From positions 136,734 through 200,733 of the IMG/VR virus record IMGVR_UViG_3300020463_000001: a stretch of DNA of 64,000 nucleotides; one strand, 5' to 3'. Source of the DNA: a virus. Lineage: Duplodnaviria > Caudoviricetes. This document shows positions 1-64,000 of this stretch, in pieces. The notes beneath the pieces are model-generated. The model ran no database searches, was not told where the DNA came from, and worked only from the letters and a program-made list of their open reading frames with translations. How positions within the stretch are numbered: position 1 is the first letter of the stretch; the number at the start of each line of letters is the position of its first letter. Made by a program: the position numbers and the translations under genes.

Positions 1-1
1 C

Positions 2-1900
2 GCTCCCACTGCTTCCGCACTACAAGTTGTTGCAACAGTCGGTGATTTGCCCGCTGGTGCTTCGGCCGGAGATCAAGCAGTTGTTCAATCAAATAATAAG
101 TTATACATCAAAACTGCAGACGGTTGGTATGCAGTAGCATTAATTAACACTGCTCCAAGTATATCTGGGAACAGTGCTACATACGAGCTCGCCACTGACA
201 TGACTCCAACAGTTATCACATTAACTGCAACAGATCCAGAAAATGATCCAGTAACATTTTCATATGCAGTCACTTCTGGAGATCTCAATGGAACTACAGT
301 ACAACAGGCAGATAATGTATTCACTGTAAGTCCACACGGATTAAATGATGCTACTTTCGAATTAACATTCTCCGCAAATGATACGGTGAATGTTGCAACA
401 TCAGTTTCTAGTTTTAGTTTGACTCATGGAATTGATTGGAGTAATCCAACTCAAATAGCTGTTCGAGGTTGGTGGGGAGTTAACATATACGAATCGCATG
501 GTCTTAATGTATCCAGTAATCAAAATCAGTGGCCAGGCGGTTCAGAACAGACAGCAGTAGCGTCATATTTTAAAAATGGAAAAAGTTGGGTTGTTGCTGG
601 AGATTCTAAGGTAACAGATGGAAGTACTGATGGTTTAATTTATGGTCTCGCCCTACACCCCGCAGCAGGACTACAAGAAGAATATGGAGGTGATTGGGAA
701 AATGCTCATTGGAGTTATCAGAATCCAAATCCATATTCTGCTTCATATGGCCAACCCGACTATTATGGTCAAAAGGTAGATGTATCACCAAATGCAACTT
801 GGGTAATTACCGGAGCAGAAAATGAAAATCCTCCGCAAGATTTTGGTAGACAAGCTGCTGGAATGGCATATCTATACAATTTAGATACAGATTCTTACGT
901 TACAATAAATGACCCCAATATATCTCATATGGGGAATTGGGGAGAAGCAGTTGCGGTCAACGATACTCATTGTGCGGTTGGTAAAACAGATTATGATTCT
1001 AAATCTGGAAAAGTTGGTATTTTTGAAAATGCAACTGGAAATCTTGTAACTTGGGTATATCATACAGGAACTCATTATCAAGACACAAGATGGCCGACTG
1101 ATTCTTGGCACACAACAGAAGCCAACGGTTACTTTGGATCACATATAGTAATGAATAATGAATATATGTGTGTTTCTGCTTCAAACGAACAGCCCGCCAA
1201 CGGCCATAACCAAATTGGTGCTGTGTATGTTTATGATATGACAAATCCTGCTAGTCCTGCATTTTTGTACAAATTAGAAAATCCGGATTATAGTGGTGCA
1301 AATGTTCCTACTTCAGTAATTGGTAATTCTCCATATCAAATGAATCACAGAGTACATTTTGGAGGTGATTCGACAAATCCGATGAGAGCATCTAGTATCC
1401 AAATTTCTGGAACTAAACTTGCTGTCGGTGCGCCAGGAAACTATACTGCAGATTCTCTTTCTGGGACTGGAGGAAGTCAAAACCAAGGATGGGGTGGAAG
1501 TTCATTTAATGTATCAGAAGAAGAGTATCAAAGAGGCGGAAAGATATTCGTATTTGATTTAACAACAGGAAATCTTATAACAGATATAGAACATCCAAAC
1601 AATCAATCATATGGAAACAGAAACTCTACCTCATTTGGAGCTGGATTCTTAGGAAAGAATTTTGCATTTAATGGAGATGTGGTTGTTGCTGGTAGAGGAA
1701 ATACAAAAGACATCGATATTTATAGTGCGACAGATGGAAGTATAATCAGTACTTTGGTCGATGCAATGCCCTTCACTTCGCAGATGGGTTATAGACCTCC
1801 TGCAGTTGCCATACAGGATGAATATATTGTAGTCTTTTACAAAGATGGAACAGACTACTATTCTGGGGGTCGGCCGACCATCAAGGTCTATAAAGCTTAA
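2..1900 (+). CDS. Virion structural/fibre-like protein with C-terminal beta-propeller; 5'-truncated by window edge
   Basis: Frame is open from base 2 (APTASALQVVATVGDLPAGA...). Shares the ATVxDLPA..LYI..W..ITLxATDPxxDxxTxSYxVTxGxLxGTTVxQxDNVFT block with 4819..7020, then FG-GAP-like repeats (G.VYVYD). Confidence 0.7.
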   Translation, partial: APTASALQVVATVGDLPAGASAGDQAVVQSNNKLYIKTADGWYAVALINTAPSISGNSATYELATDMTPTVITLTATDPENDPVTFSYAVTSGDLNGTTVQQADNVFTVSPHGLNDATFELTFSANDTVNVATSVSSFSLTHGIDWSNPTQIAVRGWWGVNIYESHGLNVSSNQNQWPGGSEQTAVASYFKNGKSWVVAGDSKVTDGSTDGLIYGLALHPAAGLQEEYGGDWENAHWSYQNPNPYSASYGQPDYYGQKVDVSPNATWVITGAENENPPQDFGRQAAGMAYLYNLDTDSYVTINDPNISHMGNWGEAVAVNDTHCAVGKTDYDSKSGKVGIFENATGNLVTWVYHTGTHYQDTRWPTDSWHTTEANGYFGSHIVMNNEYMCVSASNEQPANGHNQIGAVYVYDMTNPASPAFLYKLENPDYSGANVPTSVIGNSPYQMNHRVHFGGDSTNPMRASSIQISGTKLAVGAPGNYTADSLSGTGGSQNQGWGGSSFNVSEEEYQRGGKIFVFDLTTGNLITDIEHPNNQSYGNRNSTSFGAGFLGKNFAFNGDVVVAGRGNTKDIDIYSATDGSIISTLVDAMPFTSQMGYRPPAVAIQDEYIVVFYKDGTDYYSGGRPTIKVYKA

Positions 1901-1918
1901 TTTAAATAGGAAAAACAA

Positions 1919-4801
1919 ATGTCAGATACAAATTTAGATCCTTCAATAACCGCCCTCACTAATAGGGCATCTACAGTTGCTGTCACTGCGACTGCAAGAG
2001 AGTTAATGAATCTTTCAAGGCTTGCTCCTAGTTTGGAACAGTCAGAGAACACAGATTTAGAAGTTGCAATCAACGCAAGGGCAGAAGATCTGGCTCCATC
2101 CGCGACTGCAACAGAACTCAAGAGTATTGGTAAGGCAATCGGTAATGTTCTAGAACCAGAAACATTTGTCGCTGGTGGGACACTTCCAAATCAAGCACAA
2201 AACTCTGGTAACTTCCTTGCAACAAATGGAACTGCAGAATCTTGGGGTGGACTTTCAGTCTCTACTCTTAGTGAAGTCAATATATCTTCTATCATGAATG
2301 ACGAGACTTTAGTTTACAATCATGTCAATGGTCTCTTTGAAAATAACTCACAGGTTTTCAGAATCCAAGAAATCGGTTTAACAGAAAATATCCCTGCTTC
2401 TGGAGCATTTGAAGGACAGGTTGTTTTTGATCAACAAACATCAGAACTCAAATACTGGGACGGATCCGAATGGAAAGTTGCAGCGGTTGTTGCAGCTGCC
2501 GGTGGTGGTGGAACTTCTACGGTAGATTGGACAGGATCACAAACCACTCTTGCCACATTACCTCGCGGATCTGGTACAACTAGATTCGGAAGAATGGTTG
2601 TAATGAATAGTACTTATGTCGCGGTATCGGATTATGAATTCGATCAGGGCGGATATACAGACAACGGAAAGGTCACAGTATATCTAGTCGCAGATGGTTC
2701 TGAAGTATGGACTGTTTATGGGACGGAATCACATAATTATCATGGATACACTAATAACGGCGAGAAGGGGATGTTCATGTCCGAAAATCTTCTTGTTATC
2801 AATGATGGAGCTACTCGGTCATATGGAGACACTGGAGCAAGAGTTAGACTTTATGATGTGACCAATGGAAATTTATTAGGAACATTTGATGTTAGTGGTG
2901 ATACGAATATAAGCGTAAATGCTAGCAATCACTATGGGCGTTCTGTTGCCATCAATGACGATGAAACTAAACTTGCAATTGGGTCTCCCGAAGCTTCGCC
3001 ATCGACAGGAGGGAAGTGGGGGAGATTTTCTGTATATGATATATCCGATTTAAATAACTTGTCAAACACACCCATTCATTCTGTTGGTGGAGAAGATTTA
3101 CCAGCTAGTGATACTTACTCATTATTTGGATTTGATTTAGATTTTTCTGGAGTCAATACTTTGGTTGTAAGTGCTCCAGATTGGAAAGATGGTGGAGTTA
3201 AAACAGGTAGAACTTTTATATTTGATCTGACTGCAGCAGGAAATGGATTACAACAAAGTCTTCCCGGCAAAGCAGTTAGAGTTATTGCTTCCGGAGGAGA
3301 ATATTCTGGTGGAAATTTAGTTGTTGTTGCTTCAGACTGGCAAGCAGATCCTACAGAAAACGGATTAGTTAAAATTTGGGATTCAAATAGTTTCGGAACT
3401 GCAACACCAACTGCGACTATAAATTATCCCGATGGGGGAGCAAACGCGAGATTTGGTCATTCAACTGCCTTTGATGGGAACTACATATTGGTTGCTGGTC
3501 TTTATGCAAATACTGATACAACAGGCGGTGGTCAGATTTATGTTTATAACTTAGATGGAACTTCTGTTAGTCAGATATCAAGCCCAAATCCTACTACATG
3601 GGGTTCATTCGGATTCTGTGTTGCAGTAGATGCTTCTGGAAGCGGAAAGTGGGCAGTGGGTGCTACTGGGGAAGCAAAGGTTTATGTATTCCAACAGGCG
3701 ATGTCTGGAGGCGGTTCTGGTTCATCTTACACTGTAGTAGACTGGACTGCAGCAGACTCAACACTAACCACAATATGGGGGTCTAGAATCGGTCACACTC
3801 TAACTTCTACTCAATTATCAGATGGTAGAAATGTAGTAATCGCGGCCGTCAATAGCGGTCATTTCTACGCATATGATTTGGCAGATAACTCTCTGATATG
3901 GACTGTATCAACGTCGGGTCATGTCCCAGATGATAATGGAGCAATGGCTTCTTCCGGAGATTATTTTGCTGCTGTCGAAGGAGGGAGCGTTAGAGTTCGT
4001 TCAGCGCTTGACGGAAGTGCTGTTGACGGCGGGTCAGTTGAAAATGGAGTTGAAAGTATCCCAGGCTGGGGAATCTTCCAAGTCGAGAGTATTAGTATGC
4101 ATGGAAATTATATCTTCTTACCCAGAACAGCGTATAACGAGTATGCCATGGTCAAATGGGATACAAGGGAGATAGTCTGGCAATATAACTCAAATAATCA
4201 TCCTTGGAACATAGTTAATTCAAATCCAAATGCTGGTATCGCGGCTTATAACCACGACATGGGAGAAAATTATCTTGCAGTTCAAGATATGTATAGTCAT
4301 TCCGGAGCATATCAAGCTGGATGTGTATATGTGGTAGATGTTCTTACTGGCCAAGAAATTTCTAGACTTGACGATCCAAATCCTAGAGTTAATGGTAGAT
4401 TTGGTGGTATTGGTGGGAGAGAAAATGGAATTGCAGTTTCTGGAGACAAGGCTATTATTGGTGATCCCGAAGACGGTCATGGTAAAGTCCACATTTTCGA
4501 TATGCCCACAGGAACATTAGAATTCACAATAGATGAAAACACTGCTGGTGGGTCAGGCATAACCACTTATGCGCGACAGAGCATTGCTGGATACAATTTT
4601 GGTCAGGAAATCGAAGCATACGGAGACTACGCATTAATTTCTCACAATTGGGACTCTTTCATAGTTCAGATATCTACGGGCGAAATTAAACATGAAACTG
4701 ACCTTCTTAATATTGACAGAGTAACTATAGTAGAGAACTATGCGATTGGCGGAGATTTGAATACACAAAATCTAAGAATCATAAAAGGAATAATTTCTTA
4801 A
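1919..4801 (+). CDS. Tail fibre/receptor-binding-like protein, conserved N-terminus plus two propeller modules
   Basis: 960 aa. First ~195 aa are paralogous to 57183..59438. Repeated FG.sV / G.V.vyD propeller motifs. Confidence 0.65.
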   Translation: MSDTNLDPSITALTNRASTVAVTATARELMNLSRLAPSLEQSENTDLEVAINARAEDLAPSATATELKSIGKAIGNVLEPETFVAGGTLPNQAQNSGNFLATNGTAESWGGLSVSTLSEVNISSIMNDETLVYNHVNGLFENNSQVFRIQEIGLTENIPASGAFEGQVVFDQQTSELKYWDGSEWKVAAVVAAAGGGGTSTVDWTGSQTTLATLPRGSGTTRFGRMVVMNSTYVAVSDYEFDQGGYTDNGKVTVYLVADGSEVWTVYGTESHNYHGYTNNGEKGMFMSENLLVINDGATRSYGDTGARVRLYDVTNGNLLGTFDVSGDTNISVNASNHYGRSVAINDDETKLAIGSPEASPSTGGKWGRFSVYDISDLNNLSNTPIHSVGGEDLPASDTYSLFGFDLDFSGVNTLVVSAPDWKDGGVKTGRTFIFDLTAAGNGLQQSLPGKAVRVIASGGEYSGGNLVVVASDWQADPTENGLVKIWDSNSFGTATPTATINYPDGGANARFGHSTAFDGNYILVAGLYANTDTTGGGQIYVYNLDGTSVSQISSPNPTTWGSFGFCVAVDASGSGKWAVGATGEAKVYVFQQAMSGGGSGSSYTVVDWTAADSTLTTIWGSRIGHTLTSTQLSDGRNVVIAAVNSGHFYAYDLADNSLIWTVSTSGHVPDDNGAMASSGDYFAAVEGGSVRVRSALDGSAVDGGSVENGVESIPGWGIFQVESISMHGNYIFLPRTAYNEYAMVKWDTREIVWQYNSNNHPWNIVNSNPNAGIAAYNHDMGENYLAVQDMYSHSGAYQAGCVYVVDVLTGQEISRLDDPNPRVNGRFGGIGGRENGIAVSGDKAIIGDPEDGHGKVHIFDMPTGTLEFTIDENTAGGSGITTYARQSIAGYNFGQEIEAYGDYALISHNWDSFIVQISTGEIKHETDLLNIDRVTIVENYAIGGDLNTQNLRIIKGIIS

Positions 4802-4818
4802 TTTAAAGGAAAATTAAA

Positions 4819-7020
4819 ATGGCAAATACATTTACTTCGAGAGATACTCTCAAAACAAAACTCTTGGCCGCAGTAGGTTCTGCGACTACTGCAGATCAGA
4901 TTGTAAAGTTGTCTCGTTCAATTGAGAGAGCAAATCTGGACGATGATGCAGATCTAGAGACTGCACTAGATACAAAAGTATCTGCAATGGCGACTAGTGC
5001 GTCCACTGCAGATATTGAGAAACTTGCATTTGGTGTCAAGAAACTCAGAACTCCGCCGGGCGCTGCAACTCCGACATCTAGTATGATTGCGGAAGGTTCT
5101 AGTAATCTCTATGTAACTGACTCTAGAGTTAGAAGTTCATTCAGTGCATCTGGAGACTTATCATATAATGCAGGAACTGGTGTTCTATCTTACACTGCAC
5201 TACCAGACGCATTAACAGTTTACGCAACAGTCGCAGATTTGCCTGCAAGTGGAGTTGCAGCTGGTGCAAAGGGTATCGTAGAAGAGAATAAGAAACTCTA
5301 CATCTTCACAGGTGCATCATGGGTTGGTGTAGGATTGGTTGATCAGAAACCAAACTTCACAACAACTCCAGATGGTTCTTATGCATTATCACCTGGCGCT
5401 GATACGGTGATCACTCTTGCTGCAACAGATCCACAAGGAGACGCAATCACATATAGTTATCAAGTAACTGCAGGGGCCTTGGGTGGAACTACAGTATCAC
5501 AGACAGATAATGTCTTCACAATTTCCGCAAGTTCTAATAGTGCGGATGCTGGTTCTTTCTCATTGTCATTTACTGCATCAGACGGAACTAACTTAACAAC
5601 CACAACTCCTTCAGAGTTTACTCTCGTGTTTGGTTTTAATTGGGACAGTATTGACATTTATACTCCATATTCCAAAGACGAAAACAACAGTTTTGGTAGA
5701 TGGATGGACACATCTGGTCAATTTTTCACAACCTCCAAGCCAGGTTATTTCGATATAGGAATGATAGACATACAAGATAGTTCGTCCGGCACCAATCCTT
5801 TAGGACAACAAATAGATTATATTATTCCGACTTGGATATCTAGTAGTGTCGGTCAGGGGCCCGCGTCAAATAACGGTCATGGTTTGAGTTGGTTGACCGG
5901 AACATACACTCCACAAAACGCAGGAACAAGACTATGCCTAGATGGAAATCTGGTTGCATTCCAATCTCACAGTAATAATGGTGATGTACAGGTTTGGAAA
6001 GTAAATACAGACGGAACTCAAACATATGGCCAGCCAGTTGCTAAATTTATGTTCACTCCAAGAGATTCATATCTTGATCAACGAATACAAGATTATTGTT
6101 ATTTTAATGGGTTCTCTGCGTTTGGTCAATCAATTGCAATGGGCGGCGGTTACTTGGCAGTCGGTGATTACAGAGCGAAAATGAACCGGCTCGATTCTCC
6201 ATATGACGGAGATGGAAATGCACTAGAAAATTCTGGAAAGGTTTTTGTATATGACCTTAGTCAATCGGACGAGGCAGCTGCATTTGCTAATGGATATGTT
6301 TTAGAAAGACCATTCACTCCATACAACGGAACCCCAGGCCAACCAGTTGGCGGATCAGGAACTCCAAGAGTTACCATAAGGTTTGGTAGTTCGATAGCGA
6401 TAGCCGGAGACGCTGGACTTCTCGCTGTTGCCGCGGCAGGATATTCATATTCAAGCAATGAAAGGGTGAGTGGGGCAGTTTTCATCTACAACCTTGCGGA
6501 TGGGTCTTTTGTACGAGAAATTGATGTATCTTCGCAGAGTGCAGATGGATTAGGAGACCAAGGCGATGCAACCAGTGCGCCCGGAGCTTATCACGACCAA
6601 CTGCGAATTACTCCAGACGGTTCTAGGTTGGTTATAGGAGATCAAAATACTAGACGATCAGGGTATACTCAAAGAGGAGCAGTCTCCGTATATGATGTAA
6701 GTACTGGAGCTCACATAATTACTTGGAGATCTTCCGATCAGAGTGTCGGAGAAGTTAATACCAAATGGGGTAGTACGGTTGATATAACTCCCGATGGAAA
6801 TTATGTATTATTTGGTGCTCAAGATTCATTCAGTGGAGATGTGGGAAGATGTTTTATGGTCAAGGTGGATGGAACTACATTTGACAATAATCTGCTGTGG
6901 TGGGATATTGATGGTAGGACTACTTCATTCAGTGGATTTGGAACCAGTGTCAGATTTGGAGATGATCAAATCTATATTGGTGTTGAAGTACAGGATGCTG
7001 TTGTTACATATAAAGCATAA
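4819..7020 (+). CDS. Virion structural/fibre-like protein with FG-GAP-like propeller
   Basis: 733 aa. Ala/Thr helical N-terminal repeats, AEGSSNLY fibre motif, Ig/cadherin-like block, propeller repeats (FGQSIAM, SGKVFVYDL, SGAVFIYNL). Confidence 0.65.
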   Translation: MANTFTSRDTLKTKLLAAVGSATTADQIVKLSRSIERANLDDDADLETALDTKVSAMATSASTADIEKLAFGVKKLRTPPGAATPTSSMIAEGSSNLYVTDSRVRSSFSASGDLSYNAGTGVLSYTALPDALTVYATVADLPASGVAAGAKGIVEENKKLYIFTGASWVGVGLVDQKPNFTTTPDGSYALSPGADTVITLAATDPQGDAITYSYQVTAGALGGTTVSQTDNVFTISASSNSADAGSFSLSFTASDGTNLTTTTPSEFTLVFGFNWDSIDIYTPYSKDENNSFGRWMDTSGQFFTTSKPGYFDIGMIDIQDSSSGTNPLGQQIDYIIPTWISSSVGQGPASNNGHGLSWLTGTYTPQNAGTRLCLDGNLVAFQSHSNNGDVQVWKVNTDGTQTYGQPVAKFMFTPRDSYLDQRIQDYCYFNGFSAFGQSIAMGGGYLAVGDYRAKMNRLDSPYDGDGNALENSGKVFVYDLSQSDEAAAFANGYVLERPFTPYNGTPGQPVGGSGTPRVTIRFGSSIAIAGDAGLLAVAAAGYSYSSNERVSGAVFIYNLADGSFVREIDVSSQSADGLGDQGDATSAPGAYHDQLRITPDGSRLVIGDQNTRRSGYTQRGAVSVYDVSTGAHIITWRSSDQSVGEVNTKWGSTVDITPDGNYVLFGAQDSFSGDVGRCFMVKVDGTTFDNNLLWWDIDGRTTSFSGFGTSVRFGDDQIYIGVEVQDAVVTYKA

Positions 7021-7041
7021 TAATATACCTTATGACTTTAG

Positions 7042-7069
7042 AGGGACTCTTCGGAGTCCCTTTTTTTTT
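7042..7069 (+). terminator. Rho-independent terminator with C(UUCG)G tetraloop
   Basis: AGGGACTC-TTCG-GAGTCCCT followed by a T run; typical T4-type terminator. Confidence 0.92.
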
Positions 7070-7071
7070 GA

Positions 7072-7079
7072 TATAAATA
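7072..7079 (+). promoter_or_regulatory. T4-type late promoter TATAAATA
   Basis: Exact motif about 22 nt upstream of the gp3 start; gp55 is encoded in the window. Confidence 0.85.
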
Positions 7080-7101
7080 ATAGTGTTACGGAGTATCTAT
7101 T

Positions 7102-7623
7102 GTGGCGTTAAATGTCGATTTTGAAAATCCAAATTATCTGAGTAATCAGTCTTTCCAATTAAGTATTCTTAAGTGTCCTTCACTGAGTCCGTTTGTACAG
7201 GGTGTCAGTTTGCCTGGCCTCACATTCGGAGAAGCACTTCTTGGAACACCATTTGCGGATAGAAAGGAACCGGGCGATAAAATAATATTCTCAGTTCTTT
7301 CTGTAAGTTTTCTAGTCGATGAAGAAATGAAAACTTGGATGGAAATTTATGAATGGATCCGTGGTCTTGGATTCCCAGAAAGCTTTGATCAGTATCGAAG
7401 TTTTGCACAGGGAAGAAAACTTATCGGAACAGATGTTTATTCCGATGGATCTTTGATGATATATAACAATCAGGGTGCTCCAATATATGAAGCAGTATTC
7501 AGAGATTTATTTCCAATTGCGTTAGGTGATATACCTCTATCATCCTTAGAAACTGGAGACGAACCTACTGCGGCAACTGCAGATTTCCAATATACAACAT
7601 ATGAAATTAGAAAAATAGAATAA
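7102..7623 (+). CDS. 3: Tail completion/sheath stabiliser gp3
   Basis: NYLSxxxFQL..CP...FVQGVSLPGLT..P..GDK..F..L.VSFLVDE.M..W.EI..W; conserved position before uvsY. Confidence 0.8.
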   Translation: MALNVDFENPNYLSNQSFQLSILKCPSLSPFVQGVSLPGLTFGEALLGTPFADRKEPGDKIIFSVLSVSFLVDEEMKTWMEIYEWIRGLGFPESFDQYRSFAQGRKLIGTDVYSDGSLMIYNNQGAPIYEAVFRDLFPIALGDIPLSSLETGDEPTAATADFQYTTYEIRKIE

Positions 7624-7626
7624 AAT

Positions 7627-8061
7627 ATGAAACTAAGTGAACTCAAGGAAGAGGCTTCTCAAGACCTCCAAATTGACAGAACTGATATTGAAACCTCTAT
7701 TCTCAATCTTTCCATGTTATGTTCTAAGTGGCATAACTATCGTATTGAACAGGCTTCTATTGTCAGTTTGAATCAATTCAAATATAAAAAACTCGAAGCA
7801 AAGAAAAAGAAATACTATCTAGGCAAACTTACAGAAGATGAGATGGATCGTCTTGGGTGGGAATCTGATGGATATAAAGTTCTTAAAGGTGATGTACAAA
7901 TGTGGTTAGATGACGATGATGATCTTATCACAGAGGCACAGAAACTCACCTACCAAAAAGAAATATTACACTTCATAGAGAAACAGATGGATCTTCTTGA
8001 TAGCAATAAATGGTTGATCAAGGATCTCATTAACGTGCGGAAATTTCTAGAGGGCGGTTAA
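7627..8061 (+). CDS. uvsY: Recombination mediator UvsY
   Basis: 144 aa helical protein (SKWHNY...KKKYYLGK...KGDVQMWLDDD) in the gp3-uvsY-uvsW order. Confidence 0.85.
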   Translation: MKLSELKEEASQDLQIDRTDIETSILNLSMLCSKWHNYRIEQASIVSLNQFKYKKLEAKKKKYYLGKLTEDEMDRLGWESDGYKVLKGDVQMWLDDDDDLITEAQKLTYQKEILHFIEKQMDLLDSNKWLIKDLINVRKFLEGG

Positions 8062-9548
8062 TGCAATCGGTTACTGCACAAAAACATAGCGAAGTGCATT
8101 ACATTCTGGATTCGGATGAACTATTCATTCTGAAAGAATTGGTGGATTACTTTACCTACGAAGTGCCTGGCGCAAAGTTTATGCCTGCATACAGGAACAA
8201 AGTGTGGGACGGAAAGATTCGTTTGTTCAATCCTACCAATAGAAAGATATATGCTGGTCTTATCAATCAGGTTCAAAATTTCTGTGAAAGGAATGAATAT
8301 GAATTTTTCTGCGAAAAACCAGAAAAAAAATTATTCGGAGAAGATAATCTTAAGGAACTTGCAGAGTATGTTAAACCTCAATCTAAAGGTCAACCTCTTA
8401 CCTATAGAGATTATCAACTAGACGCGATACAAACTGCAATCAATAAAGATAGGTGTCTCTTACTATCACCTACGGCTTCTGGTAAGTCTCTTATCATATA
8501 CACTCTGATACGATTTTATCTTTTACATCCGGATCTGTCTGGTAAGAAGATATTAATAATTGTTCCGACTACTTCTTTGGTGTCTCAGATGTATGCAGAT
8601 TTCCAAGATTATGGATTTGATGTTAAGAATAAGTGTCATGTTATCTATCAGGGACAATCCAAGACTACGGATAAGAGAGTGGTAATCTCTACATGGCAAT
8701 CTATCTATAAAGAACGGAAAGATTACTTTGATCAATTTGGTGTAGTTATCGGTGATGAATGTCATTTATTTAAGGCTAATTCTCTTACAAAAATTATGGA
8801 GAAAATGACTCAATGTAAGTATAGATTTGGAACTACTGGAACATTGGATGGAACTAAGACTCATAAGTTAGTTCTCACTGGTTTATTTGGAGATGTCAAA
8901 AAGGTCACAACTACAAGAAAATTAATTGACAATGAAACTCTTTCTAGTTTTAAGATTCAGTGTCTGGTTCTCAAATACTCAGAAGAACAATGTAAAGAAA
9001 TAAAAAAGATGCCATATCAGGATGAGATTGATTGGATAGTGAGAAATGAAAAAAGAAACAACTTCATAGTTAATTTGACAAATAGTCTTAAAGGTAATAC
9101 ACTAGTTCTTTTTAATTTTGTAGAAAAACATGGTAAGCCCTTATTTTCTCAGATACAAGAAAGGGTTGAAGAGGGGAGGCCAGTTTTTTATGTAAGTGGT
9201 GAGACTAAAGTAGACAATAGAGAGGATATCAGAACTACCACAGAAGAATCTGAAAATGCAATCATTGTTGCTTCTTATGGTACATTCTCGACTGGTATTA
9301 ATATAAAGAATCTTCATAATATTGTGTTTGCTTCTCCCTCCAAAAGTAAGATAAGAAATCTTCAATCAATCGGAAGGGGATTGAGAAAGGGCGATAGAAA
9401 AGAGAATGCAGTACTCTACGATATTGTAGATAATCTCAAGTATAAGTCCTACACGAACTTTGCTTTGAGGCATTTTTTTGAACGTATAAATATTTACAAC
9501 GAAGAGAAATTTGATTTTAAAATTAACGAAATAAGAATGTATAAATGA
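8061..9548 (+). CDS. uvsW: SF2 DNA helicase UvsW
   Basis: SPTASGKS, GDECH, TGT and QSIGRGLR motifs; N-terminal YRNKVWDGKIRLF. Confidence 0.95.
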   Translation: MQSVTAQKHSEVHYILDSDELFILKELVDYFTYEVPGAKFMPAYRNKVWDGKIRLFNPTNRKIYAGLINQVQNFCERNEYEFFCEKPEKKLFGEDNLKELAEYVKPQSKGQPLTYRDYQLDAIQTAINKDRCLLLSPTASGKSLIIYTLIRFYLLHPDLSGKKILIIVPTTSLVSQMYADFQDYGFDVKNKCHVIYQGQSKTTDKRVVISTWQSIYKERKDYFDQFGVVIGDECHLFKANSLTKIMEKMTQCKYRFGTTGTLDGTKTHKLVLTGLFGDVKKVTTTRKLIDNETLSSFKIQCLVLKYSEEQCKEIKKMPYQDEIDWIVRNEKRNNFIVNLTNSLKGNTLVLFNFVEKHGKPLFSQIQERVEEGRPVFYVSGETKVDNREDIRTTTEESENAIIVASYGTFSTGINIKNLHNIVFASPSKSKIRNLQSIGRGLRKGDRKENAVLYDIVDNLKYKSYTNFALRHFFERINIYNEEKFDFKINEIRMYK

Positions 9549-9934
9549 ATCATAAAGTAGTCAGGTTACAAAACGGAGAAGATTTGCTCACAGAATTGGT
9601 AAGTGAGAGTAGAGATTATTATAGGATTAGAAATCCTTGGTTACTCTCTAGAATTCCAACTGGTGTAAAACCTTCTGAGGCTTACCTTGCTTTTTCTGAG
9701 TGGAACCCCTACACAAATGAAAAAGATTTTTCTATTGCTAAAAGGGATGTTCTCATCATCTCATCTTGTAAGCAGGAAATTATAGATTTTTATGATCAAC
9801 TGATTGAGTCAAAAAGCGGAGAGACTAACTTCCGAGCATTTGACGAAGTTATGGCAGAAAGAAGAGAGAAAGTAGAAAATGCCAAAGACTATATGCAAGT
9901 TCTAAAAGACTTCGATTCACCAGATAAACATTAG
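9545..9934 (+). CDS. Conserved hypothetical, Sm-like fold candidate
   Basis: KVVRLQNGEDLL N-terminus, similar to 23822..24196. A TATAAATA at 9485-9492 could drive it. Confidence 0.6.
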   Translation: MNHKVVRLQNGEDLLTELVSESRDYYRIRNPWLLSRIPTGVKPSEAYLAFSEWNPYTNEKDFSIAKRDVLIISSCKQEIIDFYDQLIESKSGETNFRAFDEVMAERREKVENAKDYMQVLKDFDSPDKH

Positions 9935-9960
9935 AATAATCCTTAAATCACAACAGAATT

Positions 9961-9989
9961 ATTATACACACAGAAGCACATTCTGTCAA
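9961..9989 (-). promoter_or_regulatory. Leftward consensus sigma70 promoter (TTGACA-17-TATAAT)
   Basis: Plus strand reads ATTATA (9961-9966), a 17-nt spacer, then TGTCAA (9984-9989). Confidence 0.75.
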
Positions 9990-10013
9990 GTATTAATTTA
10001 AAAAAATTAGTGT

Positions 10014-10042
10014 TTGACAAATCCAACCTCATTTGTTACAAT
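10014..10042 (+). promoter_or_regulatory. Sigma70 promoter for gp55 (TTGACA-17-TACAAT, extended -10 TG)
   Basis: TTGACA 10014-10019, TG 10034-10035, TACAAT 10037-10042, AT-rich upstream tract. Confidence 0.8.
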
Positions 10043-10067
10043 GTATGCAACTTTTAAAGAGGATATA

Positions 10068-10619
10068 ATGGCCGAAAAAAAGAAAAACGCACACTATGTA
10101 GATAACAAAAAACTCCTTGCTGCGATGATAGAATTTCGTAATTCTGTTATTGAGGCGAAAGAGAATGATAAACCAAGGCCCAGAATTCCTAATTACATTG
10201 GAGAATGTATTATGAAGATTTCTGAGCATTTGTCGTATCGTCCTAATTTTATTAACTACACATACAAAGATGAAATGATTTCCGATGGGATAGAGAATTG
10301 TCTCCTATACATAGATAACTTCAATCCAGAGAAATCTAAAAATCCCTTCGCATATTTTACTCAGATAATCTACTATGCCTTTATAAGAAGAATGCAGAAA
10401 GAGAAGAAACAAACTTATGTTAAGTATAAGTCTCTTGAACGTCATGTCTTGGAAGATGATATACTTGAGGCCGGTGGAGTGACTAAGAAAAGTTATCTAG
10501 AGTTTATGCAGAATAATATGTCTGGATTTATCGAAGATTTTGAGAAATCACAGAAAGTCAAAAAGACCAGAGCAAAAGCAAAGAAAAAGGAACAGAATGA
10601 AAATAGCCCTCTTGACTGA
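10068..10619 (+). CDS. 55: Late sigma factor gp55
   Basis: HYVDNKKLL..IPNYIGECIMKI..LSYRPNFINYTYKDEMISDGIENCL.Y..NF.PEKSKNPFAYFTQII. ATG 10068 follows a GAGGA RBS. Confidence 0.95.
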   Translation: MAEKKKNAHYVDNKKLLAAMIEFRNSVIEAKENDKPRPRIPNYIGECIMKISEHLSYRPNFINYTYKDEMISDGIENCLLYIDNFNPEKSKNPFAYFTQIIYYAFIRRMQKEKKQTYVKYKSLERHVLEDDILEAGGVTKKSYLEFMQNNMSGFIEDFEKSQKVKKTRAKAKKKEQNENSPLD

Positions 10620-11643
10620 TACTCATTTTGGAGCTAGGGGTGATTCCCTAGTCTTCTTTGATTACATGATGGAGTTCTATGACAATGTGTTTTTTCCATA
10701 CCTGTCAGAGAACAATATTACAACTATGATTCATCTTGGAGATGTTGTGGATAGACGAAAGTTTATCAACTTCAATATTCTTCATGGCATGAATAGTCGG
10801 TTTATGAAACGATTACAAGACGATAAGATAGAATCTCATATCATTATTGGGAACCATGATACTTACTTTAAGAATACGAATGATATCAATTCTATGAATG
10901 AACTGATAGACTTCAACCACGAGTACTCTCCTAAAGTCTATTCGGATCCGGTTACTTTGAATTTTGACGGCAGAGATATTTGTTTTATGCCGTGGATCAA
11001 CTCTGGTAACTACACCGATTGTAGATCTCACATTAAAGATACCAAAGCAAAAACTTTATTCGGACATCTTGAAATTGCCGGATTTGAAATGAGTCGCGGA
11101 ATCAAGTGCGAAGATGGATTTGATATTCATATGTTTAAAAAGTTTGATTTAGTTTGCTCTGGACATTTCCATCATAAATCAAACAACGGAAATATTCATT
11201 ATCTTGGAAGCCCATACGAAACAACTTGGATAGATTATAATGATCCAAGAGGCTTTCACATATATGATACGGATACAAATGAAATTGAATTTATTCAGAA
11301 CCCATATCGTATGTTTCATAAGATATATTATGATGAAGAAAACCTTGACCGAATAAATTACTCGACATACAATCAGAAATATGTTAAGGTGATTGTCAAA
11401 AACAAAACAAAGCAACATTTATTGGATAATCTAATAGATGAATTATACAACAATGATGTCGTTGATGTATCTGTAGTTGACGATACATACGAGTTTGAAG
11501 GGATGGATGAGACACAATCTATAGAAGATACTATGTCTCTTCTCTCTGGATACATAGATGATTATAATTTAGATTTGGATAAGAATCGGCTTAAAGGTTT
11601 GATTCAAGATTTATACATTACTGCGTTAAGAGAGCCTGCCTAG
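10597..11643 (+). CDS. 47: Recombination endonuclease subunit gp47 (Mre11-like)
   Basis: TDTHFG, HLGDVVD, GNHD, GHLE and SGHFH metallophosphoesterase motifs; start taken at MKIALL. Confidence 0.95.
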   Translation: MKIALLTDTHFGARGDSLVFFDYMMEFYDNVFFPYLSENNITTMIHLGDVVDRRKFINFNILHGMNSRFMKRLQDDKIESHIIIGNHDTYFKNTNDINSMNELIDFNHEYSPKVYSDPVTLNFDGRDICFMPWINSGNYTDCRSHIKDTKAKTLFGHLEIAGFEMSRGIKCEDGFDIHMFKKFDLVCSGHFHHKSNNGNIHYLGSPYETTWIDYNDPRGFHIYDTDTNEIEFIQNPYRMFHKIYYDEENLDRINYSTYNQKYVKVIVKNKTKQHLLDNLIDELYNNDVVDVSVVDDTYEFEGMDETQSIEDTMSLLSGYIDDYNLDLDKNRLKGLIQDLYITALREPA

Positions 11644-13361
11644 TGTTAGAATTTCAAAAAATACGGTGGAAGAATTTTCTTTCCACTGGTGATAACTTTA
11701 CTGAAATATTATTTGACAAATCTCCAACCACATTAATCCTTGGTGCAAATGGAGCCGGAAAATCTACGGTTCTGGATGCACTCACCTTTGGATTGTTTGG
11801 TAAACCCTTTCGAAAGATAAACAAACCTCAGTTGGCGAACTCTGTCAATGAGAAAGATTGTCTTATTGAGATTGAGTTCAAGATAGGAAAGACTCAGTAT
11901 AAGATTCGTAGAGGTATCAAGCCTGGCATCTTTGAGATATATCATAATAAAAAGATGATCAATCAGGATTCCAAGATAAAAGACTATCAAAAATATCTAG
12001 AAGATAATATTCTCAAACTTAATTTTAAGTCTTTTACTCAAACAGTGATCTTGGGATCTGCTACTTTTGTTCCGTTCATGCAACTTTCGGCAAAAGATCG
12101 AAGAGACATCATAGAAGATCTATTAGACATTAAGATATTCTCTTCTATGAATGAGATACTGAAATCCAGATTAATAGACCATAAAGAAAATTTAAGAGAA
12201 ACCGGCAATGAAAGAAATAATATAGACAATCAGATCCACTTACAAGAATCTAGCATAGAAGAAATCAAGAAGGATAGAAAGAAACTTATACAAACTTCTA
12301 AGAAAAAGATAGAAGAGTATCAATTAAAGATTGATGAAAATGATTCTTGTATAGAAAAACTTACCGCAAAGATTGGTATGTTAAATGATACACTTGTTGA
12401 ATTAAAACCAGTACAAAAGAAAATATCCAAGATGGATAGTATTAGTGCTGGACTGACTTCTAAGATTAAGTCTCTTAAAGAAGATCAAGAGTTCTTTCAC
12501 GATATTGATAATTGTCCTACCTGTAAACAAGATGTTGATGCATCTCATAAAGAAATGATGATTGCAGAAAGGAAAGATAAACAAAAAGAAATAGAACAGG
12601 CCATAGAAGATTTTAAGAGTGAATATGAAGTTATTAATGCAAGGATGGATAAATTATTAAATACTCAGAATAAAGTATCTAATCTTACTGCAGATATATC
12701 CGAAAAAACTTCTCACAATAAAGGCCTCAAAAGTTCTATAAAGGATTACGAAAGAGAAGTAGAAGAACTTGAATCGACAGATACATCTACCACTAAGATG
12801 CGAAAAGATCTCAAGAAGTTTACTGATCAGAAAAATAGGATAGAAAGGATAAGAGAAGAACTTTTGGAAGAAAGAGAATACTTGAATGTTGCTTCTACAC
12901 TTCTTAAGGATGGTGGTATTAAGACTTCTATCATCAAATATTATCTTCCCATTATGAATGGTCTGATAAACAAGTATCTTCATCAAATGGATTTCTATGT
13001 TAACTTTACAATGGATGAAAACTTCTCAGAGAATATTAAGTCTCGCAATAGAGAAAACTTTTCTTACAGCTCATTCTCCGAAGGTGAAAAGATGCGAATA
13101 GACCTGGCTCTACTCTTCACTTGGAGAGAAGTCGCGAAGATGAAGAATAGTGTTAATACAAATCTTTTGATACTGGATGAAGTATTTGATAGTTCTCTAG
13201 ATAGTAATGGAACAGATGAGTTCTTAAAACTTCTCAATCAACTTGGCGGAAATAATGTATTTGTTATTTCACACAAAGGAGAGATCCTCTACGATAAATT
13301 TAGAAGTATCATCAAGTTTGATAAAATCAAAAACTTCAGTAAAATAGTGGAAGAGAAGTAA
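11643..13361 (+). CDS. 46: Recombination ATPase subunit gp46 (Rad50-like)
   Basis: GANGAGKS Walker A, CPTC hook, FSEGEKMR signature, LDEVFD. Confidence 0.95.
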   Translation: MLEFQKIRWKNFLSTGDNFTEILFDKSPTTLILGANGAGKSTVLDALTFGLFGKPFRKINKPQLANSVNEKDCLIEIEFKIGKTQYKIRRGIKPGIFEIYHNKKMINQDSKIKDYQKYLEDNILKLNFKSFTQTVILGSATFVPFMQLSAKDRRDIIEDLLDIKIFSSMNEILKSRLIDHKENLRETGNERNNIDNQIHLQESSIEEIKKDRKKLIQTSKKKIEEYQLKIDENDSCIEKLTAKIGMLNDTLVELKPVQKKISKMDSISAGLTSKIKSLKEDQEFFHDIDNCPTCKQDVDASHKEMMIAERKDKQKEIEQAIEDFKSEYEVINARMDKLLNTQNKVSNLTADISEKTSHNKGLKSSIKDYEREVEELESTDTSTTKMRKDLKKFTDQKNRIERIREELLEEREYLNVASTLLKDGGIKTSIIKYYLPIMNGLINKYLHQMDFYVNFTMDENFSENIKSRNRENFSYSSFSEGEKMRIDLALLFTWREVAKMKNSVNTNLLILDEVFDSSLDSNGTDEFLKLLNQLGGNNVFVISHKGEILYDKFRSIIKFDKIKNFSKIVEEK

Positions 13362-13549
13362 TGGATGGCGTGGATCTAGAAATCAAAAGGAAGGATTCTA
13401 CTCTGTTGATAAAAGTCAACAAAGAAGAGAAGAAAAAGTTTATTGCTCTGTGTGAGTTGAATGATTCCAGTGCATCCAGAGAGATTCGCAGATTTATGAA
13501 AGAATATATTAATAATTTTTCGGTGGAAATAAAACTTGACAACGGCTAG
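13361..13549 (+). CDS. Ribbon-helix-helix (CopG/Arc-like) DNA-binding protein
   Basis: Strand TLLIKV, helix KEEKKKFIALCE, helix SASREIRRFMKEYI. TAATG-coupled to gp46. Confidence 0.6.
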   Translation: MDGVDLEIKRKDSTLLIKVNKEEKKKFIALCELNDSSASREIRRFMKEYINNFSVEIKLDNG

Positions 13550-14759
13550 AAAATTTGAGACAATGGTTCCCATGTATCAACCTTATACTCTAAAGGATGT
13601 GTTTGCAGCATCCGCACAGAATAAATTTAACGTCATATCTACATTCGCTGGCGGTGGTGGATCTAGTACTGGTTATCGTCTTGCTGGCGGTAATGTATTG
13701 TGTGTAAATGAATTTGTCGAAGAGGCACAAAATACCTACGCAGAAAACTATCCAAACACTCCTATACTACCTAACGATATTAAGGAGTTGAGTGGATCAG
13801 ACTTTTTAGATATTGTCGGATTGGGTGTGGGCGAGTTAGATATTCTTGATGGTTCGCCACCGTGTTCTGCATTTTCAGTTGCAGGAAAACTATCTCACAA
13901 TGTTAAAAAGGAAGAGATGGTTGATTTGTTTGGAGAGACAACTATAGTCAATGTGTCTGGAAAACATTCAGATGGTTGGGGTCAGACTAAGAATTATTCT
14001 GACGGAAAGATGGTAGAGAATATCGAAGATCTTTTCTTTGAGTTCCTTAGAGTTGCAAATGATATCAAACCCAAAGTGATTGTTGCGGAGAATGTTAAAG
14101 GATTGACCATAGGCGAGGCGAAACAATACTATAATAAAATTCTCAACGAGTTCGAAAAGATAGGGTATGATGTTTCATCTCAAGTCATGGACGCAAGATA
14201 TTATGGTGTTTCTCAGACAAGAACTAGGGTAATCTTTATCGGCATTAGACACGATATTACTGAGAAGGCTGGTTTTAACTTTATGACTGTTGGAAATATT
14301 TTTCCGCAACCGTCCAGAAAAATAATTCCCTTGATGGATGCCCTAGTAGATTTAGAATACGATCAAGAAGAAGTTGATTATCTCACAGAGAAGTTTACTA
14401 AAACTGCGTATTGGTTACAGACCGGAAGTAAGATGGAAGACGATCCAAAGAAAGTTTTGACTGGAATGGATTATCATCCGAAAGGACATCACTTTAACCT
14501 CAAAAGAGTGTCCAGATACGCACCAGCACCCACGCTAACGGCGATGGGGAGTAATGACACTACAGCAGGTGCATTCCACTGGGCCGAACCTAGAAAACTC
14601 ACTCTGGGGGAATTAAAGAGGATTCAGAGTTTACCTGATGACTTCAAGTTGACCGGAAAATGGAACCAGAAATCAGAAAGAATCGGTAGAATGGTTCCGC
14701 CAAAAATGATGCAGTCAATTGCTGCGTCTATCTATGAAAATGTATTGGAGAAAATATGA
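13536..14759 (+). CDS. C5-cytosine DNA methyltransferase family (probable carboxymethyltransferase)
   Basis: Motif I STFAGGGG, motif IV GSPPCSAFS, motif VI AENVKGL, motif VIII QTRTRVIFIG; motif X reads IGRMVPP instead of IGN(A/S)VPP. True start may be ATG 13563 or 13572. Confidence 0.9.
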   Translation: MTTARKFETMVPMYQPYTLKDVFAASAQNKFNVISTFAGGGGSSTGYRLAGGNVLCVNEFVEEAQNTYAENYPNTPILPNDIKELSGSDFLDIVGLGVGELDILDGSPPCSAFSVAGKLSHNVKKEEMVDLFGETTIVNVSGKHSDGWGQTKNYSDGKMVENIEDLFFEFLRVANDIKPKVIVAENVKGLTIGEAKQYYNKILNEFEKIGYDVSSQVMDARYYGVSQTRTRVIFIGIRHDITEKAGFNFMTVGNIFPQPSRKIIPLMDALVDLEYDQEEVDYLTEKFTKTAYWLQTGSKMEDDPKKVLTGMDYHPKGHHFNLKRVSRYAPAPTLTAMGSNDTTAGAFHWAEPRKLTLGELKRIQSLPDDFKLTGKWNQKSERIGRMVPPKMMQSIAASIYENVLEKI

Positions 14760-15304
14760 GCAACGTAAGCCAATTGATCGCTAAACATAATGGTGATGAT
14801 CCTTTTAACGATGAAGCCCAAAGAAACGCGCTTAAAAGTTTCCTTCGCACAGACCTTGATTTTGTCAGATTTATTTTAGACTATGCAGAAATAAAAAGTG
14901 ACGCTAAGCCATGTGATATTATAGATGACCCTTTAGGAGAAAAAAGAGTAGACTTGGGAATAATAGATAAAAATTCTAATGTTCGATGTTTAGTTGAAGT
15001 TGATTACTATTTCAAATGGGATCCATTTTGGCCAAAAAACTATAAAAATGCTCACGCATTAGAGAGAAAAATAAAATATTGGAGGGGCAAAAATATCCCA
15101 TATATTGGTTGTACTTTTAGTAAAAATCTCGATAAGATGATAGTAATTACAGATGAACTTATAACAGAGTATATGCACACCAAACGAAAAAAGTGGGTAG
15201 AACTTCATGGCGAGTTGGTAGAAGATGTTTTCATTAGTATACCCCCCTTCAGAGCGTTTAAGTTTGGAGATTGGCAAGACGACGAATTACGGAGAGTTTC
15301 ATAA
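14756..15304 (+). CDS. Hypothetical, PD-(D/E)xK nuclease-like
   Basis: DDPLGEKRVDLGII...LVEVD pattern. ATGA and TAATG overlaps with both neighbours. Confidence 0.45.
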   Translation: MSNVSQLIAKHNGDDPFNDEAQRNALKSFLRTDLDFVRFILDYAEIKSDAKPCDIIDDPLGEKRVDLGIIDKNSNVRCLVEVDYYFKWDPFWPKNYKNAHALERKIKYWRGKNIPYIGCTFSKNLDKMIVITDELITEYMHTKRKKWVELHGELVEDVFISIPPFRAFKFGDWQDDELRRVS

Positions 15305-15990
15305 TGGCAGACTTTACTTTTGCACACAGAAAAGAGGGCTTCGATGCTCACATAGATGCATCTATTCGTCACTACTCATCACTTCATGATGATATAGTTG
15401 CAATGTCTAGATACTTTGTAGAGAATGATACCAGTGTAGTTGATATTGGTTGCTCTACTGGAAAAACTCTAGGGGCAATGATTGACCAGAATAAGGAATC
15501 GGCTCCTAATGCACAGTATCATGGAGTTGAAAACGCAGATGGATTTGCGGAAGATATGAAATCCAGAGAAGAAGAATATGTTGATTCTAATCTCAGTTTA
15601 CATTTTCAAGATGTAAGAAACTTTGTATTTCCTGTTGATTCTTCATTCATAACGAGCATATTTACTTTACAGTTTATTCCAAAACGAGATCGACAATCTA
15701 TTCTGGATTCGATATATGATTCTCTTCTTCCCGGCGGAGCATTCGTTTTTTCTGAGAAGACTTATGCCTCATCTCCAGAACTAGAACAGATACTCACATT
15801 CCTCTTTTATGACCATAAAAGAAAAGAGTTTTCCTGTGAAGATATTATGGACAAAGAATATACTTTGAGATCAATGCTGAAACCAATGCACTGGGACGAT
15901 TTACTATCCATGATGTACGAGGCAGGATTCCAAGAAGTTCAACCTTTTTGGAGAAATCATCTATTCGTAGGAGCAATCGCTATAAAATAG
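15304..15990 (+). CDS. cmoA: CmoA-like SAM-dependent enzyme (carboxy-SAM synthase family)
   Basis: FxF..GFDAHIDASIRHY, VVDIGCSTG, IFTLQFI, LLPGGAFVFSEK and AGF match the CmoA family. ATG 15304 overlaps the upstream TAA. Confidence 0.8.
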   Translation: MADFTFAHRKEGFDAHIDASIRHYSSLHDDIVAMSRYFVENDTSVVDIGCSTGKTLGAMIDQNKESAPNAQYHGVENADGFAEDMKSREEEYVDSNLSLHFQDVRNFVFPVDSSFITSIFTLQFIPKRDRQSILDSIYDSLLPGGAFVFSEKTYASSPELEQILTFLFYDHKRKEFSCEDIMDKEYTLRSMLKPMHWDDLLSMMYEAGFQEVQPFWRNHLFVGAIAIK

Positions 15991-16035
15991 TTATAACGAT
16001 ATTCCAAAAAGTTCTATAAATCGCCAAATAATTAG

Positions 16036-16064
16036 TTGACATTCGCCAACTAGCCCCTTAGAAT
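16036..16064 (+). promoter_or_regulatory. Sigma70 early promoter (TTGACA-17-TAGAAT)
   Basis: Hexamers at 16036-16041 and 16059-16064, upstream of cobT-like gene. Confidence 0.8.
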
Positions 16065-16093
16065 AGCTGTATAGTTTGTTGATAGAGAACCAA

Positions 16094-18412
16094 ATGACCG
16101 AAGTTACCGTCTCCAAGAATTCCAAGAGTCTTCTTGCTCGTCTACTTGCGGAAGAAAACATTCGCGTCGAACACTCTTCAGAAGTTGTGACAGCGAGTTT
16201 CAATGTAGAGACTCGACTATTACTTCTTCCTATCTGGAAAGATGAATCATATACTCCTGATATATATGACCTTTTTGTTGGCCATGAAGTTGCTCACGCA
16301 TTATACACTCCAAGTGATCTAGAAGTTCTAGAAGAAGCCATGAAGCGATCCAACCATGCGTTTCTTAACGTAGTGGAAGATGCGCGAATTGAGAAGTTAA
16401 TGAAGCGAAAGTTTCAAGGTCTTCAGGCTCCTTTCAAGAATGCGTATCAAGATCTTTACGAGAGAGACTTTTTCAGTCTTAAGGGTCAACCTATTCAATC
16501 TCGCAATTTCATTGACCGCATCAATCTCTTCTTTAAGTTGCGATATGCGCTGAACCTATACGCACCATCCATCTTCAATTCAGAAGAAATGACTTTCATT
16601 CGCAGGATCGATGATGCAGAAACTTATGTGGAAGTTGCGGATATCTGTGAAGATCTTTACAAGTATCTGAAAGAGAAGCAAGAAGAACAACAGCAACAGG
16701 CACAAATGTCTCCCAGTTCTTCTAATTCTGAAGGAGAACCTCAAGAAGGCGAGACTTATGAAATGCCTTCTGATGATGAAGAAGAAGAATCTGAGGGGTC
16801 AACAGAGGCTTCTGGATCCGGAGAAGAAGAATCAGAAGAAGGGCCCAAGGAATCTTCTGGATCATCTTCTGAAGAACAACCAGAAGAGTCTGGAGAAGAG
16901 ACCGAAGAACAATCTACCGCATCATCTTCTGAAGAAAAGAAAAATCCTCAAGATGGAAATCAGTCAAGCGTCTTTACCGATGAGTTCACTTCAGAGACTA
17001 GTGAGTCTCTAGAAGAAAATCTCAAGGAGATGGTTAATGAAAATACTCGCGAAAGTGTTTACATCAATCTTCACAGTAACTATGAACTAGAGAAGTATGT
17101 CCATGACTATACAGAAGTTCAGGCAGACTTTGAACGCGAGGTATCTGCAGTAGAAGTACTTCATCGTCAACAATATAGTCACGGTGATGCACCAGAGTTA
17201 AATTTTCCTTCTCTGAAAGAATTGATCTCAGAAAACTCAAAGACCATTTCTTATCTTGTAAAAGAATTCGAAATGAAGAAAGCTGCTCGCGCACAGGCAT
17301 TGAGTTCAGAATCCAAGACTGGTGCGATCAACACTTCCAAGTTGTGGAGTTATCAAGTCAACGAAGATATTTTCCTTCGTAAGACTAACACTCCAGACGG
17401 CAAGAATCATGGTATGGTTATGGTAGTAGACTGGAGTGGATCTATGGGATCTACTGTTCTTAACACTGTCAAACAGACCATCGTTCTCGCAACATTTTGT
17501 AAGAGAGTTGGAATTCCTTTTGAGGTCTACAACTTTACCAGTGTTAATAAGAAGGCTGTTCCGGAACCAAGTATCTTGCCATTATCGGAAGGAGACATTC
17601 TTCTAAGGAGTATCGCATTGCGAAATACGTTATCCAGTAGAATGAGTGGCAAGGTCTTTAATCAGGCCTGTCAAAACTATCTGAACATTGCTGCGATAGT
17701 AGGGAATGCGATAGGGGCATACTACATTCCTTATCGATTGATGCATACTGCAGTCTCTGAGGATCAGTTTGGTGCCACTCCTACTAATCAGGCACTGGTT
17801 CTTCTAGACAGAGTGATTCCTAAGTTCCGCAAAGAAAATTCTTTAGAGAAGGTTAACTTAGTTCTATTGACTGATGGAGAACCTACCGATCATCTTACTT
17901 ATAAGAAAATAGATGATGACTATCCAACGGAACGAACAACTAGATATGCTTCGAACATTTATGTGCGAGATACATCTACTAATGAGACTTATCGCATGGT
18001 TGCTGAGAATGAGTATAGTGGAATTGACGGTTTCGACTCTTCTAAGTTTCTTATCAAGATCTTGCGAGAGAAGCATGGGATCAATTCTATTGGATTCTAT
18101 CTCTTGAATTCTCATGGGAGAACTGAGATTAAACGAGTCATTCAAAGATTTGTTAACTACAATCTACAACCATACATGGAAGAGTATCGCACTCTGCGAA
18201 AAGAATTCAACAAGAATAACTTCTTTGTTGCGACTAACTCAGGACACAATGAGTACTATATCATCAATGCGAAGGTAGATCCTAAGACTGATGAGTTGGA
18301 TGTAAATTCATCTATGTCAAAGGCTGCAATCGCAAAAAGCTTCATGAGTCACAATAGATCTAAGGTTGTAAACCGACAATTATTAAATAAATTTGTCGAT
18401 TTAGTAAAATAG
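16094..18412 (+). CDS. cobT: CobT-like protein: HExxH domain, acidic linker, vWA domain
   Basis: VGHEVAH, NVVEDARIEK, Glu/Ser-rich linker, MIDAS VVDWSGSM and LLTDGE; adjacent to MoxR-type AAA. Confidence 0.8.
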   Translation: MTEVTVSKNSKSLLARLLAEENIRVEHSSEVVTASFNVETRLLLLPIWKDESYTPDIYDLFVGHEVAHALYTPSDLEVLEEAMKRSNHAFLNVVEDARIEKLMKRKFQGLQAPFKNAYQDLYERDFFSLKGQPIQSRNFIDRINLFFKLRYALNLYAPSIFNSEEMTFIRRIDDAETYVEVADICEDLYKYLKEKQEEQQQQAQMSPSSSNSEGEPQEGETYEMPSDDEEEESEGSTEASGSGEEESEEGPKESSGSSSEEQPEESGEETEEQSTASSSEEKKNPQDGNQSSVFTDEFTSETSESLEENLKEMVNENTRESVYINLHSNYELEKYVHDYTEVQADFEREVSAVEVLHRQQYSHGDAPELNFPSLKELISENSKTISYLVKEFEMKKAARAQALSSESKTGAINTSKLWSYQVNEDIFLRKTNTPDGKNHGMVMVVDWSGSMGSTVLNTVKQTIVLATFCKRVGIPFEVYNFTSVNKKAVPEPSILPLSEGDILLRSIALRNTLSSRMSGKVFNQACQNYLNIAAIVGNAIGAYYIPYRLMHTAVSEDQFGATPTNQALVLLDRVIPKFRKENSLEKVNLVLLTDGEPTDHLTYKKIDDDYPTERTTRYASNIYVRDTSTNETYRMVAENEYSGIDGFDSSKFLIKILREKHGINSIGFYLLNSHGRTEIKRVIQRFVNYNLQPYMEEYRTLRKEFNKNNFFVATNSGHNEYYIINAKVDPKTDELDVNSSMSKAAIAKSFMSHNRSKVVNRQLLNKFVDLVK

Positions 18413-18415
18413 CCC

Positions 18416-18444
18416 TTGACAAAGAGCTAAGAATAGATTAGCAT
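18416..18444 (+). promoter_or_regulatory. Sigma70 promoter (TTGACA-17-TAGCAT)
   Basis: Intergenic hexamers with 17-nt spacing. Confidence 0.6.
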
Positions 18445-18477
18445 ATAAACTGGAATTTTTAACTGAGAGAGAAAATT

Positions 18478-19647
18478 ATGCCTCGCACTGCAAACCTAGA
18501 AACCCGAAAGACTCTTCTTACCGCCCTTCAAGAAGAAGCGGTTGATGGAATTGTCACTACAGGTCAAATCAAGGCTGCTGCTAAGAAGATTGGATCTTCT
18601 AGTACTAAATGGTTGCGTTCAATGGAACTGAAAGTTTCTTACGGAAAGTATCAACTTCCGGAAAGTGTTGCCGGAACTCCGCCAACTAAAACTCAAACAG
18701 TATCTAAGGTTGTCGAAGAGACTTCTATCGATATTTCATTGGAACAAAATCTGGTTCCGGCAAAAGATCCCAACTTCGTCAAGTTTGGATTCTACAATGA
18801 TCTCAAGACCATCGTAGGTTCTAAGATGTTCTATCCGGTATTCATCACTGGTCTTTCTGGAAATGGTAAGACTCATGGTGCTCAACAAGTTTGTGCGGCT
18901 CTCAAGCGAGAGTGTATCACCATCCCGATAACTGTTGAGACAGATGAGTCGGATCTTTTAGGAGATAAGACTCTAGTGGATGGAAACATCCGATTTGTTC
19001 CTGGCCCTGTAGTTCGGGCGATGGAAACTGGTGCGGTTTTGATCTTGGATGAGATTGACCTTGCATCAAATAAGATTATGTGTCTTCAGTCTATCATTGA
19101 CGGCAAGGGAGTTTTTCTTAAGAAGGACAACCGATTCGTAATTCCTAAGAAGGGATTCACTGTCATTGCGACTGCGAACACTAAAGGTAAAGGATCCGAC
19201 GATGGTCGATTCATTGGAACCAATGTCCTAAACGAAGCTTTCCTAGAGCGATTCAAGGTTACTTTCGAACAAGAGTATCCTACTCAGGTTACTGAGAAGA
19301 AGATTCTAAACAACTACCTTGAATCCTTCGGCGTGAAGGATGCAGAGTTCGCGGAAGATTTGACCGTATGGGCTTCTGCAATTCGTAAGACCTTCATGGA
19401 AGGCGGTTGTGATGAGTTGATCTCTACTCGCCGCCTGGTTCACATTGTCGAGACTTTCTCAATCTTCAAGAACAAAATGAAGTCTATTGAATTGTGCGTC
19501 AGTCGTTTTGATGAAGATACTAAGGCATCATTCATCGATCTCTTTGAGAAGATCAGTGACCCGAATGAAGAGTTTCAAGACTCTTCATGCGAGGGTCAGA
19601 TTCCAGAAGGATCCGACTATGCCTCTGATAATGACACTGCGTTTTAA
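18478..19647 (+). CDS. cobS: CobS-like MoxR AAA+ ATPase
   Basis: GLSGNGKT, LILDEID, IATANTKGKG, NVLNEAFLERF. Confidence 0.9.
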   Translation: MPRTANLETRKTLLTALQEEAVDGIVTTGQIKAAAKKIGSSSTKWLRSMELKVSYGKYQLPESVAGTPPTKTQTVSKVVEETSIDISLEQNLVPAKDPNFVKFGFYNDLKTIVGSKMFYPVFITGLSGNGKTHGAQQVCAALKRECITIPITVETDESDLLGDKTLVDGNIRFVPGPVVRAMETGAVLILDEIDLASNKIMCLQSIIDGKGVFLKKDNRFVIPKKGFTVIATANTKGKGSDDGRFIGTNVLNEAFLERFKVTFEQEYPTQVTEKKILNNYLESFGVKDAEFAEDLTVWASAIRKTFMEGGCDELISTRRLVHIVETFSIFKNKMKSIELCVSRFDEDTKASFIDLFEKISDPNEEFQDSSCEGQIPEGSDYASDNDTAF

Positions 19648-19656
19648 GGATCGAGA

Positions 19657-20001
19657 ATGTCGGCAGAATTAAATAAACTAATCCAACAACAGTTGGGAGA
19701 AATTAGCAACTATCCGATTGAATACAAGTTCAATGAAGATGAGTTGCTAAAAGAACTTAAAATATACATTGACAAAACCTACTCAATGCATTATTCTAAG
19801 AACCAGTTTCAATCGACAGAGTTTATCATTGACTCTGGCCATGGAACTGGATTTTTAATTGGGAATATTATGAAGTATGCCCAGAGATATGGAAGGAAGG
19901 GATCACCAGAAGAGTGGCGAAGAGATCTGATGAAGATCATACACTACTCTCTTTTGGCCCTTTATAATCATGACAATGACGGAGATTTAAATGATGATTA
20001 G
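19657..20001 (+). CDS. Conserved phage protein (DUF3310-like)
   Basis: HYS..QSTEFI..G.GF.IGNIMKYAQRYGRKG..DLMKIIHY. Confidence 0.6.
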   Translation: MSAELNKLIQQQLGEISNYPIEYKFNEDELLKELKIYIDKTYSMHYSKNQFQSTEFIIDSGHGTGFLIGNIMKYAQRYGRKGSPEEWRRDLMKIIHYSLLALYNHDNDGDLNDD

Positions 20002-20686
20002 TGAAGATACTCAAACTATACTAAGGAACTTTTCGGGTATTAACCCTTCAATTTTATTGACTGGTAATAATCGAATTGCCACAATGTCAGTAATGCGAAA
20101 CATTCTCGCAACTGCTGATATCGAAGAAGAGTTTCCAGAAGAATTTGGCATCTATGATTTGCCTCGGTTCTTGGGAAACCTTGCGGTATATCCTGAGTTG
20201 AACTTTGGTGACACTTCTGTAATTATGGCAGATGGGTCTAAGACCTACAAGTTCATGGCTGCGGAACCAAGTGCGATTATCCATCCTACAACTATGTTTG
20301 CGATGGAAGGATCTAGGAACAACCCTGAGAACGTGAAGGCGACTCCTGAGTATGATATCAATGTCACTCTGCCCAGTTCTACTCTTGCGACAATCCAAAA
20401 AGTCGCTGCGATAAATTCTTTACCAGACTATGGATTGATCACCGAAGGTGGAGAGATATTCTTTACTGCGTTAGATAAGAAGTCTGATACAACTGATATC
20501 GCAAAAGAGCCAGTTGGGAGTAGCAATGTCAATTTCAAGATGTACTTCAAGTCTGAGAATCTTAAGTTGATTGAAGGCGATTATAATGTGAGTGTGTCTC
20601 GCAATGCGATATCTACTTTCAGACATCAGACTAGGCCCATTCAATACTGGATCACTCTGGAATCAGATTCTCAGTATGATATTTAA
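19991..20686 (+). CDS. 45: Sliding clamp gp45
   Basis: T..ILRNFSGINPSIL, EEFPEEFGIYDL..FL; position before gp44. Confidence 0.92.
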   Translation: MMISEDTQTILRNFSGINPSILLTGNNRIATMSVMRNILATADIEEEFPEEFGIYDLPRFLGNLAVYPELNFGDTSVIMADGSKTYKFMAAEPSAIIHPTTMFAMEGSRNNPENVKATPEYDINVTLPSSTLATIQKVAAINSLPDYGLITEGGEIFFTALDKKSDTTDIAKEPVGSSNVNFKMYFKSENLKLIEGDYNVSVSRNAISTFRHQTRPIQYWITLESDSQYDI

Positions 20687-20697
20687 GGCGAAGTCTA

Positions 20698-21636
20698 TTG
20701 AAAGATTTATTATTATGGGTGGAGAAATATCGTCCACAAACAATTGATGACTGCATTCTCCCCGAAGAGTTGAAAGATACTTTTCGGGAGTTTGTGGCCA
20801 ACAAAGAAATTCCAAACCTACTTCTTAGTGGTGCGCCAGGCGTCGGTAAAACGACTGTAGCGAAGATATTATGCAAAGAGGTAGGTTTGGATCACCTTAT
20901 GATAAACGGGTCTGAGGATGGAAATATAGACACTCTTAGAACCAAAATAAGGCACTATGCGTCTACCGTGTCATTCTCTGGTGAAGGTAAGTGTGTGATT
21001 CTGGATGAGGCAGATTATCTCAATCCACAATCCACACAACCAGCCCTGCGTGGGTTCATCGAAGAGTTTGCGGGCAACTGTAGATTCATTCTTACTTGTA
21101 ACTTCCGCAACCGAATTATCGATCCATTACATAGTCGATGTTCGGTAGTGGAGTTCAAGATTCCTAAATCAGAGAAACCAAAACTCTCAGCTGGATTCTA
21201 TGAAAGAATCAAAAACATTCTTGCAGAAGAAGGCATTGAATACAAACAGAAATCTCTGTTGGAACTTATCAACAAGTACTATCCTGATTGGCGTAGAGTT
21301 CTGAATGAACTTCAACGATACTCTGTCGGCGGAGAGATAGATGAAGGGATTCTAGTTAATGTCAGTGAGTCTAGTCTTAAGAGATTAAGTAATACTCTCA
21401 AGGATAGAAAGTTCACCGATATGCGAAAGTGGGTTGTCGATAATCTTGACAACGATCCTTCAACAATCTTCCGGACAGTCTATGACGGATTGTATTCTTA
21501 TATGGAACCACAATCTATTCCACAGGCTGTGGTTACGATTGCTGATTATCAACACAAGTCCGCCTTTGTTGCGGATCAAGAAATCAACATGGTTGCGTGT
21601 TTGACTGAATTAATGGTCGAGTGCGATTGGAAATAA
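20698..21636 (+). CDS. 44: Clamp loader large subunit gp44
   Basis: LWVEKYRP, GAPGVGKTT, ILDEAD, SRC motif. Confidence 0.95.
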   Translation: MKDLLLWVEKYRPQTIDDCILPEELKDTFREFVANKEIPNLLLSGAPGVGKTTVAKILCKEVGLDHLMINGSEDGNIDTLRTKIRHYASTVSFSGEGKCVILDEADYLNPQSTQPALRGFIEEFAGNCRFILTCNFRNRIIDPLHSRCSVVEFKIPKSEKPKLSAGFYERIKNILAEEGIEYKQKSLLELINKYYPDWRRVLNELQRYSVGGEIDEGILVNVSESSLKRLSNTLKDRKFTDMRKWVVDNLDNDPSTIFRTVYDGLYSYMEPQSIPQAVVTIADYQHKSAFVADQEINMVACLTELMVECDWK

Positions 21637-21637
21637 T

Positions 21638-22021
21638 ATGTATGATCTATTTAAAGATTATGTCCCAGCTTTGTCTCATACAAAAGAGAACCTTTTAGAC
21701 AACGAGGATGAACTATGGGAGAAATCTTACCAACCATACTTGATAAATAAAACATTCTCATACTATATGGACACTATCATGTATGCGAATGAGATGAATC
21801 AATATTCTATGATAGATAATAAACTTCAATTCGACTATTTACTAAATAGTGTAAGACCAAGGAAAAGATTTTCTCCTTGGGCTAAAAAAGAAATCAACTC
21901 TGATATTGATTTGATTAAAGAATATTATGGGTACAGTAATAGAAAAGCTGAAGAAGCGATGTCCATTTTATCTAGTTCGCAGTTAGAATATATCAGAACT
22001 AAACTATACAAAGGCGGATAA
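21638..22021 (+). CDS. 62: Clamp loader small subunit gp62
   Basis: YQPYLIN..ANEMN..QFDYLLNSVRPRKRFSPWAK..KEYYGYS. Confidence 0.92.
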   Translation: MYDLFKDYVPALSHTKENLLDNEDELWEKSYQPYLINKTFSYYMDTIMYANEMNQYSMIDNKLQFDYLLNSVRPRKRFSPWAKKEINSDIDLIKEYYGYSNRKAEEAMSILSSSQLEYIRTKLYKGG

Positions 22022-22022
22022 T

Positions 22023-22433
22023 GTGGATTTTCTGAACATAGAAGACTTAGTAGAGGTGACTCTAAAAGATCCGGAAGATTTTCTCAAAATACGAGAAACT
22101 CTGACACGGATTGGTGTGTCTTCAAAAAAGGAAAAGAAGCTTTATCAATCCTGCCACATTCTGCATAAACGTGGAAAATACTATATCGTCCACTTCAAAG
22201 AATTATTCAAATTAGATGGAAAACCATCAGACTTTTCTGACAATGACAGAGCAAGAAGAAACGCTATTGTCAATTTATTAGAAGAGTGGAAGTTAGTTGA
22301 TGTTCCAGTGAAAGATGTTATGGATCCTGCCCCATTGTCTCAAATAAAAATCATTTCGCATAGAGATAAATCTGAATGGGAACTGGTGCCCAAGTATAAT
22401 ATCGGCAGAAAGACTAAACCAGTTGACAAGTAA
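22023..22433 (+). CDS. regA: Translational repressor RegA
   Basis: DFLKIRETLTRIGV..LYQSCHILHKRGKYYIVHFKELF.LDG. Confidence 0.95.
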   Translation: MDFLNIEDLVEVTLKDPEDFLKIRETLTRIGVSSKKEKKLYQSCHILHKRGKYYIVHFKELFKLDGKPSDFSDNDRARRNAIVNLLEEWKLVDVPVKDVMDPAPLSQIKIISHRDKSEWELVPKYNIGRKTKPVDK

Positions 22434-22461
22434 GAAATAAACCTGTATAGTGTTATAAATA
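22423..22461 (+). promoter_or_regulatory. Tandem sigma70 (TTGACA-17-TATAGT) and late (TATAAATA) promoters for hsp20
   Basis: TTGACA 22423-22428, TATAGT 22446-22451, TATAAATA 22454-22461. Confidence 0.75.
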
Positions 22462-22465
22462 TAAA

Positions 22466-22551
22466 TGAGGATTGCGTAAAGAGTCCTCACTTAGTCTTGC
22501 GACAATGGTCGGAGACAATATATAACTCGCTTATACAAGGAGATAACAATG
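22466..22551 (+). promoter_or_regulatory. Three-hairpin 5' UTR, ROSE-like RNA thermometer candidate
   Basis: Hairpins 22466-22489 and 22494-22516; CTC(G)CTT-ATAC-AAGGAG at 22526-22542 pairs the SD with a bulged G. Confidence 0.6.
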
Positions 22552-22995
22552 GTTACAATGAGAACCTTAGCTGAGTTCGATCCATTTTTGAAGAGAACTA
22601 TCGGATTTGATAGTTTGTTTAGAACATTAGATTCTATGACCGAAGGAACTCAGGACAACTATCCGCCCTATAACATCGTCAAGAACGATAAATTATATCG
22701 AATAGAAATTTCGGTATCAGGCTTTTCGGAAGAAGATCTTTCTGTAGTACATGAAAATTATGTACTTACTGTATCTGGTTCAAAGACAACACAAGAACCC
22801 GAGCAAGAGTATCTTCATAAAGGAATTGCATCTAGAGACTTCGTTAAGAAGTTTACTCTATCTAAAGATCTAGTTGTTGTGGATGCCACAATTAACGACG
22901 GCCTTTTGGTAGTCACTCTAGAATTGGTTGTTCCAGAAGAGAAAAAACCAAGAGTTATTGACATAACAAGTTCCCCTAAATTACTGGTGGACTAA
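22549..22995 (+). CDS. hsp20: Small heat-shock protein Hsp20 (IbpA-like)
   Basis: IGFDSLF, NYPPYNI, YLHKGIASRDF, A.INDGLL. Confidence 0.92.
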   Translation: MVTMRTLAEFDPFLKRTIGFDSLFRTLDSMTEGTQDNYPPYNIVKNDKLYRIEISVSGFSEEDLSVVHENYVLTVSGSKTTQEPEQEYLHKGIASRDFVKKFTLSKDLVVVDATINDGLLVVTLELVVPEEKKPRVIDITSSPKLLVD

Positions 22996-23006
22996 ATAAT
23001 TGTAGT

Positions 23007-23025
23007 GGGGGTACTCTGTACCCCC
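23007..23025 (+). terminator. Stem-loop after hsp20
   Basis: GGGGGTAC-TCT-GTACCCCC; U-tract is weak. Confidence 0.55.
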
Positions 23026-23048
23026 TCTATAATTTACCGGAGACTACA

Positions 23049-23231
23049 ATGGAAACGCATGAACAACTTATCGTTTTATTAGAACAATACAAATTTGAGA
23101 ATGAGAAGTTTGCGAGAGGAAATAAATCTGCTGGCGTTAGAGCTCGTAAGGCACTCATGGAAATAATCAAGGCTTCAAAGGTTCGTAGATCAGAGATTCA
23201 AGAAGAAAAGGAATGGATAGTCAAGAAGTAA
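23049..23231 (+). CDS. Histone H1-like (Hc1-type) small basic protein
   Basis: ENEKF..GNKSAGVRARKALMEI.K..K..R.EIQE.K pattern. Confidence 0.65.
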   Translation: METHEQLIVLLEQYKFENEKFARGNKSAGVRARKALMEIIKASKVRRSEIQEEKEWIVKK

Positions 23232-23575
23232 AGTATGATGTTCATCTAAGAAAAGATGAAGAAACTGGAGAACCGATTCTATACAGAACTAAAAATAGAT
23301 CGAATTCGTTTGGTGATGTGAGAATGACTCCAGCACTTCCCAATCAAAGAATTATAGAACTGATTTGTAACAATAAAAAACTGATGCAAGAACAGCCTCA
23401 GGTTGTACAAAGAGTTCTCAACATGGAGTGGCGGTATATCGAAAGAAGAATCGTCCGATGGTTAGGTAATGTTCCCGAAGCACTAGAGTTAAAGGAACTG
23501 CTAAGAAACCACATTAAAAGTGAAAAAAAATGGTATCGTGAAAAGGGAAAAGATTATGAAATTCAACTACGTTAA
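23213..23575 (+). CDS. Hypothetical protein
   Basis: 120 aa ORF coupled to neighbours. Confidence 0.55.
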   Translation: MDSQEVKYDVHLRKDEETGEPILYRTKNRSNSFGDVRMTPALPNQRIIELICNNKKLMQEQPQVVQRVLNMEWRYIERRIVRWLGNVPEALELKELLRNHIKSEKKWYREKGKDYEIQLR

Positions 23576-23822
23576 CAGTCCATTAACTGCTGCATTGATA
23601 CGAAAGTACGAATACGAAAGAGATCAGGCAATCGCCAATCTTAATGTATACTTTACAAATCCAGCAGGAATTGGTGAACATGGAGACATAGTTTCGCAGA
23701 TGGATGCACAGATAAATAAATTGGCGGTGGCAGAAGGAAATCTCAAAACATTTATATCAACTTTTGTTAATATTCCTCAGCAAGCACCGCCTGGCGCACC
23801 CGAAGAAACCGAAGAGTCCTAA
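23556..23822 (+). CDS. Conserved hypothetical of marine T4-like phages
   Basis: A.ANL.VY..NPAGIGEH.DIV motif; ATG 23556. Confidence 0.6.
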   Translation: MKFNYVNSPLTAALIRKYEYERDQAIANLNVYFTNPAGIGEHGDIVSQMDAQINKLAVAEGNLKTFISTFVNIPQQAPPGAPEETEES

Positions 23823-24196
23823 TGTCTATAAATGATATAAAAGTTATTCGCCTGATCTCAGGTGAAGAACTAATGGGAGAAATAACTGAGGATGGAGAGG
23901 ATACATACAGAATTAAAAATGTATGTCAAATCGCAAGTTCTTATGCGGATCCAACATCTGCGACTGCAAGAATTGGTATCGCACCATTTCTTCCATATAC
24001 TAAAGTCAAGGACGGACTCACTCTTAACAAATTTTATGTAGGATTTGTTATTGAGCCGGTTAATGAACTACTGAGTGAATATAACAAAGTCTTTGGAAGT
24101 GGTATTGTATTGCCGCCTGAAGGTACGCAGTCTATTAAGTCTACTACCGCAAATGCAGCAACATCCTCTTCCAATTCTGCGTTTGTTAAATTATGA
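23822..24196 (+). CDS. Conserved hypothetical upstream of gp43, Sm-like fold candidate
   Basis: IKVIRLISGEELMGE..GIAPFLPY. Confidence 0.6.
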   Translation: MSINDIKVIRLISGEELMGEITEDGEDTYRIKNVCQIASSYADPTSATARIGIAPFLPYTKVKDGLTLNKFYVGFVIEPVNELLSEYNKVFGSGIVLPPEGTQSIKSTTANAATSSSNSAFVKL

Positions 24197-24208
24197 TTCG
24201 GAGATTGA

Positions 24209-26704
24209 ATGAGATTTTACACTAATGTTCAGTGTGTAAAAAACAAAATCTTTCTCAGAGAAATTGATGGAAATAAACGTCGAGAAGTCAAGATAGACTA
24301 CTCGCCGTCTCTGTTTATATCTGGAAAGAAAGATTCTTTATACAAAACTCTAGACGGAAAACCTCTAGATAGAGTCCAGTTTGGTTCTATCGCAGAGGCC
24401 AGAGAATTCAAAGAGAAGTATAAAGACATAGATAATATGAAGGTATATGGCCATGACCAATATCTTTATCCGTTCATTTCTGATGAATATCCTTCCAATA
24501 TTGAGTATGATTTCTCTAAACTCAACATCTGCAATATCGATATTGAGGTAGAATGCGAAACTGGATTCCCAGAACCAACCGAAGCAATAGAAAGAGTTAA
24601 CGCCATCACTATGAAGATGGGCGGATTCTATGTTGTTCTTGGTCTTGGTGACTGGGAAAATAAAGACAATCTTCCCAGAATAAAGTACATGAAGTTCAAG
24701 GATGAGCACAGTCTTCTCCGCAATTTCTTACAAATTTGGGAAAGTTCTAAGATTGATATTGTGACTGGTTGGAATGTAAACCAGTTTGATATGACTTATC
24801 TTGTCAACAGAATTGAAAAACTCTTTGGCGAAAAAGAAGTCAGAAGAATGTCTCCTTGGGGAATGTATTCTAGGATAGAAAAAGTTTTGTTCGGTAGAAC
24901 ACAAACTCAAGTCAAACTACCTGGCCTCGCCATTATAGACTATCTAGATTTATACAAGAAGTTTACTTATGTGAACCGTGAAAGTTATTCTCTGGACTTT
25001 ATTGCCCATGTCGAACTTGGCGAAAGAAAATTAGATCACTCAGAATTTGAGCAGATGCATCTGTTCTATAAATTAGACTACCAGAAGTATATCGATTATA
25101 ATATCAAAGATGTAGAGTTGGTTGATAAACTTGAGGATAAACTGAAGTTGATGGAACTTCTAGTGACTCTTGCTTATCAGTCTAAAGTTAATTTTGAAGA
25201 TGTTTTCTCTCCTGTTAAGATATGGGATACAGTCGCGTTTGATGAACTAAAGAAAACTAAAACTGTAGTTCCCAATAAATCTAGAAATGAAAAATCTGAA
25301 TCTTTCGAAGGGGCTTATGTAAAAGATCCAGTTGTTGGGCTGCATAAGTGGGTAGTATCATTTGACTTAAATAGTCTATATCCTCATCTAATCATGCAGT
25401 ATAATATCAGTCCAGAAACATTGATAGAAGGAGAAATTATACCAACTTCCATCGATGAATTGTTAGAAAAGAAGACAGATCTATCTGGACTAAAAGATGA
25501 AACTGTCTGCCCTACTGGTCATATGTTTTTAAAATCAAATAAAGGATTTCTTCCCAAACTGATGCAGAGGATGTATGATGATCGTGTCCAGTATAAGAAG
25601 GAGATGATACAGTGGAAACAAAAGAAACAATCAGGCCAAGGTGATCCTGTAGAGATAGATAAGAAAATATCTCAATTAGATAATAAACAGATGGCCGCTA
25701 AGATTCTTCTTAATTCCGCTTATGGTGCGTTGGGAAATCAGTGGTTTCGATATTATGATATTCGACAGGCAGAATCTATAACTACCGCTGGTAAGTTGTC
25801 TATCAAGTGGATTGAAAATAAGGTCAATGATTACTTTAATAAACTAATGGGCAATGAAGAACCGAAGAGTTATGTTATTGCGAGTGATACTGATTCAATC
25901 TATGTTGCCCTTGGTGATTTTGTGGAGAAAGTATTTAAGGAAGTTCCCGAAGATAGTAAAGTGGTAGACTTTCTTGATACAGTCGCAAAGGATAAGATAG
26001 AACCTTATATCGATAAGTGTTATCAGGAACTTGCAGACTATATGAATGCATATGATCAGAAGATGTTTATGAAGCGAGAAGTGATTGCATCTAAGGGCAT
26101 ATGGACTGCAAAGAAGAGATACATTCTTAATGTTCACGATAACGAGGGAGTTAGATACAAGTCTCCGGAACTTAAGATTATGGGAATAGAGGCTGTCAGA
26201 TCTTCGACACCACAGGCCTGCAGAGAAAAGATTAAAGAATCACTAAAGATCATCATGAACAGTTCGAATGAAGATCTGATGAAGTTCATTATAGATTTTG
26301 AAAAAGAATTTAAAACATATCCGGTGCCGGATATATCGTTTCCGCGAGGAGTCAACGGAATAGAAAAATATAAAGACTCAAAGGATGTATTTAAAAAGGG
26401 CACTCCTATTCATGTAAAGGGTGTTCTCTTTTATAACTTATTGATAGATCAATATAAATTGGGTAATATATATCAAAAGATAAAGAATGGAGATAAGATT
26501 AAATTTGCATATCTTAAAACTCCAAACCCAATACAAAATAATGCAATTGCGTTAATGTCTAGTTTGCCCAAAGAGTTCAATCTAGAAAACTATATTGATT
26601 ATAACATACAATTTGAAAAATCGTTTTTAGAACCAATTAAAACAATCACAGATTCTATTGATTGGCAATTGAAAAAACAATACACACTTGATGACTTTTT
26701 TTAG
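24209..26704 (+). CDS. 43: Family B DNA polymerase gp43
   Basis: DIEVE, GWNVNQFD, SFDLNSLYP, KILLNSAYGALG, ASDTDS, KKRY; uninterrupted. Confidence 0.98.
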   Translation: MRFYTNVQCVKNKIFLREIDGNKRREVKIDYSPSLFISGKKDSLYKTLDGKPLDRVQFGSIAEAREFKEKYKDIDNMKVYGHDQYLYPFISDEYPSNIEYDFSKLNICNIDIEVECETGFPEPTEAIERVNAITMKMGGFYVVLGLGDWENKDNLPRIKYMKFKDEHSLLRNFLQIWESSKIDIVTGWNVNQFDMTYLVNRIEKLFGEKEVRRMSPWGMYSRIEKVLFGRTQTQVKLPGLAIIDYLDLYKKFTYVNRESYSLDFIAHVELGERKLDHSEFEQMHLFYKLDYQKYIDYNIKDVELVDKLEDKLKLMELLVTLAYQSKVNFEDVFSPVKIWDTVAFDELKKTKTVVPNKSRNEKSESFEGAYVKDPVVGLHKWVVSFDLNSLYPHLIMQYNISPETLIEGEIIPTSIDELLEKKTDLSGLKDETVCPTGHMFLKSNKGFLPKLMQRMYDDRVQYKKEMIQWKQKKQSGQGDPVEIDKKISQLDNKQMAAKILLNSAYGALGNQWFRYYDIRQAESITTAGKLSIKWIENKVNDYFNKLMGNEEPKSYVIASDTDSIYVALGDFVEKVFKEVPEDSKVVDFLDTVAKDKIEPYIDKCYQELADYMNAYDQKMFMKREVIASKGIWTAKKRYILNVHDNEGVRYKSPELKIMGIEAVRSSTPQACREKIKESLKIIMNSSNEDLMKFIIDFEKEFKTYPVPDISFPRGVNGIEKYKDSKDVFKKGTPIHVKGVLFYNLLIDQYKLGNIYQKIKNGDKIKFAYLKTPNPIQNNAIALMSSLPKEFNLENYIDYNIQFEKSFLEPIKTITDSIDWQLKKQYTLDDFF

Positions 26705-26713
26705 GAGATTAAT

Positions 26714-27751
26714 ATGTCAAAATTGATGGATAAGTTGAGAACTAACACAACTATCAAAGCAGCACAACTGCTTAAAGATTCTGATTTTATGAATAATGAA
26801 ATGGTTCCTACCGACATCCCTGCAGTTAATATTGCGTTATCAGGGACTATCTGTGGTGGATTGACATCTGGACTGACTACAATTGCAGGGCCATCTAAAC
26901 ACTTTAAGACTGCATTTGGTTTATTGATGATGAAGGCATATCTGCAGTCAAAACCAAATGCGATTGCGTTATTCTATGACTCAGAGTTTGGTACTCCCCA
27001 GAAATACTTTGAGACATTTGACATCGATATGTCCAGAGTATTACATTCACCGATTATGGATGTAGAACAATTAAAGATTGATATCGTCAAGCAGTTGGAT
27101 CAATTGGAAAAAGAAGATGAAGTCTATATTTTTGTAGATTCTATTGGTAATCTTGCGTCACACAAAGAAGTCCAAGATGCTCTGGATGGAAAGATGGTTG
27201 GTGATATGACTAGAGCAAAATCTATCAAGTCATTATTCCGATCAGTTACTCCATATCTGAAGTCAAAGAATATTCCGATGGTTGTTGTGAATCACACATA
27301 TGACTCTCAGGAAATGTTCTCCAAGCCAGTAGTGTCTGGGGGAACTGGTATCTACTACTCTTCTGATACAATCTGGATCGTCGGTAGGAGACAACAGAAA
27401 GAAGGTTCTGATGTCACTGGATATCAGTTTGTCATTAATGTAGAGAAGTCTAGATACGTCAAGGAGAAGTCTAAGATCCCTGTCAGCGTCAGTTTTGACG
27501 GCGGTATTGATAAGTGGTCGGGTCTTCTTGATATGGCCTTAGACGCCGGTGTAATAAGTCGTAGTGGTGCTTGGTATCAGTTGACGGATCTGGAAACTGG
27601 AGAGATCATAGAGAAGAAGTATCGTGCAAAAGAACTTGTAGGAAATGACCTGTGGAATCCTATCTTGAAGAGCGAATCTTTTAAGAATTATGTGAAAGAA
27701 AAATATATGTTAGTCACCGATTCTATTATGGAAGAAGAAATTGAGGCATAA
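26714..27751 (+). CDS. uvsX: RecA-like recombinase UvsX
   Basis: AGPSKHFKT, FYDSEFG, DSIGNLAS, VVNHTY. Confidence 0.95.
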   Translation: MSKLMDKLRTNTTIKAAQLLKDSDFMNNEMVPTDIPAVNIALSGTICGGLTSGLTTIAGPSKHFKTAFGLLMMKAYLQSKPNAIALFYDSEFGTPQKYFETFDIDMSRVLHSPIMDVEQLKIDIVKQLDQLEKEDEVYIFVDSIGNLASHKEVQDALDGKMVGDMTRAKSIKSLFRSVTPYLKSKNIPMVVVNHTYDSQEMFSKPVVSGGTGIYYSSDTIWIVGRRQQKEGSDVTGYQFVINVEKSRYVKEKSKIPVSVSFDGGIDKWSGLLDMALDAGVISRSGAWYQLTDLETGEIIEKKYRAKELVGNDLWNPILKSESFKNYVKEKYMLVTDSIMEEEIEA

Positions 27752-28071
27752 TGGCATTCTTCGCATCTGCGTTCATTTACAAAGAAAGGCTGTCTATATG
27801 TAAGACTTGTGAGTATTACATAAAGTCGGCTCATATGTGTAAAGAATGTGGGTGTTTCATGCCCGCAAAGGCAAAGATTGCGAAACTTAGATGTCCAAAA
27901 GATAAATGGGTTGAAGTCTACGGAACTGAAGAACGAGAACCGGAGACACTCTTATCGGAAGAACAAGCTATAATGACGGAAGAACGAAAAAAAGAAAAAA
28001 TAGAAAATACTATAGTTTCTTTAGAAAGAGAGATAATTAAATTAAAGGATGAGTTAAATGGAAATAAATGA
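27751..28071 (+). CDS. Cys-rich hypothetical with C-terminal coiled coil
   Basis: RLSICKTC..MCKECGCFMPAK..RCP..KW. Confidence 0.6.
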   Translation: MAFFASAFIYKERLSICKTCEYYIKSAHMCKECGCFMPAKAKIAKLRCPKDKWVEVYGTEEREPETLLSEEQAIMTEERKKEKIENTIVSLEREIIKLKDELNGNK

Positions 28072-28387
28072 AAACTTTTTTACCGTAATGGAATCTGATC
28101 AAGAAGACCATTTTGCATTTAGGATCGATGAAGGTGATTATAAAGATGTTATCTTCAAGATAGGTAATGTAAAATTAGAAGAAGATGGCGACGAATCAGG
28201 AGCCGCCTGTACCTTCGATTATAATGCATTGCGTCCAAATGAAACGTATACAATAGAAGAACTTGACAAAGATATCATATTTGGTACAATAGTAGGTGAA
28301 GTTTTAAATTTTATGTTGACAACTTCAATACAGGACGCCATGAATGGAATTAACGGAACTCACAATACTGCAGAACTTAGTCAATAG
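28058..28387 (+). CDS. gp40-like protein
   Basis: FRIDEGDYKDVIFKIGNV; T4 uvsX-40-41 order. Confidence 0.55.
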   Translation: MEINENFFTVMESDQEDHFAFRIDEGDYKDVIFKIGNVKLEEDGDESGAACTFDYNALRPNETYTIEELDKDIIFGTIVGEVLNFMLTTSIQDAMNGINGTHNTAELSQ

Positions 28388-29726
28388 AGAAGATTACTCT
28401 AGAAAAGTAATTCCCTTTATTGAGACTGAATATTTCTCCGAAGAAAGAGACAGAGAAATATTTAAAATGGTTTATAACCATATAGAAAAATATAATGCCC
28501 TGCCGGAAAAAACAAGTCTTCGAATAACACTAGAAGATCTTAATCTGTACGATGCCCTCCACAAAGAGTGTATCGAAACTATCGGTGTTATTGAAGAATA
28601 TGATTCGAATATAAATATAGATTGGTTGGTTGATGTCACAGAGAAGTGGTGTCAAGACCGAGCAATATATAATGCTATATTTAAATCTATTAAGATTATT
28701 GAAGATGATAATACTAAAGAAGATCCCGGCTCCCTACCAAAGATATTACAAGATGCTCTCGCCGTATCTTTTGATAACCATGTTGGTCATGATTTTATTG
28801 ATGACTCGGAAGAGCGTTTTGAATTCTATCAGAGGGTAGAAGAGAAACTTCCTTTCCATCTTGAGAAATTCAATGAGATAACCAAAGGTGGATTATCCAA
28901 GAAAACTCTCAACATTGCGTTGGCTGGTACTGGTGTGGGTAAGTCTCTCTTTATGTGCGATTCTGCGTCTGCACAACTCTCTCAGGGAAAGAATGTTTTA
29001 TATATTACCTTAGAGATGTCTGAAGAAAAGATCGCTGAGAGGATAGATGCGAACCTTCTGAACGTCCCTATTCAACAAATACCAGAGATGAGTAAAGATA
29101 TGTTTGAGAATAAAATCAAACGTATTGAAAAGAAAACATCTGGCAAAATGGTTATTAAAGAATATCCTACTGCATCTGCAAACGCAAATCATTTCCGACA
29201 TCTTCTTAATGAACTCCAAATGAAGAAGAACTTTTATCCGGATATAGTCTTTATTGACTATCTAAATATTTGTAGTTCTGCGAGAATCCGCGGCGGTGCA
29301 AATGTTAATTCATATACCTACATCAAATCTATTGCGGAAGAACTCAGAGGATTGGCTGTAGAGTTTAATGTCCCGATAGTGAGTGCAACACAGACAACTA
29401 GATCTGGTTTCACTAGTTCAGATATTGGACTAGAAGATACTTCAGAGAGTTTTGGTCTGCCTGCGACTGCTGACTTTATGTTTGCGATTATATCTACAGA
29501 AGAACTGGAAGATATGAATCAGATTCTAATTAAACAATTGAAGAATCGATATAATGATCCGAATATGAACAAACGATTTGTGGTTGGAATTGACAGATCT
29601 AAAATGAGATTATATGATGTGGAAGAATCTGCCCAATCTGATTTGATTGAAGCACCATATGAAGATACGACAAATTTTACAAAGAATACTAAATCTAAAT
29701 TTGGTAAAGTAGAGGTTACATTATGA
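28344..29726 (+). CDS. 41: Replicative helicase gp41
   Basis: AGTGVGKS, YITLEM, IDYLNI, ATQTTRSG, KQLKNRY. Confidence 0.96.
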   Translation: MELTELTILQNLVNREDYSRKVIPFIETEYFSEERDREIFKMVYNHIEKYNALPEKTSLRITLEDLNLYDALHKECIETIGVIEEYDSNINIDWLVDVTEKWCQDRAIYNAIFKSIKIIEDDNTKEDPGSLPKILQDALAVSFDNHVGHDFIDDSEERFEFYQRVEEKLPFHLEKFNEITKGGLSKKTLNIALAGTGVGKSLFMCDSASAQLSQGKNVLYITLEMSEEKIAERIDANLLNVPIQQIPEMSKDMFENKIKRIEKKTSGKMVIKEYPTASANANHFRHLLNELQMKKNFYPDIVFIDYLNICSSARIRGGANVNSYTYIKSIAEELRGLAVEFNVPIVSATQTTRSGFTSSDIGLEDTSESFGLPATADFMFAIISTEELEDMNQILIKQLKNRYNDPNMNKRFVVGIDRSKMRLYDVEESAQSDLIEAPYEDTTNFTKNTKSKFGKVEVTL

Positions 29727-30331
29727 CAGAACAATTAGAAGAAGTTGAACTTGAATCAGAAGAGATAGAAATACCAACAGAACCATCGGCTGCAAAATCT
29801 TATATCTGTATGTGGGATGATGCATTGCCTCCCGATTACTGTGAGGAAACAATTGATCTTTTTAAGGAATCTATTCCGCGAAGAGTTGATGAAGAAAATT
29901 ACGGTTGCTTTGAACTTGATATTCTGGATGAAAATCTACTGAAAATTAAACCAAGATGGAAAGAAGTTTCTTATTTCGTACTGCAAAGACTCCAGCGATA
30001 TAGTGAAATATATCGACAATTTTATAACATTGAATTCTTCCCTTCGCAGGCTGTCAATGAACAACTGATGATGAGAAAGTATATTCCGACAGATGAGGTA
30101 GGGTATCATTCTGATGTTATGATTGATGACGAACACAAAAGATTTTTGACTGTAAACTTTTTTCTCAACAATACAGAAGACGGTCAATATACTCTGCCCG
30201 ACTATAATATCGGCGTAGAATCGCGCACAGGAAGAGTTCTTATACACCCTTCATTCTGGACTCATCCTTCCCAAATAACTCCCTCAAAGGAAGAACGATA
30301 CGTTATATCAACATTTTTGCGGTATCAGTAA
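29723..30331 (+). CDS. 2OG-Fe(II) oxygenase
   Basis: HxD (YHSD), LTVNFFLN, FWTH, RYVI. Confidence 0.8.
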   Translation: MTEQLEEVELESEEIEIPTEPSAAKSYICMWDDALPPDYCEETIDLFKESIPRRVDEENYGCFELDILDENLLKIKPRWKEVSYFVLQRLQRYSEIYRQFYNIEFFPSQAVNEQLMMRKYIPTDEVGYHSDVMIDDEHKRFLTVNFFLNNTEDGQYTLPDYNIGVESRTGRVLIHPSFWTHPSQITPSKEERYVISTFLRYQ

Positions 30332-30334
30332 TAT

Positions 30335-30342
30335 TATAAATA
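30335..30342 (+). promoter_or_regulatory. Late promoter TATAAATA
   Basis: Intergenic exact motif about 20 nt before the next ORF. Confidence 0.85.
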
Positions 30343-30361
30343 TTCTATTAAAGGAATATTT

Positions 30362-31618
30362 TTGATGCACGATTTTACTGATTTCTTAACGGAAGCGAAA
30401 GGTGGAAAAAATCTACACCTAGAACATATAGAAGAAGAAATCATCAATCATGGAATTGATGGTGGACGCGCTGCATTAAATTTTCTTCGTTCTCTTCGTA
30501 ATATGCTCGCCGGAACATCAGGTTCTAGAGTTAATATGACCGTTAAGTGGGACGGAGCTCCAGCAATATTCGCCGGAGTTGATCCATCAGACGGCAAGTT
30601 CTTTGTCGCAAAGAAAAGTGTTTTCAATGTCAACCCAATACTTTATAAGAGCATTAAAGATATTAATGATGATACTTTATCTGCCCAACTTGATTCCAAA
30701 TTCAAAATAGCATTTAATGAGTTCAAGAAACTCAATATCAAAGGTGTCATACAGGGAGACTTGATGTTCACCGATGATGTCTCTACTACCAAGATAGATG
30801 GTAAAACCTATTATACATTTCAACCAAACACTCTAGTATATGCTGCAGAAGTAAATTCTGATCTTGGTAAACAAATTAATAAGGCCAAGATTGGAGTAGT
30901 TTGGCACACCACATATAAAGGAAGTGATCTACAAGATATGTCTGCATCATTTGGTGTCAATATATCCGGACTTAAAAAGTCTTCTTCTGTTTGGATGGAC
31001 GATGCGACATATAAAGATGTCTCTGGTAGTGCGAAGTTTACTAAATCCGAAACCGATCAAGTGACTAAAATATTATCTGGCGTTGGAAGTTCATTCAGAA
31101 AAATTAAATCATCTGAATTAAGAAAGTTCTTATCTATGCAGGATAAGAGTTTTTCTAAGTCGAAGGTCGGCGGGTCATTCAAAACATATTTAAATCAATT
31201 CATCAAATCTGGGAATAATTTTTCTGTACAAAATGTCAAAAACCTAAATTATTCTATGTACGTTAAAAAGTATTACGATGAAAAAGTAATATCGAAATTG
31301 AAGTCTGCAAGGGGCAGAGAGGCAAAAGAACAAGAGAGAGATGAATTAGTAAAACAATTGATCTCGTATGATAAATTAATAATAAACTTGGTAGAATTCA
31401 TGCAAGGATTAGTTTCTGCGAAGTCAATTATTGTAACGAAGTTGAATAAAGTGAAACAACTTACCGATATCTTTATAAGAACTTCAACTGGATATGAAGT
31501 AAGTAATCCGGAAGGATATGTTGCTATTGATAGGAGTGGTAAGGGTGCGGTAAAACTGGTCGATAGATTAGAGTTTAGTTATAATAACTTTACTGCTGCG
31601 AAAAACTGGGATAAGTGA
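30362..31618 (+). CDS. Conserved T4-like protein with ATP-dependent ligase/nucleotidyltransferase motifs
   Basis: KWDG (motif I), IQGDLMF (III), EGYV (IV), VKLV (V); N-terminus MHDFTDFLTE. Confidence 0.6.
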   Translation: MMHDFTDFLTEAKGGKNLHLEHIEEEIINHGIDGGRAALNFLRSLRNMLAGTSGSRVNMTVKWDGAPAIFAGVDPSDGKFFVAKKSVFNVNPILYKSIKDINDDTLSAQLDSKFKIAFNEFKKLNIKGVIQGDLMFTDDVSTTKIDGKTYYTFQPNTLVYAAEVNSDLGKQINKAKIGVVWHTTYKGSDLQDMSASFGVNISGLKKSSSVWMDDATYKDVSGSAKFTKSETDQVTKILSGVGSSFRKIKSSELRKFLSMQDKSFSKSKVGGSFKTYLNQFIKSGNNFSVQNVKNLNYSMYVKKYYDEKVISKLKSARGREAKEQERDELVKQLISYDKLIINLVEFMQGLVSAKSIIVTKLNKVKQLTDIFIRTSTGYEVSNPEGYVAIDRSGKGAVKLVDRLEFSYNNFTAAKNWDK

Positions 31619-31619
31619 T

Positions 31620-32087
31620 ATGTACAAGTATAGAGTTGATGTGATAAAAGTTATTGATGGTGACACAGTAGATGTTGATATCGATTTAGGATTTGGTGTT
31701 TGGTTAAAGAAAGAACGAGTTAGATTATATGGAATTGACACTCCAGAGTCCAGAACCAGAGATTTAGAAGAAAAGAAATTTGGATTACTCGCAAAAGACT
31801 TCTTACAGGAAGCCTTAATGGGAGATAAATATGATGAGGTATTACTACAAACTCACAAAGACGAAAAGGGTAAGTTTGGTAGAATACTTGGTGAGTTTAT
31901 TGTAGTAGATAACGCTGGTCATCCTACGTTTGAAGTAGAATTAAATTTAAACGATATGATGATAGAACGCAAGATGGCGGTTGCCTATTACGGTCAGAGC
32001 AAAGATGATATTGAAGAAGGTCATCTAAAGAATAGAGAATACCTCTATGAGAATGGAACGGTAGAATTTGAAATTGCGGAAAGTTAA
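31620..32087 (+). CDS. Thermonuclease (SNase-like)
   Basis: KVIDGDTVDV, RVRLYGIDTPE, KFGRILG. Confidence 0.88.
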   Translation: MYKYRVDVIKVIDGDTVDVDIDLGFGVWLKKERVRLYGIDTPESRTRDLEEKKFGLLAKDFLQEALMGDKYDEVLLQTHKDEKGKFGRILGEFIVVDNAGHPTFEVELNLNDMMIERKMAVAYYGQSKDDIEEGHLKNREYLYENGTVEFEIAES

Positions 32088-33448
32088 TGAGAGATTATAA
32101 ACAAATATTCCTCAACGAGAAACTCAAGAGAGTTGCACAGGACAAAGATATCGAAGATAAAGAAGGTACTCAACCGAAGAAGTACTACGCTGGAGATATG
32201 TCTAAATCAACTAAAGATAAACGTGCAGCACACTTCAAAAAGAAGAAGTCTGGGCCTGCTCCAGGCGATGCTGGTGCGAAAACAAAACCATCCAAACATA
32301 CATTAAAGTATAAGAAGATGTATGGTGAGGAAGAGAACGAAGCAGTATCTCCTGCCCAACAGGCAGCGATTGCCATTGCAAAAAAAGAAAAGAAAAAACA
32401 ACAAGAGAAACTTGATCCTAAGAAGGATGATGCCGGAGATTATATAGACGATTTCCGCAAGTCAGACGCTCCTCAGTTTAAGGGTAAGTCTGACAAAAAG
32501 ATTCAAAAGATGGCCATCGCAGCATATCTCAAAGACAAAGAAAAATCAGAAGAAGTAGATTTAGAAGAAGGCATAAATGATCCTTCTATATTCAAGGCAG
32601 TATTCCTCGCAGGAGGGCCCGGATCCGGTAAATCATTCATTGTAGGTCAAACTGGACTGGTTGCGCTTGGCATGAAACTTGTTAATTCAGATCCAGCATT
32701 TGAGAAGTTACTCAAGAAAGCAGGATTATCAACAACTCCAGATGATATAATGTCGCCGCAAGGACAAGCAGTCAGAGGTAAAGCAACTAAGCTGACAGAC
32801 ATTCAGAAGTCAATGTATATTAAGGGAAGATTGGGACTTGTCATCGACGGAACTGGGAAGAACTTCAAGAAGATATTAACACAAAAGAGATACTTAGATC
32901 AACTAGGATATGACTCTGCAATGATTTTTGTCAACACAGATCTTGAGACTGCATTAGAAAGAAACCGAAATCGTCCAAGACAATTGCCAGACGCAGAAGT
33001 AGAAAAGATGTGGAAGGGAGTTCAGAAGAATATCGGTAGATTCCAGAACACATTTAAGACAAATTTTTATGTGGTGGACAACTCTGACGGTGCAGATTTC
33101 GCAAGAGACTCAAAGAGAGTTTATAAAGATATTAAAACTTGGTCTACTAAACCTCCCAAGAATAGTATCGGCAAAGATTGGATAACTCAGGTGAAGAAAC
33201 AAAGAGGTATCAAGGAGGATTATTCTATGGACATATATGAAGATCAAGAATCGAAGATGGCATTAACTCAACTCAGAGCCCTCGCAGATAAAGCAGAACA
33301 ACTCTCAGATGAACTAATTGGTCTTCTGCGTGATTCTCCTAATCAGGATATCGAATTGGACGCATGGGTTCAGGCAAAGATTACTAAGGCAAGTGATTAT
33401 ATGACATCCGTCTATGATTACATGATGTATTCGGAGAAAGAAGATTGA
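32087..33448 (+). CDS. Multidomain protein with central P-loop kinase (PNK/zeta-toxin-like)
   Basis: AVFLAGGPGSGKS, VIDGTG, lid ALERNRNR; preceded by EEVDLEE linker. Confidence 0.7.
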   Translation: MRDYKQIFLNEKLKRVAQDKDIEDKEGTQPKKYYAGDMSKSTKDKRAAHFKKKKSGPAPGDAGAKTKPSKHTLKYKKMYGEEENEAVSPAQQAAIAIAKKEKKKQQEKLDPKKDDAGDYIDDFRKSDAPQFKGKSDKKIQKMAIAAYLKDKEKSEEVDLEEGINDPSIFKAVFLAGGPGSGKSFIVGQTGLVALGMKLVNSDPAFEKLLKKAGLSTTPDDIMSPQGQAVRGKATKLTDIQKSMYIKGRLGLVIDGTGKNFKKILTQKRYLDQLGYDSAMIFVNTDLETALERNRNRPRQLPDAEVEKMWKGVQKNIGRFQNTFKTNFYVVDNSDGADFARDSKRVYKDIKTWSTKPPKNSIGKDWITQVKKQRGIKEDYSMDIYEDQESKMALTQLRALADKAEQLSDELIGLLRDSPNQDIELDAWVQAKITKASDYMTSVYDYMMYSEKED

Positions 33449-33768
33449 AAGACTTTAAACAATACATGACAGAAAAAGTCAAGGTAGAAGTACAGAATCC
33501 ACAAAGTCTTGAAGATTTCGAAGATCCTCAAGTATACTTTAATGGAATATATACATATAGTACTCTCAATATGAAGTTGAGGGGTTATGTGGATCAACTA
33601 TCTCGCGCAGTCAAAATGAAAAACTGGAAACAAGCCGGAAGTCTTATGGAGAAGGGTGGGATGTCTATGAATATTCCAGACCTCATAGAAGCAATTGAAC
33701 AAGTTGAAAAGGAAATGGGTTCTAGGACATGGAAATCCAAGAGAACCAAAATGAAAAAGAAAGGATAA
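33445..33768 (+). CDS. Hypothetical, capsid-targeting-like N-terminus
   Basis: MKDFKQYMTE. Confidence 0.6.
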   Translation: MKDFKQYMTEKVKVEVQNPQSLEDFEDPQVYFNGIYTYSTLNMKLRGYVDQLSRAVKMKNWKQAGSLMEKGGMSMNIPDLIEAIEQVEKEMGSRTWKSKRTKMKKKG

Positions 33769-33771
33769 ATT

Positions 33772-33948
33772 ATGTGTGTTAGTGAAAAACAAGATTTAGT
33801 AAATACTCTGAGAAGAGAAATTGCTTATGCAGAGTCACAGGTTCGTCCATCTGCGACAGGAAATATTATTACCGCAATCAGTTGGATGAAAACTAGAGTG
33901 GAAGAATTAGAAACACAACTCAACGAAGAGTACTTGGAAGCAATGTAA
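33772..33948 (+). CDS. Small hypothetical, 58 aa (absent from ORF track)
   Basis: ATG after AAGGA; MCVSEKQDLVNTLRREI...; stop overlaps the next ATG (TAATG). Confidence 0.6.
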   Translation: MCVSEKQDLVNTLRREIAYAESQVRPSATGNIITAISWMKTRVEELETQLNEEYLEAM

Positions 33949-34499
33949 TGAAAAGTTTCGCGTCTTACAATAAGACTATATGTGAAGATTGCAGCGAAGC
34001 AATCCGATTTCATTTAGAGAATGATATACCATTCCTAGAGAATATATTTCGTATGGGTTCTGAAGGATTTTTTGAATTCTTTATAGAGGCCAAAGGATTA
34101 TATCATGAAGGTAAATTAGAACACCTAAATGAATCCGACATAGAGATATTAAATACCGACATAGGAGACTTTGCGGAGTTTGAAGGCGAAGAAGTCCCAC
34201 TGGATTTACCTATGTCAGAAGAAGAAAAAGATGTGGAACTGAATAAACCCAAGAGAGGCGGCAGTAAAAAATATTATGTTTATGTTAAGAATGATAAAGG
34301 AAATGTTATAAAGATTTCGTTTGGTGATGATACTGGACTCTCTGCAAAAATCAATGACCCCGAAGCAAGAAAATCCTTTAATGCTAGGCATAAATGTGCT
34401 CAAAAGAACGACAAAACAAAGGCCGGATACTGGGCTTGTCGTTTACCGAAGTATGCTAAATCATTGGGACTTTCTGGCGGGGGTAACTTCTTTTGGTAG
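33948..34499 (+). CDS. Conserved hypothetical
   Basis: KKYYVYVKN..KISFGD..ARKSFNARHKC..AGYWAC. Confidence 0.65.
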   Translation: MKSFASYNKTICEDCSEAIRFHLENDIPFLENIFRMGSEGFFEFFIEAKGLYHEGKLEHLNESDIEILNTDIGDFAEFEGEEVPLDLPMSEEEKDVELNKPKRGGSKKYYVYVKNDKGNVIKISFGDDTGLSAKINDPEARKSFNARHKCAQKNDKTKAGYWACRLPKYAKSLGLSGGGNFFW

Positions 34500-34768
34500 A
34501 ACCATACGTTCAAACCTCAATAACATCAAATAAATTCCTCAGAACATTCCCAGAAACAGTCGATGAAGATTCTCTCGTATGGCATAGAGATATAAACACA
34601 AGACACATGAGAGTAATAGAAGTAGGAGATTGGTATTTTCAGAAAGATAATATTTTACCAGCAAAGTTAAAATTTGATGATGAGTTTATTATATGGGAAA
34701 TGGAATATCATAGGTTAATAAAAAAAAGTGGCCACCTTATTATCGAAATTACTGAGTTCCGGAAATAA
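34493..34768 (+). CDS. Hypothetical (cupin-like candidate)
   Basis: R.F.E.VDE..LVWHRD..W.FQ.DN.LP..HRLIK. Confidence 0.55.
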   Translation: MVEPYVQTSITSNKFLRTFPETVDEDSLVWHRDINTRHMRVIEVGDWYFQKDNILPAKLKFDDEFIIWEMEYHRLIKKSGHLIIEITEFRK

Positions 34769-34790
34769 CGAACAGATAAATACAAGTACT

Positions 34791-35207
34791 ATGAGTAAAG
34801 AATACAAATACGAAGATATAGATTACGGTTTCACTGCCGTCGATGAAGACGAACTTGCGGAACTCCGATCTGCGCCTCAAGAAGTCTCGGTCAAGATTGA
34901 CGGTGTAGATAGTGAAATACAAAATCTTGGTATCAAAATACAAGAATTAGTAGAACTTCAGACAGATATTATGTCTGAGTTGGTCGATACGAAACAACTG
35001 TATCAGGAAAAACTGAGCGGATTAGATATAACCAGTGAAGTTACGGAAGATAAGTTAATGAAAGTAGAAAAACTTATTATGCCACTTCTTTATAATTTAT
35101 TGAAGAACAAAGAGAAAGATTATATTTACTGGCCCAATCGTGAACCGATTATCAAAACTCAGATAGAAAAGATACTTGAAATAACAAGGACTTCCGATGA
35201 AGGATAA
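34791..35207 (+). CDS. Conserved hypothetical coiled-coil protein
   Basis: IDYGFTAVDEDEL..PLLYNLLKN.EKDYIYWPNR. Confidence 0.6.
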   Translation: MSKEYKYEDIDYGFTAVDEDELAELRSAPQEVSVKIDGVDSEIQNLGIKIQELVELQTDIMSELVDTKQLYQEKLSGLDITSEVTEDKLMKVEKLIMPLLYNLLKNKEKDYIYWPNREPIIKTQIEKILEITRTSDEG

Positions 35208-36201
35208 AGTAGTCTTCACATTCGGAAGATTTAATCCTCCAACAATAGGACATGAGAAGTTGTTGGATAAAGTCTATGCGGTTGCTTCTAGAGAGGGGGC
35301 TGATTTCTTGGTGTTCCCTAGTCACTCTCAAAACCCAAAGAAAGATCCATTGGATTTCAGATCCAAGGTCAAATTTATGAAGAAGATGTTTCCGAAGTAT
35401 TCTAAGAACATTATGTCAAATAATAAAGTCAAGACTGCGTTTAATGCTGTCAGTCTTCTTCATGAACTGGGATACAAAGAAGCGTTAATGGTTGTGGGTG
35501 GAGATAGAGTATCAGAGTTTAATAGTGTCCTTAATAAGTATAATGGAGTTGAAGGCAGACATGGTTTCTATGACTTCGAAGGTGGAATCAAAATAGTATC
35601 TGCAGGAGAAAGAGATCCAGATGCGGAAGGTGTCTCCGGTATGTCTGCGTCTAAGATGAGAACAGCCGCTGCAGCAAATGACTATGACTCGTTTAAAAAT
35701 GGATTGCCATCTAAGTTTAGAGGCGGAGACCTTCTATTTAAAATGTTGCGTAAGGCAATGAAAGTAGAAGAAACAGAATTAGGAATATTTCTTGGTTCTG
35801 ATGTTAATACTTTCAGAGAATTTATAGAGTCTCCTACAGTAGAATCTATAGAAGTATTTAATGATAAGGAACTCATACAAGAATTTTATACCCCAGTTAA
35901 TCTACAGAAGAGAGAATCATCTATCTCAGGTTTCAAGTCTTTTCTTAGCGAAGAGAATGTCGAAGAAGATTTTACTAATATTCCTTGGATTGATGATACT
36001 CTAGATAGATTGTTTAGAAGAAGTAGATATAAGATGGCGCTTCAATACTTTTTCAAGTTTTACGACAAAGATCCACAACATAATTCTAGAAATGCGTTAG
36101 ATAGGGCCTCTAAAGTTTTGGGATTAGAACCTTTACCTCTTCAAAAATATGTCATATCTTTAATTAAAAAAGGTAAGATCCCGAAAAAGTACTCTTTCTA
36201 A
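35197..36201 (+). CDS. Cytidyltransferase-like (HIGH-family nucleotidyltransferase)
   Basis: FTFGRFNPPTIGHEKL, VVGGDR, SAGERDPD..GMSASKMR. Confidence 0.85.
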   Translation: MKDKVVFTFGRFNPPTIGHEKLLDKVYAVASREGADFLVFPSHSQNPKKDPLDFRSKVKFMKKMFPKYSKNIMSNNKVKTAFNAVSLLHELGYKEALMVVGGDRVSEFNSVLNKYNGVEGRHGFYDFEGGIKIVSAGERDPDAEGVSGMSASKMRTAAAANDYDSFKNGLPSKFRGGDLLFKMLRKAMKVEETELGIFLGSDVNTFREFIESPTVESIEVFNDKELIQEFYTPVNLQKRESSISGFKSFLSEENVEEDFTNIPWIDDTLDRLFRRSRYKMALQYFFKFYDKDPQHNSRNALDRASKVLGLEPLPLQKYVISLIKKGKIPKKYSF

Positions 36202-36205
36202 AAAT

Positions 36206-36213
36206 TATAAATA
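36206..36213 (+). promoter_or_regulatory. Late promoter TATAAATA
   Basis: Intergenic exact motif. Confidence 0.85.
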
Positions 36214-36233
36214 TTGAGGATAAATATACCTAA

Positions 36234-39116
36234 ATGGGGATCGTTATGGAATCTGGTCACAATTCATTCAAAAATTTCCTTGAGTGGCATAAGAAAGAAG
36301 GCGCAGAAAGAAGAGTCCGTGGTGGAGATAAGAGGAAACCTCATAACAAAGAGTTAGAGGAATCTGATGAAGCACTTAAAGGCAAAGCCGAAAAAAGTGG
36401 TATCTCTCTTGGAATTCTAAAACAAGTCTACAATCGTGGAATGGCTGCATACAAGACAGGTCATCGCCCCGGCACAACTGCACAACAATGGGCACTTGCC
36501 CGTGTCAACTCCTTTATCACCAAAGGAAAAGGAACATGGGGTGGTGCGGATAAAGATCTCGCTGCTAAAGTCGGTGGTGGAACCAAGAAAGAACAAGCTC
36601 CTTGTTGGGATGGATATAAACAAATAGGAATGAAAAAGAAAGGGAACAAGATGGTTCCCGATTGTGTCCCAGAGTCTTTTAGTGGAGCAGAGAAACAACC
36701 ATTCAAATCCAAGGCTGGTGCTGGAGAATTTGCATCCAAAGAACTAGAAAAGAAATATCGCAAAGGAACTCCTGGCCAACCAAAGAAAAAGATTGAAGAT
36801 GCCACGATAACAGAAAAACTAGATTATGATTTGTATCACAAAACATTTTCTGCCGCAATGCAACATTCTTACAAGGTGGCAAAGAAAAGAGGATTCAAAG
36901 TATCTGCAGATTCGATAGATACACAGGTCGCATTTGGCCCTCGCAAACCATCAAACGGAAAGATGAACAGTTATCATTTAGACTTGGATGGAGAAAGAAA
37001 TAAGAAACTTCGCGTTCAAGTATACAACACCGGAAAGTCATACGAACTGAATATGTATATTGAGTCTATGGAACTTAATGAGAGAATGTCCAGAAAAGAC
37101 TTTGAAAAACTGAAGAAAGGCGATAAGGTAGAAATAAATTACGGTAGCACCATGTCTGGTTCTACGACTAGAGAGTTTTCTGTAGTCAATAGATCCAGAA
37201 GTGCGAAGTATGATGTTGATAAGATAAGACTACAACCGACAGACAAGACTGGCGGAATGAAATTCTTTCTCTATAGCAGAAAGGGTGGAGATGCCACCCT
37301 CGCACTTGGAGATATGGGCGCATCCATTAAGAGTTATAGATTGACAGAAGAAGTCGAACTTCGAGAGAAGAAGTACAGTCCTTCTGATGAAAAGAAAATC
37401 CAAAAAACAATTAGTATTATGAAGAAGTATCCAGACAATAAAAAGAAGTCGGATAAAGAATTAAGAGACGGTGCGATTGAATATCTATTCCACAATAGAA
37501 CTATGAAAAGAAAGAAGGTAGAAACTACAGAAGGTTTCACCACATCACAGATTGGTAAACTGAAGAAGGCATACTCTACTGTTTCTACTGTAGATCCTAC
37601 TAGTTCTTCTTATAAAAAATTAACAAAGATGATTAAGTCTCAGGATAAAGAAGCTCTGACTCAAATTGCAAAGGCAAAGGTTAACTTTGTCTCTCAGATA
37701 GCTGCAACAGAACTTCGAAGAACTCACAACATTAAACTGAAGGCTTCTGAATTTATGGAGGAAATTGAGATGAATGAGTCAGAATTTAAGACTGTCAAAG
37801 GAAAAGATGGTAAGAAGTATGACGTTAAGATTTCTATGGACGGCAAAAAGTTCAAGTTTAGAGTGACGGATAAGACCGGAAATGTAGGCGCATTTAAGGT
37901 TATATCTCTAGGCCAGGCTGCAAAACTCTTTGAGAACCTAGAAGAACTTATAGATATCACTGAAGAAAGTGGTATCGAACTTGCTCGTAAAATTGTTGAC
38001 AGAAAACAACACATGAAGGGAATTGATTTGACCACTGCTGGTCTTATTCTACAAGTTTATGATAAAGTAAACGATAAGAATAAATCGAAGATGGAGAAGA
38101 TGTCTGGAAAACAACTTGCTTCTGTTGTCTACAAAATGCTTTCTAAAGAAGAAGTTCAAGAGGAACATGATATGTATGGATATAAATTATTCAATGAAGA
38201 AGTTGAACTTGATGAGAAATTGAAAGTTGGGGATAAGGTCAAGTTCAAGAAAGGCATCGACCCAAAGACTGCTAGAAGTTATGGAGACGCAATAAGGAAG
38301 TCTGGCAAGGTTGTGAAGGACTACGGTGATGGTGATGTCAAAGTAAACTTTGGTGGTAATAATGATAAGTCTGTTGATGCTAAACTATTAGTAAAAGAAG
38401 AAGTAGAACTAGAAGAAGCGACAGGAAAAGAAATTGCTGCACTCATGAAGAAATCCAAGACTATGAAAGGATTTGCTGCTAAAGTTGCGAAGATGAAGAC
38501 TGTCACCGTAGATGATCTAGAAGATATGCTTCCCGATTATGTTTCTGGTGGAGATATCAGAAAGATGTTCGAAGCTCATTGTAGTTCTAAGAAAATGAAG
38601 AAAGAAGGAATTACCGATGAAGATGTTGCACAGTTTATTGGTGCCGCGTCTGCTGCTAAGAAGGCTGGAAAGAAAAATTTCTCATTTGGTGGTAAGTCTT
38701 ATCCAGTAACGATCTCTGGAGATACTGCAAAGAAGGTTCTTGAGGACTCTCTTGAGGAATCCTTGCAAGAAAAGATGGATCCTACAGAACACGTTGAGAA
38801 AAATAAAGAAACTGGGATGTATTGTGTCTATGATGCCAACGGGAAGAAAGTAAAAGAATTTGAGGATAAGGAAGAAGCAGATGACTATGCTATCAAGAAT
38901 CACGAAAAATTGATGGCTGTAAAGGAGTCTAAATATACAGACATAGAAGAATTAATTGAGTCTTCTGATAAAAAAGACGCAGCAGAGATGTCGAAGTTAG
39001 TGAAAGAATTGCAACCAAAAATTTCTAACTCTGAATTGAAGAAAGAGGTTCATGCAATGGCAATGGAAAAATATAAGAACAAAACTAGAGCGAAGAAGAT
39101 CGCCAGTTTTGCATAA
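36234..39116 (+). CDS. Large Lys/Glu-rich internal head protein candidate
   Basis: 960 aa of short domains separated by EEVELxE-type linkers; late promoter upstream. Confidence 0.6.
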   Translation: MGIVMESGHNSFKNFLEWHKKEGAERRVRGGDKRKPHNKELEESDEALKGKAEKSGISLGILKQVYNRGMAAYKTGHRPGTTAQQWALARVNSFITKGKGTWGGADKDLAAKVGGGTKKEQAPCWDGYKQIGMKKKGNKMVPDCVPESFSGAEKQPFKSKAGAGEFASKELEKKYRKGTPGQPKKKIEDATITEKLDYDLYHKTFSAAMQHSYKVAKKRGFKVSADSIDTQVAFGPRKPSNGKMNSYHLDLDGERNKKLRVQVYNTGKSYELNMYIESMELNERMSRKDFEKLKKGDKVEINYGSTMSGSTTREFSVVNRSRSAKYDVDKIRLQPTDKTGGMKFFLYSRKGGDATLALGDMGASIKSYRLTEEVELREKKYSPSDEKKIQKTISIMKKYPDNKKKSDKELRDGAIEYLFHNRTMKRKKVETTEGFTTSQIGKLKKAYSTVSTVDPTSSSYKKLTKMIKSQDKEALTQIAKAKVNFVSQIAATELRRTHNIKLKASEFMEEIEMNESEFKTVKGKDGKKYDVKISMDGKKFKFRVTDKTGNVGAFKVISLGQAAKLFENLEELIDITEESGIELARKIVDRKQHMKGIDLTTAGLILQVYDKVNDKNKSKMEKMSGKQLASVVYKMLSKEEVQEEHDMYGYKLFNEEVELDEKLKVGDKVKFKKGIDPKTARSYGDAIRKSGKVVKDYGDGDVKVNFGGNNDKSVDAKLLVKEEVELEEATGKEIAALMKKSKTMKGFAAKVAKMKTVTVDDLEDMLPDYVSGGDIRKMFEAHCSSKKMKKEGITDEDVAQFIGAASAAKKAGKKNFSFGGKSYPVTISGDTAKKVLEDSLEESLQEKMDPTEHVEKNKETGMYCVYDANGKKVKEFEDKEEADDYAIKNHEKLMAVKESKYTDIEELIESSDKKDAAEMSKLVKELQPKISNSELKKEVHAMAMEKYKNKTRAKKIASFA

Positions 39117-39126
39117 GTGAGGTATC

Positions 39127-39486
39127 ATGGGTAAGTTTACGCCGCCTAAGTGGGCAAAATTCGCAGTCGCGACAGATAAGGGATGGGAAGATTCCAGAAC
39201 TGGAGAACTCTTAGTTTCTATGAGAAACTTAAAGACCGATATGGAAGCCGCCGCAGCACCTGTCGTTGCAGAACCAGAGCCTGTTGAAGAACCAGTGGTC
39301 GAAGAGAAACCCAAGAAGAAACGCGAACAGAAAAATCATTTCGCAGCAAAACCAGAATCGCCAGACTTTGAATCAATGACAAAAGAAGAACTGGAACTCT
39401 GGGCAAGAGAACACATAGATGTCGAGTTGGACAGAAGAAAGACTAAGAAAAGTCTTATCGAAGAAATACAGGAAAATTTAAAGTAG
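39127..39486 (+). CDS. Hypothetical
   Basis: C-terminal MTKEELELWAREH..ELDRRKTKKSLIEEI (Rho-N/HeH-like). Confidence 0.55.
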   Translation: MGKFTPPKWAKFAVATDKGWEDSRTGELLVSMRNLKTDMEAAAAPVVAEPEPVEEPVVEEKPKKKREQKNHFAAKPESPDFESMTKEELELWAREHIDVELDRRKTKKSLIEEIQENLK

Positions 39487-39505
39487 AAATACTTTAGGAG
39501 GAAAA

Positions 39506-39718
39506 ATGGCAGTATCACAATTTGGTCAAGAGAACTATATCGCAAACGGCCTAGGAATCCCTGCCCACGATTTTATAGAAAACTCATACGAATCCTCTAC
39601 TAATAATTTGATTGCAGTTGAATACAAACTTGGAGGTTCGTCCGGTACAGTGGTTGCCCGTTTAGATTTTACATATGATTCATCCGGAAACTTACTGACT
39701 GTTGAAAGGACGGCGTAA
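39506..39718 (+). CDS. Small virion-associated hypothetical
   Basis: AGGAGG RBS; VEYKLGG..VARLDFTYD; coupled to the fibre gene. Confidence 0.55.
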   Translation: MAVSQFGQENYIANGLGIPAHDFIENSYESSTNNLIAVEYKLGGSSGTVVARLDFTYDSSGNLLTVERTA

Positions 39719-42700
39719 TGAGTTATAGATATAATCCACTATCCGGAAAGATAGAATTTGTAGGAATCTCAACCTCAGATGGAACATCTCTCGAAGCAAC
39801 TATCAATGAGAAAGTTGCAAACTTAGTAGATTCTGCACCAACTACATTGGACACGCTCAATGAGTTGGCTGCTGCGTTGAATAATGATCCTAACTTTGCG
39901 ACATCTACCGCGACATTGCTTGGCGAAAAGGCACTCGCAACTGATTTGGCGTCTTTGGCTGCGTCTCTGAACCAAGTTGCAACATCTGGTTCTTATGCAG
40001 ATTTGACCGGCACTCCTACTTTGGTTAATATTGCAACATCTGGTTTATATGCGGATTTAACTGGTGCTCCCGATTTGTCTGATGTCGCAACATCTGGTTC
40101 TTACGCCGACTTGACCGGAACTCCTACTAATGTTTCTGATTTTACAAATGATGAAGGATTTATCACTGATTATACTGTAACAGAATCTGACGTAACAGGA
40201 CATGAGGCGTCACTAACTTTAACTGAATCACAGATTAGTGATTTACAATCTTATTTAACTACAGTTGCATTTGCAGATTTAACATCTAAACCAACCACTG
40301 TCTCTGGTTATGGAATTACTGATGCATTTGATGGAGATTATGGTTCACTGACAAATAAACCAGATCTTTTTGACGGCGCATATTCTAGTTTATCCGGAGC
40401 TCCCACTAATGTTTCTACATTTACAAACGATTCTGGATATATCACTGGTTATACCGTCACTGAATCTGATGTTACTGGTCATGAGTCTGCACTCACCATA
40501 ACTGAATCTCAAATATCTGACTTGGGATCATACTTAGTTGCTGCAGATTTATCATCTTATGCTACACAAACATATGTAAATGCCCAAGGATTTATTACTG
40601 GTTATACCGTCACTGAATCTGATGTTACTGGTCATGAGTCTGCACTCACCATAACTGAATCTCAAATATCTGATTTGACACCATATTTAGTTTCCGCCGA
40701 TCTGAATGGATATGCGACAGAAACCTTTGTTGGTTCGCAGGGATATATCACTGGTTATGCAGTCACTGAATCTGATGTTACTGGCCACCAAACCGCATTA
40801 TCAATTACAGAATCACAGATTAGTGATTTACAATCTTATTTAACTACAGTTGCATTTGCAGATTTAACATCTAAACCAACCACTGTCTCTGGTTATGGAA
40901 TTACTGATGCATTTGATGGAGATTATGGTTCACTGACAAATAAACCAACAATACCTACCGTCCCAACAACGGTGAGTTCTTTCACTAATGATTCTGGATA
41001 TATTACAGGATATACTGTTACTCAGGATGATCTTTCTGGATTAACTATAACTGAATCTCAAATAACAGATTTGGGAGCTTATCTAGTTGCGTCTGATTTA
41101 TCAACATATGCACTGACAACGTATGTAGACGCTCAAGTTGCTGGAGTTGTAAATTCTGCTCCGGAAACATTAAATACCTTAAATGAACTGGCAACTGCCC
41201 TTGGAAATGATCCAGACTTTGCCACATCAACTGCTAATTTAATTGGCACAAAGGCAAACACTGCGGATTTGTCTTCTGTCGCAACATCCGGTGCATACGC
41301 AGATTTAAGTGGTGTTCCTTCTTTGTTTGACGGCGCATATTCTAGTTTATCTGGAGCTCCCACTAATGTTTCTACATTTACAAACGATTCTGGATATTTA
41401 ACAACAGTTTCTTTTGATGATCTGTCTTCTTCCCCGACAACTGTCTCTGGTTATGGAATTACCGATGCGTTCTCAGGAGCATATGGAGATTTGACTGGTG
41501 TTCCTACTAATATTTCTACATTCACAAATGACTCAGGGTATTTAACTACTATATCTTATGCAGAAGTAACTGGTAAACCAACATTATTTGATGGTGCATA
41601 TTCTAGTTTGTCTGGTGTTCCTACTAATATTTCTGATTTTACAAACGATTCTGGATATTTAACAACAGTTGCATTTGCAGATTTAACATCCAAACCAACC
41701 ACTGTTTCGGGCTACGGAATCACCGATGCCTTTGATGGTGCATATTCTAGTTTATCCGGAGCTCCCACTAATGTTTCTACATTTACAAATGACTCTGGTT
41801 ATTTAACAACAGTTTCCTTCGAAGACTTAACATCAAAACCAACGACTATCGATGGTTATGGAATTACTGATGCTTTTGATGGTGCATATTCTAGTTTATC
41901 TGGTGTCCCTACTACTGTTTCTACATTCGCAAATGACTCAGGGTATTTAACAACAGTTGCATTTGCAGACTTAACTTCTAAACCAACAACTGTTTCTGGT
42001 TACGGAATCACTGATGCATTTGATGGTGCGTATTCTAGTTTATCTGGAGCTCCCACTAATGTTTCTACATTTGCAAATGACTCTGGCTATTTAACAACAG
42101 TTGCATTTGCAGATTTAACTTCTAAACCAACTACTATATCTGGTTATGGAATCACAGATGCATTTGATGGAGATTATACTAATTTAACAAATAGACCAAC
42201 TATACCGACTGTCCCAACTGCATTAAGTTCTTTTTCTAATGATACTAACTTTATCACTCTAGACGAATCTCAATCTGGAGTCAGTGTTACCAGCGTATCC
42301 GCAAGTGGCTCCGGTTCACTTAACTATAATAATTCTAGTGGCGTATTTACATTTGCTCCTGCAGATTTGAGTTCTTATCTAGTTGCGTCTGATTTATCAA
42401 CTTATGCATTAAAGACTTATGTTGATACTCAGGTTGCTGGTGTAGTAAGTTCTGCTCCAGAAACTTTGGATACTTTGAATGAATTGGCGGCCGCGTTAGG
42501 AGACGATCCAAACTTTGCAACAACAGTATCAAATCAGATTGGTACAAAGGCTGAATTGGGCGACTTTAGTGTTTCTACTGTTGCTGAAAGTGGTGCCGGA
42601 TCTCTTAACTATAATAATGCTGGAGTATTTACATTTGCTCCTGCAGATCTAAGTTCTTATTTAACAACAGTTGCGTTTGCAGATTTAACATCTAAACCAA

Positions 42701-44193
42701 CCACTGTCTCTGGCTACGGAATTACTGATGCATTTGATGGAGATTATAATAGTCTTACAAATCAACCAGTAATCCCCGAAGGTGCAGATCTTACAGGGTA
42801 TGCAACAGAAATTTATGTTAATGATCAGGGTTTTATCACAGGAATCTCATTCGCAAATGTATCCGCAAAACCAACTACTATTGCTGGTTATGGAATAACT
42901 GATGCCTTCTCTGGTGCATATGGAGATTTGACTGGAGCTCCTACTTTATTTGACGGTGCATATTCATCGCTTACAGATGCACCTACTGCATTAAGTAGTT
43001 TTTCTAACGATACAAACTTTATTGATTTGACCAGAGTAAGTGTCTCCAGTGTCGCTGCAAGTGGTTCTGGTTCTCTTAACTATAATAACGCAAATGGAGT
43101 ATTTACATTCTCTCCTGCAGATTTGAGTTCTTATTTGACTTCTTCTGATCTATCAACATACGCAACAGAGTCTTTTGTCTCTACTCAAGTTGCAAATGTT
43201 GTTAATTCTGCGCCAGAGGCATTAAATACTCTTAATGAACTTGCTGATGCTTTGGGAGATGATCCAAATTTTGCAACAACTATTTCAACTCAAATAGGAA
43301 CTAAGGCAGCTCTTGGAGATTTGGATGTCAACACCGTATCTTCAAGTGGTTCTGGTTCTCTTAATTATGATAGTTCTACTGGTGCGTTTACATTTGCACC
43401 AGCAGATTTGAGTTCGTTTTTAACTTCTTATACCGAGACAGATCCAGTATTTACTGCCCATCCTTCCTCTGGAATTACGACATTCCACATCCAACAATGG
43501 AATACTGCATATACTTGGGGAGACCATAGTACTGTAGGATATTTAACTACAGAGACACAATCAGACTATAATCAAACAGATAGTAGTGCTGTAGATTTTA
43601 TCAAGAACAAACCTTCTTTGTTTGACGGTGATTATGATTCTTTGACTAATAAACCATCTTTATTTGATGGCGATTATGGAAGTTTGAGCAATCAACCGTC
43701 ACTATTTTCTGGTGCATATGCGGATTTATCTGGAAAACCTACTATCCCATCAGCACAAGTTCAATCAGATTATGATCAGACAGATGATACTGCGGTAGAT
43801 TTTATTAAGAATAAACCAACATTATTTGATGGCGACTACAGTTCTCTGACTAATCCGCCTTCACTATTCGATGGGGATTATGGTTCATTGACTAATACAC
43901 CTTCTCTATTCGATGGGGATTATGATAGTTTAAGTAATAAACCTACATTGTTTGATGGAGACTATACAAACTTAACAAACCAGCCAACCATACCAACTAA
44001 CAATAATGAGTTGACTAATGGTGCTGGTTATCTTGCTTTAGTTTCTGTACCATCAACATCTAAGGGAGCGTCAGGAGATGCCTCTGGAGATGTCGCGATG
44101 GATAATGATTATATATATAGATGTACTGCGAATTATACTGATGGAAATGCCGATATTTGGAAGAGAGTAGAATTCTCAACTGATACTTGGTAA
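39718..44193 (+). CDS. Long tail fibre-like protein built from tandem repeats
   Basis: Four APETLxTLNELAxALGxDPNFATT motifs; many KPTTVSGYGITDAFDG and FDGDYxSLTNKP repeats. Confidence 0.8.
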   Translation: MSYRYNPLSGKIEFVGISTSDGTSLEATINEKVANLVDSAPTTLDTLNELAAALNNDPNFATSTATLLGEKALATDLASLAASLNQVATSGSYADLTGTPTLVNIATSGLYADLTGAPDLSDVATSGSYADLTGTPTNVSDFTNDEGFITDYTVTESDVTGHEASLTLTESQISDLQSYLTTVAFADLTSKPTTVSGYGITDAFDGDYGSLTNKPDLFDGAYSSLSGAPTNVSTFTNDSGYITGYTVTESDVTGHESALTITESQISDLGSYLVAADLSSYATQTYVNAQGFITGYTVTESDVTGHESALTITESQISDLTPYLVSADLNGYATETFVGSQGYITGYAVTESDVTGHQTALSITESQISDLQSYLTTVAFADLTSKPTTVSGYGITDAFDGDYGSLTNKPTIPTVPTTVSSFTNDSGYITGYTVTQDDLSGLTITESQITDLGAYLVASDLSTYALTTYVDAQVAGVVNSAPETLNTLNELATALGNDPDFATSTANLIGTKANTADLSSVATSGAYADLSGVPSLFDGAYSSLSGAPTNVSTFTNDSGYLTTVSFDDLSSSPTTVSGYGITDAFSGAYGDLTGVPTNISTFTNDSGYLTTISYAEVTGKPTLFDGAYSSLSGVPTNISDFTNDSGYLTTVAFADLTSKPTTVSGYGITDAFDGAYSSLSGAPTNVSTFTNDSGYLTTVSFEDLTSKPTTIDGYGITDAFDGAYSSLSGVPTTVSTFANDSGYLTTVAFADLTSKPTTVSGYGITDAFDGAYSSLSGAPTNVSTFANDSGYLTTVAFADLTSKPTTISGYGITDAFDGDYTNLTNRPTIPTVPTALSSFSNDTNFITLDESQSGVSVTSVSASGSGSLNYNNSSGVFTFAPADLSSYLVASDLSTYALKTYVDTQVAGVVSSAPETLDTLNELAAALGDDPNFATTVSNQIGTKAELGDFSVSTVAESGAGSLNYNNAGVFTFAPADLSSYLTTVAFADLTSKPTTVSGYGITDAFDGDYNSLTNQPVIPEGADLTGYATEIYVNDQGFITGISFANVSAKPTTIAGYGITDAFSGAYGDLTGAPTLFDGAYSSLTDAPTALSSFSNDTNFIDLTRVSVSSVAASGSGSLNYNNANGVFTFSPADLSSYLTSSDLSTYATESFVSTQVANVVNSAPEALNTLNELADALGDDPNFATTISTQIGTKAALGDLDVNTVSSSGSGSLNYDSSTGAFTFAPADLSSFLTSYTETDPVFTAHPSSGITTFHIQQWNTAYTWGDHSTVGYLTTETQSDYNQTDSSAVDFIKNKPSLFDGDYDSLTNKPSLFDGDYGSLSNQPSLFSGAYADLSGKPTIPSAQVQSDYDQTDDTAVDFIKNKPTLFDGDYSSLTNPPSLFDGDYGSLTNTPSLFDGDYDSLSNKPTLFDGDYTNLTNQPTIPTNNNELTNGAGYLALVSVPSTSKGASGDASGDVAMDNDYIYRCTANYTDGNADIWKRVEFSTDTW
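40225..43990 (+). repeat. Intragenic repeat arrays in the fibre gene
   Basis: For example, 138 bp are identical at 40225-40362 and 40810-40947. Confidence 0.85.
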
Positions 44194-44215
44194 TTTGAAC
44201 TACTAAGATTATTTT

Positions 44216-44611
44216 ATGCAAAAATTTGACAACTTGACGGAAGAAAACGTCTTGATGTATCAAATGAAGTCTTACGATAATCCGCAATGTCACACATACG
44301 AAGAGTTTGTGGATGATATGAAGCGGATAAAATATATCAAGAGACTTTTTTTTAGATACCACACAAAACGTATATTGAAAGAAAGATTGATTATCAATCA
44401 CCTAATTATTTTATATAATGTTTTAGGGAATAGCGCGGCTTCGCGAATTCTCTTTTTAAAGATAGACCCTTCTCAGTATTATATACTAAAGAGTTTTCTA
44501 GTCTTTATAAACAAGATGCCAAACCGCATTTATGGGGTAAATGGGTCTGATATAAATAGTATTGACATACCCATAGATGATGATATAATAGAAACACTCA
44601 GGAAATTATAA
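44216..44611 (+). CDS. Conserved T4-like hypothetical
   Basis: YDNPQC..EEF.DDMKRIKYIKRL..ERLIINHLIILYNV. Confidence 0.7.
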   Translation: MQKFDNLTEENVLMYQMKSYDNPQCHTYEEFVDDMKRIKYIKRLFFRYHTKRILKERLIINHLIILYNVLGNSAASRILFLKIDPSQYYILKSFLVFINKMPNRIYGVNGSDINSIDIPIDDDIIETLRKL

Positions 44612-45276
44612 TGGCATCAGTCTTTAACGCATTTCTAGCATACAAATTTATCAAAGTTATAACGACTCCTTGGAAAGACATGGAGGCATTTGAACACGGT
44701 ATTGTAGATGCGAATGGAAAACAGTTAAAGAAATCTAATCAATTGAAAACTTCCGAAGAAAAATCTTCGTACACACTCTTTCATAGATTGATATTTAATC
44801 TTAAACGAGTATTAGAAAAGTTTCCTTTTGGTAAGAGTCGTATTGCAAGTTATGCGGCCGCATTTGCACTTCTCAGAGAAGAAAGAAACAAGTCTCTCAA
44901 AGATATGGATGACGAAACATATGAACAAATAGAAGGTTTCTTGTGTGACTATGTTAATATACTTGAAGAGAAAACACAAGAACTTTTGATGGAAGATGCT
45001 CCAGTTAATTCTATTGGAGACGCAAGTCATCTTGCAGGGTTGGGTAAAATGCCTCCGACATCTTTTGCTGGAATGCGAGTTTTTAGAATAAAAAATGATA
45101 CTTATAATAAACTTCTCAAAGGAAAGAAGAAGTATGCGAGATGGCAGAATTATATTTCTGCGGAAGAAGCATCAGATATTAGAGATTATATAAGAAGAAA
45201 TCCAAAGAAGAGTGTGGTACTCATGGATGATTCTTATGGAACTATGACTATATTAAGAAGACACAACGAGATTTGA
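44611..45276 (+). CDS. Conserved T4-like hypothetical
   Basis: YKFIK..TPW..AFEHGIVD..YTLFHRLIFNLKR; TATAAATA at 44551-44558. Confidence 0.7.
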   Translation: MASVFNAFLAYKFIKVITTPWKDMEAFEHGIVDANGKQLKKSNQLKTSEEKSSYTLFHRLIFNLKRVLEKFPFGKSRIASYAAAFALLREERNKSLKDMDDETYEQIEGFLCDYVNILEEKTQELLMEDAPVNSIGDASHLAGLGKMPPTSFAGMRVFRIKNDTYNKLLKGKKKYARWQNYISAEEASDIRDYIRRNPKKSVVLMDDSYGTMTILRRHNEI

Positions 45277-45277
45277 A

Positions 45278-45682
45278 ATGGCATTTTTCAGTACATTTAA
45301 GATAGTTATGATACTCATTCCTCTCCTTATGGGAGCTGGGGGGTGGTACTATATCAAGGGATTGAAAGAATCTTTGGAACAGATGAAAATCAACGCTGCA
45401 CAGATGGAAGACGCAATCAATTCCAAAGATGGAGAGATAAATAGACTGAATGAAAATATTAACGTACTGAGAACAGTCACGGACGAAGTTCAGGCAGTCA
45501 GGAACAATTTAGAAAAAGAAGTAGACAAGTTAAGAGTAACTCTTGGAGAACACGATTTGGGTTATCTTGCGAGTAAGAAGCCCGGTTTGGTAGAAAAAAT
45601 AGTAAATAGAGCAGTAGATAGAGATGTTAAACAACGTCTTGATAGAATTACAGGAAATGTAGATGAAGATAAAGATTCTTAG
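45278..45682 (+). CDS. Putative inner-membrane spanin (Rz-like)
   Basis: N-terminal transmembrane segment followed by a long coiled coil. Confidence 0.55.
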   Translation: MAFFSTFKIVMILIPLLMGAGGWYYIKGLKESLEQMKINAAQMEDAINSKDGEINRLNENINVLRTVTDEVQAVRNNLEKEVDKLRVTLGEHDLGYLASKKPGLVEKIVNRAVDRDVKQRLDRITGNVDEDKDS

Positions 45683-46058
45683 TTTATTATTACTAGTATT
45701 TTTGATGACAGTTTCTACTGGTTGTTCAATACTAAGACCAGAACCAGTTGAAAAAATAATTACTAAAGAGGTTTTAATTAAAAAACTTCCTCTTAAATTG
45801 AAAAATCCGGAACCAATTGATTGGTTGGGTATAAAGTGGATGATCATAACTCCGGAAACATATGAGTCCAGAATAGAAGAATTGAAGAGGGACGGAAAAA
45901 GTTTAGCGATATTTGCATTAGACAAAGATTCGTATGAGGCCATATCTATAAATATGGCTGAGATCTTAAAATATATGGAAGAGCAAAGTTTCATTCTTGC
46001 TCAATACCGAGAGTATTACGAATCGGAAGATGAATCTGAAGAGTCTGAAGATAAATAA
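45663..46058 (+). CDS. Putative outer-membrane spanin lipoprotein (Rz1-like)
   Basis: Signal peptide with lipobox STGC; Pro-rich segment; overlaps the preceding gene. Confidence 0.55.
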   Translation: MKIKILSLLLLVFLMTVSTGCSILRPEPVEKIITKEVLIKKLPLKLKNPEPIDWLGIKWMIITPETYESRIEELKRDGKSLAIFALDKDSYEAISINMAEILKYMEEQSFILAQYREYYESEDESEESEDK

Positions 46059-46069
46059 TAGGAACAATT

Positions 46070-46411
46070 ATGTCAGCACAAGACGGCGTGGACAGTGTAG
46101 AAGACTTTCAAGATTCTGTTAAACAGAACACAGATAGGATACATTCTATGGAACAAAGAATACAAACAGTCGCAATGGTTTTGATTGTTGGTTTTTTGAC
46201 ATGGGTTGGCACTGGATTGGTAGATGTAAAAGTAGGACTCGCTCAAGTTTTATCTGAGTCCGTATCACTGAGAGGTTCACTCGATTCTCAGGGTAGAAGG
46301 TTGGTTGATATTGAAAAGGATATTCAAGAGATCAATAAAGAGATGGCAAGTTACATCACCAGAGACGAATTTAGAGAAGAATTAAAAGAATTGAAGGAAA
46401 GTAAAGATTGA
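46070..46411 (+). CDS. Single-TM coiled-coil protein
   Basis: VAMVLIVGFLTWVGTGLV flanked by coiled coils. Confidence 0.55.
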   Translation: MSAQDGVDSVEDFQDSVKQNTDRIHSMEQRIQTVAMVLIVGFLTWVGTGLVDVKVGLAQVLSESVSLRGSLDSQGRRLVDIEKDIQEINKEMASYITRDEFREELKELKESKD

Positions 46412-46436
46412 CAAGACACAAATAAGAGTGTAGAAT
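46408..46436 (+). promoter_or_regulatory. Sigma70 promoter (TTGACA-17-TAGAAT) for primase
   Basis: Hexamers at 46408-46413 and 46431-46436. Confidence 0.8.
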
Positions 46437-46460
46437 GGTTTCTAAAATTCGTACACCCTT

Positions 46461-47546
46461 ATGTTATATATTGATCATACCTACATAAATCTAGTTGGTA
46501 GTAAACTAGAAAGATTTGCAAAGAAACGAGATAACCTATACAATTGTAGGTGCCCTCTATGTGGTGATTCTCAAAAACACTCTTATAAAGCCAGAGGGTT
46601 CTTCTTTGAGAAGAAGAGTAAGTTCTTCTATATGTGTCATAATTGTGGTGCGTCCATGTCTCTTGGTAAGTTCTTAAGTATAGTTGATGGAGAAATTCAT
46701 AAACAATATAGACTTGAGAAGTGGAAAGATAATAATCCAAAGAAAGAACAAAAGAAGGAAGAACATAAACCTCTAAAGTTCTATTACGATTTTAGGGATA
46801 ATTCAGTACTTGTTAAAGAAGAACAGACCGAGTTCAATATAGACTTCAAGGCAAAGTTCAAAGACAAATTACAGGGTATGACTCCAATTAAAAAGTTGGA
46901 TGATTCACACCCAGCCAAACGATATTTGGTAAACAGAAAAATTCCTAACTTGGATGTATTATATTATACTGAAGACTTTAAGTCAACAGTCAATACATTA
47001 CTTTCTAAGTTTGGTGACAATTCTAGATTGTATGACAGACTTGTAGATAATGAAAAACGGATTGTAATTCCCTTCTTCAACGAAAACAAGAAACTTGTCG
47101 CATTACAGGGTAGAGCATTAGACTCTTCTGGTATGCGATATATTACTATCAAGATAGATGAAGACGCAGAAAAGATCTATGGATTGGAGAGAGTAGATAA
47201 GAGTAAAACTGTATATGTGACAGAGGGCCCAATCGATTCTTTGTTTCTTGATAATGCAATCGCAATGGCGGGTAGTGATGTTGGTTTGAAGTACTTTGAC
47301 AAGTTCAGTGACGTTGTTTTTGTGTTCGATAATGAACCCAGAAACCCCCAAATTGTCAAGAGAATGTTGAATGTAATCCAGACGGGATTTAGTATTTTTG
47401 TCTGGCCAAATAAAATAAAAGAAAAAGATATAAATGATGTGATACTGTCAGGAATGAGTGTTTTAGAATTACAAGACATTATAAGTAAAAACACATCAAA
47501 TGGATTAGAAGCGAAATTAAAAATTTCCGCATGGAAAAAGTGTTAA
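46461..47546 (+). CDS. 61: DNA primase gp61
   Basis: CRCPLCGDS..CHNCG zinc finger; TOPRIM VTEGPIDS, DNEPRN, KDIND. Confidence 0.96.
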   Translation: MLYIDHTYINLVGSKLERFAKKRDNLYNCRCPLCGDSQKHSYKARGFFFEKKSKFFYMCHNCGASMSLGKFLSIVDGEIHKQYRLEKWKDNNPKKEQKKEEHKPLKFYYDFRDNSVLVKEEQTEFNIDFKAKFKDKLQGMTPIKKLDDSHPAKRYLVNRKIPNLDVLYYTEDFKSTVNTLLSKFGDNSRLYDRLVDNEKRIVIPFFNENKKLVALQGRALDSSGMRYITIKIDEDAEKIYGLERVDKSKTVYVTEGPIDSLFLDNAIAMAGSDVGLKYFDKFSDVVFVFDNEPRNPQIVKRMLNVIQTGFSIFVWPNKIKEKDINDVILSGMSVLELQDIISKNTSNGLEAKLKISAWKKC

Positions 47547-47557
47547 GGTGAGTACGG

Positions 47558-49315
47558 ATGAAGTTGAGATTAGAATATGAGAGAGATGAGAAGTTATCAG
47601 AACAGTCCTACAAATTATTGAAAGATTATTATTGCATTGAAGGTGAAAATTCCCCCCAAGATTCATTCGCAAGAGCCGCAGTATCGTACTCTTACGGAGA
47701 TAAAAAACTCGCCCAGAGAATATATGAAGGTGCGTCGAAGGGTTGGTTTATGTTCTCTTCACCAGTATTATCTAACGCACCGAAACAAGGAAAACAACCA
47801 AAGTCCCTGCCGATTTCTTGTTTTCTCTCATATGTTCCAGACACACTAGAAGGTCTTATTTCGCACTCATCTGAATTGAGATGGTTGTCAGTGAAGGGTG
47901 GTGGTGTTGGTGGTCACTGGAGCACTGTCCGTTCAGTCTCTGATAAAGCACCCGGCCCTATTCCCTTTATGCACACCGTAGATGCGGATATGACAGCGTA
48001 CAGACAGGGCAAAACTAGGAAGGGGTCTTATGCAGCATACCTTGATATAGACCATCCAGACATCTTAGAGTTCGTAGGAATGCGTACTCCAACTGGTGAT
48101 GTGAACAGAAAGAATCTTAATCTACATCACGCAGTCAATATAACCGACAAGTTCATGGAAGCAGTCAAAGAAAATTTAGACTGGGATTTAATTGACCCAA
48201 ATGAAAAGACTGCAAAGGATACAATACGGGCTAGAAAGTTATGGGAGACTATTCTGGAAACCCGATATAGAACCGGAGAACCATATTTAAACTTCATCGA
48301 TACCGCAAATCGATCACTCCCAAAAGAGATGAAGAAGAAAGGATTAAAGATACATGGGTCTAACTTATGTAACGAGATTCATTTACCTACAAGCGAAGAT
48401 AGAACCGCTGTTTGTTGTTTGTCATCACTAAATATCGAGAAATATGACGAATGGAAAGAATCTAATATTGTCAGAGATTTGATTAGATTCTTGGATAATG
48501 TATTACAATATTTTATAGACCATGCCGGAGATGAGATATCAAAGGCAAAATACTCCGCACAGATGGAGAGGTCTCTGGGATTGGGTGCAATGGGATTGCA
48601 TTCCTATTTCCATAAAAATAGAGTCTCTTTCGATTCGGAAGAAGCAAGAGAAATGAACAATGAGATATTTAAGTTCATTAAAGATCAGGCTTCAGAAGAA
48701 TCTAAGTTACTCGCTGAAGAAAGAGGGGAGTGTCCGGACATGGAAGGTTCTGGACTTCGTAACTCACATTTATTGGCTATTGCGCCCAATGCGAATAGTT
48801 CAATTATTGTGAATACTTCTCCCTCAATTGAACCTCTGAAGGCAAACGCCTATACCCATAGAACCAGAGTTGGTTCACATTTGGTTAGGAACAGATACTT
48901 AGAGGAAGAATTGGAAAAAATCGATAAAAGTACTGACGAAGTATGGAGTTCGATAATCACTAATGGTGGTTCTGTACAACACCTAGCATTCTTAAGTGAT
49001 CATCTTAAAGAGGTATTTAAGACTGCGATAGAAATTGATCAGATGGCATTGATAGAACAAGCAGCAGACCGACAGAATTATCTCTGTCAGGGACAGTCGT
49101 TGAATATATTCTTTCCGCCATCTGCAGATAAATCGTATATACATAAAGTCCATTATAGAGCTTGGGAAAGTGGATGTAAAGGACTTTACTACTTGAGAAC
49201 TGAGAGTTCAAGTAGAGCAGAGAATGTTGCACAAAAGGTTACTAGAATTGCATTGAAGGATTACGAAACTCCAACCGATGAAAGTCAGGAAGAATGTGAA
49301 GCCTGTCAAGGTTAG
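47558..49315 (+). CDS. nrdA: Class Ia ribonucleotide reductase alpha subunit, no ATP cone
   Basis: PISCF, GSNLCNEI, AIAPNA, LYYLR, C-terminal CEACQG. Confidence 0.95.
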   Translation: MKLRLEYERDEKLSEQSYKLLKDYYCIEGENSPQDSFARAAVSYSYGDKKLAQRIYEGASKGWFMFSSPVLSNAPKQGKQPKSLPISCFLSYVPDTLEGLISHSSELRWLSVKGGGVGGHWSTVRSVSDKAPGPIPFMHTVDADMTAYRQGKTRKGSYAAYLDIDHPDILEFVGMRTPTGDVNRKNLNLHHAVNITDKFMEAVKENLDWDLIDPNEKTAKDTIRARKLWETILETRYRTGEPYLNFIDTANRSLPKEMKKKGLKIHGSNLCNEIHLPTSEDRTAVCCLSSLNIEKYDEWKESNIVRDLIRFLDNVLQYFIDHAGDEISKAKYSAQMERSLGLGAMGLHSYFHKNRVSFDSEEAREMNNEIFKFIKDQASEESKLLAEERGECPDMEGSGLRNSHLLAIAPNANSSIIVNTSPSIEPLKANAYTHRTRVGSHLVRNRYLEEELEKIDKSTDEVWSSIITNGGSVQHLAFLSDHLKEVFKTAIEIDQMALIEQAADRQNYLCQGQSLNIFFPPSADKSYIHKVHYRAWESGCKGLYYLRTESSSRAENVAQKVTRIALKDYETPTDESQEECEACQG

Positions 49316-49324
49316 GAGAAAAAT

Positions 49325-50563
49325 ATGGATGTATCTATCTATTCAAAATCGGGTTGTCCCTTTTGCGTAAAGGCAAAAGATTGGTTTGAAGATTTTGATA
49401 TTAAATATACAGAGGTTGTTCTTGATGATGAAGAACAGCGTCTATCATTTTATCAAAGAATAAATGGTTCAAAAGAAGTTCTAGGGACAGGTTCGTTCCC
49501 TAGAAGAGTTAACTCTATGCCTCAGATATTTGTCGATGACAAACATATCGGTGGGTATGATGATTTGATGGTTAGTGCAGATAAGATACTGAAGAAAGTA
49601 TCTGGTGGATTGACAAAAGTATCTCAGACATATAAACCATTCTTTTATCCTTGGGCAGTAGAACTGACTACGAAACATGAAAAAGTTCACTGGATCGAAG
49701 ATGAAGTTGACCTATCCGAAGATGTGATGGATTGGAAGACTGGTAGGGTGTCAGAAACAGAAAAGGAATACATAACAAACATCCTTAGATTGTTTACTCA
49801 ATCAGATGTGGAAGTTGGTAAGAACTATTACGATCAATTCATTCCCAGAATTAAGAATAATGAAGTTCGTAATATGTTGGGGTCATTCGCTGCGAGAGAA
49901 GGTATCCATCAAAGGGCCTACGCACTGTTAAACGAGACTCTTGGATTGCCTGATAGTGAGTATCACGCATTCTTGGAGTATCAGGAAATGACCGACAAGG
50001 TAGAGTTCATGACAGACTCCGATCCTTCTACTGTAAGAGGTTTGGGGCTCGCCTTCGCAAAATCTGTATTCAACGAAGGTGTCGCACTGTTTGCCTCATT
50101 CGTAATGTTGCTCAACTTCCAGAGATATGGAAAGATGAAAGGAATGGGTAAGGTCGTAGAGTGGTCTATCAGAGACGAATCTATGCACGTTGAGGGAAAC
50201 GCAAATCTATTCAGATCATACTGTTCAGAACATCCAAGAATTGTAGATGATTCCTTTAAGAAAGAAATTTATGAAATGTCCAAGACTGCAGTTAAGTTAG
50301 AAGATAAGTTTATTGACTTGGCTTACAGTCTAGGAGATATTGATGGACTGTCTTCAAATGAGGTGAAAGTTTATATTAGATATATAACTGATAGAAGATT
50401 ACTTCAATTGGGACTAAAACCTGTGTTTAAGGTAAAAACGAATCCTCTTCCTTGGTTGGAATGGATTCTAAATGGCGCAGATCACACCAACTTCTTCGAA
50501 AATAGGGTTACGGAATACGAAGTTGCAGGGCTGGTTGGAAGTTGGGATGATGCCTACGCATAA
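49325..50563 (+). CDS. nrdB: Glutaredoxin-NrdB fusion (RNR beta subunit)
   Basis: N-terminal CPFC glutaredoxin, then FTQSD, EGIHQRAY, EGVALF, RDESMH. Confidence 0.92.
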   Translation: MDVSIYSKSGCPFCVKAKDWFEDFDIKYTEVVLDDEEQRLSFYQRINGSKEVLGTGSFPRRVNSMPQIFVDDKHIGGYDDLMVSADKILKKVSGGLTKVSQTYKPFFYPWAVELTTKHEKVHWIEDEVDLSEDVMDWKTGRVSETEKEYITNILRLFTQSDVEVGKNYYDQFIPRIKNNEVRNMLGSFAAREGIHQRAYALLNETLGLPDSEYHAFLEYQEMTDKVEFMTDSDPSTVRGLGLAFAKSVFNEGVALFASFVMLLNFQRYGKMKGMGKVVEWSIRDESMHVEGNANLFRSYCSEHPRIVDDSFKKEIYEMSKTAVKLEDKFIDLAYSLGDIDGLSSNEVKVYIRYITDRRLLQLGLKPVFKVKTNPLPWLEWILNGADHTNFFENRVTEYEVAGLVGSWDDAYA

Positions 50564-50575
50564 ATAGGAATGTAG

Positions 50576-50788
50576 ATGTCAAGAGATAACGCATTAGAGA
50601 TTCTAGAGTGTCGTTATTGTTCTTGTTACTTTGAAATATTTTTAAGAAATATAGATGATAGTGTGAATTATTGCCCGAATTGTGGAGAACAAATTTCGGG
50701 CAGTTACTCTTTAGAAGATGATGAAGATGAAGATGAAGATGAGGGTAGAGATTTATATAATGAAACTAATAGGTTATGGTCAGATTAG
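50576..50788 (+). CDS. Zinc-ribbon protein with acidic tail
   Basis: ECRYC..YCPNCG. Confidence 0.6.
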   Translation: MSRDNALEILECRYCSCYFEIFLRNIDDSVNYCPNCGEQISGSYSLEDDEDEDEDEGRDLYNETNRLWSD

Positions 50789-51345
50789 GCGGAATTGATT
50801 ACAGTTTAACATCACCATCTGTATGTGTATACACAGGAGAACCAGAAGATTTTTCATTTGAGTCTTGTGGTGTGTACTTCCTGTCACCTACTAAAAAATA
50901 TTCAGAGTATTCTTTCAAGAACATAGACGGTCAATCGACAATATTTACTTATGAGTATCCCGAAGAGAGATATGATTTTATATCCGATTGGGCGATAGAT
51001 ATTGTATTGACAAACGAGATAGAATCTGTTTATATAGAAGATTATAGTTATAACTCTACAGGAAAGGTATTTCATATCGCAGAAAACTGTGGCCTTCTGA
51101 AGTGGAAACTATGGAATTCGGAGATAGATTATCATCTAGTATCACCAGCGGAGATTAAAAAGTTCGCTTCTGGTAAAGGAAATGCGAATAAAGAACTGAT
51201 GTATGAGAGTTTTATTTCTTCTACAGATGTTGATCTGAAGCAGTATCTAGAATCTAAATCTACAAAAATAGGAAATCCAATATCGGATATCATAGATTCC
51301 TATTATATTTGCAAATATGGTATAAATTTACTTGACAAAGACTAG
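50776..51345 (+). CDS. RuvC/RNase H-fold nuclease-like protein
   Basis: GIDYS, IEDY, DIIDS acidic pattern. Confidence 0.6.
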   Translation: MVRLGGIDYSLTSPSVCVYTGEPEDFSFESCGVYFLSPTKKYSEYSFKNIDGQSTIFTYEYPEERYDFISDWAIDIVLTNEIESVYIEDYSYNSTGKVFHIAENCGLLKWKLWNSEIDYHLVSPAEIKKFASGKGNANKELMYESFISSTDVDLKQYLESKSTKIGNPISDIIDSYYICKYGINLLDKD

Positions 51346-51360
51346 ATTATTCTATAGAAT
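51332..51360 (+). promoter_or_regulatory. Sigma70 promoter (TTGACA-17-TAGAAT)
   Basis: Hexamers at 51332-51337 and 51355-51360. Confidence 0.8.
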
Positions 51361-51387
51361 GGTCTTATCTTTTAATTGAGTAAATTT

Positions 51388-51687
51388 ATGCAGATAATTT
51401 ACGGCAGCATGAGACACGATCCATCAGGTAGAAAACGGAAAACGTCTCGCAAATCTACTAAAAAATACCAACAAGAATTTCGTCCGCTCAAGACTAAACC
51501 TAATGTCCTTAGACAAGAAACTGTTTATCCTTCTAGAGAGTTGACAAGTTCGACTACTTGTGGTATGATAGAAAAACAAAAATATACAGGCGATTCTATT
51601 GTAGGTATCGCCACTATGCATAAGTCTAACGCAGTCCCAGTTACAAGTGCAAAATACGCAGAAGAAATATCAAGGATGGGGAAATGA
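51388..51687 (+). CDS. Basic hypothetical
   Basis: YTG..IVGIATMHKSNAVPV motif. Confidence 0.6.
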   Translation: MQIIYGSMRHDPSGRKRKTSRKSTKKYQQEFRPLKTKPNVLRQETVYPSRELTSSTTCGMIEKQKYTGDSIVGIATMHKSNAVPVTSAKYAEEISRMGK

Positions 51688-52238
51688 ATGTATTTGTATT
51701 AAGTCGCGATCCGGTTGAGGCAGCACAACAACAGTGTGATAAACACATTCCGAAGATGGTTGTTGAATCAGCTCAGATGCTCTCAACAGTCCATCGTATA
51801 CTGGATGGAGTTGAAATGTTGAAACCATCTGTATCCGGAAAAACACAAGTAAAGTATTATATGTTGCCGGACAATAGAGAACTAACTCTATACAAGGCTG
51901 TTCATCATAAACATCCATGCACTGTATGGACTGGTGAATCTTTCATCAATTACAGGTGGCACTGGAAACATTTTTCTGCGCTCTGTGACGAATATACGCA
52001 CCGCTACGGTAAGGTTCACGCAACTGATACGAAACTACGAGAAGAACTGGAAAGGATGCCAGACAACATCCCACGCACCAGAATGACCGATTTTAAACTG
52101 GCAATGCAGTCAAATCCAGAGTGTATGTTCCCAGAAGATCCTGTTAAGTCATATCAAAAATTTTACATGACAAAACAGAAAAGATTCAATATGAAATGGA
52201 CTAACAGAAAAGTACCGGAGTGGTTTAAGTATGAGTGA
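51684..52238 (+). CDS. Pyrimidine-dimer DNA glycosylase (DenV)-like family
   Basis: MNVFVL.DP..A..CDKH..KMVVESAQMLST..HPCTVW..EYT.RYGK.H. Confidence 0.7.
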   Translation: MNVFVLSRDPVEAAQQQCDKHIPKMVVESAQMLSTVHRILDGVEMLKPSVSGKTQVKYYMLPDNRELTLYKAVHHKHPCTVWTGESFINYRWHWKHFSALCDEYTHRYGKVHATDTKLREELERMPDNIPRTRMTDFKLAMQSNPECMFPEDPVKSYQKFYMTKQKRFNMKWTNRKVPEWFKYE

Positions 52239-52518
52239 ATTTATTGGAAAGATTGGTGAAAGGGCTCTTTGGTTCGCAAAGATCATCGAAAAGAAAGATG
52301 TCAATACTCACTATGGAGCAAGCACAGTCTATAGCGTTGTGACCCAGACCGGAAGGTACGGATCATTCTTTGCTGATAACAATGATCAATTAGATGTTGA
52401 TATTTGTTTTCATTTCAAAGGAACTGTCAAGTCTCATGATTTTAATCAATACACAAACAGAAATGAGACAAAGTTCAATAGGGTATCGATTGGAGATGTC
52501 ATAGGAAAAGCTTCTTGA
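52231..52518 (+). CDS. Hypothetical, OB-fold-like
   Basis: FIGKIGER..YGAST..FKGTVKSH..ETKFNRV. Confidence 0.5.
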   Translation: MSEFIGKIGERALWFAKIIEKKDVNTHYGASTVYSVVTQTGRYGSFFADNNDQLDVDICFHFKGTVKSHDFNQYTNRNETKFNRVSIGDVIGKAS

Positions 52519-52543
52519 CAAACTCCGAATATCTCGGTATACT
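52515..52543 (+). promoter_or_regulatory. Sigma70 promoter (TTGACA-17-TATACT)
   Basis: Hexamers at 52515-52520 and 52538-52543. Confidence 0.8.
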
Positions 52544-52571
52544 GTTCTACAATATAAAAATGGATTTCTAA

Positions 52572-53450
52572 ATGATTTTGGTTGATTTGAATCAAGTTGT
52601 AATATCTAACTTGATGACGCAGATAAACTCCTACCAAGAAACTGTCGATGAAAATTTAATTCGACACATGATTCTCAACAGCATTCTAAGTGTTAAAAAG
52701 AGGTTCTCTGGAGACTATGGAAATATTATCCTCTGTTGTGATAATAAAAATTTTTGGCGTAAGGAGATTTATCCGTATTATAAAGCTTCTCGTAGGAAAA
52801 TGCGTGAAGATTCTGATTATGATTGGAATCTTATCTTTAATACTATTACTGATGTAAAGAGAGATCTACGAGAAGTTTTTCCTTACAAGATACTTGAAGT
52901 CGAACACGCAGAGGCAGATGATATAATCGGTGTTCTCACAAGACACTTTTCTTCAAGAGAAAAGATACTGATCATCTCTAGTGACAAAGACTTCAAGCAA
53001 CTTCAACGATACGAAGGAGTTGCACAATACAGTCCTATTTTGAAGAAATTTATCTCAACTTCCGATCCTTATAAATATATCAGAGAACATATTATTAGGG
53101 GCGATAGAGGTGATGGTATTCCCAATTTTTTGTCTCCAGATGATGTATTTGTGTCAGGTAAGAGACAGAAGGCCCTATCCAAAAATAAGATGGTAGATTG
53201 GTTGGACATAGACAGAGATCCAGAGGATTTCTGTGATTCGAATATGTTGAAGAATTACAAAAGAAATCAGCAACTGGTCGATCTAACATTCGTTCCCGAA
53301 GAAATAGAGAATCAAATTCTCCAAGAGTATCAGAAACTTCCGACTGGTGACATGAAGAAAGTTTTTGATTATTTTATTAAAAACAAGATGATTCTTCTTA
53401 TGGATGAATTATCTGAGTTTAAAGAGGCAAATTATGAAGTTAGTATCTGA
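52572..53450 (+). CDS. rnh: RNase H / 5'-3' exonuclease
   Basis: ILVDLNQ, YKASR, EADDIIG, SSDKDF, GDRGDGIPN. Confidence 0.93.
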   Translation: MILVDLNQVVISNLMTQINSYQETVDENLIRHMILNSILSVKKRFSGDYGNIILCCDNKNFWRKEIYPYYKASRRKMREDSDYDWNLIFNTITDVKRDLREVFPYKILEVEHAEADDIIGVLTRHFSSREKILIISSDKDFKQLQRYEGVAQYSPILKKFISTSDPYKYIREHIIRGDRGDGIPNFLSPDDVFVSGKRQKALSKNKMVDWLDIDRDPEDFCDSNMLKNYKRNQQLVDLTFVPEEIENQILQEYQKLPTGDMKKVFDYFIKNKMILLMDELSEFKEANYEVSI

Positions 53451-53856
53451 AATCTTTGAGGAAATAGAGTCCACACGATCTATTAATCAAAAGAAAGATA
53501 TTCTATCCGGCCATAAAAGGACTGGATTCTTGAGTGTTTTACAACATATGTTCGATAGGAACATCAAGTTCGCTATCAAAAAAATTCCAGAATATCGCCC
53601 ATCCAAGGCACCTCTAGGACTGGAAGACAGTTATCTAGAGAAAGCAATGAAAGATCTTAGACTGTTCTACACGGACAGCAACGTATCCGAAGAAAGAATG
53701 AAAATCATTCTTATTCAGATTCTTGAGAGTCTTAATCCCAAAGAGGCAGAAATCCTCTGTAAGATTATCACTCGCAAGATAAAGGTTTCCGGTCTGACTG
53801 AGAGATTAGTTAGAGAAGTTCATCCAGACCTTCTACCGGAAGCAGTAGGGGAGTAA
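53434..53856 (+). CDS. Conserved hypothetical downstream of rnh
   Basis: SEIFE..FIQILESL.PKEAE.L..GLT..LV.E..P.LLP. Confidence 0.6.
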   Translation: MKLVSEIFEEIESTRSINQKKDILSGHKRTGFLSVLQHMFDRNIKFAIKKIPEYRPSKAPLGLEDSYLEKAMKDLRLFYTDSNVSEERMKIILIQILESLNPKEAEILCKIITRKIKVSGLTERLVREVHPDLLPEAVGE

Positions 53857-53863
53857 TAGTCTG

Positions 53864-54025
53864 ATGAATATGATGAGTAAATTCGTGAAAGGTTCATTTT
53901 TAGTTCTTGTTTTCGTTTTTATTATGTCATGTTTCAATCAAACTAATGCTTTAATCGATGACTTTGTTCATGTAAAATATAATGGGATAATTGATGAAAA
54001 ACAAGAAAGATTTTCACAAAAATAA
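53864..54025 (+). CDS. Small membrane/lipoprotein-like ORF, 53 aa (absent from ORF track)
   Basis: MNMMSKFVKGSFLVLVFVFIMSC...; follows GGGGAG. Confidence 0.4.
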   Translation: MNMMSKFVKGSFLVLVFVFIMSCFNQTNALIDDFVHVKYNGIIDEKQERFSQK

Positions 54026-54245
54026 TCGTCACCACAAAATAGAAAGTTATAAAAACTTTTCTAAAAATCTAGTGGTCAAATTGCGGCCTATAATCAACTT
54101 TAGAAAGACTTGGGGATATGAAGTCAAACTTATTGACTTTGCTTCTGAGTGGTCTAGAGAAAATGGGCCAGAAGTAACCGCAAAGTTCTTTCTCAGAGAA
54201 AACGAAGCAAGAACTTATGCAAAAGAATTAGCAGGAGCTTCATAA
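53991..54245 (+). CDS. Hypothetical
   Basis: ORF in an overlapping chain. Confidence 0.45.
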   Translation: MMKNKKDFHKNNRHHKIESYKNFSKNLVVKLRPIINFRKTWGYEVKLIDFASEWSRENGPEVTAKFFLRENEARTYAKELAGAS

Positions 54246-54436
54246 TGCAAGATTTTGAAGAATATATGCGTCCAGAAGATACGGAAAAGTGGAATAATGA
54301 TCCATACTATGCCGGTTGGTTCTGGTCAAATGAAGAAAATGACTTCTTCCGATGGCCAACATTCGTTGCTAAGAGTCGTATGTATGACCTCAAAGCAACA
54401 GTAACATCAACAACTTATGATAGGAGTTTAGTTTAA
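54245..54436 (+). CDS. Hypothetical
   Basis: TAATG-coupled, AGGAG RBS. Confidence 0.55.
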   Translation: MQDFEEYMRPEDTEKWNNDPYYAGWFWSNEENDFFRWPTFVAKSRMYDLKATVTSTTYDRSLV

Positions 54437-54439
54437 ATT

Positions 54440-54736
54440 ATGGCAAAAGGAAAGGGCGGATCTAAGACCGCAAATATCTCATCTGGCCCAAAGGTATCTG
54501 CGGGCCCATCTAGGAGTCGTTGGGCAGGCGATCCTAATCGTCCAATGCAACGTGCGATGAACCAACTCAACGCATGGAAGAAAGGTAAGAATGTTGTTCT
54601 TACAGTTCCCAATCCGGACAAAAACGTAACCAATGCTCGGTACATCAAAGTGAATGCCAGAGAGTATTGGGGTAGTCCTTTCAAGAAGCAACAACCTTCT
54701 AAGAAGGCTGTAGAGACCGAAAAGGGAGACGAATAA
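54440..54736 (+). CDS. Basic hypothetical
   Basis: LNAWKKGKNVVLTVPNP motif. Confidence 0.6.
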   Translation: MAKGKGGSKTANISSGPKVSAGPSRSRWAGDPNRPMQRAMNQLNAWKKGKNVVLTVPNPDKNVTNARYIKVNAREYWGSPFKKQQPSKKAVETEKGDE

Positions 54737-55044
54737 TGACATTATCTAGAGGAGCAGTGGTGGCAACTAGAACTAACTTGAAGTCGTTAACGAGACAAGA
54801 AATTGAAATGTCTCTCAAGAGGGGCAAGTTCTTGATAGATTTTACCAAAGTCAATGGAGATCAGAGAAAACTTCTCTGTACTCTATCTCAAAAGTTTATG
54901 CCCAAGGCAGAATTTAATGTCAGTCGGGTAGAAGCAAAACGACAAAAAAACACAGAAACTCTTTCCGTATGGGATTTAGAGTCTGAGTCTTGGAAGTCGT
55001 TTAGAATCAATTCTGTTAAATCATTGGAACAAGTGAATGACTAG
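54736..55044 (+). CDS. WYL/SH3-like hypothetical (DUF2693-like)
   Basis: FTKVNGDQRKLLCTL..VWDLESESWKSFRI. Confidence 0.65.
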   Translation: MTLSRGAVVATRTNLKSLTRQEIEMSLKRGKFLIDFTKVNGDQRKLLCTLSQKFMPKAEFNVSRVEAKRQKNTETLSVWDLESESWKSFRINSVKSLEQVND

Positions 55045-55189
55045 AGAAGAAGAATTCGAAATCTATAAAAAGATTTACATCGATGTTTATCGTAAAAGAT
55101 GGGGAAGAGATCCTCATATCATCCGAGGCAGTCTCTTCGTGGAAAGTCTCAAATATATCCTTAGTGCAGTTTACGAAGTAGACGTATAG
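55037..55189 (+). CDS. Small hypothetical, 50 aa (absent from ORF track)
   Basis: MTREEEFEIYKKIYIDVYRKRWGRDPH...; overlaps the preceding stop. Confidence 0.5.
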   Translation: MTREEEFEIYKKIYIDVYRKRWGRDPHIIRGSLFVESLKYILSAVYEVDV

Positions 55190-55195
55190 AACCAT

Positions 55196-55271
<76 letters not shown>

Positions 55272-55276
55272 AATAT

Positions 55277-55353
55277 CCGTCTGTAGCTCAATAGGATAGA
55301 GCAACGGCCTTCTAAGCCGTAGGTTACAGGTTCGACTCCTGTCAGACGGGCCA
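55277..55353 (+). tRNA. tRNA-Arg (TCT)
   Basis: CCGTCTG/CAGACGG acceptor stem, ACGGC-CTTCTAA-GCCGT anticodon arm, GGTTCGA T-loop, encoded CCA. Confidence 0.96.
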
Positions 55354-55359
55354 CAATTC

Positions 55360-55434
55360 TGAAACACTTTGTAACATTTTGATACAATTTGATACAAAAA
55401 AGTTCTTGATTATTGATTAATATTAGTCTATAAT
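55360..55434 (+). promoter_or_regulatory. Four 10-bp direct repeats followed by a sigma70 promoter (TTGATT-17-TATAAT)
   Basis: GAAACACTTT GTAACATTTT GATACAATTT GATACAAAAA at 55361-55400; -35 at 55406, -10 at 55429. Confidence 0.7.
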
Positions 55435-55462
55435 ATACACATAAACAATTGAGAGAGAATTT

Positions 55463-55876
55463 ATGTCTGTACAAACTTTTGAGACCAACGTAGTCGAGAT
55501 AGCCGGTGAAAGGGTTGTACGAAGACCGATGGGAACATTTACTGGAGAAAAGGAAACTTCTATCCCAGAGAAATTCGAACAGACTGTTCAAGTCGAGGGT
55601 CTCACTGTTTGGAGATCAAATGGTGAGGTTCCTTTTTCGGATATGCTTCTAGACTTCGTTTCATATGGTAAAATTACCTTTGAACAGGCAGAGTTTTCCG
55701 CTCTGCAGAGAAAGAAGGACACAGAATCATCTCTTGCGACTCTGTTTCGTGGCCCAAAGGGGGATCTTTTCTTGGGAGAAGGTGCATTGGGATATCGCGA
55801 AGAACGACTTGCGAAAATTGCAAAAAATGAAGAGTTTTCTTCACAAATTACCACTTTAATGCCAATTAATTCATAA
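55463..55876 (+). CDS. Hypothetical early protein
   Basis: Own promoter and GAGAG RBS; VWRSNGEVPFSDML. Confidence 0.6.
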   Translation: MSVQTFETNVVEIAGERVVRRPMGTFTGEKETSIPEKFEQTVQVEGLTVWRSNGEVPFSDMLLDFVSYGKITFEQAEFSALQRKKDTESSLATLFRGPKGDLFLGEGALGYREERLAKIAKNEEFSSQITTLMPINS

Positions 55877-55877
55877 A

Positions 55878-55911
55878 AACCCTTGACAGGGTTGCGGATT
55901 TTTAGTATAAT
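55878..55911 (+). promoter_or_regulatory. Perfect sigma70 promoter with a palindrome over the -35 box
   Basis: TTGACA 55883-55888 and TATAAT 55906-55911; AACCCT-TGAC-AGGGTT at 55878-55893. Confidence 0.85.
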
Positions 55912-55940
55912 ATAACCATAAATTGATGAGGAAATACCAA

Positions 55941-56270
55941 ATGAGAGAAGAACTATCAGAATATGTCCACCACATCGGCGAAGACTATACAAGTTGGATC
56001 GGTGCTGCGGGACGAAGTGAAGATGCGGTTTCTGGTAAGATGGCGCGAGAGTTCGTCGCCGGCCTTGCGACCAAGGAAGGTCAGAAATATATCAAAGTCA
56101 TCACCGGAAATTCTGTCCACTCTTTCATCGTCAACACCGAAAAGGACGCAAAGTTCAAGAAGGGTGACATTCTGAAGGCTGCAAGTTGGAATGCTCCTGC
56201 TCGCAACTTCTCAAGGGGTAACATCCTTGAAGGAAACTTTGGCGGAGCAACTTGGACAGGAGCTAACTAA
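55941..56270 (+). CDS. Conserved early hypothetical
   Basis: GQKYIKV..SVHSFIV..F.KGDILKAASWNAPARNF.RGNI; ATG after GAGG. Confidence 0.65.
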   Translation: MREELSEYVHHIGEDYTSWIGAAGRSEDAVSGKMAREFVAGLATKEGQKYIKVITGNSVHSFIVNTEKDAKFKKGDILKAASWNAPARNFSRGNILEGNFGGATWTGAN

Positions 56271-56431
56271 TGATACGAGTTATTTTGGGTCTTTTGTTAG
56301 TTCTTGGTGCTGCTGGGGGGTTGGAGGTTGATACTCTAACTCTCCAAGAAAGTATCCTTTGGGCAGGATTCTCTGCCATATTAATTGTGACTGGTCTTTA
56401 TCGTGTTTTGGAGATTCATAGTGGCGGATAA
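56270..56431 (+). CDS. Small two-TM membrane protein, 53 aa (absent from ORF track)
   Basis: MIRVILGLLLVLGAAGGLE..ILWAGFSAILIVTGL; TAATG-coupled. Confidence 0.6.
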   Translation: MIRVILGLLLVLGAAGGLEVDTLTLQESILWAGFSAILIVTGLYRVLEIHSGG

Positions 56432-56573
56432 AATCGTTGTTCAGATATCAACCTCTGGTGTAGAGAAAGTCTTTGAGACTTCTACGGAGGCCTCTGAGTT
56501 TTTTGGTGCTGAAGTTTGGGAAGCAATCGTAGATGGAATTCATACCGAATACTGTCTTATTGAGGAAGTGTGA
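56421..56573 (+). CDS. Small acidic hypothetical, 50 aa (absent from ORF track)
   Basis: GTG start after GGAG; stop overlaps the next GTG. Confidence 0.5.
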   Translation: MADKIVVQISTSGVEKVFETSTEASEFFGAEVWEAIVDGIHTEYCLIEEV

Positions 56574-57163
56574 AACATAAAGTAATTCTTACAGACTGTG
56601 ACGGAGTGCTTCTGGATTGGGGGCACTCTTTTTCTGCGTGGATGAAAGAAAGGGGTTACAAGACAACCGAAAACTACCACACCAAGTATAATATCGGTCA
56701 GCGATATGCATTAAGTAAAGGGGAAGGTAGGAAACTTGTAAAAGAATTCAATGAGAGCGTCAATATAGCTCACCTAACTCCACTGAGAGACTCTATAAAG
56801 TATATTCGTAAGATACATGAAGAATTGGGTTATGTCTTCCATGTGATTACCAGTTTGAGTTCTAACCCATACGCAATAAAGGCTAGAGAAGAAAACCTTA
56901 AGAAGTTATACGGAGAAACATTCTGCGAGAAACTTGTTTGTTTGGAGACTGGTGCAGACAAGAACGAAGCACTAGAACCATACCGCAATAGTGGGTGTCT
57001 CTGGGTTGAAGACAAGGGAGAGAACGCCCTACTGGGTAGTGAGATGGGTCTTGAGTCTATCCTGATGAAACATCGATTCAACGAAGGAACTGTTGATGGG
57101 TCTGTGCGTCAAGTCAGAAACTGGAAAGAGATTTATCAATACATAAAGAAAGGGGGGTCTTAG
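56570..57163 (+). CDS. HAD-family 5'(3')-nucleotidase-like
   Basis: ILTDCDGVLLDW, ITS, K, WVED motifs. Confidence 0.8.
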   Translation: MKHKVILTDCDGVLLDWGHSFSAWMKERGYKTTENYHTKYNIGQRYALSKGEGRKLVKEFNESVNIAHLTPLRDSIKYIRKIHEELGYVFHVITSLSSNPYAIKAREENLKKLYGETFCEKLVCLETGADKNEALEPYRNSGCLWVEDKGENALLGSEMGLESILMKHRFNEGTVDGSVRQVRNWKEIYQYIKKGGS

Positions 57164-57170
57164 ACCCCCC
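57152..57170. terminator. Bidirectional terminator at a convergent junction
   Basis: GGGGGGTC-TTA-GACCCCCC with an A-rich left flank and a T-rich right flank. Confidence 0.8.
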
Positions 57171-57182
57171 ATATTCTTTTCA

Positions 57183-59438
57183 TTAAGAAATTATAATTAC
57201 CACTGCACCATCATATCCGTTATAGCCATCATCTGCGGAAGTAGAATTTGTAGCCCCTGCAGGTCTATATGAAGTTCCTAGACCATATCCGCCCTTACCG
57301 GCATCTGTAGGATAATCCGAATCATCGTCATATGGGGGAAGACCGTTATGGTTCAACCCAAGTCCGGCTGATATAGAAGTAGTAATCCCAGTTCCGTATG
57401 TATCATTTACATAACCGGAACCACCTCCGCCACCGCCGACGTTACCGCCACCGCCACCGAAGTATCCACCACCTCCGCCTCCAAGCCCGGTCGTTATAGC
57501 CCAATCGGCCGTCTGGTTGCCGGATTGAGATAACCCACCTCGTAATGGCCCTGCATGGCTAGTATTATTACCATTATATGGAGAACTAGAACCGGCAGAA
57601 GATTGATCTCCGCCCGTGGCACCCTGCATATCATGACCTCCGTTAAAGTTTCCAGTAACTGAGTCTTGACCGATATCACCACCACCGGCTCCGCCATGAC
57701 TACCATATACAGGGTCTCCGCCAGAACCACCGCCACCGGCGATAAGAATTGCTTGTCCTTGAGTTACTGCAGTGTCGCCACCACCGTTTCCTAAGAATAG
57801 TCCAGTATATCCTCCACCTTCAGATGCCCCCTGATTTGGAGCGGCGAACTCATCCCCGCCTCCACCTGCCTGCCAGGTTGCGCCCTGATCTACGTTATCG
57901 TCATTATTGTAACCACGGCCACCTTCCCCGATTTGAATAACATATTCTTGACCAGAAGTTAACGTCAAAGACATTTCGGAATACCCGCCTGGGCCGCCGT
58001 ATTGAGGACTTACTCCTAAATTACTACCATCATGGCGATATCCACCCCCACCACCGGCACCCCACATCTTAACTGTGGCAGTAACATCTGCTGATGGTGT
58101 GATGATATACTCTCCGCTAACATTGAATGTGTGTGTTCCTGCAGAGTATGTATCTTCTGATTGATATGCTGGAGAAAATACGACAGAACCAGAACCACCT
58201 CCAGAGGGTGCTGGATATGGACTGTCTGTAACGAGAGAGGCATTAACGCCAGGGCCTCCCCAGTATATAGTTTGATTAAACGAAGACGCATCAACGATAT
58301 CTGTGGTGTTACTGCTAGATATTAGTAGTGATGTTCCTGCGACATCTGCCAGTGCTGCAGTTGGTACAGAGAAGTTTTGTGTGTATACTGATGTACCTTT
58401 GATAAGTCTTACATCCGAAATATAACCATCTAATATGAAAGTTCCCTCAAGAGCACCTATCGAAATCCCTTGCCCCGCATAGTCTAGGTTGTCGGTGTCT
58501 GCGCGAGAATCTTGTGCAACGCCGTCCAAGTATATGGTAACTGTCCCTGATGATCTTGATATCGCAACATGATGCCAAGAATTTAAAGAAACTGCAGCAG
58601 AAGATATTTTTGCGGAAGATCCATTTTCATCTGTTTGGTATGAAATAGTACCGTCTGTATGAACGGCTACTCTCCAATATCCGCCCGCGCTGGTTCTTTT
58701 TCCAAAAATTCCTGATATTGGAGATCCTCCAGATGGAAGTGAATTTAGTTTAACCCAACATTCTGCGGTAAAATCTCCTGTATTGAATTGTATACCAGAA
58801 TAATCGGACGTATAGATATATGATGTCCCACCAAAATCTATTGACGATGTAGGAGCTCCGCCGGCAGCAACAACTGCTGCGACTTTCCATTCTGATCCGT
58901 CCCAGTATTTAAGTTCTGCAGTAGACGCATCAAACGCAGTAGCACCAGAAGTTGCACTGGCAGGGAGATCTGCAGTTTGAGCGTATTGCGGAATATTGAA
59001 TACTTGAGATGAGTTTTCGAATTGACTAGAGACATGGTTATATACTAATGTTTCGTCATTTGCGATAGAACTAATATTGACTTCTGATAGTCCGGATACG
59101 GATACACCGCTCCAGTTTTTAGAAGTACCACTAGTTCCTAAGAATTTACCACTCTGATCTAACTGAGCAGGAATGAATGCACCAGCAACAAATGTGTCTG
59201 GTTCCAGAACATTACCGATTGCTTTACCGATACTCTTTAGTTCAGTCGCAGTTGCAGATGGAGCGAGACCAGCTGCTCTTGAGTTAATTGCAACTTCTAA
59301 CCCAGCATTCTCTGATTGTTCCAAACTAGGAGCAATTCTAGAAAGATTAAGAAGTTCTCTTGCACTTGCTGATGCAGCAACTTCAGTTGCTCTTGTTGAG
59401 AGTGCTGAGATTGAGGGGTCTAAATTTGTATCTGACAT
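57183..59438 (-). CDS. Fibre-like protein: shared N-terminus, LamG domain, Gly-rich domain
   Basis: N-terminus paralogous to 1919..4801; DFTAECWVK..WHHVAISR..YISDVR (LamG); WGAGGGGG. Confidence 0.7.
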   Translation of the reverse strand: MSDTNLDPSISALSTRATEVAASASARELLNLSRIAPSLEQSENAGLEVAINSRAAGLAPSATATELKSIGKAIGNVLEPDTFVAGAFIPAQLDQSGKFLGTSGTSKNWSGVSVSGLSEVNISSIANDETLVYNHVSSQFENSSQVFNIPQYAQTADLPASATSGATAFDASTAELKYWDGSEWKVAAVVAAGGAPTSSIDFGGTSYIYTSDYSGIQFNTGDFTAECWVKLNSLPSGGSPISGIFGKRTSAGGYWRVAVHTDGTISYQTDENGSSAKISSAAVSLNSWHHVAISRSSGTVTIYLDGVAQDSRADTDNLDYAGQGISIGALEGTFILDGYISDVRLIKGTSVYTQNFSVPTAALADVAGTSLLISSSNTTDIVDASSFNQTIYWGGPGVNASLVTDSPYPAPSGGGSGSVVFSPAYQSEDTYSAGTHTFNVSGEYIITPSADVTATVKMWGAGGGGGYRHDGSNLGVSPQYGGPGGYSEMSLTLTSGQEYVIQIGEGGRGYNNDDNVDQGATWQAGGGGDEFAAPNQGASEGGGYTGLFLGNGGGDTAVTQGQAILIAGGGGSGGDPVYGSHGGAGGGDIGQDSVTGNFNGGHDMQGATGGDQSSAGSSSPYNGNNTSHAGPLRGGLSQSGNQTADWAITTGLGGGGGGYFGGGGGNVGGGGGGSGYVNDTYGTGITTSISAGLGLNHNGLPPYDDDSDYPTDAGKGGYGLGTSYRPAGATNSTSADDGYNGYDGAVVIIIS

Positions 59439-59464
59439 TCTTGATTCCTATTGTAAGTATCATA

Positions 59465-59490
59465 AGAGTCCGGATTTGCATCCGGACTCT
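59465..59490 (-). terminator. Perfect 11-bp hairpin with GCAA loop on the minus strand
   Basis: AGAGTCCGGAT-TTGC-ATCCGGACTCT; weak U-tract. Confidence 0.55.
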
Positions 59491-59519
59491 GATTCACATG
59501 ATATTTCAGAAAGTTTTGG

Positions 59520-60998
59520 TTACTCTGGAGCCCAGATATTATGAATATAATTAAATCCTTGACAGGTCAAAGTATAATCATCAATTTTTGTCCACTGAGA
59601 TCCCGCGTTGCTGGCCATAGTTTGCCATGCGTAACTCGATGCGATGTTTCCATTTGATTGATTGTCTGTATAAGTTTCGTCGATATACTGATTGACAAAA
59701 TACTTTTGGTACTGCGAATTGCCCGTCCAGTAACTATTAATATTAGTATTCGTATGAACAAAGAAATGATTAGAATCCAACCAGACCGCCTGTTTGCCCC
59801 GCCAGGTGGAGTTTCCGCTGACACTATTTTCATAATTCATTTCTGTGTTTGCAGTTCCGTCTTCGTGGACAATCATACTATAACCACCTATTTCTGCCCA
59901 CGACTTCATGTAAAACTGTGGATAGTTTGTGCTCGCGTTAGAGACTGCACTCGGCACAACATTTATAGGAAGAAAAACTCCAAAAGAACCGTTGTTATTG
60001 GCCAGATTGCCGTAACCGCTGTTGTTGCTGGCCGGCGTGAACCCACCAGTTAGTCCCCAAGATTGCGAGAAACCACTAGTCGCAAGATCGCCTCCCGTAG
60101 AAGATGGAATATATGTAAAACAGTAGTAACTTGGATAACGCAGACTCGACCAACTAGTAGATCCATTTTGAGTGAATCTGAAGTGCCACTTGCCATCTCT
60201 TCCTTCTACTGCACTGATATAAGGGGAGCTCGAAGAGGCAGCAGTACTCCAAGTCGCCGGATTTATGGCAGTTCCACCACCGGAGTTTACGCCGTATGTC
60301 GGTAGATATTGTGCGCCATAGGCGCTACTAAAATTGTCTATATCTAAGTACGAGCTGCCCCCGTCACTAGAAGCAACTCTTGTTTTAGTCAGTGTCTTTG
60401 CTGACGAATTCCATACTCTCTGATTTAAGTATCCTCGAGTATTCCCATCCTGATCGTGAGTAATTACTACATTATCTTCAACTCTTTGCATGAATAAATG
60501 ACACGATGCTGCCGCGTTGCCCGGATCGCTGTTGGTAGTCTGATACAACCCACCCGCAGTTTCTTCAAATACATAAACACCACAATCATATGTAGATTCA
60601 TCCACCTCTATTACATAGTAGGTAGATTCATCTTCTGTATATGGAATTTTTAATAATGCAGTCGTACTGTTAATTCTTTCGATATTAATCATTCTATCTT
60701 TAAAATCGCTAGTATTGTTACTGAAAGCTTGTCCACCCAGACCGTAGATTCTAGAACGCTTTGTGACTTTGCCGTGTGTGCTATAATCTCGCAAATTATA
60801 AGTGTACAGATCGATTACCGCAAAATTTGGGTTCTGTTGTAATCTTACTGATATAAAGAGGTTATTATCTGGCCCGGTCGTTGCCGTACCTCCCAACCAA
60901 CAATAGGTAAAAGCACTTTTTGCATTATTGCTTCTTATATTACTACTTTCCTTGATTGACCCGCCGCCATGGGGGATCGATACTGCTATATCTGCCAT
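59520..60998 (-). CDS. Ser/Asn/Gly/Tyr-rich virion-like hypothetical
   Basis: 492 aa; GGGAG RBS; late promoter upstream. Confidence 0.6.
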   Translation of the reverse strand: MADIAVSIPHGGGSIKESSNIRSNNAKSAFTYCWLGGTATTGPDNNLFISVRLQQNPNFAVIDLYTYNLRDYSTHGKVTKRSRIYGLGGQAFSNNTSDFKDRMINIERINSTTALLKIPYTEDESTYYVIEVDESTYDCGVYVFEETAGGLYQTTNSDPGNAAASCHLFMQRVEDNVVITHDQDGNTRGYLNQRVWNSSAKTLTKTRVASSDGGSSYLDIDNFSSAYGAQYLPTYGVNSGGGTAINPATWSTAASSSSPYISAVEGRDGKWHFRFTQNGSTSWSSLRYPSYYCFTYIPSSTGGDLATSGFSQSWGLTGGFTPASNNSGYGNLANNNGSFGVFLPINVVPSAVSNASTNYPQFYMKSWAEIGGYSMIVHEDGTANTEMNYENSVSGNSTWRGKQAVWLDSNHFFVHTNTNINSYWTGNSQYQKYFVNQYIDETYTDNQSNGNIASSYAWQTMASNAGSQWTKIDDYTLTCQGFNYIHNIWAPE

Positions 60999-61044
60999 TT
61001 TTTATTCTCCCTTTGAATTAAATGAACTTAGTTTTTAATGTTAC

Positions 61045-61052
61045 TATTTATA
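61045..61052 (-). promoter_or_regulatory. Late promoter TATAAATA (minus strand)
   Basis: TATTTATA on the plus strand, intergenic. Confidence 0.8.
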
Positions 61053-61080
61053 ATTTTTTTCTTTACATATCCCGTAATGA

Positions 61081-64000
61081 TTATGATCCTCCAAATGCAA
61101 CTGCGGATCCAAACTTATGGCTAAATCCACCATCGCTTGCAGTAATCTTGATTTCATTAGTTCCATCAAGATCATAAATATAAATTGCCCCTGATTGGTT
61201 ATCTATGCTACTGTCACCAAACGCGCCGACTACAATCTTGCCGTCTGCAACTCCCACGGAACTACCAAAGTACTGATAATCCGTACCGCTATTGGCCATG
61301 AGTTTAACTTCATTATTTCCATTTAGATCGTAGATATAAACAGCACCGGCGTTAGTTCCATTCTCATCTTCGTTGCGTGCTCCCACAACAATTTTGCCTT
61401 CGCCGACTGCAATTGCGTCTCCAAAATAATCTCCGTTTGCGGAATCACTTGCCTTGATGTGGACTTCATTGGAACCATCTAGGTTATAAACATGAACTGA
61501 TCCAGATTCATTATCATTGCGGTATGAACCAACAACGATCTTATTTTCGCCAACTGCAACCCTATATCCAAAATATTCCCAATCGGTCACATCGGCCGAA
61601 GTTATCTTAAATTCATTAGAACCATCTAGATCAAAGACATAAACTGATCCAGAGCCGTTTCCGTTATCATCATCTCCATATGCGCCAACAACGATCTTGT
61701 TGTTTCCAACTGCGACTGATTGGCCAAAGTAATCAGTCCAGTCGCCGTCGCTTGCGGTTATCTTAAATTCATTAGAACCATCTAGATCGTAAACATAAGC
61801 CGATCCGGACTCTTGTCCTTTGGTATCCTCCCAAATACTTCCAACAACAATCTTGTTGTCTCCAACTGCAACTGAGTGACCAAAGTTATCGCCACTCGCA
61901 CCATCACTTGCATTGATTTTAACTTCATTAGTTCCATCTGCGTCATAAACATAAACAGATCCAGAGGCGCTTCCATTGTCAGCGTTTTCTTTTGCACCGA
62001 CAACAATCTTACCGTCACTAACTGCAACTGAGTAACCAAACTGGTCGTAGGCCCCAGCGTCACTTGCGGCAATTTTTACTTCATTAGTTCCATCTGTGTC
62101 ATAAACATAAACGGCTCCTGCGCTTGTCTGGCCATTGGCATCTGCATAATAAGCGCCAACAACGATCTTATCGACGGGGGCAACCACCAAGACGGTTCCT
62201 GATGAATTGAATGGATCAAAGCTATTGGAGATGCTGAAGTTGCTATGGACATTAGAAGCCCATCTAGAGGTTGTGTCTAGAGATCCACCAATTATGGCAG
62301 GGCCCGCGACCTCTTCTGCTGGTAACAAGAAGTTATTTGTCCACGGAGGCCCGATTCTTAGTATCACAGCGTTACCGGCATCTCTTGGCCAGGTGGTATA
62401 CTGACCCAGACTTGATGTATCTAACGTAGCAACAAGACTATCGTCTGAAGTATCGATTATAAGAGTGTCTTCCGTTCCAGACCCCGTACCAACATTTGTA
62501 AATAAATAATCTCCGACTAGTCTAGTGTTTGCCGTTCCAAAATTTCTACTCCACGAATTTGATCCGGTAGGATCTCCATAACCGAAATCAGCTGGTGCAA
62601 GAGATTTTATTAGTGAAGGATTGTCTGGATCTGATACATCAAATACATGAATTCTTCCTTCATACTTCTCATAACCCTGATCTCCATCTGTGTTCGGCGC
62701 ACCTACATACAACTTATTTGTTGAAGTAATACCGGCAACTCTTCTGAATGAGTTTGTTCCGCTTGCGTCTGGGTAATTAGGATCTCCTACACTGCTACGA
62801 ACACTTCCATCAGATGTGTCTACGAGATATACTCTACCATTAGATCGTTTCGCCGGATTGTTATTATCTACGGTAGAACCGCCGTCCCAAGGATCACCAT
62901 TTGCGTTTACTGCAATTAATGAATTGGTTCCTGCAACTTCTCCGTATTCACTTGCAAATCCTGCGTATTGATATTGAGTTGGAGCAGTTGATATCTGCCA
63001 CTCTTGTACTGGATTCGATGGATCTGTCATATCATACTGCTGCAGATAAGTCGGAGCGAATCTGCCATATGTGACTAGTTTTCCATTGGGAAGAGTTATT
63101 ATTCCCATCATATGACCACCGGCAGCTCCAGAATTTAATGTTGCAACTTTAGAACCAGTGTTTATATCTAATATTTGAACTTCTCCCTGATTACTGTTTC
63201 CTCTTATGTTTACGAATGCAACATAATTATCTGTGACTGCAAGGTGATGTGGTGAAGAGAGTCCGTCAGAAAAACTATCATCATCATAAGACCACAATTC
63301 CGCAAGAGTGGATCTGTCAAATGCCTTAATATTAGGATTCTTTGTTCCATCTGCCAAAACTATATAATTTTCACTGGCTTGTGCCGCTTCAGCTGAATGT
63401 AAAGTTGCTAAGTTAGTCGCATTCGCAACAGCGTTATCCCATACCAGAGATACAGATCCTCCGCCAGTTCCAGCAGTTGCTTCAGTTCCATCAACCATCA
63501 AGACTGTTCCTGATGAATTGAATGGATCAAAGCTATTGGAGATGTTGAAGTTGCTATGGATACTATTTCCTGCGTGTGATGCTGCCCATCTAGAGGTTGT
63601 ATCTATTGATCCACCAATAGTCGTTTCACCAGTTGATTGTGTTCCATCAACCATCAACACTGTTCCTGATGAATTGAATGGATCAAAGCTATTGGAGATG
63701 CTGAAGTTGCTATGGACATTAGAAGCCCATCTAGAGGTTGTATCAACGTCTCCACCAACAGTCGTTCCACCAGTTGATTGTGTTCCATCAACCATCAACA
63801 CTGTTCCTGATGAATTGAATGGATCAAAGCTATTGGAGATGCTGAAGTTGCTATGGACATTAGAAGCCCATCTAGAGGTTGTATCAACGTCTCCACCAAC
63901 AGTCGTTCCACCAGTTGATTGTGTTCCATCAACCATCAACACTGTTCCTGATGAATTGAATGGATCAAAGCTATTGGAGATGCTGAAGTTGCTATGGACA
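61081..64000 (-). CDS. FG-GAP/propeller fibre-like protein; 5'-truncated by window edge
   Basis: C-terminal FG.SVAV...KIVVGA...GSVYVYDLDGSNE repeats, a middle propeller, and N-terminal 47-aa repeats running off the window. Confidence 0.75.
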   Translation of the reverse strand, partial: VHSNFSISNSFDPFNSSGTVLMVDGTQSTGGTTVGGDVDTTSRWASNVHSNFSISNSFDPFNSSGTVLMVDGTQSTGGTTVGGDVDTTSRWASNVHSNFSISNSFDPFNSSGTVLMVDGTQSTGETTIGGSIDTTSRWAASHAGNSIHSNFNISNSFDPFNSSGTVLMVDGTEATAGTGGGSVSLVWDNAVANATNLATLHSAEAAQASENYIVLADGTKNPNIKAFDRSTLAELWSYDDDSFSDGLSSPHHLAVTDNYVAFVNIRGNSNQGEVQILDINTGSKVATLNSGAAGGHMMGIITLPNGKLVTYGRFAPTYLQQYDMTDPSNPVQEWQISTAPTQYQYAGFASEYGEVAGTNSLIAVNANGDPWDGGSTVDNNNPAKRSNGRVYLVDTSDGSVRSSVGDPNYPDASGTNSFRRVAGITSTNKLYVGAPNTDGDQGYEKYEGRIHVFDVSDPDNPSLIKSLAPADFGYGDPTGSNSWSRNFGTANTRLVGDYLFTNVGTGSGTEDTLIIDTSDDSLVATLDTSSLGQYTTWPRDAGNAVILRIGPPWTNNFLLPAEEVAGPAIIGGSLDTTSRWASNVHSNFSISNSFDPFNSSGTVLVVAPVDKIVVGAYYADANGQTSAGAVYVYDTDGTNEVKIAASDAGAYDQFGYSVAVSDGKIVVGAKENADNGSASGSVYVYDADGTNEVKINASDGASGDNFGHSVAVGDNKIVVGSIWEDTKGQESGSAYVYDLDGSNEFKITASDGDWTDYFGQSVAVGNNKIVVGAYGDDDNGNGSGSVYVFDLDGSNEFKITSADVTDWEYFGYRVAVGENKIVVGSYRNDNESGSVHVYNLDGSNEVHIKASDSANGDYFGDAIAVGEGKIVVGARNEDENGTNAGAVYIYDLNGNNEVKLMANSGTDYQYFGSSVGVADGKIVVGAFGDSSIDNQSGAIYIYDLDGTNEIKITASDGGFSHKFGSAVAFGGS
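63500..64000 (-). repeat. 141-bp (47-aa) tandem repeat with a dispersed copy near 62195-62275
   Basis: GAATTGAATGGATCAAAGC recurs at 63515, 63671, 63812 and 63953 (spacing 156, 141, 141) and at 62204. Confidence 0.92.

Follow-up and report, generated by a model that had tools for sequence, protein, structure and literature searches.

Between the two enzymes of a DNA carboxymethylation pathway in a marine phage lies a small, nuclease-like open reading frame (ORF), and the question is what such a gene does in that place: whether it belongs to the pathway, whether it is the restriction half of a modification system, or whether it is a mobile gene that has settled there. The DNA analysed, here called the window, is a stretch of 64,000 nucleotides (positions 136,734 to 200,733 of IMGVR_UViG_3300020463_000001) from a complete 200.7-kb record with terminal repeats. 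The source is a T4-like marine phage, uncultured, and its gp43 shares only 51% identity with those of cyanomyoviruses. An earlier note on this DNA had read the order regulator, methyltransferase, nuclease and CmoA as a type II restriction-modification operon based on carboxymethylation, and had named a selfish endonuclease among the alternatives.

The open reading frame and its reading signals

The ORF (14756..15304, plus strand) appears in the ORF listing with 182 amino acids, and its coordinates and its overlaps with both neighbours are confirmed. The ATG overlaps the stop codon of the upstream methyltransferase gene as ATGA (14756-14759), and the TAA overlaps the first codon of CmoA as TAATG (15302-15306), which puts the start of CmoA at 15304. 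A GGAG lies 5 nt upstream of the ATG (14747..14750, plus strand) and is the probable Shine-Dalgarno sequence of the ORF. In alleles that lack the ORF the same GGAG is placed before CmoA, which it would serve there, and CmoA starts with TTG instead of the ATG found in the window. A GGAGAG (15291..15296, plus strand) lies in the last codons of the ORF (..ELRRVS*), 7 nt upstream of the CmoA ATG, and may be a replacement ribosome-binding site for CmoA that was brought by the insert. The ELRRVS tail is kept across the subfamily found at this junction. A scan for sigma-70-type promoters and terminators around the ORF gave a result no better than that for shuffled sequence.

The impression that the ORF is more AT-rich than its surroundings did not survive measurement. 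Its GC content is 34.6%, compared with a window mean of 38.2% (sd 3.8%, 549-nt windows; z = -0.94); 19% of equal-sized windows are at or below this value and the gp46 gene near the ORF is lower (32.1%).

The flanking genes

The two neighbours are, as judged from their sequences, a genuine CmoX/CmoA pair, predicted to produce 5-carboxymethylcytosine (5cxmC). The upstream gene (13536..14759, plus strand) encodes CmoX, a DNA cytosine C5-carboxymethyltransferase, with matches to PF00145 (4.7e-57) and to the crystal structure of SpCmoX from Synechococcus phage S-B43 (8YF3, E 3.9e-144). The features that define CmoX are the SPPC catalytic motif and the arginine R350 of SpCmoX, which binds Cx-SAM (PMC12783734). 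Both are kept in the window, where the alignment shows DGSPPCSAFS and ERIGRMVPP, the arginine of GRMVPP corresponding to R350. The downstream gene (15304..15990, plus strand) encodes a CmoA-like carboxy-SAM synthase that is 52% identical to the biochemically proven CmoA of S-B43; it matches phrog_4752 (3.3e-57) and, below the curated cut-off, TIGR00740 (7.3e-27). A small gene 5' of CmoX (13361..13549, plus strand) is ribbon-helix-helix-like, with a weak match to RHH_9 (E 0.005) and a match to phrog_19878 (3.9e-10). This gene is also present in relatives without the ORF and is 90-95% conserved in the loci L075, L076, L077 and L131.

The CmoA/CmoX/CmoY system of S-B43, to which the flanking genes of the window belong, was published in December 2025, with 5cxmC and 5gcxmC demonstrated in that phage; the target of its CmoX is the 2-bp motif GC, which is modified after replication and at only ~75% of the sites (PMC12783734). 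This paper and the 8YF3 match support the carboxymethylation role that had been proposed for the two genes. The arrangement in the window differs from that of S-B43, in which the order is CmoA-CmoY-CmoX with no nuclease-like ORF; the cultured cyanophages with the system (S-B43, S-CRM01 and RN05-S) all have the order CmoA-(CmoY)-CmoX and lack such an ORF. No CmoY of the Asn-synthase type was found in the complete genome from which the window is taken. The 2025 paper does not mention the nuclease-like ORF (PMC12783734), in line with the remark in the earlier note that the layout was not known to have been described. What was already known is the CmoX/CmoA context, and what is new is the ORF family and its probable homing-endonuclease nature.

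The protein family and its conserved residues

Nothing significant was found when the ORF was scanned against Pfam, PHROGs and NCBIfam. Among the 50 family members, matches to Pfam were single, weak and scattered, such as the match of one member to Mrr_cat (E 0.019). PDB sequences searched with a family profile yielded nothing relevant, and none of 50,697 cultured-phage records was matched by tblastn with the ORF or with two distant members (P0008 and P0029). The family is unannotated and is without a Pfam, PHROG or NCBIfam model. Four relatives were obtained with a word-indexed search, and when 1.84 billion representatives were searched exhaustively with a profile, 71 clusters (50% identity) were obtained at E below 1e-3. 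Atlas feature and structure searches returned unnamed viral clusters only; in one cluster 10-14% of the members carry the label PDDEXK_14, which is a lead only.

The motif ..DDPLGEKRVDLG..LVEVDYYFKW.., first seen by reading the sequence, is confirmed in the translation, in which the stretch reads IIDDPLGEKRVDLG...LVEVDYYFKW. The five closest sequences all share D66, E81 and D83. In the wider set of about 50 full-length members, whose average identity is only about 20%, D66 and K105 never vary, conservation reaches 90% or more at D19, P59, W88, P93 and R104, and an acidic residue stands at both 81 and 83 (EVD or DLE). Position 83, which is the lysine position of the (D/E)xK motif, is consequently occupied by D or E and not by K, and the pair R104-K105 after strand 4 is conserved.

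The predicted fold

An AF2 model built from 50 homologues reached a pLDDT of 90 and a pTM of 0.85. It replaced an earlier model built from five sequences, which had a pLDDT of 73 and gave weak Foldseek matches only. The secondary structure of the model (helix 20-32; strands 54-57, 67-70, 76-84 and 99-102; helix 103-108) contains the alpha-beta-beta-beta-alpha-beta core of the PD-(D/E)xK superfamily. In the model D66 is situated just before strand 2 and E81-x-D83 in strand 3, while R104-K105 opens the helix after strand 4. The protein is one compact domain without a separate DNA-binding module; the homodimer prediction returned no answer (score 0.00).

The matches found by structure search are almost all PD-(D/E)xK nucleases. 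The best of them is D212 of the fusellovirus SSV1 (PDB 2W8M; Z 9.2, 134 aligned, rmsd 4.3). Others are Hjc (Z 7.5), NhoI (Z 6.6), RecU (Z 6.2), MspI (Z 6.1) and the homing endonuclease I-Ssp6803I (Z 6.1, 110 aligned, rmsd 3.6), and the nuclease domain of SPARDA was matched with a Foldseek E of 4.8e-5. The proposal of a PD-(D/E)xK-like nuclease with Asp at the Lys position is borne out by the structure prediction, with the addition that position 83 can also be E. The assignment to the restriction-endonuclease fold is sound as a reading of the model.

D212 and the archaeal Hjc are compact single-domain nucleases as well, and the matches to them cover nearly the whole ORF protein. They are, however, only 8-13% identical to it, and the ORF protein has an acidic residue at the Lys of ExK and carries R104-K105 on the next helix instead. 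PD-(D/E)xK homing enzymes are rare and the classic one is the intron-encoded I-Ssp6803I (PDB 2OST), from a cyanobacterial tRNA intron. It resembles the ORF protein in size (about 150-180 amino acids), in fold and in a presumed homing lifestyle, but shows no detectable sequence similarity to it and differs from the free-standing ORF in being intron-encoded; the structural match is no better than the matches to resolvases or restriction enzymes.

Because the canonical lysine is D or E, the active site appears to be non-canonical and catalysis is not guaranteed, nuclease activity being suggested by the fold and the conserved residues. The same replacement, together with the lack of any match to a nuclease model in Pfam, PHROG or NCBIfam, would fit a catalytically dead DNA binder of the PD-(D/E)xK fold, acting as a regulator or a reader of modified DNA or persisting as a decayed homing endonuclease. 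Such a loss of activity is unlikely, since (near-)strict conservation of D66, R104 and K105 and of the acidic character of 81 and 83, in a family as divergent as this, is the pattern expected of selection on an active site. Moreover, BamHI-type enzymes are active although the lysine position is acidic in them.

Presence and absence of the ORF between CmoX and CmoA

The three loci L075, L076 and L131 are nearly identical to the window but lack the ORF. In all three exactly 14756-15304 is replaced by 5 nt (TTAAT) and CmoX still ends in ..EKI*. The flanks of this indel are 95-100% identical to the window; the genes are 97% (CmoX), 98-99% (CmoA), 88-95% (gp46) and 92-95% (the ribbon-helix-helix-like gene) identical. 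The polymorphic segment is the ORF to the base. No second copy of the ORF was found in 61-127 kb of sequence from these relatives.

A wider comparison comprised 66 informative IMG/VR loci, defined as those with a CmoX 74-97% identical to that of the window and with enough downstream sequence. CmoX is directly followed by CmoA in 61 of the 66. Within the same set the ORF is found between CmoX and CmoA in L090, and a member of the family is found 3' of CmoA, before UvsX, in L152. The junction is occupied by an HNH homing endonuclease (phrog_655, E 3.2e-38) in L125 and by two sugar-nucleotide enzyme genes in L079.

Mapping the carriage of the ORF on the CmoX tree requires at least four changes. 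The identities between ORFs do not track the relationships of CmoX; for instance, L005 has the ORF most similar to that of the window but the most distant CmoX. Members of the closest subfamily always occupy the CmoX-CmoA junction, and they are spread over four CmoX lineages that are separate from one another (five loci compared).

The 3' end of CmoX contains a local mosaic or recombination patch among the alleles that carry the ORF. It is 56 nt long (14700..14755, plus strand) and abuts the insert. Between the window and L009 the patch is 71% identical, whereas the flanks are 94-95% and the ORF 97% identical; between the window and L075 the patch is 100% identical. A population contig in run X1 diverges at 14695. 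The patch and the ORF relationships that do not follow CmoX are indirect hints of biased inheritance with co-conversion. Contigs of four marine runs added alleles with the ORF from two more studies, represented by one contig over the full length of the ORF in X3 and by pieces of it in X5, and none of the contigs in these runs joined across the ORF as expected of an allele without it.

Judged by its distribution, the ORF does not belong to the carboxymethylation pathway, as it is absent from S-B43, S-CRM01, RN05-S and the near-identical relatives of the window.

Family members at other sites

Distant members of the family are found between gp44 and gp62, immediately 5' of gp43, after a CobS-like ATPase gene, before a homologue of the window ORF 51684-52238 and at other junctions of T4-like replication modules. 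In the window the clamp-loader genes gp44 and gp62 lie next to each other, but L014, L015 and L018 have a family member between them. Without exception, members belong to the replication/recombination module and are oriented like their neighbours, and each of six large records has one copy per genome.

Neither a PF00145 methyltransferase nor CmoA was found in five phage records of 74-151 kb that contain a family member; the PF00145 search was positive in 9 of 14 reference genomes used as a control. Homologues had been expected to co-occur with the methyltransferase/CmoA pair if the nuclease belonged to it. This expectation failed, both in these five records and at the many other junctions.

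No support for a restriction-modification module

The restriction-modification reading supposes that the protein cuts host or competitor DNA lacking 5cxmC at CmoX sites. The locus does resemble type II restriction-modification operons in that a nuclease-fold gene stands, co-oriented, beside a gene of the C5-methyltransferase family, with a small upstream ribbon-helix-helix gene resembling a C-protein. The ORF is translationally coupled between bona fide CmoX and CmoA, its closest subfamily keeps to this junction in separate CmoX lineages, and the structural neighbours include the modification-aware enzymes NhoI and DpnI, at modest Z scores (5.4-6.6). The operon is nevertheless not supported, because homologues occur independently of the pair and the pathway works without the ORF: most CmoX loci and the characterised S-B43 system do without it, near-identical phages differ by this gene only, and the ribbon-helix-helix gene is kept in alleles that have no nuclease. 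A nuclease of the same specificity would also probably endanger the DNA of the phage itself, given the share of GC sites that CmoX leaves unmodified. A restriction half of this kind is thus very unlikely, and as a restriction-modification partner of CmoX the ORF is rejected because of its distribution, nuclease and methyltransferase not being co-inherited.

A related suggestion is that the nuclease reads the carboxymethyl mark and cuts the CmoX/CmoA region, or DNA containing GC, only when it is unmodified. This would account for the closest subfamily staying inside the carboxymethylation cassette. It seems improbable, but if it were true the protein would be a homing or exclusion enzyme with 5cxmC as its label of self, a weapon similar to restriction-modification against unmodified competitors or the host. 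The ORF may have some functional tie to the cassette, as the closest subfamily stays at the CmoX-CmoA junction and the member in L152 follows CmoA.

A probable free-standing homing endonuclease

The reading that best accounts for the locus, with a probability of roughly 0.55, is that the ORF is a mobile gene, free-standing and homing-endonuclease-like, from an unannotated family of the PD-(D/E)xK fold in uncultured marine T4-like phages. It is favoured because a nuclease fold with conserved acidic residues is combined with an exact insertion, with near-identical relatives that lack the ORF and with family members at many junctions of the replication module, and also because an HNH homing endonuclease occupies the same junction in L125 and a mosaic patch adjoins the insert. 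The exact indel, the sporadic distribution and the many junctions support the selfish endonuclease that the earlier note had listed as an alternative.

We infer the following course of events. The ORF would have inserted precisely into the CmoX-CmoA junction of a marine T4-like phage. In a mixed infection with a related phage whose allele lacks the ORF, its protein would cleave that allele where the 3' end of CmoX meets the 5' end of CmoA, or close to this point, using an acidic metal-binding cluster (D66, E81, D83 and possibly D19) together with R104/K105. The cleaved genome would then be repaired by recombination with the genome that carries the ORF, and would receive the gene together with part of its flanks. 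Such an insert would do no harm to the operon, in that it takes over the Shine-Dalgarno sequence of CmoA, overlaps the CmoX stop codon and supplies a new GGAGAG and ATG.

In T4, free-standing endonuclease genes occupy intergenic spaces flanked by genes that related phages have conserved (PMC2988022), and homing endonuclease genes are clustered close to essential genes and to boundaries of recombination (PMC10448857). The Seg (GIY-YIG) and Mob (HNH) genes of T4-like phages (PMC2988022) share with the ORF that they are small genes between conserved genes, present or absent among close relatives, at many junctions of replication and nucleotide-metabolism genes, with a tight packing that keeps the neighbours expressed and with mosaic sequence adjacent to them. 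The ORF differs from them in its PD-(D/E)xK fold, in the lack of a separate DNA-binding domain and in occurring as one copy per genome; homing of the ORF itself is proposed here by likeness to these genes.

The nuclease fold and the conserved acidic residues would fit equally well with an accessory nuclease of the moron type, gained and lost sporadically by ordinary recombination and kept for a benefit to the phage other than its own propagation. Such a nuclease may degrade host DNA, exclude co-infecting phages, act against host defence or process recombination intermediates in the manner of Hjc, RecU or D212. The best structural matches are indeed D212 and Holliday-junction resolvases and not a homing endonuclease. 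T4 carries many seg and mob genes, whereas the six large records each have a single copy of this family, and the constant position of its members in the replication/recombination module, co-oriented with their neighbours, can be read in the same way. On the other hand, the ORF is dispensable, as near-identical phages do without it and have no second copy elsewhere in the sequence available from them. Homing is the better fit for an insertion that is exact to the base between start and stop codons, for the many core-gene junctions and for the HNH enzyme at the same junction. The accessory role is possible but is the less probable of the two.

Implications for marine T4-like phages

The 5-carboxymethylcytosine cassette comes without a restriction enzyme of its own, and the ORF family is of use when such cassettes are annotated. 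The family comprises about 70 clusters at 50% identity. Its members are probably free-standing homing endonucleases of a new lineage, carried by marine T4-like phages that are abundant but uncultured. If its members are active they would provide a new scaffold of compact site-specific nucleases, and they would mark recombination hot spots at which DNA-modification genes are shuffled between phages. They would also be a test case for homing enzymes facing hypermodified DNA, because the enzyme must act on or around genomes modified with 5cxmC.

Insertions at the junction of CmoX and CmoA

The junction between CmoX (the DNA cytosine C5-carboxymethyltransferase) and CmoA (the carboxy-SAM synthase) looks like a hot spot at which endonuclease genes insert. 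In another phage it is occupied by an HNH homing endonuclease of 236 aa (L125:2083-2793, IMGVR_UViG_3300031801_000943), which matches phrog_655 with an E-value of 3.2e-38 while the Pfam HNH match falls slightly below the cut-off. In a further locus (L079:1435-3206, IMGVR_UViG_3300037537_000376) CmoX and CmoA are separated by two genes, one similar to UDP-glucose/GDP-mannose dehydrogenases (PF00984, 1.7e-22) and the other an NAD-dependent epimerase/dehydratase (PF01370, 7.6e-44). This gene pair may elaborate the modification in another, sugar-based way, or it may be an insert unrelated to it.

A homologue of the putative homing endonuclease is also found at a second, different position beside a carboxymethylation cassette, at L152:2373-2924 (IMGVR_UViG_3300037537_000590; E 8e-49 against the family profile), with CmoA upstream and UvsX downstream. 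The T4-like phages that carry a family member at gp44|gp62 have, immediately 3' of regA and within the replication module, an ATP-grasp/RimK-like gene of 461 aa (L014:3169-4554 and L015:1522-2907).

Variation in the flanking genes

Two strongly divergent versions of the last ~20 codons of CmoX, right after the GRMVPP Arg motif, are present in the population (window 14695-14755, the ORF-carrying allele L009 and a contig of the marine metagenome run X1). One version is similar to CmoX of Synechococcus phage S-B43 (..PPLMM.AIA..), and the changeover is located at ~14695-14700. The start codon of CmoA is ATG in alleles that carry the ORF (window 15304) and TTG in the near-identical ones that lack it (L075:4725), and the insertion may therefore change the efficiency of CmoA translation.

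Upstream, a small RHH-like gene (window 13361-13549), perhaps a regulator, overlaps the start of CmoX. It is kept in relatives both with and without the nuclease ORF and is therefore associated with CmoX, not with the nuclease.

Extent of the modification

The CmoY-type gene (Asn-synthase family) is present in S-B43 and in the L001 and L002 phages, whereas none was found in the complete genome of the window's phage (G000, 200,733 bp). In this phage the modification may end at plain 5cxmC, or an unrelated ligase may be employed.

Follow-up and report, generated by a model that had tools for sequence, protein, structure and literature searches.

A ROSE-like leader upstream of hsp20 in an uncultured marine T4-like phage as a probable translational control element

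The IMG/VR record IMGVR_UViG_3300020463_000001 (Duplodnaviria; Caudoviricetes) is complete, with 200,733 bp and direct terminal repeats, and the stretch analysed here (positions 136,734 to 200,733 of the record; 64,000 nucleotides, hereafter the window, in which all coordinates are counted) is a part of it. The gene order of the window is T4-like, with genes for the sliding clamp (19991–20686), the large (20698–21636) and small (21638–22021) subunits of the clamp loader, RegA (22023–22433), a small heat-shock protein (hsp20; 22549–22995, + strand), and DNA polymerase (24209–26704). The hsp20 product is an IbpA-type protein of 148 aa (Pfam HSP20, E = 1.4e-17), being 39% identical to Escherichia coli IbpA over the full length. 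A spacer of 115 nt separates hsp20 from regA, and the adjacency of the two genes is common to the window and cyanophage S-PM2. On the 3' side of hsp20, an intrinsic-terminator-like stem-loop with a T-rich tail (23007–23035, + strand; stem-loop, 23007–23025; 6 of the 8 bp in the stem are G-C, and TCTATAATTT comes after it) would complete hsp20 as an independent unit with its own promoters, leader, and terminator. Directly past this element lies a gene for a 60-aa protein (23049–23231, + strand) with a match to Pfam Hc1, the chlamydial histone H1-like family (E = 8.5e-12).

The clamp and the polymerase of the window are only 39–51% identical to their cyanomyophage counterparts, the identity of the clamp to that of pelagiphage HTVC008M is 39.5%, and a megablast search with 20 kb from the window found no match among cultured phages. 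The gene psbA was also not found in the complete genome. From the divergence of the clamp and the polymerase and the absence of psbA, the window is therefore assigned to an uncultured marine T4-like phage, whose host is probably non-cyanobacterial. A 12-kb contig of the metagenome-assembled genome (MAG) ‘Alphaproteobacteria bacterium TMED93’ (NHEU02000035.1) encodes an Hsp20 88% identical to that of the window, behind a leader with three hairpins almost the same as those described below; the contig is probably that of a phage binned into the MAG, or else a hint at the host.

Two promoter-like sites are found upstream of the hsp20 leader, as the preliminary description had proposed. One is a sigma-70-like site, TTGACA-17-TATAGT (22423–22451, + strand), agreeing with 11 of 12 consensus positions and regarded as a candidate early promoter; the other, read from the sequence, is TATAAATA (22454–22461, + strand), the consensus of T4-type late promoters. 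Both words are invariant in all eight leaders of the clade, in which Hsp20 is down to 76% identical, and in many other hsp20 loci of phages a TATAAATA-like word immediately precedes the first hairpin. By analogy with T4 biology, TATAAATA would act as a late promoter and, if this locus follows the rules of T4, would set the start of the late transcript at roughly the first base of hairpin 1; we infer that hsp20 is transcribed from such sites. A sigma-32 (RpoH) heat-shock promoter is the typical context of ROSE-like elements, though not a strict defining feature, and was not found at this locus, where the sigma-70-like site and TATAAATA stand instead. CTTGCTT was considered as a sigma-32 promoter and rejected, since it is only 4–7 nt from the Shine–Dalgarno sequence (SD) and leaves no space for a –10 box and a leader. 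CCCATNT-like words were seen only in bacterial leaders, and the phage leaders appear, from sequence comparison, to have swapped the sigma-32 context for signals usable by the phage.

The unconstrained minimum-energy fold of 22466–22560 consists of exactly three hairpins, in agreement with the three-hairpin leader described previously, and the centroid fold likewise has three hairpins with the SD in the last. This fold, in which the three hairpins lie within the leader (22466–22548), has –23.4 kcal/mol (z = –2.75), and 1 of 200 shuffled sequences was equally stable. Hairpin 1 (22466–22489, + strand) is a clade-specific 5'-proximal stem-loop, with 8 bp and an 8-nt loop in the minimum-energy fold. 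Hairpin 2 (22494–22516, + strand), GUCUU-G-CGAC/AAUG/GUCG-GAGAC with G22499 bulged, is the equivalent of hairpin I of the Rfam family ROSE_3. Hairpin 3 (22526–22542, + strand), CUC-G-CUU/AUAC/AAG-GAG with 6 bp, contains the SD: the anti-SD CUCGCUU (22526–22532, with G22529 bulged) is connected by the loop AUAC (22533–22536) to the SD AAGGAG (22537–22542), which ends 6 nt ahead of the ATG at 22549. Within it, UCGCU (22527–22531) is predicted to pair with AGGA (22538–22541), leaving the single bulged G22529, so that the fold reproduces the SD pairing that had been read from the sequence. The pattern CT[CT]GCT-N3-9-AGGAG occurs once on both strands of the 64-kb window, with 0.155 occurrences expected.

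Nearest-neighbour energies at 10, 20, 30, and 37 °C are –15.5, –13.4, –11.2, and –9.8 kcal/mol for hairpin 1, –14.7, –12.4, –10.1, and –8.5 kcal/mol for hairpin 2 (still –4.3 kcal/mol at 55 °C), and –5.1, –3.8, –2.6, and –1.7 kcal/mol for hairpin 3, the energy of which reaches about zero near 50 °C. Deletion in silico of the bulged G of hairpin 3 gives –5.5 kcal/mol at 37 °C. In hairpin 3, the lower C22526–G22542 pair is kept and the loop-proximal pairs are U-A and U-A, without an upper G-C clamp; the SD hairpin of a near-member of ROSE_3 from a genome of the order of Alcanivorax (L294) has about –5 (–5.1) kcal/mol at 37 °C, much stronger than the –1.7 kcal/mol of the window. Among the 45 SD-bearing genes of the window at 20 °C, the SD of hsp20 is the fourth most occluded (probability of being unpaired, 0.06, versus a median of 0.47). 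More occluded SDs at this temperature include those at 17444 (a 322-aa ORF; probability unpaired, 0.00) and 19991 (the sliding clamp; 0.02).

The SD motif was surveyed in the best 80 IMG/VR loci encoding relatives of Hsp20 (40–97% identity) and in five cultured phages (pelagiphage HTVC115P, Syn9, S-PM2, P-SSM3, and Pseudomonas phage Paride). All of the 60 distinct leaders (one of them, L073, with its start codon re-set 33 nt upstream for this count) carry CUYGCU(U), a 3–7-nt A/U-rich loop, and (A)AGGAG just 5' of the start codon, a regularity that is not explained by chance. In an alignment of 53 leaders, the UYGCU core and the SD show little or no variation, with T, G, C, and T of the core invariant, and the motif is kept though the proteins have diverged to about 40% identity. 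In the reverse test with 80 IMG/VR places carrying AACTCGCTT-N3-7-AAGGAG, an Hsp20 ORF follows directly on the 3' side in 62, 8 are cut by the contig end, 5 stand ahead of other genes with the upstream hairpin still present, and 5 are apparent chance matches inside coding sequence; the specificity of the motif for hsp20 in IMG/VR is 78–88%. Non-hsp20 genes that follow a two-hairpin leader (G-bulged hairpin plus AACUCGCUU-loop-AAGGAG) in IMG/VR contigs are located at L173:1910-2496 (–), L178:1388-1624 (–), L214:744-992 (–), L237:2087-2323 (–), and L205:1496-1710 (+), and their products are an AhpC/TSA peroxiredoxin (Pfam E = 4e-30), a 71–75-aa protein found in three contigs and matching no Pfam family, and a 63-aa protein.

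Contigs from RNA libraries of four marine studies, 90–97% identical to the window, span the leader and hsp20 of close relatives; contigs of this kind are no proof of transcription or of its strand, level, or ends, and the greater depth seen for the hsp20 contig in one RNA run was not used as evidence. The differences listed in hairpin 3 of these contigs (A in place of C22536, and an additional A behind 22534) both lie in the loop, and none in the stems. Two variants of the leader were observed besides. In L008–L012, L047, L056, and L075, the spacer contains GUCAU(A), complementary to (U)AUGAC at the start codon, by which the AUG is drawn into a longer SD hairpin, as is the case in the long ROSE elements of the classical type. 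In L006 (158–228) and L007, the Hsp20 of which is 76% identical to that of the window, hairpin 2 is followed by an extra perfect hairpin, CCUCGCU/UUAA/AGCGAGG, ahead of the SD hairpin, which gives these leaders a second copy of the anti-SD word and an anti-anti-SD strand. An alternative pairing, GCGA-GGCC-UCGC, could free the SD in these two leaders and would be a possible switch rather than a simple zipper.

The hairpin upstream of the SD hairpin is located 3–16 nt 5' of the anti-SD in nearly all leaders and follows a common plan, with an outer stem of 4–12 bp, one 5' bulged G, and a C-rich inner stem starting with C. A G-bulged hairpin with at least 7 pairs is present in 81% of 59 unbiased phage leaders, as compared with 0.75% of shuffled sequences. 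For the analysis of covariation, a covariance model (R1) was built from a seed of 33 Syn9-like cyanophage leaders, to which the window does not belong, and 48 R1 matches were aligned to it. In the upstream helix, each of the 7 pairs is changed on both sides, and 97.7% of the cells are paired; this alignment is fitted to the structure of the model and so favours it, and an independent parse and the shuffle control agree with the result. When the 3' partners were slid by 1–3 columns, the pairing over both helices dropped to 50–64%, and no shuffle attained the observed covariation score. The R1 match in the window begins at 22509, so that its hairpin 2 is poorly aligned and stays outside the covariation table, because the inner stem is CGAC instead of CC. 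In hairpin 1 of the clade, a compensatory change from GAGGA/UCCUC to GAAGA/UCUUC (one G-C to A-U double change) occurs in L006 and L007, and a G-C to G-U change that keeps the stem occurs in L004.

The SD helix behaves differently in the same alignment. Four of its pairs never vary, the Y position forms U-G in 21 and C-G in 19 sequences, and no pair of hairpin 3 is changed on both sides, the only changes being those from U-G to C-G. Such near-invariance is expected, as one strand of the helix is the SD. Covariation across phage hsp20 leaders, proposed earlier as a check of the structure, thus bears out the upstream hairpin and gives no both-sided change in the SD hairpin, in which the pairing would rest on the conservation of the anti-SD sequence and on precedent. 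From a plain MAFFT alignment of 53 leaders, RNAalifold retrieved no more than 3 pairs, as the covarying hairpin is misplaced by sequence alignment, and the model-based alignment was used instead. An operator for RegA, the product of the upstream gene, was set aside, for the motif also occurs in podoviruses and bacteria. The conserved bulged G of hairpin I (hairpin 2 in the window) has no role in a pure thermometer model and is a candidate recognition feature. In leaders of Alcanivorax and relatives (L124, L126, L133, L144, L153, and L157), a G-bulged hairpin, for example CAGCGGAU-G-CC..GG-GGUCUGCUG, is located about 60 nt before the ibpA start, with a different SD region (GAGGA, without UYGCU); hairpin I hence seems to be conserved independently of the ROSE motif.

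As for the relation to known RNA families, a search of the whole window against Rfam at gathering thresholds found only two tRNAs. ROSE_3 (RF02523) matches the window at 22506–22554 with 13.4 bits (E = 3.5), below its gathering score of 43, and gives the same 13.4 bits at this element in a search of the whole genome; ROSE (RF00435) and ROSE_2 (RF01832) have no match at E <= 10 in 22300–22700, whereas ROSE_2 scored 100.4 bits on the E. coli ibpA leader as a control. The covariance-model search with the ROSE families, suggested beforehand as a check, accordingly yielded a sub-threshold match to one family and none to the other two. A second ROSE_3 match of 13.2 bits at about 43232–43260 of the window lies inside a coding region and was discarded as chance. 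Related leaders also score below 43 bits with ROSE_3: an IMG/VR relative (L071), 25.8 bits; the leader of a marine alphaproteobacterial single-cell genome (L289), 27.9 bits; and L294, 37.8 bits. Only a single sub-threshold match was found with ROSE_3 in 61 genomes of the order of an Alcanivorax genome, which are therefore a poor source of reference members. The same kind of leader in L071 (421–499) gave a weak match to the Rfam motif freshwater-2 (RF02980; 25.7 bits versus a cut-off of 49.9), the consensus of which has AAGGAG...AUG as its 3' part and may represent a related leader family; our literature search found no paper on this motif.

The ROSE_3 consensus, ugCGgGAU-G-CCG/AAgU/CGG-GUCcCGca for hairpin I and CUcGCuGA/uuau/UCaGgAG for hairpin II as shown by cmscan, agrees with the phage leaders in the bulged-G hairpin I and in the geometry of SD and anti-SD. 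With R1, the window element scores 24.4 bits (E, about 5e-4; 5.9e-4 in 233 kb) as the sole match in the 200-kb genome, R1 finding no second copy of the leader there. The ibpA leaders of marine alphaproteobacterial single-cell genomes are the top R1 matches in those genomes with 29–38 bits, and the E. coli ibpB and ibpA leaders score 23.3 and 13.4 bits, respectively. The closest bacterial homologues of the window Hsp20 are alphaproteobacterial; A/T-rich marine alphaproteobacteria have practically the phage leader, behind a CCCATNT-like word, and G+C-rich alphaproteobacteria have the classical AACGCUU..AGGAGGUUGU form.

ROSE-like elements in the sense of Waldminghaus and Narberhaus, as quoted in later papers (PMC11182007, PMC3669281), have 2–4 hairpins in the 5' UTR with the SD in the last one, an imperfect pairing of U(U/C)GCU with the SD with a predicted bulged G, and a position 5' of a gene for IbpA or a class A small heat-shock protein (sHsp); the leader of the window, with its three hairpins, shows all of these features. 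Of those characteristic of the short elements, a G-C-rich hairpin I of predicted high stability is present, and G-C pairs enclose the SD/anti-SD core on the lower side only, not on both sides. A significant R1 match directly 5' of hsp20 also places the leader in the phage hsp20 leader family. On these sequence and model comparisons, the leader is a homologue of the ROSE-like ibpA/ibpB leaders, closest to the short two-hairpin type (ROSE_3), and fails formal membership in the Rfam family. The ROSE-like identity assigned to it in the preliminary description is consequently upheld by the architecture, the UYGCU:SD pairing, the sHsp gene, the conservation, and the R1 link to E. coli ibpA/ibpB, and not by the Rfam thresholds.

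From the predicted structure and its conservation, the covariation seen in hairpin 2, and homology to the ROSE-like leaders, we consider it probable that the leader is a phage-borne ROSE-like translational control element, homologous to the proteobacterial two-hairpin ibpA/ibpB leaders, which opens with warming and probably also upon the release of autorepression. In the proposed mechanism, the mRNA would be made from the phage-usable promoters (sigma-70-like and T4-late-like) and not from a host sigma-32 promoter, and the two stable 5' hairpins would probably shield the mRNA and steady its fold. In the weak hairpin 3, the anti-SD CUCGCUU would pair with AAGGAG around the bulged G, so that the closed form limits 30S binding in the cell and its opening raises translation. 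The trigger would be warming, as in the classical thermometer mode, by which translation of hsp20 would come under temperature control, as judged by homology; a second trigger would probably be the drawing of Hsp20 onto aggregating proteins, by which autorepression would be released. The energies fit two stable hairpins and one labile hairpin, as probed in Pseudomonas (PMC3669281), those of the phage leader being nearest-neighbour values only. With no more than 6 bp, –1.7 kcal/mol at 37 °C, and no upper G-C pair, the SD hairpin might be outcompeted by the strong AAGGAG at ambient temperature; judging from the model energies, appreciable repression by the hairpin would be confined to low sea temperatures or would need help.

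Such help could come from Hsp20 itself. IbpA of E. coli, Cedecea, and Vibrio binds the ibpA 5' UTR and represses its own translation (PMC10474464; bioRxiv 10.1101/2020.04.20.050740), which requires R93, for which no other residue can substitute, an aromatic side chain at Y34, and basic ones at 97 and 98 (PMC10474464); the authors point out that alphaproteobacterial IbpAs likewise retain R93 and Y34 (PMC10474464). The leader might then be mainly an autogenous operator, at which Hsp20 blocks its own translation until it is titrated by aggregating proteins and temperature acts only indirectly. The window Hsp20 has Y, R, K, and K at the positions equivalent to Y34, R93, R97, and K98 of IbpA, and among 138 phage Hsp20s, 136 retain the equivalent of R93 and 137 have an aromatic residue at that of Y34, although the arginine could be kept for the chaperone structure alone, and RNA binding is known from gamma-proteobacterial IbpAs and not from sHsps of phages or alphaproteobacteria. 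The bulged G of hairpin 2, with the frequency given above (81% versus 0.75% of shuffles), would be left unaccounted for if this hairpin were only a scaffold, and it could serve in recognition; with –1.7 to –3.8 kcal/mol, the SD hairpin may depend on a protein clamp for repression; and a lytic phage meets protein overload in every infection and heat shock rarely. As the main function of the leader, this reading is possible though doubtful, and it is compatible with the thermometer reading. In view of the conserved bulged G and the kept residues, the release of autorepression by aggregation is treated as a serious co-mechanism beside the opening of the hairpin by warming.

A further-reaching version is put forward still more tentatively, as speculation that we would not expect to hold. 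The twin G-bulged hairpins would together be the Hsp20 operator, forming an aggregation sensor that is placed on phage promoters, works independently of the host sigma-32, and meters the chaperone for the burst of virion proteins, with the thermometer behaviour secondary in phages. If the operator reading is true, the leader on the genes for the peroxiredoxin and the small proteins would represent a portable stress-translation module of marine phages.

It is improbable that the hairpins act mainly on the stability or processing of the mRNA (protection from RNase E or a transcription pause), with the SD pairing having no regulatory effect. Hairpins 1 and 2 are indeed stable (–9.8 and –8.5 kcal/mol) and would be the first elements of the late transcript, provided that its start is a few bases past TATAAATA, the SD hairpin is weak, and a stabilising hairpin I was proposed by Krajewski et al. 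(PMC3669281); this reading, however, leaves unexplained the invariant anti-SD heptamer at a fixed short distance from the SD in front of proteins only 40% identical, and the sole variable position of the stem, at which U and C alternate, each able to pair with G. That the leader is a non-working relic of a captured bacterial ibpA gene or a chance match is very improbable: marine alphaproteobacterial ibpA genes do have nearly the same leader and single 13-bit ROSE_3 matches do arise by chance, but the leader is found in every sampled phage lineage with compensatory changes in hairpin 2, some sign of purifying selection on the stems, and a promoter replaced by the phage type, and the motif is largely hsp20-specific in IMG/VR (78–88%) against about 0.155 chance matches expected per window.

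The probable ROSE-like control element discussed above stands on hsp20 in every sampled marine phage lineage, including the model cyanophages S-PM2, Syn9, and P-SSM3. In model cyanophages, hsp20 is a conserved gene. If the leader works, phages keep a post-transcriptional, sigma-32-independent control of a chaperone, and the output of a phage protein would be tied to sea temperature or to the proteotoxic load during infection. The phage leaders also extend the ROSE family to very short, A/U-rich forms that are missed by the Rfam models, and they share a bulged G in hairpin I for which the current thermometer model does not account.

With regard to known systems, our literature search found no published ROSE-like element in a phage and no paper linking ROSE-like elements to phage hsp20, consistent with the earlier remark that no phage ROSE element had been characterised. 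Only three phage RNA thermometers had been reported according to a paper of 2024: those of lambda cIII, SPbeta blyA (fourU), and the sigma-70 gene of a gut Caudoviricetes phage (fourU) (PMC11182007, PMC10586365). They resemble the present leader as cis-acting 5' RNA structures gating phage translation by temperature, and differ from it in belonging to other structural classes, none being ROSE-like and none standing ahead of a chaperone gene. Compared with the autoregulation of IbpA, which is known only for gamma-proteobacterial IbpAs, the phage system, known from sequence alone, has a protein of the same family, a leader of the same kind, and the equivalents of the critical residues kept in Hsp20. 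The E. coli ibpB leader shares the core CUCGCUU-loop-AAGGAG and a GCUC-G-CC...GG-GAGC hairpin with the phage leader, whereas the E. coli ibpA leader (ROSE_2, RF01832) is longer and its model has no match on the window. The ibpB leader, located in the ibpA–ibpB intergenic region, is reportedly a thermometer characterised by Gaubig et al. in 2011. The ibpA leaders of marine alphaproteobacterial single-cell genomes have nearly the same two hairpins, for example GUAGAC-G-CC...GG-GUCUAC, a spacer, and CUUGCUU-AAUA-AAGGAG, and their IbpA proteins are 42–45% identical to the window Hsp20; they differ in having on the 5' side a CCCATNT-like word, which resembles a sigma-32 –10 box, and not the phage promoters.

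The closest characterised counterparts are the short ROSE-like ibpA leaders of Pseudomonas, in which hairpin II melts between 25 and 42 °C and suffices for thermoregulation, and hairpin I, rich in G-C, stays unmelted and has a possible stabilising effect on the mRNA (Krajewski et al. 2013; PMC3669281). In these two-hairpin leaders, the AUG is unpaired and G-C pairs flank the core, and in P. putida the upper G-C pair is needed for repression (PMC3669281). In contrast to them, the leader of the window has phage promoters (sigma-70-like and TATAAATA) in place of the sigma-32 promoter, an extra 5' hairpin, and an SD hairpin of 6 bp with U-A at the position of the upper clamp, which is predicted to be much weaker. 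In common with them, its hairpin I is G-C-rich and has a bulged G on the 5' side ahead of C-C(G), its spacer is A/U-rich, U(U/C)GCU of its hairpin II is paired with the SD and leaves a bulged G, its AUG is unpaired, and an ibpA-type sHsp gene lies on its 3' side; it likewise combines one stable hairpin with one labile hairpin.
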